Shown here piece after piece: positions 1 through 20,000 of a stretch of DNA of 20,000 nt (positions are counted from its first letter, which is position 1; each line of letters begins with the position of its first letter). The notes under the pieces were generated by a model. The model was not told the DNA's origin. It saw nothing but the letters and a program-made list of their open reading frames with translations, and made no database searches. The DNA comes from Catajapyx aquilonaris (taxonomy: Eukaryota): positions 45,165 to 65,164 of the forward strand of contig JYFJ02002021.1 of NCBI GenBank assembly GCA_000934665.2, read 5' to 3'. A program made the translations under genes and the position numbers.

Positions 1-53
1 CAAATGGATCTAGCGAAAGAACGTTATACACATAAGAGATGTAACAGACTTGC

Positions 54-1369
54 CAACAAATTTCTGTGCCGATAAGGTTTGTCCGTAATTAACCATGAGT
101 GCAGACATAATTATCTCATCCGTGAAATGGTGCCCATACCCATCGCTACGAAAACCATCTTCACTCGAAGTCTCGGTCATGTTTATGAAGCTGGGGTCCA
201 TGGCTGTCAGAAGTTCTGCGACACTGTTAAAAGCTTCACCTTTTGCTTGCGCCGTGTATATTCTGAAAGTGAGACAATTAAGTGTTATTGTACGCGTGAT
301 TACCGAAACAACATCAATAACTTCACAAAGGACATCTTGATATTGGAAGTAACAAAGCCAAAAATGAATTGATTATTATCATTGTATTGACAGAAATATT
401 TCTGTCTCAGAATATGTTTACCATAAATTGCTGGTTAGTACAAAATTACACGGATGTACTCTGAGAAATGTCATGCGTAATTTTAAACTCACCTGTCAAA
501 CTTGTCCAGCATAGAAGAAATGGCCAGTTCCATTTTCATCATATTGAATCCATACTGATACAAAAATTTAGCAGCCGTAATTATCATGGAATTGCTCTCA
601 ACAAACACGAACTTCTCCCCATTGTATATTCCAACTTTCTCGTTCCCCGACTCCTTCGCCTCCAGATCTGAAATTCAACACGTCGACATTAACGACAATC
701 CAATTAAAAATAAAACCCGCTACTCACCGACAAGCTTAGCAAACTGACGGACATACTGGTTCCTCGGATGGATAATACTTCCACCTTCCTCGTACTCGTA
801 CCCGCTCACATTCACAGTCCGCAACCGTCCGCCAACTTGGTCCGCTTCGTACACATCAATTTCACATTTCCCTTTTCCAAAAAGCTGTTCCAAAAAGTAA
901 GCCGACGACACTCCGCCAATTCCAGCACCAATTATTCCTGAGAAAGTTAAACGAAGACATTATTAAGTCCGCAGAAGTAATTGTTGTATGACAAATTTGC
1001 CTTACATCCCTAGTATGGCATCACGAAACGCCCTGCGACATCCAATGGATATTTAAATGGATCTCCACCGGATATCTACATTGAATCTCCACCGGATATC
1101 TACATTGAATCTCCACCGGATATCTACATTGAATCTCCACTGGATATTTCAATATCCATAGGATGTCACTGTGCTACTTATTCTGATATTAAGACTTATC
1201 ATAATTACATTAATGACAATTAATAACATGAGACTGATGCAAATTATTGACATTTTTGGCACAAAATGGAATACTTGCCGATGCTTGGAACGTCGTCATT
1301 TCCTTCGTTAACCAAGGCTGTCATAAATGGGGCCGAAAGAAGTAGCAGCAACGAGCACTCGAATTTCAT
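54..1369 (-). CDS. PCYOX1: Prenylcysteine oxidase 1-like, 5' partial (first 4 coding exons; gene continues left of the window)
   Basis: Phase-consistent exons 1369-1279, 937-728, 667-493, 262-54. They give signal peptide MKFECSLLLLLSAPFMTA, FAD-binding IGIIGAGIGGVSSAYFL, VYEADQVGGRL, YEEGGSIIHPRNQY, GIYNGEKFVFVES and VNYGQ...FVG, all recognisable PCYOX1 motifs. Intron 1 and probably intron 4 need GC donors. Confidence 0.92.
1037..1167. repeat. 24-bp tandem array (GGATATCTACATTGAATCTCCACC, about 4 units) bracketed by 17-bp inverted repeats, in PCYOX1 intron 1
   Basis: Units start at 1047 (degenerate, 23 nt), 1070, 1094, 1118, with a partial unit at 1142. GACATCCAATGGATATT (1037-1053) matches the reverse complement of AATATCCATAGGATGTC (1151-1167) with 1 mismatch. 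Confidence 0.88.
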
Positions 1370-1816
1370 TATTAAATGTATATATTTTTGCGTAATTTTT
1401 TTAAATTGCGTTCACGCACTTTTTCGACTTGCAAAATTTTGGAACCGCGCGCGGTCGGCGACAGTCAACTGTTCTCTCAGACTGAAAAAAAAGTGATTGC
1501 GACAAATACATTCTTTATCTTGCCAAATAATATTAAGTTAATCTTTTTTTTTAAAAAAAAGTAGATAAGATATGTTTTTTAAAAATAATTTTATCATTCC
1601 ATTTCGAATAGCAGCTTCATTTGACTGCTACAATAAGCTGCGACTGTTAACAGCGTTTAGAGCCATCCCATTAGCTGCTTATTTTGAATGGATCGAAAAA
1701 TCACGTCGCGTTTGTCGGCCATGACAGGTTGGGGGGGAAAAAAATACGTGTCGTCTTTTCTTTTTTGATTCTTCGGCATAATTTTTGGCAATAATTTTGG
1801 TTCCGCCCGCTGCTAA
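1370..1816. promoter_or_regulatory. Probable bidirectional promoter region between PCYOX1 and BBIP1/LMBRD2
   Basis: Divergent start codons (1369 minus, 1817 plus) are separated by 447 bp of AT-rich sequence with CpG-containing patches. Transcription starts cannot be located from sequence. Confidence 0.6.
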
Positions 1817-2071
1817 ATGTCTGAACCAAAGCAGATCAGCTTCAAGGAGTTCCTCCCACGCAAAGGGCTGCTCCACCAGGAGGACGTCCCTACATACGCT
1901 CTGTGCAAGCCTAAGCTGATGCCCCTCAAGTCCTTCACACTGGAGAAGCTTGAAAAGGTTCAGAAAGAAGCGCAGGGAAAAGTTGCACAGGCCAGGAGAG
2001 AAGAGGAGGAGGAGGAAGAAGAAGAGGAAGAACAGGAAGGGCAAGGGGTAGTTGAAAGGGAAGAGTATTAA
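1817..2071 (+). CDS. BBIP1: BBSome-interacting protein 1 (BBIP10/BBS18) homolog, 84 aa, intronless coding region
   Basis: FKEFLPRKGLLHQED...LCKPKLMPLKSFTLEKLEKVQKEAQ matches the recalled BBIP1 core (FREVLPKQG..FVED...[20 protein letters not shown]). Codon usage is GC3-rich like the neighbouring genes. Confidence 0.92.
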   Translation: MSEPKQISFKEFLPRKGLLHQEDVPTYALCKPKLMPLKSFTLEKLEKVQKEAQGKVAQARREEEEEEEEEEEQEGQGVVEREEY

Positions 2072-2089
2072 ATAATAAAAGGAAGAACG

Positions 2090-4828
2090 ATGGGGGCCGG
2101 ACCTTTAGTTGTCGAGATTGTTCTGACGTTCCTTCTGGCCGCCGTTCTGCTGTACCAGTACGGGAACTGGCACAGGCATCACGTGGTGGTCACCGTGTCG
2201 GTGCTGGTCGCCTGGTACTTCTCGTTCATCATCGTGTTCATCCTGCCTCTGGACGTCTCCGGGGTGAGTCCGCACCTTTCGTAATGGACAAAGTGTTGTC
2301 CATTGCAACATTGCATGGCAACATGTTGACATTCATGCCAACATTGCGTGGCAACATGTTTGACATTCATGCCAACATTCCATGGCAACATGTTGACATT
2401 CATGCCAACATTGCGTGGCGACATGTTGACATTCATGCCAACATTGCTTGGCAACATGTTGCCATTCATGCCAACATTGCATGGCAACATGTTGAGATTC
2501 ATGCCAACATTGCGTGGCAACATGTTGAGATTCATGCCAACATTTCGTGGCAACATGGTTGCCATTGCCATGGCTACGGGGTTGTATAGCGATGTATTGA
2601 TGTGCTGATTGTTTAATTTTTTCAGACTATATACAACCAGTGCAGCAAGGAGCATGAGCTGATTTTTACGACGACTACTGCGGCGACGTTGTTGCCAAAT
2701 GCGACTAATATTACGATTGATTCGGATAATATTACGTACTTGTCTAATGAGACTGTTGTGCCTGAGGAGAATCCGTGCGTTCAGCCGTGGAGTTATGTCG
2801 ATAGGGATATCATGTGCGAGCTGTGGCGAGTTGTGTACTGGACTTCGCAATGTTTGACATGGTAATAGTTTCGTACTCTCAACGTGAATTTGGGGATGTC
2901 TAATGTACTTGTCGTTTCAGGCTGATACTCCCGCTGATGCAGTCGTACACTCAGGCAGGCGATTTCACCGTGGGAGGCAAACTCAAGTCTTCCCTTATAG
3001 ACAACGCCATCTACTACGGGTCATACATGTTCATATGCGGGATCCTGCTGATATACATTGCAATTAAGCCGATGCCATTGGACTGGTACGTTGCCTTTCG
3101 TTGGGATGTCGCACATTTGTTGCAACGGTTTTCCTTCAGGGCGCAACTGAAGGCCATAGCTGCAGCCGCAAGCAACACGTGGGGCCTATTCCTCCTGGTT
3201 CTGCTGTTGGGCTATGGGCTGGTCGAAGTCCCCCGCACTCTGTGGAACTCGAGCAAGCGGGGATTCACCCTGCAATATGCATACTTCAAAGCGGCCAAGC
3301 TCAGCCTGGAAAGAGGCGAGGCGGAAGAAGCTCTGGATGACGTCCTGGAGAGCCTTCTGGCTGCTTGCGAATCAGTCCGGGATGGAGGGAGGATGAGCGG
3401 GGTGCAATCGAGACAGAACGTGGAGACCATCCTGCAGAAAGTTCCTACCGAGCTCAGAGACAGGATGAACAGGAGGCCTCCACCGGACGACATCCCTGTT
3501 GAGCCTCTTTCGGAAAAGGCCCTGGTGAGTATCCACTAACCACGGCTGGTCAATCCGTAAAGCAAACTTTCCTTTCAGGTCCGGCTGCACCGCCAGACCA
3601 TCAAGGCCTTGCAACGTCACCACAGGACAGAGACCCAGTGGGGTCTTCTGATGGATGCGATCCTGGATCTGGAAGACATAAACCGCAACGAGGGCAGCAA
3701 TGACCGGTGCTTCAAGCCGACATTCCCGGTGACCAGACGTCCACGCTGGCTCTGGTTCTGGTACACTGCGAACGTGGAGTGGTACTGGAAGTGCCTACTG
3801 CGCAGCTACGTCCGGAAGGTCACCGCGGTTGCCCTGGGCATCCTCTCCGTCTTTGTCGTATGGTCGGAGGTGACCTTCTTCAACGAGAAGCCTGTGCTCT
3901 CTCTTTTCGCCGTGTTTGTCAACGTGGCCAAGCAGTCATACGACTACCTGTCTATTGAGCTCATATCCTCAGCTATCATCGGGTACCTCTGCGTGTGCGC
4001 ATACTACACCATCTTCAAGATCAGGGTACTCAACTTGTACTACCTGGCACCGTACCACCAAACGGACGAGTACAGCCTCATCTTTTCTGGGATGTGAGTG
4101 ACGTCCATCGATGTTTTATCGATCATACGAGTACTGTAACTTTGACTTGTTGCAGGTTGTTGTGCCGTCTGACTCCTCCGCTGTGCTTAAACTTCCTGGG
4201 CCTCGTGCACATGGATTCACATGTGATTAAGGATGCACATCTTGAGGCCTGCTACACTAAGATCATGGGCCACATGGACGTGCTGTCCATTGTATCGGAT
4301 GGCTTCAACGTGTACTTTCCGATGGGCATCCTGGCCCTCTGTCTGGCCACCTACTTTGACTTGGGTTCCCGTCTCCTCACCCTCCTCAGCTTCCAGCAGT
4401 TCATTGGCGACAATGACATCACGGCCAACTTGGTGGATGACGGCAGGGAGCTCATCCGAAGGGAGAAGAGGAGAAGGCAGAGGGCCGAGGAGTCCTCCCA
4501 GCGGCAGAGGGACTTCCAGGAGAAGTTCGGAGGCCACTCAGCTTACAGGAGCGCAAGGCAGAGAGCCGAGGAAAGAGGTACTTCTGTGGGATAAAATCAA
4601 CACGGGTTTAAGATTCCACTCATGCCTTTAATTCCCATTCCAGTACGTAATTTGAAGAGGACGGACTCGACAGAATCAGCCCGTGCTGAGTTGCTTCGAG
4701 ACGCTGAGCCAATTGACTATATGGGCACAGTTCATGATGCGAGGGGGCAGCAGCAGATGGGTGAACCTTCGGAGGCACCGTCTGTCCGACCGGGGCCTCC
4801 GCCTAGGGGGATTTTTGATGACGTGTGA
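2090..4828 (+). CDS. LMBRD2: LMBR1 domain-containing protein 2 (multi-pass membrane protein), 7 exons, about 693 aa
   Basis: GT-AG exons 2090-2263, 2626-2861, 2921-3085, 3140-3524, 3579-4093, 4156-4577, 4644-4828 total 2082 nt in one frame. Motifs: [91 protein letters not shown]-terminal IFDDV. Confidence 0.95.
2303..2580. repeat. 33-bp minisatellite (ATGCCAACATTGCGTGGCAACATGTTGACATTC, about 8 units) in LMBRD2 intron 1
   Basis: ATGCCAACATT recurs at 2335, 2369, 2402, 2435, 2468, 2501, 2534, with a degenerate unit from about 2303. Units carry the palindrome CAACATGTTG and a TGCCA..TGGCA inverted pair. Confidence 0.95.
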
Positions 4829-5049
4829 TAAGTGCCGCCCGCAACATTGCTGAGTAGTCTTTGGTTACAATTCTAGTCGTCAACAACATTATGCAACACA
4901 TTCCATGTGTGACTAATATTCCTTTATTGTAATTGTCATGTTTGTCTGTGCTCTTTCAATGTGTTTTATTGCTTTTCTAATTTTTAGGGCCAAATTATTT
5001 ATTCCCTTCTCCCCCGTCACCCCGTTAACTTATTGTTCTTCTTGTTACT

Positions 5050-5055
5050 AATAAA
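5050..5055 (+). terminator. Candidate poly(A) signal of LMBRD2
   Basis: First AATAAA I found downstream of the stop at 4828; a second lies at 5304-5309. Confidence 0.55.
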
Positions 5056-5498
5056 GTCTACTTACCTTCACTCAGAATTTTGAAATGACACAGTAGGTGA
5101 GCCACGTCATGATCTATTCCACTCGCACATTCAATTACACAGACCCGTACGCTTTTTCAAACTTACAATCTAACTGGCAGCTAAAACAAACTGTGACTGG
5201 TTCGCAAACTAAAAACTGCGCTTGGCACATGCATTTGTACCAAAAGAAAAACAAAAGCCAACTGATAAAACTATTCAGAAAAAAAAAGCAACAAGCAACC
5301 CAAAATAAAGTTAAAAATATTCATCACCACTCTCTATATAATAATTATAACAGTAGGCTGCTTTCACCACCCATAATTTTTTTTTTCCTTTTCTTTCTAG
5401 TAATAATACTTATTGTCAGCACTATAATTACACGACTACTACATTTCCACCTCCGTGGGGGGAAAAGGAGGAGTTTTGTGACTAGGTTGTGATCCACA

Positions 5499-8400
5499 CT
5501 AGCTGGATGAGGGTCCTTCCATATGCTGCATCTCGTAGAGCACCTATCGAAAGAAATTGTTGTCAAATAATGGATGAATTTACGGTTGATGATAGGCGAC
5601 TTATTTCTGAATGTCTTTTGCCGTTTGCATTATTCGAATCAACTTACCTCAAGGATGCATCCCATGCTCCACGCCTGCGTCATACAGCTTCCCCAGCACA
5701 GCTCGCCGTTTTTGTTGGTGAGCTCCGGCAGTCCTCTCCAGTTGCTCTTCTGTACCTCGCTGTAATGCCGGGACACCACTGATCGCACTGTCGTCATGCC
5801 CTCTTCTTGCTTTTCCTTGTCCTGCGCTTTAGACATCCTGAGCTTGGCCAGAAGGAAGTAGCCCATGGGCCAGACCCACTCGGGCCCCTGGTGATAGTTG
5901 AATCCGTGGGCAGTGGAAGGGTCGTAGCCGTCGTCACTGTTGTCGTAACGACCATTGTAGCACCAGTCGGCTGGGTCCAGTGTGCGCATACCCAGTGGAC
6001 CCATGAGGAGGGACTGAGCCTTGCTCAGAGCGATCCAAGCATGGTTAGGGTCAAATATATCTGGAGCGACAGCCATTGCTACCGGGAAGTTGCATCTGTA
6101 ACGAGATAAGGAAAAATTGAATGAATTTAAATCCTTGTTTCACGATTGAGGAAACCGACCTAAGCTGATAATCGGCCCATGGCTGTGACGCTCCGACAGA
6201 GTCCTTGTAAATCCCCCTCCTGTGGATCAGTTCCGAGTGATGCTCCCCTGACGATCCAGGTTCCAGGGCGATCCAGAACCACTTTTCGAAGTTTTCTTTT
6301 ATGGTGTCCTCCCACTGCTTGAAGGTCCAAAACACTCTCTCTTCGTCCACCTGCCGCTCGACTCCCTCATAGGGGTAGAGCCCCTCCGAGTGCAACTTTC
6401 CGAGCCACTTGACGGCTGCGTAGCTGAGCGCCACTATCTCTATGGCGCTCCCGTCCCGCGGGGTGGCTGGCTGTCCCTTATTCCCAGCCTTCTCACTGGA
6501 ACCCATCTTGTCCATCCAGGTCCCAGCATTGTGGATATTTCCGCCGTACACAAATCCAGTTTTCAGATTAACCCCAATGCTGTTGTTGAATCCTTCATCA
6601 TTCATGTGCGCATCGATCTGCAGTCCAGCATTGCGTTCTCGGAAGGTGACGCCAAGGAAGTGGCGCTGAACAGCCTCCTGAATTGTATCCGACAGAAGCT
6701 GGATTGAAGGGGCAGTGTCAGAGGTGACACTAGCACTAACAGTGCTTGTATGTGATTCACTCGTACTATCTTCTTCAGGGGTATCCACTGGAAACAGGCG
6801 GAGGACCTTATCCTGACAATCGCATAGATAGAAAATTATTAAGCACACGTAGGGCATTTCAGAGTAACGTGCTCAATGCAGTTAATAATACCTGAAGTAT
6901 TTTAGCCCCATCTGGAACCATCTCCACGTAGCACTTGATGCACCACAGCCACCACCACACAGCATCCCTGCAGTTGAATCGTGCACACACTCCCCTGTCC
7001 AGCAGGTTGGGAATAAGCCCATGCCGCATTGCTCCTGCGAAACCCAGTATGATGAAGCGAGCCTCCTGGAAGCGGTCCGTCAGCAACAGCATTCCTCTGA
7101 GGGCAATAAACGTGTCCCGACCCCAGTTTCGCATGTAGCCGACCGAAAAGTGGGGTAGGCCTGCCGCCAACGTCGGGCAGGCCTCTTCCTTCTCACCCGC
7201 GTCGTTAAAGCACGTAGGCGGTGTGGGAGGGCTCAGGGTGGAGCACAACTTTGGCAGGCAGGCTGATGGCACGTAACCCGTCATTTGCACTGAGCCTAAG
7301 GCCAACATCTGGACAAACGTTGACCCCTCCCTCACAAATCTGCAAGTAGAAAGATCCGCAATAAGTACCATTTTCACATGATCTTTCCCGTAAGTACTTA
7401 CTTGCTGAAGAGATCCCATGCGTGATTGATGATGGCCAGGTATATGGCACATAGTACGGCTTCGAAGTAGCAAGGTATCAGGTAGCGTGGAATTTTCTTC
7501 AGTATCTGAAGGTTTTTCTGCATCCACTGGCCTAGACACTGTGTGCTGGTATGTTGCAGGAGTCGTCCATACGTGTACTCTGTTGTAGGGGAATGAGACG
7601 CAATCAATATAAATCGCACACAACAAGACAAGTGCGATAGCTCACCAAGCAGCCAGTCACCATCTCGGAGGTTAGAGCACAGTGGGTGACCCAGGTCGTT
7701 GCTCAACTTGATGGTGGACATCAGTGATATGATCCCTTGAAAACCACAGTAGTTGAGAGGCCCGTAGTTCGGTATGTTGTAGACCCCCCAGCCTTTCCCG
7801 TCTTCCTTCTCCTCCTCTTCGCAGCGGTAAAGGACACGGTTCAGGCTATTCAGGGTCAGATCTCTTATCAGACGTCGAAGCCGAAGAACATCTCCTTCCT
7901 GCAGGTCACGCGGGTTGCGATACATTTCCATTATCATGGATCGTGATATATTCACAGCATCGTGGTGGGATGGGTTCAACCTCACCCTGCAATGTGACAT
8001 GTTTTAAATTCCCATGACCATCAAGTTTTTTGGGAGATAACTAACCTGAAAGCGATGATGCTACCAGGCTGAAAAGTGTGAAACCCAATCTGTGTGACAT
8101 TTGGAGTCCCAGAATTCTCCAGCCGAACCATCTGCGATTCTGCCAGTGGGAAGTGCTCTTTCACATCCGCTGAATAGTCCACCAGACCAGTAATGTATTC
8201 TCCGTGCTTCTCATGCTTTCCAGGGCGGATGAAGTTAGGACTCCCACCGGCTTTGGTATTATGGTGAAGCGCACGTGACTCCAAGATCACTTCCACTACC
8301 ATCCCTTCAACTCGCAAGGGGGGAACATCATTACGCCAGAAATTCTCATCCGGCAGGCCAAATGCTGTATACGCCCGAAGGATCACGGACTCATGTGTAA

Positions 8401-11400
8401 CTGGGCAATGACGGGTCACAGTTACTATGTCCCGGTCAACCTGCGGGTTGGATTGCAATCAGGATGACGACATCCACATCAAGCAAATGAAATGATGAGT
8501 ACGAAACTAATAGAAGAACCTTACCTGGTCAACATAGACCTGCGTGAATTCAGTGGCACCCATTTCGTAGTGCAGATCATTTAGGGCCTTCTTGGCTGCA
8601 ATGAACCCTGACCTGCGCCCAACCACACCAATGTCCTTCAATGGGTTGGCTTCATCACTCCACCTAGGATACAGCCGATTTTCTGTCACAATGTGTATAT
8701 GATGTGGGACAATCTCATCATAACCCCTGCTGCTCCCTGAGGCACAACAGCCCATGGCTACTAAGGCAGTGCTGGGGAGAAGGTCGTACACCGAACGCTT
8801 TTCCACTGGACTAGGGTTGTCATGGGTCATGTCTAGAAACATGGCGTGGGCTATGGCAGGGGTTAGGGGGCGGAGCGGGGGCTGCAGAAAGGACCCAACA
8901 GGCTCTCCTCCATAACGGTAAACTAGGCGGCCTTGCTCATGGGAGTCCCACGCAGACAAAGCCTCTGAAAAAGTGAGAGAAGCTGGTTGTAGCTTGTGAT
9001 GCTCTGTAACAGAACAGAAATATCTCACCTCTTATGAGTGAGTTGATTCCAAGCCTGTTAGCAAATACGTTGTCTGTCAAGTCCGAGTTTGTGAAAAGCT
9101 CTGCAACCACGTATAGATCAGGTCGCACAGCTCTTGCCGCATCCAGGACATACTGAAATTATGCCGCCTTATTAGAAAAGTACCCAGATTTTACAAACTG
9201 AAATAACATGAAGCAATAGCAATGAAAAGGTACCGACCTCCGCAACGTGGATGGGGGTGGAATGGCAATTGTCCAGACGCACACCATGGAAGGTCCTAGC
9301 AGTCACCTCCGCATATTCCTTCATGTGGCTCCAGAGGAATGGGGAGTCCTCTGGCTTGTTTCCATACCTGAAACCGGGAATAATCCTCACTGAAAATGTG
9401 GCCTAGAACAACTGTACCGCACACGAAATAATTCCAACAAAAATAGCGAAGATAATTCTCAGGTTTCTCCCTAAATTCCCGCCTCTAAAGTATATGTGCT
9501 TGCAAAACCTAACCTGAGCTTCACACTGTCATCCCAGCAGATGAGCTCCCTTCTGAGGTAGACATTTGACGTGGGCTCGGCAAAGTTCTTCAGTGGGTCA
9601 TCCCCTATGACCCACCCATTGTGAGCCATCATGTGGCAGCACTTCTCTGGGGCAAACATGTTCTCCTCCTCAGTCTTGAGGTCAGTCTCTTTGCCGTAGT
9701 GCGTGAAGTACTGCGGGACCAACGGGTATTGCTGGGACACCACCTGCAGCTTAGGGCCGTCTTCCTGCAGCCTTTCGTAGCGTATGGCAGCTATGGTATT
9801 CTCCACAGACGAATGGATGTGAGACTGGATCTCGTTGAACTTGGTGTGGTTCAACTTGTTGAGACGCTCCTCGAATATGTGGAGGGACACCTGAACCAAA
9901 AAGCAATTTAAAAACACTTCCTGTAGATAATAAATGCATGACGAGTGCTGACCTGCCTACGGTCATCCTCAGAGTGGCACTCGTGTCTGTGCACATTGTA
10001 AAGGTGGAGGGCAATGTCCATGTCGACGGTGCAGTGAAGCCTGCGATACTCTGGATCCTGAATAATTTCTAGGCTGGGGTTGTATTCAGGCTCACGGGGC
10101 TTGCGTATGTCAGGGGTGATCATCCGACTGGCAAATTCTGCCACAAGTTTTTGCACATCCACAATGTAGAACTCCTGAATCTTCACCTGAGGCAGGAAGA
10201 AGCCATGCAAGGCTGCTCGAATGTTCTGGAAACAAAAGGGGTGACAACTTTTGAGATGATATTAGCACGAATGTGAAACCATGCGTTCAGAGCAGCAGGA
10301 CCTCGGGAATGGAATAAGCAAAAAAATATTTCCTCCATGTCATAACTAGTAAGAGAAGGAATTTGTGGGAATCATATTTTGCTTTGCAAATCAACATTTT
10401 GTATGAGACAATGTGATAGTGTTAATTAGAAGAAAAAAAATTGCAGCTACAATTGCAAATAGGGTAGTGGGAATTGAGATAAAACAACTGAAATGTGCAA
10501 ACGTGCAATGTTAAAAGATTTCCAGAGCAAACCATATTTCCTCTCTTATTTGCAATTATACGACTACCTCCCTGAAATTGACAAAAATACGGCTCAGAAA
10601 TATTATTTGAAAGATTTCTTAGCATGTTTTGTCAAAAACACTGCAAAAATATACAGCGCATTACAACCTCAGAAACGTGAAGGTCTTGAAAAGCAAGAAA
10701 GCAAGTAAGTCAATGGCTTGAAATTTGAATTTTAAATGTTCCATTGTGTACTGCTAGAAAATTTGCGTTTGAATGACATGCTTTCAATTGAGGGATCACA
10801 CATGTCCTAATCTGATATTCCAATGCATCGAGGCGTTGCTATACTGTATGGCATGTACGTACTACGGGAGAATGGGGGTAGAAAGAAACCTATTCTAGCT
10901 CAAAAATAAAGATTGAACCTTGCAAGCGGCTTACATTTAGGTGTTCCTCACAGTTGACCTCGGGAGGTATGCCTGAGGAACCCCACTTGCCCTCGGACAC
11001 CTCCTTAGAGAAGTATGAGAGCACACAATCGATAAGATAGGCAGGCCTCAGATGGGGAGAGTTGAGCATATTATAGGTGCTCTCCGGATGCTTCTTAAGC
11101 CACTCTGTTTCGTTGGCTGTGTGGTTCAGGACAATGTCGCATATGCTCAACACCTTCCACTCACTTCTCATTTTCTCTACGAGCGCCTCCACGTCAGTCA
11201 TTCTCCGAACGTGCCCCTCACGACCGTAAGTGGGACTGAGATTCAACTGGGACTTGATCGAATAGGCTGAGTTTGACTTGCCCAGCTCCTGATGAGAAGA
11301 AAAACCAGAGAAAGGAATGTTAAAAACTTCGACTATAAAGGTTGTGAGAATGTAATAAACGTTTAAAAAGTTTAAAGCATTCAAAATTAGCTGTGCAGTA

Positions 11401-12540
11401 TTCTAGTACGCCATCAGCAATAAATTCTGGGCACTTGATTTGCCCACTGCAAGTTTAATTCAAATCAGTCATTGTGAGTGTTAAATGTGATTTTCGATGA
11501 TAATACTTTTTTTTTTCTGGAACCATCCAATCCTCATTAGCGTATTGCTTAAAGGTGTACCTGAATGGGAGTAAAGTGAATGATGTTGTAGCCAGACTCC
11601 TTGGTGACCCTCAGCCTAGACTCCCATTCGTCAAACGGGCCCAAGCATTTGGTAATGACTGTCTGACATTGGACACAGTCCAATGGCAAATGCTCTGTTG
11701 ATGGGCCCACAATGAGGACGGGATCAACTAGGATGTATCCAGAGCCTTTCTGCCCGGCATCAGCTCTGTAAGAGACAAAATGTTAATTGCAAGTACATGC
11801 GGACAACAGGTGCGCCTCTCAGGTGAAAAATCCAAGGTCACTTAATCATGAAAATAACCCTGTGCAACCAGTACTTGTCTCTGTGTTACACTTATTCTCT
11901 GTATATATAAATTCACTTTGCATTTTACATGAATGTGGATAAAACTAGCCATGGATTGTACCTACCCATTTTCATAAGTGAAGTAGTAATGAAAAGAACC
12001 GGCCATGAAAATAGGCAGGTTGGCAAAATTGGCCGTGTCATCTGCATTCTTGCATTCACTGGTCCATGGAAGTTCGTAATATGTGTTCCGCACATAAGCC
12101 TTTCCAGGGCCTAAAGGGTGGTTCACAAACACTGACACTTTCTTCCCAAACAGTGACGGTCCCAACCTGAACTGCACCACCCATCCTGTTGTGAATAAAA
12201 AAGAAGAATTAAATTAAACAAAAATTAAGCATACAATAATACTTAAAAATATGTACAGAAAAAGCAGTTTACTTCTCCATGCAGGTGATTACTAGTTTAT
12301 GAACATAAAATTTCACCAGGCAAGTATTATTTGACAAACTCATTACCAGTAAGTCCGGTCACATCTGACCTATAGCTACATCTTACATAGCTTTTGTTCA
12401 TAGAAGCAAAGCAATCAATAAGTAAGCATCGCACCTTTTTGGACTCGAAACAAGGTGGATTCCAAATTCTCCTCATTATTCAGAATAAACACTCGCACCT
12501 GCTGCTTCCCTCCGAACACGGAACTGGCACTTGTCTGCAT
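5499..12540 (-). CDS. AGL: Glycogen debranching enzyme (4-alpha-glucanotransferase / amylo-alpha-1,6-glucosidase), 16 coding exons, about 1578 aa
   Basis: Phase-consistent GT-AG exons 12540-12435, 12185-11966, 11765-11561, 11288-10935, 10225-9953, 9890-9514, 9367-9238, 9152-9029, 8964-8525, 8440-8046, 7986-7646, 7579-7402, 7339-6892, 6812-6160, 6095-5648, 5543-5499 total 4737 nt. Motifs: [90 protein letters not shown]. Confidence 0.97.
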
Positions 12541-12561
12541 CCCTCACACTCTAATCACAGA

Positions 12562-13188
12562 CTGAAAAAGTAAAAAAATATATAAACTGACGCATTTGAT
12601 GCTGCACACACTGAAAGCTGCTTTAGTTCTAGACGCAGTCTAACGCAAGAAGTCTAACAAATGCAATTTTCAGCGCAAAATGAAACACAATTCCATTAGC
12701 ACGCAAGGAAAAAAAAAAATTTGAACATTCTTGATGACCGCAGCAATTAAAGCCCCTGTATTATTTTGTGCGCATAAAACAATGCAATTATTGCATCACT
12801 CACTTGTCAATTCAGCGACAGTGGCACTCACTTTATCAAAATAATGAACCTGCCGCATTCCACAAACATTATCTACACTTTAAGAACCATTAAAATACAA
12901 TTCTATTAGCACATACTGATAAAATAATGTGAATCTTCATGAAGGCCACAGAAATTAAAAGCCTCTATGCCTATAAAATGATGCAATTATTGCATCACTC
13001 AGTACAATTCAGCAACAATAATGTCAAACCGAAACCCGCTGCATTCCACAAATATTACCTGCACTCTTTATGAACCAAACGAGTACTTACAATGACCATT
13101 AACCCACTCAACGAGGCAGGCTAATGATGGCCCATGCAATATACAGCGCATGTTCATTTACAATTTTTTTCTTCAAAAAAAACCTTAC
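12562..13188 (-). other. Probable 5' UTR intron of AGL (implies a non-coding first exon ending at 13189)
   Basis: Minus-strand acceptor TTTTTCAG ends at 12562, 21 nt before the ATG, with an in-frame TGA in between. A good donor CG|GTAAGG lies at 13189/13188. The pairing of the two sites is inferred. Confidence 0.55.
12687..13078. repeat. Diverged tandem duplication, about 200-210 bp unit, 2 copies
   Basis: Shared blocks in the same order: ACAATTCYATTAGCAC (12687, 12897), ATGCAATTATTGCATCACTCA (12782, 12981), CAATTCAGC, GCATTCCACAAAYATTA. Confidence 0.8.
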
Positions 13189-13599
13189 CGCTAATAATAT
13201 TTCACCTGTCTTCCTTTCCCTTCCTAGTTCTAATCTATTAATACCTTCTGAAGGCTGTCCTCTCCCCTTGGTATTTACGTCTCAATAGTCTCTCCAAACC
13301 CCTTCAGAATATCATGAAACAAACACGTGCATCTCACACACACAAATGGAACGTGACACTCATTATCTTCTTTCGTAATAATAATAAAAAGATCTTGCTT
13401 CTAATTAATCTCGACCTTGAACTACAAATCGAACGACTCGTTTCGCGCAGATCGAACACCCCCCCTTTTTCTGAGTTCTTACCTTCCAAGTGTGGGTTAT
13501 CCTTCCTTCTTTTTCTTCGGCGACAATTAAATCCACATTTTCTGTTTGTTGTTACCGCTTTTTTTTAAAATAAGATATATAATTATACACAAATAAACC

Positions 13600-13955
13600 A
13601 AAAAGAGAACTTGGAAAGGTCACTCCTACAATTACTCAACCGGGCTGCGTCTCTTTACACATCACACGTTCGAATCCAACTTGGAGGAAGGAATCCAATC
13701 TAATAATCAGCCGACATGCCTATAAACAAACGTCAAATTTACAATAAATATTAAAATATAAAACATCAAGTATGAATCAATCGATTGTTAAAATTCAGTA
13801 TGACGTCATTGCAATAGTATTAGCTAAAAGCGGCTATTAATAGCAGCTTGGCGATTCCGAACTGAATTTCGAAGACGCAGCCCCCCGGCGGATTCCAAGA
13901 TGGCGAAATTTTTGAGGAATTTTTATTATTAAGATAATTTTTATTATTATAAAAG
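13600..13955. promoter_or_regulatory. Probable divergent promoter region for AGL and INTS5
   Basis: Head-to-head genes. Perfect CRE palindrome TGACGTCA at 13801-13808 overlapping ATTGCAAT (13808-13815). YY1/Pho-like CAAGATGGCG at 13896-13905. Confidence 0.55.
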
Positions 13956-16936
13956 ATGTCTAGTCCGCCGGTTAGTAGAGATGCGGCTCCTCCGGGGGAA
14001 TCGGGTGTGGCGACGGAGCTGCATGCGTTCCTGGCAGGAGCCAATGCGGATTGGCCGAGGGGCAAAAGAGGGGCCGCCTCGGGGCCGACCACGGGCGGGA
14101 GCCAGCAGGGGCCGAGTCAGGAAGAGGCACAGAATTTGGCAAGGACCGCGCTTTACCTGTTGAGGAACATGCCGTTGTGTAAGGAAGCGGTGTTGCAGTA
14201 CATGTGCGGAATATTTGATACGAGTGCACGGCAACATGTCGCTAACCTTAAGGTGAATTTTTTTGGGAGGTTACTTGAGGTTAATTGGGGGTATTAACGT
14301 TGTGGATTTTTTATTGCAGGGTGAAGGACCGTCCAGTGATAGCTACCAGGCCCAGGAAGATATAACGATTGGGGAGATCCACACTGCGCTGTCCGGATTT
14401 ATAGTGTCCAATGCGGACGCTTGGGCTCCGCTCATTTCCTCCTGGTCATTAGACTTGTTAGGGACACTGTCTAGACGATATGCGGACGAAACTGTTTTCC
14501 CGCATGACGCGGGGCTCAACGATATGTTGCAGATATGGGTCGCTTGCCGGGCGACTCGGACTTTGATAGACATTGCGATGCACTGCTTCTCATGCGTTAC
14601 CAACACGGACTCTGTGTCTGCACTACTGGATATGTCGGTGAAGCATAGCCCACATTTTGATTGGGTTGTGGCGCATATTGGAGGCTGCTTTCCAACCTTG
14701 ATTATAACACGGGTGCTGCAGTGTGGGCTGGATGATTTCCATGCGTATGAGCGATCGAATCGTGAACAGGCTCCAAAGCTAAAGTCCGTGGTTGGGATCC
14801 TGAGCTACTTGGCTGGCAGCCACTTTGGGGAAATTAGAGATGCATTTGCACACCTGTTCGTGACAACATTTGGCGAACTGAACAGCAGTGCAGCGAGTGA
14901 TGGCGAGAAGATGTCTGCAGTGCCGTTCCTACTACAGATGGCATCTATGTCGCGTGTACTATGCCGTGCGCTTATGTCAGGGGTTCTGCCCACACTTGAT
15001 CCTGATAAGCTTCAGGCATTGTCTCAGTGTGCCAAAGTGTGGATTGGATCTCGATACTTTGGTTCTGAACGTGCTTTGATTACCCTTCTGGTGCATTTGA
15101 TCATGCAAAGTGAGGAAGGTGAATCGCATGCACTTCAGCTTCTCCTTAAATTTGCCACCGAAGATTCCCCTGTGCAGTTGGTGTGCCTGCAACTGACAGA
15201 ACAGCTGCTGCAGGAGCTGTCTAGACTTGTCCACACTTTGGGCGAGACGAGATCGTCACTATCGGATGACATACCAATACTCTCGTCACTGTCGGGAGGG
15301 CCAGCTCTAGAGTATTTGCAAGCATCACTGGTATTGGCACATCCTCACCGTACTCGGTGTTCGGCTCGGCTTTTGTCACTCCTGGCATTGTACCAAGGGC
15401 CAGCCATATTGGCATCAACCATCGCATCTGTGTTGGGACACGAATGTGATGTGTCCGTAATTTCCCAGCTCATGTGCGGCTCGGAAGCAACATACCCGAA
15501 AGCACTGCTTGATGGAGTCTCTCAGGTGGTGTGCGACCCAAATTCGACCCCACTTTCTTGGTGGAACTTGGTGCAGCTACTGGAACAGGATGTGTCTCGA
15601 GGTGCTCATGGCGCAGTACAAGACAGCCTTGGAATTGTGGCTGACAAGATGACGAACCCTGATCTCTGCCTTCTGGTTGTCAATGCGGCAATCATGACTG
15701 GAGTTCCCGAGCGAATTGAAGTATCCCAACTAATCAAGTTGTGCCACAAGGGGGTTGGGTACTTGTTTGCCAGTTTGCAGGAGGACAATCCAGATATGAA
15801 GGTAATAATTAGGCTTGATATGCACTGAGAACAAAATGTAACTTGTTTCTTTTCTTCAGGCAATAAGCTGCAACCAGGCTGTAACGCTTCTGGTGCAATG
15901 CAGCCAGCGTCCTCCTGGGAAGTCTGCCATCCTTCGACTCCTACTAGAGTCTGCGGTGGGATCCACCTCTCTTGATTTGGCTCCGGACCATTCCAGCCTC
16001 TTTGGTGGCACCACCTCATCCTCAACATCACCTGAAAACATTCCTGCGTCCATTTGGCAACCATCCCTCTCTGAGTCAAATCTCCAGCATGGCTTAACCC
16101 CATCACCTGCCTTCCATGCTGGAGTAATTGGCCATGGGCTACGCCAACGTGTAAAAAAGGTGTCCTTGCCACAATCGCTAGTGGTGTCAAACATTCAGCG
16201 ACTACTTGATGCCATCAATGCATGCATCGACTTGTCACCAGAGGCTGTGACGCAAACAGCTCTCCTGTTGGTGGAGTTGGTTTCACCAGATGTAATGTTC
16301 AACGGACTTCCCTGGCCAGAAGAGGAATTTGCCAGGGTGACCATAGAGCGGGATCTGGCCATATACCATGCGTTTCAGGACCGTCCATTGCTATGGGAGC
16401 TGCTACGCATGCTGGCATCTAATCTACCTGCGCTGTGTTACTGCTCCGTGTTGTTGCGAGCAATAATGGCAACCCTTTTGTCATACTGGTCTGCGACTCA
16501 AGATGACCGGGCTTCTGATAGTCCCCTACAGATGGACGCAACACTGCAGCTGCTCGACGTCATGTTTTTGGGACACCTCCTACCAGTACCCTTGGCGTAT
16601 GTGGGTGACATACTTCCATATCTCGCCCCTCACGAAGTGGCAGCCATCTTACGGGATGTGTGGGCATACATGCGGGATAACGTACCAGCACCACCGTCCA
16701 TATTTGTGCGTGATCCAAACACCGGACATTTGTGGAGGGATGTGGCGTCTGTCCCGCTGGACAGGCAGTATGTGACCAGGCTCAGGCTCATTTTCCTGGC
16801 TAACATGGACAGGCTAGGGGAGTTTTACTCGCACCTTTTCCCTACTGGACTGGATGAGTCTGATTCTGACTGTGTGCCTTATTGTGAGATAGGGTCTGAC
16901 TCGGAGGGAGATTTAGAAATAATCTCAGAGGCTTGA
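13956..16936 (+). CDS. INTS5: Integrator complex subunit 5, 3 exons, about 951 aa
   Basis: Phase-0 GT-AG exons 13956-14252, 14320-15801, 15860-16936. Motifs: WAPLISSWSLDLLG, HSPHFDWVVAHIGGCFP, FHAGVIG, LLVELVSPDVMFNGLPWPEEEFARVTIERDL, PALCYCSVLLRA. Confidence 0.93.
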
Positions 16937-18512
16937 GTGGTGTTGGGTTCTGAACTGTTGTGAGTAAAAGAAAGGTGCATAGGGAACCGTATCCAAGTAA
17001 CTGGCTAGGGTTACGTCCTTGCCTCATTGCGCCACCTAACCGCACAATCTTTACCCTAACGACGCATCCCCATTGCGCCTTCCTTTAAATCTGGAATGAA
17101 CAGATCTGAAATGTTTTCTGTTTTTGTTTTTTTGGAACTTGCTGCTGCATTGTGACATGATGGACGAAATTCCCCGACAATAAGCTGTGTGTTATGCCCA
17201 TCTGCAATTCACCAAGGAGTAATAGGCACTCGCTCAGCATTTCGGGATTGTACCAGTTTGGGATGTCCAATCTGTCACGACTAACAGATCACAATTTGGA
17301 ATCATTGATTAACCAGAATGTGAGTCCTGTAAGCCAGTGATTTCTTATTGTGTACAACACCTTCATATGGTGGATTTGTAATGCAAAGTAAAGATGTTGT
17401 ACAGACCATGTGTTGTAATTGTAATTGAATTTCTTGTCAGTCAGCTGAGACAATATTGCCTTCCTCAGTCTCTTGGTCCCTCCTTTGCCGAACTCTGCGT
17501 GTATCCGATGAGATTCTGCCAATGCTACTACATTTTTTTGGGCCAATCTTAAAGTTGGTGGGGTGTTGCGAATGCTGAGGTCCAAATGTTACAGAGTGAA
17601 AAAAGACAAAAAAATGCAAAAAGATTGAAAACTACATGACACAGTACGTATACTACACCTTATACCAAAACCTTTTCCAGCAAAATGCGGCATAAAATGA
17701 AAAGGGGTAAAACGAGACAAAATAACGGAAGTAAATGAGATAGGTTCCAAGATTTCAAAAAATTTCCCACATACAGTGCTTAAATTGCAGTTTAATAATG
17801 CCGACTATTTCAAACATTTGTAATTACGTTTAATGGTTCAGGTTCCAGGTGAAGCGTCATCTGGTTCTGAGGCCTCTTTTCCCTTCTTTTGGCGAGAACT
17901 GCAGTAGACTTAGGGTATTTAACAGACTTAGGAGGGTTCCGATGAGACCAACAATGCGGTACTGTATTTATCGATAGAACCTGCCACAAGGCACCACGAA
18001 AGACAAAAAATAGCATTATTTTATGTTCCTGTGTTTGGCCTCAAAAGGGTTGAAGTGTTGTGCTTATGTTCAGATTGTGCTGTTATCGTCATATTTTTCA
18101 ATATAAAAAGTTTATAATCTCTTTTTCAAACCGGCGTTAACGTAAAACGGCGTAAAATGGAGCAGTGTATCATGGGTTGACAAATCATTGCATAACACGG
18201 TCCATGCACACCATTCATGAGTTCACTTTTCGGTCATTTTAGGCAGAAGAATGAAGATTTCGCCACCTTGATTTTAACTGAATGAAGTACTGGTACGTAC
18301 TATCCTTTGGGTGTATGTTCCTGGGCATAACTCCAATTTTGACATTTTTGTGGGTTGACCCATTATTGCATACCACTGTCCAATTATCCCTCCGCTTTCA
18401 ATAACTTATTCTGTGCACGTTGACTGACACCAAGTTCAACATATGTACAGTACCAGACACCACACACGGGTTTGCTGCTATAAATAAATAAATAAATAAC
18501 ATATTTTGAGAA

Positions 18513-18624
18513 TCTATACGTATGTAAGGCGAAATAAAAATATTTTTGTTTCCCTCCGGCAACATAATTTTTCTTGGTGATTACCATAGAAACAGGCCGT
18601 GCGAAGAACGGGTTCCACTGCTAG
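18513..18624 (+). mobile_element. Non-autonomous mini-Helitron (112 bp)
   Basis: 5' A|TCTATACGTATGTAAGGCGAAAT; 3' imperfect hairpin CCGTGC-GAA-GAACGG (18597-18611) followed 9 nt later by CTAG|T. Sits between an A and a T with no target-site duplication, as expected for Helitrons. Confidence 0.7.
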
Positions 18625-19230
18625 TTAGTAATTATAAAAATAATGAGGGGCTGTTTATAATAAGCCGAGAGCAGCGTGGGATTTTTACTGTTCCGTTGTG
18701 ACACTGTCAAAGTTAAAAAAATTATATCATAATCTCATGGTGCATAATAATCCGGTCAAAACATTCCCGCTCCTTGTTCGCCTGTAGTTCCGGAAGTTGC
18801 GGTTCTTTATTGTTCTTCATGGCGTGGTGTGCTTCTCTGGCCAGGTTCCACTCGGGTGCAAGGGCCGCAGGAGAATGGTGCTTCGGGGTGTGCACAGGTT
18901 CGCGGTACAAACTGACGGTGAGTTTGGGAGTGATGAACACAGGTGCATGTTCGTGAGACATTATTCCTGACCGCCTTATGGAATAATGCCGGGGCCGGCC
19001 TTTATAAACCAAAAGTCTGTAGTTATAGCCGAGGCTGTTACATCCGGATAATATGTTTCTCGTCTTGGTCCCGTCTATTACCCCTACAAGTTTGTCGGCT
19101 GAATTCATTTACACCCTGTATACACAGCCAACGTATATAAAATCTAACCAAAAACGGACTCGTAAAAAAACCGCCAAGTCCTGAGTCACTCCGCCTAAAA
19201 AAGTTGTGAGATCATGGGTGGACACCAAGC

Positions 19231-19272
19231 CTTGGATGGGTGACCGCCTAGGAATGCCGGGTGCACTTGGCT
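19231..19272 (+). pseudogene. 5'-truncated 5S rRNA copy (about nt 78-119) at the array boundary
   Basis: CTTGGATGGGTGACCGCCTAGGAATGCCGGGTGCACTTGGC is identical to the 3' third of downstream copies; the upstream sequence is unrelated. Confidence 0.9.
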
Positions 19273-19354
19273 ACTCTTTTTTTTTCCTCTTCTTTCCAAA
19301 GGAGGAAGGCGGCCCGAGTGGAGTGGAGTACCTCCAGAAGAAGCACCCTCTCTC

Positions 19355-19473
19355 GCCAAGGGCCATACCACGTTGAAAGCACCGGTTCTCGTCCGATCCC
19401 CGAAGTTAAGCAACGTCGGGCCCGGGTAGTACTTGGATGGGTGACCGCCTAGGAATGCCGGGTGCACTTGGCC
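19355..19473 (+). rRNA. 5S rRNA
   Basis: GCCAAGGGCCATACCACGTTGAAAGCACCGGTTCTCGTCCGATC...AGTTAAGC (box A)...TGGATGGGTGACCGCC (box C)...CTTGGC; oligo-T terminator follows. Confidence 0.97.
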
Positions 19474-19520
19474 ACTCTTTTTTTTTCCTNGGAGTACCTC
19501 CAGAAGACGCACCTTCTCTC

Positions 19521-19639
19521 GCCAAGGGCCATACCACGTTGAACGCACCGGTTCTCGTCCGATCCCCGAAGTTAAGCAACGTCGGGCAGGGGTAGTACTT
19601 GGATGGGTGACCGCCTAGGAATGCCGGGTGCACTTGGCT
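19521..19639 (+). rRNA. 5S rRNA
   Basis: Full-length copy with intact box C and T7 terminator; variant GGGCAGGGG near nt 64-72. Confidence 0.95.
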
Positions 19640-19719
19640 ACTCTTTTTTTCCTCTTCTTTCCAATGGAGGACGGTGGCCCTGGTGGAGTGGAGTACCTCC
19701 AGAAGACGCACCATCTCTC

Positions 19720-19838
19720 GCCAAGGGCCATACCACGTTGAACGCACCGGTTCTCGTCCGATCCCCAAAGTTAAGCAACGTCGGGCTCGGGTAGTACTTT
19801 GATGCGTGACCGCCTAGGAATGCCGGGTGCACTTGGCT
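19720..19838 (+). rRNA. 5S rRNA, variant copy (possible pseudogene)
   Basis: Full length, but box C reads TTTGATGCGTGACC instead of TTGGATGGGTGACC, and CCCCAAAG replaces CCCCGAAG. Confidence 0.85.
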
Positions 19839-19918
19839 ACTCTGTTTTTCCTCTTCTTTCCAATGGAGGACGGTGGCCCTGGTGGAGTGGAATACCTCCA
19901 GATGAAGCACCATCTCTC

Positions 19919-20000
19919 GCCAAGGGCCATACCACGTTGAAAGCACCGGTTCTCGTCCGATCCCCGAAGTTAAGCAACGTCGGGCCCGGGTAGTACTTGG
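19919..20000 (+). rRNA. 5S rRNA, cut by the window end
   Basis: First 82 nt match the 19355 copy. Confidence 0.93.

Follow-up and report, generated by a model that had tools for sequence, protein, structure and literature searches.

Do BBIP1 and LMBRD2, which are immediate neighbours in Catajapyx aquilonaris, share one mRNA? The question arises from a 20,000-nt stretch of contig JYFJ02002021.1 (the window), where two complete, conserved and non-overlapping ORFs follow each other on one strand, separated by a short spacer, the layout of a dicistron (Table 1). A sequence-only reading of the window had placed the BBIP1 stop at 2071 and the LMBRD2 start at 2090, with 18 nt between them, as is confirmed from the sequence. 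It had further proposed that two conserved proteins are translated from one mRNA; this claim is borne out indirectly, by five other lineages, by an intron-less contig (L032) and by FlyBase, and not directly in C. aquilonaris. Considering the evidence set out below, the locus is a real, conserved locus of the dicistron type. A mature dicistronic mRNA is probably the main source of LMBRD2, and the encoding of BBIP1 as the first cistron on the LMBRD2 transcript is likely to be an old pancrustacean (insect and crustacean) arrangement.

Table 1. Features of the BBIP1-LMBRD2 locus, numbered by position in the window
Feature	Position	Strand	Details
Prenylcysteine oxidase-like neighbour, first exon seen	1278..1389	-	CT..AC joints
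16-codon mini-ORF	1721..1768	+	ATG 1721, TGA 1766-1768
BBIP1 (BBIP10/BBS18) ORF	1817..2071	+	84 codons + TAA, one exon; PF14777
BBIP1-LMBRD2 spacer	2072..2089	+	18 nt, A-rich, ATG-free; AATAAA 2074-2079
LMBRD2 exon 1 (codons 1-58)	2090..2263	+	LMBR1 E 4.9e-17; donor GT at 2264
LMBRD2 intron 1	2264..2625	+	holds 33-nt tandem repeat, 2306-2566, 7.8 copies
LMBRD2 exons 2-4	2626-2861, 2921-3085, 3140-3524	+	GT..AG joints
LMBRD2 exons 5-7	3579-4093, 4156-4577, 4644-4828 (stop included)	+	GT..AG joints

Identity of the two genes

The upstream ORF starts at ATG 1817 and stops at TAA 2069-2071, and an in-frame TAA (1814-1816) stands directly 5' of it. In a Pfam profile search it matched BBIP10 (PF14777) with an E value of 4.7e-25 and a score of 87.4 bits (the curated cut-off is 26), residues 1-64 being aligned to profile positions 1-63 of 64. 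The size of 84 aa fits the BBIP10 family range (about 65-90 aa), and an acidic low-complexity tail is encoded at positions 1992-2047. Alignment A1 (n=10 sequences) has 21 invariant BBIP1 columns, L29-S39 and T41-E46 among them, and the core LCKPKLMPLKS.TLEKLE is invariant throughout. Position 48 is Met in 9/10 sequences of this alignment and Val in C. aquilonaris, which leaves one AUG fewer. Judged by profile and alignment, the product of 1817-2071 is the full BBIP10/BBIP1 protein, and a role as BBSome subunit is predicted from the family.

The downstream gene consists of seven exons, and its spliced CDS is stop-free and encodes 693 aa. The exon 1 donor (joint 2262>2625, cut +1) and five further introns were confirmed as GT..AG joints in the spliced contigs of run X1. 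LMBR1 (PF04791) is matched by exon 1 and by three later exons; the scan covered four LMBRD2 pieces, of which three were exon parts beginning at an ATG, and they matched positions 3-56, 106-278, 299-448 and 470-510 of the 510-position profile. The N-terminus read from ATG 2090 aligns with those of the full-length LMBRD2 proteins P0011 and P0120, and on this alignment ATG 2090 is the conserved N-terminus of LMBRD2. Among the 120 proteins listed as matches to the exon, the names are either 'LMBR1 domain-containing protein 2 homolog', from insects and crustaceans, or uninformative; the identity to relatives is 56-69% over the exon and about 58-65% over the full length. By its closest named relatives among these 120, rather than by a tree, the gene is assigned to LMBRD2 as opposed to LMBR1, LMBR1L or LMBRD1.

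RNA-derived contigs and the upstream neighbour

The contigs of run X1, a sequencing run of unstated kind, are spliced and therefore RNA-derived. They cover the 5' part of the BBIP1 ORF and LMBRD2 exon 1, with extents of 1723-1991 and 2077-2262 calculated from depth bins and joint sides, so that the cover of exon 1 starts 13 nt ahead of its AUG. Among the listed and inferred pieces, none covers the interval 1992-2076, 1992-2047 being masked as repeat and 2048-2076 uncovered, and no contig is shown to bridge the two ORFs. LMBRD2 itself is split near 3251, within an exon, into contigs of different depth. Because of the masked repeat and this break inside an exon of LMBRD2, the gap at 1992-2076 is uninformative either way. 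No other 5' exon spliced onto LMBRD2 exon 1 was found among the run X1 joints, and the listing for the run X1 contigs, a weak test on this point, shows no loose leader letters ahead of the LMBRD2 start codon.

On its other side, BBIP1 is separated by about 330 nt (1390-1722) from a divergent prenylcysteine oxidase-like gene, with which it shares this intergenic or promoter region. The mini-ORF of Table 1 coincides with, or slightly precedes, the inferred 5' end of the RNA contig for BBIP1 and is probably outside the mRNA.

The gene pair in other lineages

Among 68 BBIP1 loci from metagenome contigs, 14 have LMBRD2 exon 1 downstream on the same strand, 13-98 nt away. These 14 represent five lineages beyond the window, which by their nearest named proteins are cockroach/termite-like, ant-like, hemipteran-like (two) and cladoceran-like (one); the spacers of the five are 77-79, 70, 16, 13 and 98 nt long. 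All upstream ORFs tested in the paired loci are BBIP10 (E 5.5e-19 to 3.3e-27), and the identity of LMBRD2 to that of the window falls as low as 44% among the paired lineages. The BBIP1 of the 50 loci that lack an LMBRD2 match and extend 300 nt or more downstream belongs to another subtype, so that among the loci seen here the pairing appears confined to those of insect/crustacean type. Since it recurs in independent lineages, the adjacency is, on this sequence comparison, more than chance. The human BBIP1 and LMBRD2 genes presumably lie on different chromosomes. Spacer conservation was considered as evidence and rejected: in the cockroach/termite-like group the spacers are 91-100% identical, but the introns are 83-100% identical as well, and the comparison is uninformative because the species are too close.

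One contig, L032, bears on the transcript itself. It carries BBIP1, with 8 internal ATGs, then 16 nt, then an intron-less LMBRD2 ORF of 655 aa, while in all other lineages LMBRD2 is interrupted by an intron at about codon 57-72. L032 is most simply taken as a cDNA-derived contig or a retrocopy, which would mean that a mature mRNA with both ORFs existed.

Annotated genomes and further contigs show the same neighbourhood. The full-length LMBRD2 proteins P0011 (700 aa) and P0120 (651 aa) and the BBIP1 proteins P0175 and P0159 occur on contigs of identical length (4410 and 3285 nt), and we infer that the equal-length contigs carrying LMBRD2 and BBIP1 are the same contig. The two genes have consecutive locus tags in the cricket Gryllus longicercus (R5R35_001900/001901) and in the crab Petrolisthes cinctipes (Pcinc_013322/013321), and they lie on scaffolds of equal length in eight further named species, ten in total, in RefSeq/GenBank. 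In Nesidiocoris tenuis, a BBIP10 protein of 68 aa is labelled 'LMBR1 domain-containing protein'. In many Hymenoptera, BBIP1 has a separate gene entry from the NCBI pipelines.

In the fly, File S1 of PMC4528330 gives the FlyBase record of CG42511 and CG8135 as 'all di/polycistronic', with 141 nt from stop to start, labels the partners 'unrelated', and in that list records a monocistronic form for neither gene. The CG42511 product is small and carries no flag for under 60 aa in the same file. CG8135 is given in PMC10409296 as the fly LMBRD2 ortholog and as a male-fertility RNAi hit, without CRISPR validation in that study. In view of the BBIP1-LMBRD2 synteny in other lineages, CG42511 would be the fly BBIP1. 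A literature search by gene name found nothing on CG42511; CG8135, LMBR and BBIP are absent from the main text of Hayden and Bosco 2008 (PMC2276209); and no paper discussing the BBIP1-LMBRD2 pairing was found among those naming both genes, which do so only in passing, or among the matches listed for literature on either gene with dicistronic mRNAs. The pairing thus appears to be already on record, in the FlyBase dicistronic list and in the annotation of both genes in ten species.

Spacer and start codons

The sequence-only reading had judged that 18 nt leave too little room for both a transcript end and a promoter. That argument overlooked overlapping transcripts, and an AATAAA hexamer begins 3 nt past the BBIP1 stop, at 2074-2079. 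The cockroach/termite-like and ant-like groups likewise have AATAAA or ATTAAA, 7-14 nt ahead of their LMBRD2 start codon. A credible 3' splice site ahead of the LMBRD2 AUG is absent, as judged from the sequence before the spacer AGs (the only AGs in 2072-2089), because it is purine-rich and without a polypyrimidine tract.

The start-codon contexts are those that the sequence-only reading had described. The BBIP1 AUG (tgctaaATGtc) has T at both -3 and +4, ATG 1919 (aagctgATGcc) has C at these two positions, and the LMBRD2 AUG (agaacgATGgg) has A at -3 and G at +4. A census of 1700-2100 found ATGs at 1721, 1817, 1919 and 2090 only, all in one common frame, and it upheld 1919 as the sole other ATG between 1817 and 2090. 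In a null model of 20,000 synonymous shuffles, with protein and codon usage held constant, zero out-of-frame ATGs are expected in 46% of cases (null mean 0.64). The shortage of ATGs in the BBIP1 ORF and spacer is not beyond chance (P = 0.46). The five relative lineages have 5-8 internal ATGs each, 1-5 of them out-of-frame and 2-5 in-frame, and the shuffle test found no ATG depletion in any of the five (P 0.11-1.0). A purine occupies -3 of the BBIP1 AUG in 3/5 other lineages (cockroach/termite-like, ant-like and L032), and A occupies -3 of the LMBRD2 AUG in 6/6 (the window and the five lineages). The leaky-scanning signature claimed for the locus therefore holds as a description, but because it is statistically undistinctive and unconserved in relatives, it cannot be a family-wide mechanism.

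Access to the second cistron

If leaky scanning were the whole explanation, most 40S subunits would skip the weak AUGs 1817 and 1919 and start at the optimal AUG 2090, and AUG leakiness would set the BBIP1 output. The contexts are as this explanation states, just two AUGs lie ahead of 2090, one of the usual AUGs is removed by Val at BBIP1 position 48, an 18-nt spacer is poor for reinitiation, and leaky scanning is the route reported for green-alga bicistrons in PMC11291117. It is nevertheless rather unlikely, as the lack of out-of-frame ATGs is unremarkable by the shuffle test, position -3 of the BBIP1 start codon is A or G in the relatives named above, and internal ATGs, some out of frame, occur in all five other lineages. 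Two overlapping monocistronic mRNAs would instead have BBIP1 cleaved after AATAAA 2074-2079, inside LMBRD2 exon 1, and LMBRD2 transcribed from an internal start in or just after the BBIP1 ORF. The hexamer close to the BBIP1 stop, its counterparts in the cockroach/termite-like and ant-like groups and the separate BBIP1 gene annotated by NCBI in many Hymenoptera are consistent with such transcripts. However, L032 joins BBIP1 to an intron-less LMBRD2, same-strand spacers down to 13 nt that are kept at 44% LMBRD2 identity are hard to explain without a common transcript, an LMBRD2 5' UTR of at most 13 nt would be unusually short, and such hexamers are, by our estimate, fairly frequent by chance in AT-rich spacers. 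The FlyBase list in PMC4528330 likewise has no monocistronic form of either fly gene. Separate overlapping mRNAs are, in our judgement, unlikely.

An operon-like pre-mRNA of the kind found in tunicates, nematodes and some copepods, resolved by spliced-leader trans-splicing at an AG shortly ahead of AUG 2090, would agree with the calculated start of the LMBRD2 RNA contig a few bases before AG 2080-2081, and AATAAA followed by this AG may resemble tunicate operon junctions. It is very improbable, given the purine-rich sequence before the AG, which lacks a polypyrimidine tract, and the lack of leader letters in the run X1 contigs (again a weak test). We know of no spliced-leader trans-splicing in insects, yet the same arrangement occurs in insect lineages. 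FlyBase, as excerpted in PMC4528330, models a processed dicistronic mRNA for the fly pair, which also argues against this route. Readthrough of the TAA into a BBIP1-LMBRD2 fusion protein is scarcely credible: BBIP1 and AUG 2090 share a reading frame, with the TAA, six sense codons and no further stop between them, but the frame offset is 1 or 2 in all five other lineages. Moreover, a TAA with A as the next base is the stop context least prone to readthrough.

We return to the dicistronic mRNA as the preferred reading. Transcription would start near 1723, in the region of ~330 nt common with the divergent prenylcysteine oxidase-like gene, and in the mature mRNA the BBIP1 ORF, left unspliced, would be followed by the 18-nt spacer and then by all seven exons of LMBRD2. 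Cap-loaded ribosomes would translate BBIP1 from AUG 1817, and 40S subunits getting past the BBIP1 ORF would translate LMBRD2 from AUG 2090. Given such an mRNA, a route that tolerates upstream AUGs, namely resumed scanning and reinitiation after UAA 2069-2071, has close to an even chance. Leaky scanning past two weak AUGs, which would be permitted by this species alone, is nearly as likely, and internal entry or another route is improbable. A long upstream ORF and a short spacer both lower reinitiation, as known from Kozak-type reporter work, and reinitiation of the classical kind is disfavoured here by the 84 codons of the BBIP1 ORF and by a spacer of no more than 18 nt. L032, with its 16-nt spacer and 8 internal ATGs, appears from its sequence to fit neither simple leaky scanning nor classical reinitiation.

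Implications

In arthropods, BBIP1 sits in what an annotation with one CDS per mRNA would call the LMBRD2 5' UTR, and surveys of arthropod BBSome gene content could therefore miss it. A knock-down or 5' disruption of insect LMBRD2 would also hit a BBSome subunit, and the CG8135 phenotype (PMC10409296) needs re-reading. Spacer length (13 to 141 nt) and AUG content vary widely among the insects and crustaceans that keep the pair, which makes it a good natural series on second-cistron access.

The idea that BBIP1 and LMBRD2 form an ancient pancrustacean 'eukaryotic operon', held together by a joint function of the two proteins, is doubtful at present. If it were true, LMBRD2 would serve the BBSome as a membrane partner or a cargo-side factor in ciliary or GPCR membrane-protein trafficking, and the common mRNA would fix the co-expression or the ratio of the two proteins. 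Fly LMBRD2 RNAi phenotypes, such as that of CG8135 in male fertility (PMC10409296), would then be partly or wholly BBIP1 phenotypes, because RNAi would destroy both cistrons. The GPCR-related functional coupling suggested by the sequence-only reading is speculation, and the persistent linkage is only a hint of a functional tie between the poorly understood LMBRD2 and the BBSome.

Comparison with known dicistronic loci

The locus resembles MOCS2A/MOCS2B (fly CG42503/Mocs2) and SNURF-SNRPN in that a small conserved upstream protein is followed by a larger downstream protein, and in that this order has persisted across wide evolutionary distances. The fly MOCS2 cistrons are 11 bp apart (File S1, PMC4528330). 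The MOCS2 locus differs in that its cistrons encode two subunits of one enzyme. To our knowledge, BBIP1 and LMBRD2 have no functional or physical link. Drosophila dicistrons of the stoned/Snapin type are said to have been explained by 'resumption of scanning' (Wall et al. 2005); their first cistron is reportedly poor in internal AUGs, and no evident internal ribosome entry site reportedly serves their second. The window locus is like them in its AUG-poor first cistron, whereas its relatives, with their internal Met codons, are not.

The window also shares with the green-alga leaky-scanning bicistrons, as described in PMC7896298 and PMC11291117, a weak ORF1 context, few internal AUGs and a strong ORF2 context; unlike in those bicistrons, the signature is within chance here and missing in relatives. 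There is also a likeness in layout to the fly pair CG42511-CG8135, where an LMBRD2 ortholog lies downstream of a small cistron on the same strand after a short spacer (PMC4528330, PMC10409296). The spacer is 18 nt here and 141 nt in the fly, and in the list of PMC4528330 both fly cistrons are recorded as expressed solely from the common transcript.

BBIP1 ORF upstream of LMBRD2

The arrangement found in the window, a BBIP1 ORF heading LMBRD2, is real. The first ORF, with an in-frame TAA immediately 5' of its ATG, matches the full 64-position BBIP10 profile (PF14777; cut-off, 26 bits), and a spacer of 18 nt, ataataaaaggaagaacg, separates it from ATG 2090, where a second ORF starts that together with three later exons is assigned by Pfam to LMBR1. 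Sequence, ORF and Pfam checks bear out the coordinates proposed earlier for both ORFs and the gap. A census of 1700-2100 found ATGs at 1721, 1817, 1919 and 2090 only, which leaves 1919 as the sole further ATG between the two starts, as had been claimed.

Six GT..AG introns of LMBRD2 are confirmed by spliced contigs of X1, a public sequencing run; since these contigs skip introns, they derive from RNA. The joined exons encode a 693-aa protein without stops, the largest exon matching 'LMBR1 domain-containing protein 2 homolog' of insects and crustaceans (best identity 69% among the matches listed). These matches place the organism in Pancrustacea and at some distance from any named species of that database. 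Based on depth bins and joint 'side' data, one X1 contig appears to extend over about 1723-1991, taking in the 5' leader of BBIP1 and the greater part of its ORF, and a second to start at 2077 and continue through LMBRD2 exon 1 as far as exons 2-4. No joint linking another 5' exon to LMBRD2 exon 1 was present in the X1 contigs. A 33-nt tandem repeat occupies most of LMBRD2 intron 1. A mini-ORF coincides with the point where the BBIP1 RNA contig is inferred to start, and would be a true uORF if some transcripts begin farther upstream.

The first visible exon of the upstream prenylcysteine-oxidase-like gene ends at 1389, so that 1390-1722 is a short divergent intergenic region, about 330 nt being common to this gene and the BBIP1 5' end. 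Several X1 RNA contigs match the 24-nt tandem repeat in an intron of that gene at 90-95% and then diverge (loose ends 1130-1179), which suggests a dispersed repeat. On the 3' side of LMBRD2, a glycogen-debranching-enzyme gene lies in convergent orientation; INTS5 and an array of 5S rDNA, whose repeats have periods of 166 and 199 nt, are also on that side. A 3340-nt X1 RNA contig (window 3251-6000) runs from the LMBRD2 3' exons to an exon of the glycogen-debranching-enzyme gene; because it covers both genes, their 3' ends overlap or abut in the assembly.

Features of the window, with coordinates and supporting evidence
Feature	Position	Strand	Evidence or description
Prenylcysteine-oxidase-like gene	53-1389	-	Pfam Prenylcys_lyase, NAD_binding_8
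Its exons	53-262, 493-667, 728-936, 1278-1389	-	RNA contigs
24-nt tandem repeat	1047-1179		4.2 copies
Mini-ORF	1721-1768	+	16 codons; G at -3
BBIP1 ORF	1817-2071	+	84 codons; TAA 2069-2071; Pfam E 4.7e-25, 87.4 bits
AATAAA	2074-2079
LMBRD2 exon 1	2090-2263	+	GT donor at 2264
33-nt tandem repeat	2306-2566		7.8 copies; 91% matches
LMBRD2 intron joints	2262>2625, 2860>2920, 3084>3139, 3523>3578, 4093>4156, 4575>4642	+	Spliced X1 contigs
Glycogen-debranching-enzyme joint	5541>5646		CT..AC; 3340-nt X1 contig
5S rRNA genes, tandem	19355-20000	+	Three full, one truncated at window end; Rfam RF00001, 64-102 bits

Conservation in insects and crustaceans

Scanning a BBIP1 alignment against metagenome contigs yielded 68 loci. 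In 14 of these, tblastn with the window's LMBRD2 found exon 1 of that gene immediately 3' of BBIP1 and in the same orientation; they fall into five lineages, labelled by their nearest named proteins.

Paired BBIP1-LMBRD2 loci on metagenome contigs
Lineage	Loci	Spacer (nt)
Cockroach/termite-like	L003, L004, L007, L013, L014, L018, L019, L054	77-79
Ant-like	L009, L011, L012	70
Hemipteran-like	L032	16
Cladoceran-like	L050	13
Hemipteran-like	L053	98

Exon 1 of the cockroach/termite-like loci and its Periplaneta americana counterpart share 93% identity; between the ant-like BBIP1 and the Trachymyrmex cornetzi protein, identity is 97%. The upstream ORFs of the pairs belong to BBIP10 (E 5.5e-19 to 3.3e-27); downstream, L032 encodes an LMBR1 protein at full length (E 9.1e-178). 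No LMBRD2 match was found in the other 54 of the 68 loci, four of which have <300 nt of downstream sequence; in the remaining 50, BBIP1 is of another subtype (...EVLPKQGQLY...KLLPLKS...) or far more divergent. Within this 68-locus sample, LMBRD2 linkage accompanies arthropod-type BBIP1.

BBIP1 adjoins LMBRD2 also in Gryllus longicercus (R5R35_001900, R5R35_001901) and Petrolisthes cinctipes (Pcinc_013322, Pcinc_013321), and the two lie on identical-length scaffolds in eight further species (Cephus, Copidosoma, Ceratosolen, Trichogramma, Anoplolepis, Monomorium, Pogonomyrmex and Lycorma). The window locus represents, in this organism, an arrangement that is conserved in insects and crustaceans. 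Daphnia LMBRD2 models of 730-927 aa (database proteins P0028, P0029, P0036, P0038, P0039, P0043, P0046 and P0047) contain an extra COX6B domain (PF02297), which hints that cladoceran models were merged with another small neighbouring ORF.

A probable shared mature mRNA

The sequence-only reading had placed both ORFs on one mRNA. It is probably right, with the pairing across lineages, L032 and the fly annotation in its favour, and a mature dicistronic mRNA is the probable main source of LMBRD2. In L032, BBIP1 and its short spacer are followed by an uninterrupted 655-aa LMBRD2 ORF; every other lineage and the window have an intron after about codon 57-72 of LMBRD2. Most simply, this intron-less two-ORF unit is a cDNA-derived contig or a retrocopy, either of which presupposes a mature mRNA with both ORFs; the alternative is wholesale intron loss. 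Positions 1-340 of L032 have about 60% G+C versus about 30% in the BBIP1-LMBRD2 part; they may represent a leader of unusual type, a neighbouring feature or chimeric assembly. Their antisense ORFs gave no Pfam match. The LMBRD2 proteins P0011 and P0120 are complete and therefore intron-less; their contigs measure 4410 and 3285 nt. The BBIP1 proteins P0175 and P0159 come from contigs of exactly these respective lengths, suggesting that P0011/P0175 and P0120/P0159 each share a contig. In Nesidiocoris tenuis, a BBIP10 protein of 68 aa carries the name 'LMBR1 domain-containing protein', the outcome expected when a pipeline selects the 5'-most ORF from an LMBRD2-like transcript.

Overlapping monocistronic BBIP1 and LMBRD2 mRNAs, to which the AATAAA just after the BBIP1 stop would contribute together with an internal start site, are a rather doubtful alternative. 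A spliced-leader operon is unlikely, as no polypyrimidine tract precedes the spacer's only AGs and the same arrangement is present in insects. The two ORFs are in frame in the window, as a readthrough BBIP1-LMBRD2 fusion would have them, but in each of the five other lineages their frames are offset by 1 or 2, and such a fusion is also unlikely.

Possible routes to translation of the second cistron

Leaky scanning, in which ribosomes pass weak BBIP1 AUGs and reach a strong LMBRD2 AUG, fits this window. The start contexts are as described earlier, weak at 1817 and 1919 and strong at 2090. Moreover, the Met found at BBIP1 position 48 in 9 of 10 proteins aligned is replaced by Val in the window (codon 48, 1958-1960), which leaves the first cistron with one in-frame AUG fewer; L053 has the same change. 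However, the signature is not distinctive, zero out-of-frame ATGs being expected 46% of the time with protein and codon usage fixed, and it is not kept in relatives. The BBIP1 AUG has A or G at -3 in three of the five other lineages, the relatives have 5-8 internal ATGs (1-5 of them out of frame), and some of their spacers contain short ORFs. In these respects the relatives contradict leaky scanning as a general mechanism. All six lineages share a single feature, an A at -3 relative to the LMBRD2 AUG.

Reinitiation after BBIP1 termination would tolerate upstream AUGs, but an 84-codon ORF and spacers of 13-18 nt are unfavourable; in reporter work, a long first ORF and a short spacer disfavour reinitiation. 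L032, with its 16-nt spacer and eight internal ATGs, matches neither leaky scanning nor simple reinitiation. Given a dicistronic mRNA, a reinitiation-type route to LMBRD2 would have not quite an even chance, leaky scanning would be a somewhat more tentative proposal, and other routes would be improbable. Differing in spacer and AUG content, the lineages form a natural series in which second-cistron translation could be studied.

Comparison with the fly locus

No paper on CG42511, the small fly gene upstream of CG8135, or discussing a BBIP1-LMBRD2 transcript was found in a literature search. CG8135 is given as orthologous to LMBRD2 in PMC10409296, and synteny in the other lineages suggests that CG42511 may be fly BBIP1. 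Insect LMBRD2 knock-downs would remove a BBSome subunit too, an example being the unvalidated CG8135 male-fertility hit (PMC10409296). In File S1 of the FlyBase 'Rule-Benders' paper, CG42511 and CG8135 share coordinates, are both labelled 'all di/polycistronic' and 'unrelated', and are separated by 141 nt from stop to start (PMC4528330). The fly counterpart of the locus is already annotated as dicistronic; part of what the present finding adds is to name the partners, BBIP1 and LMBRD2.
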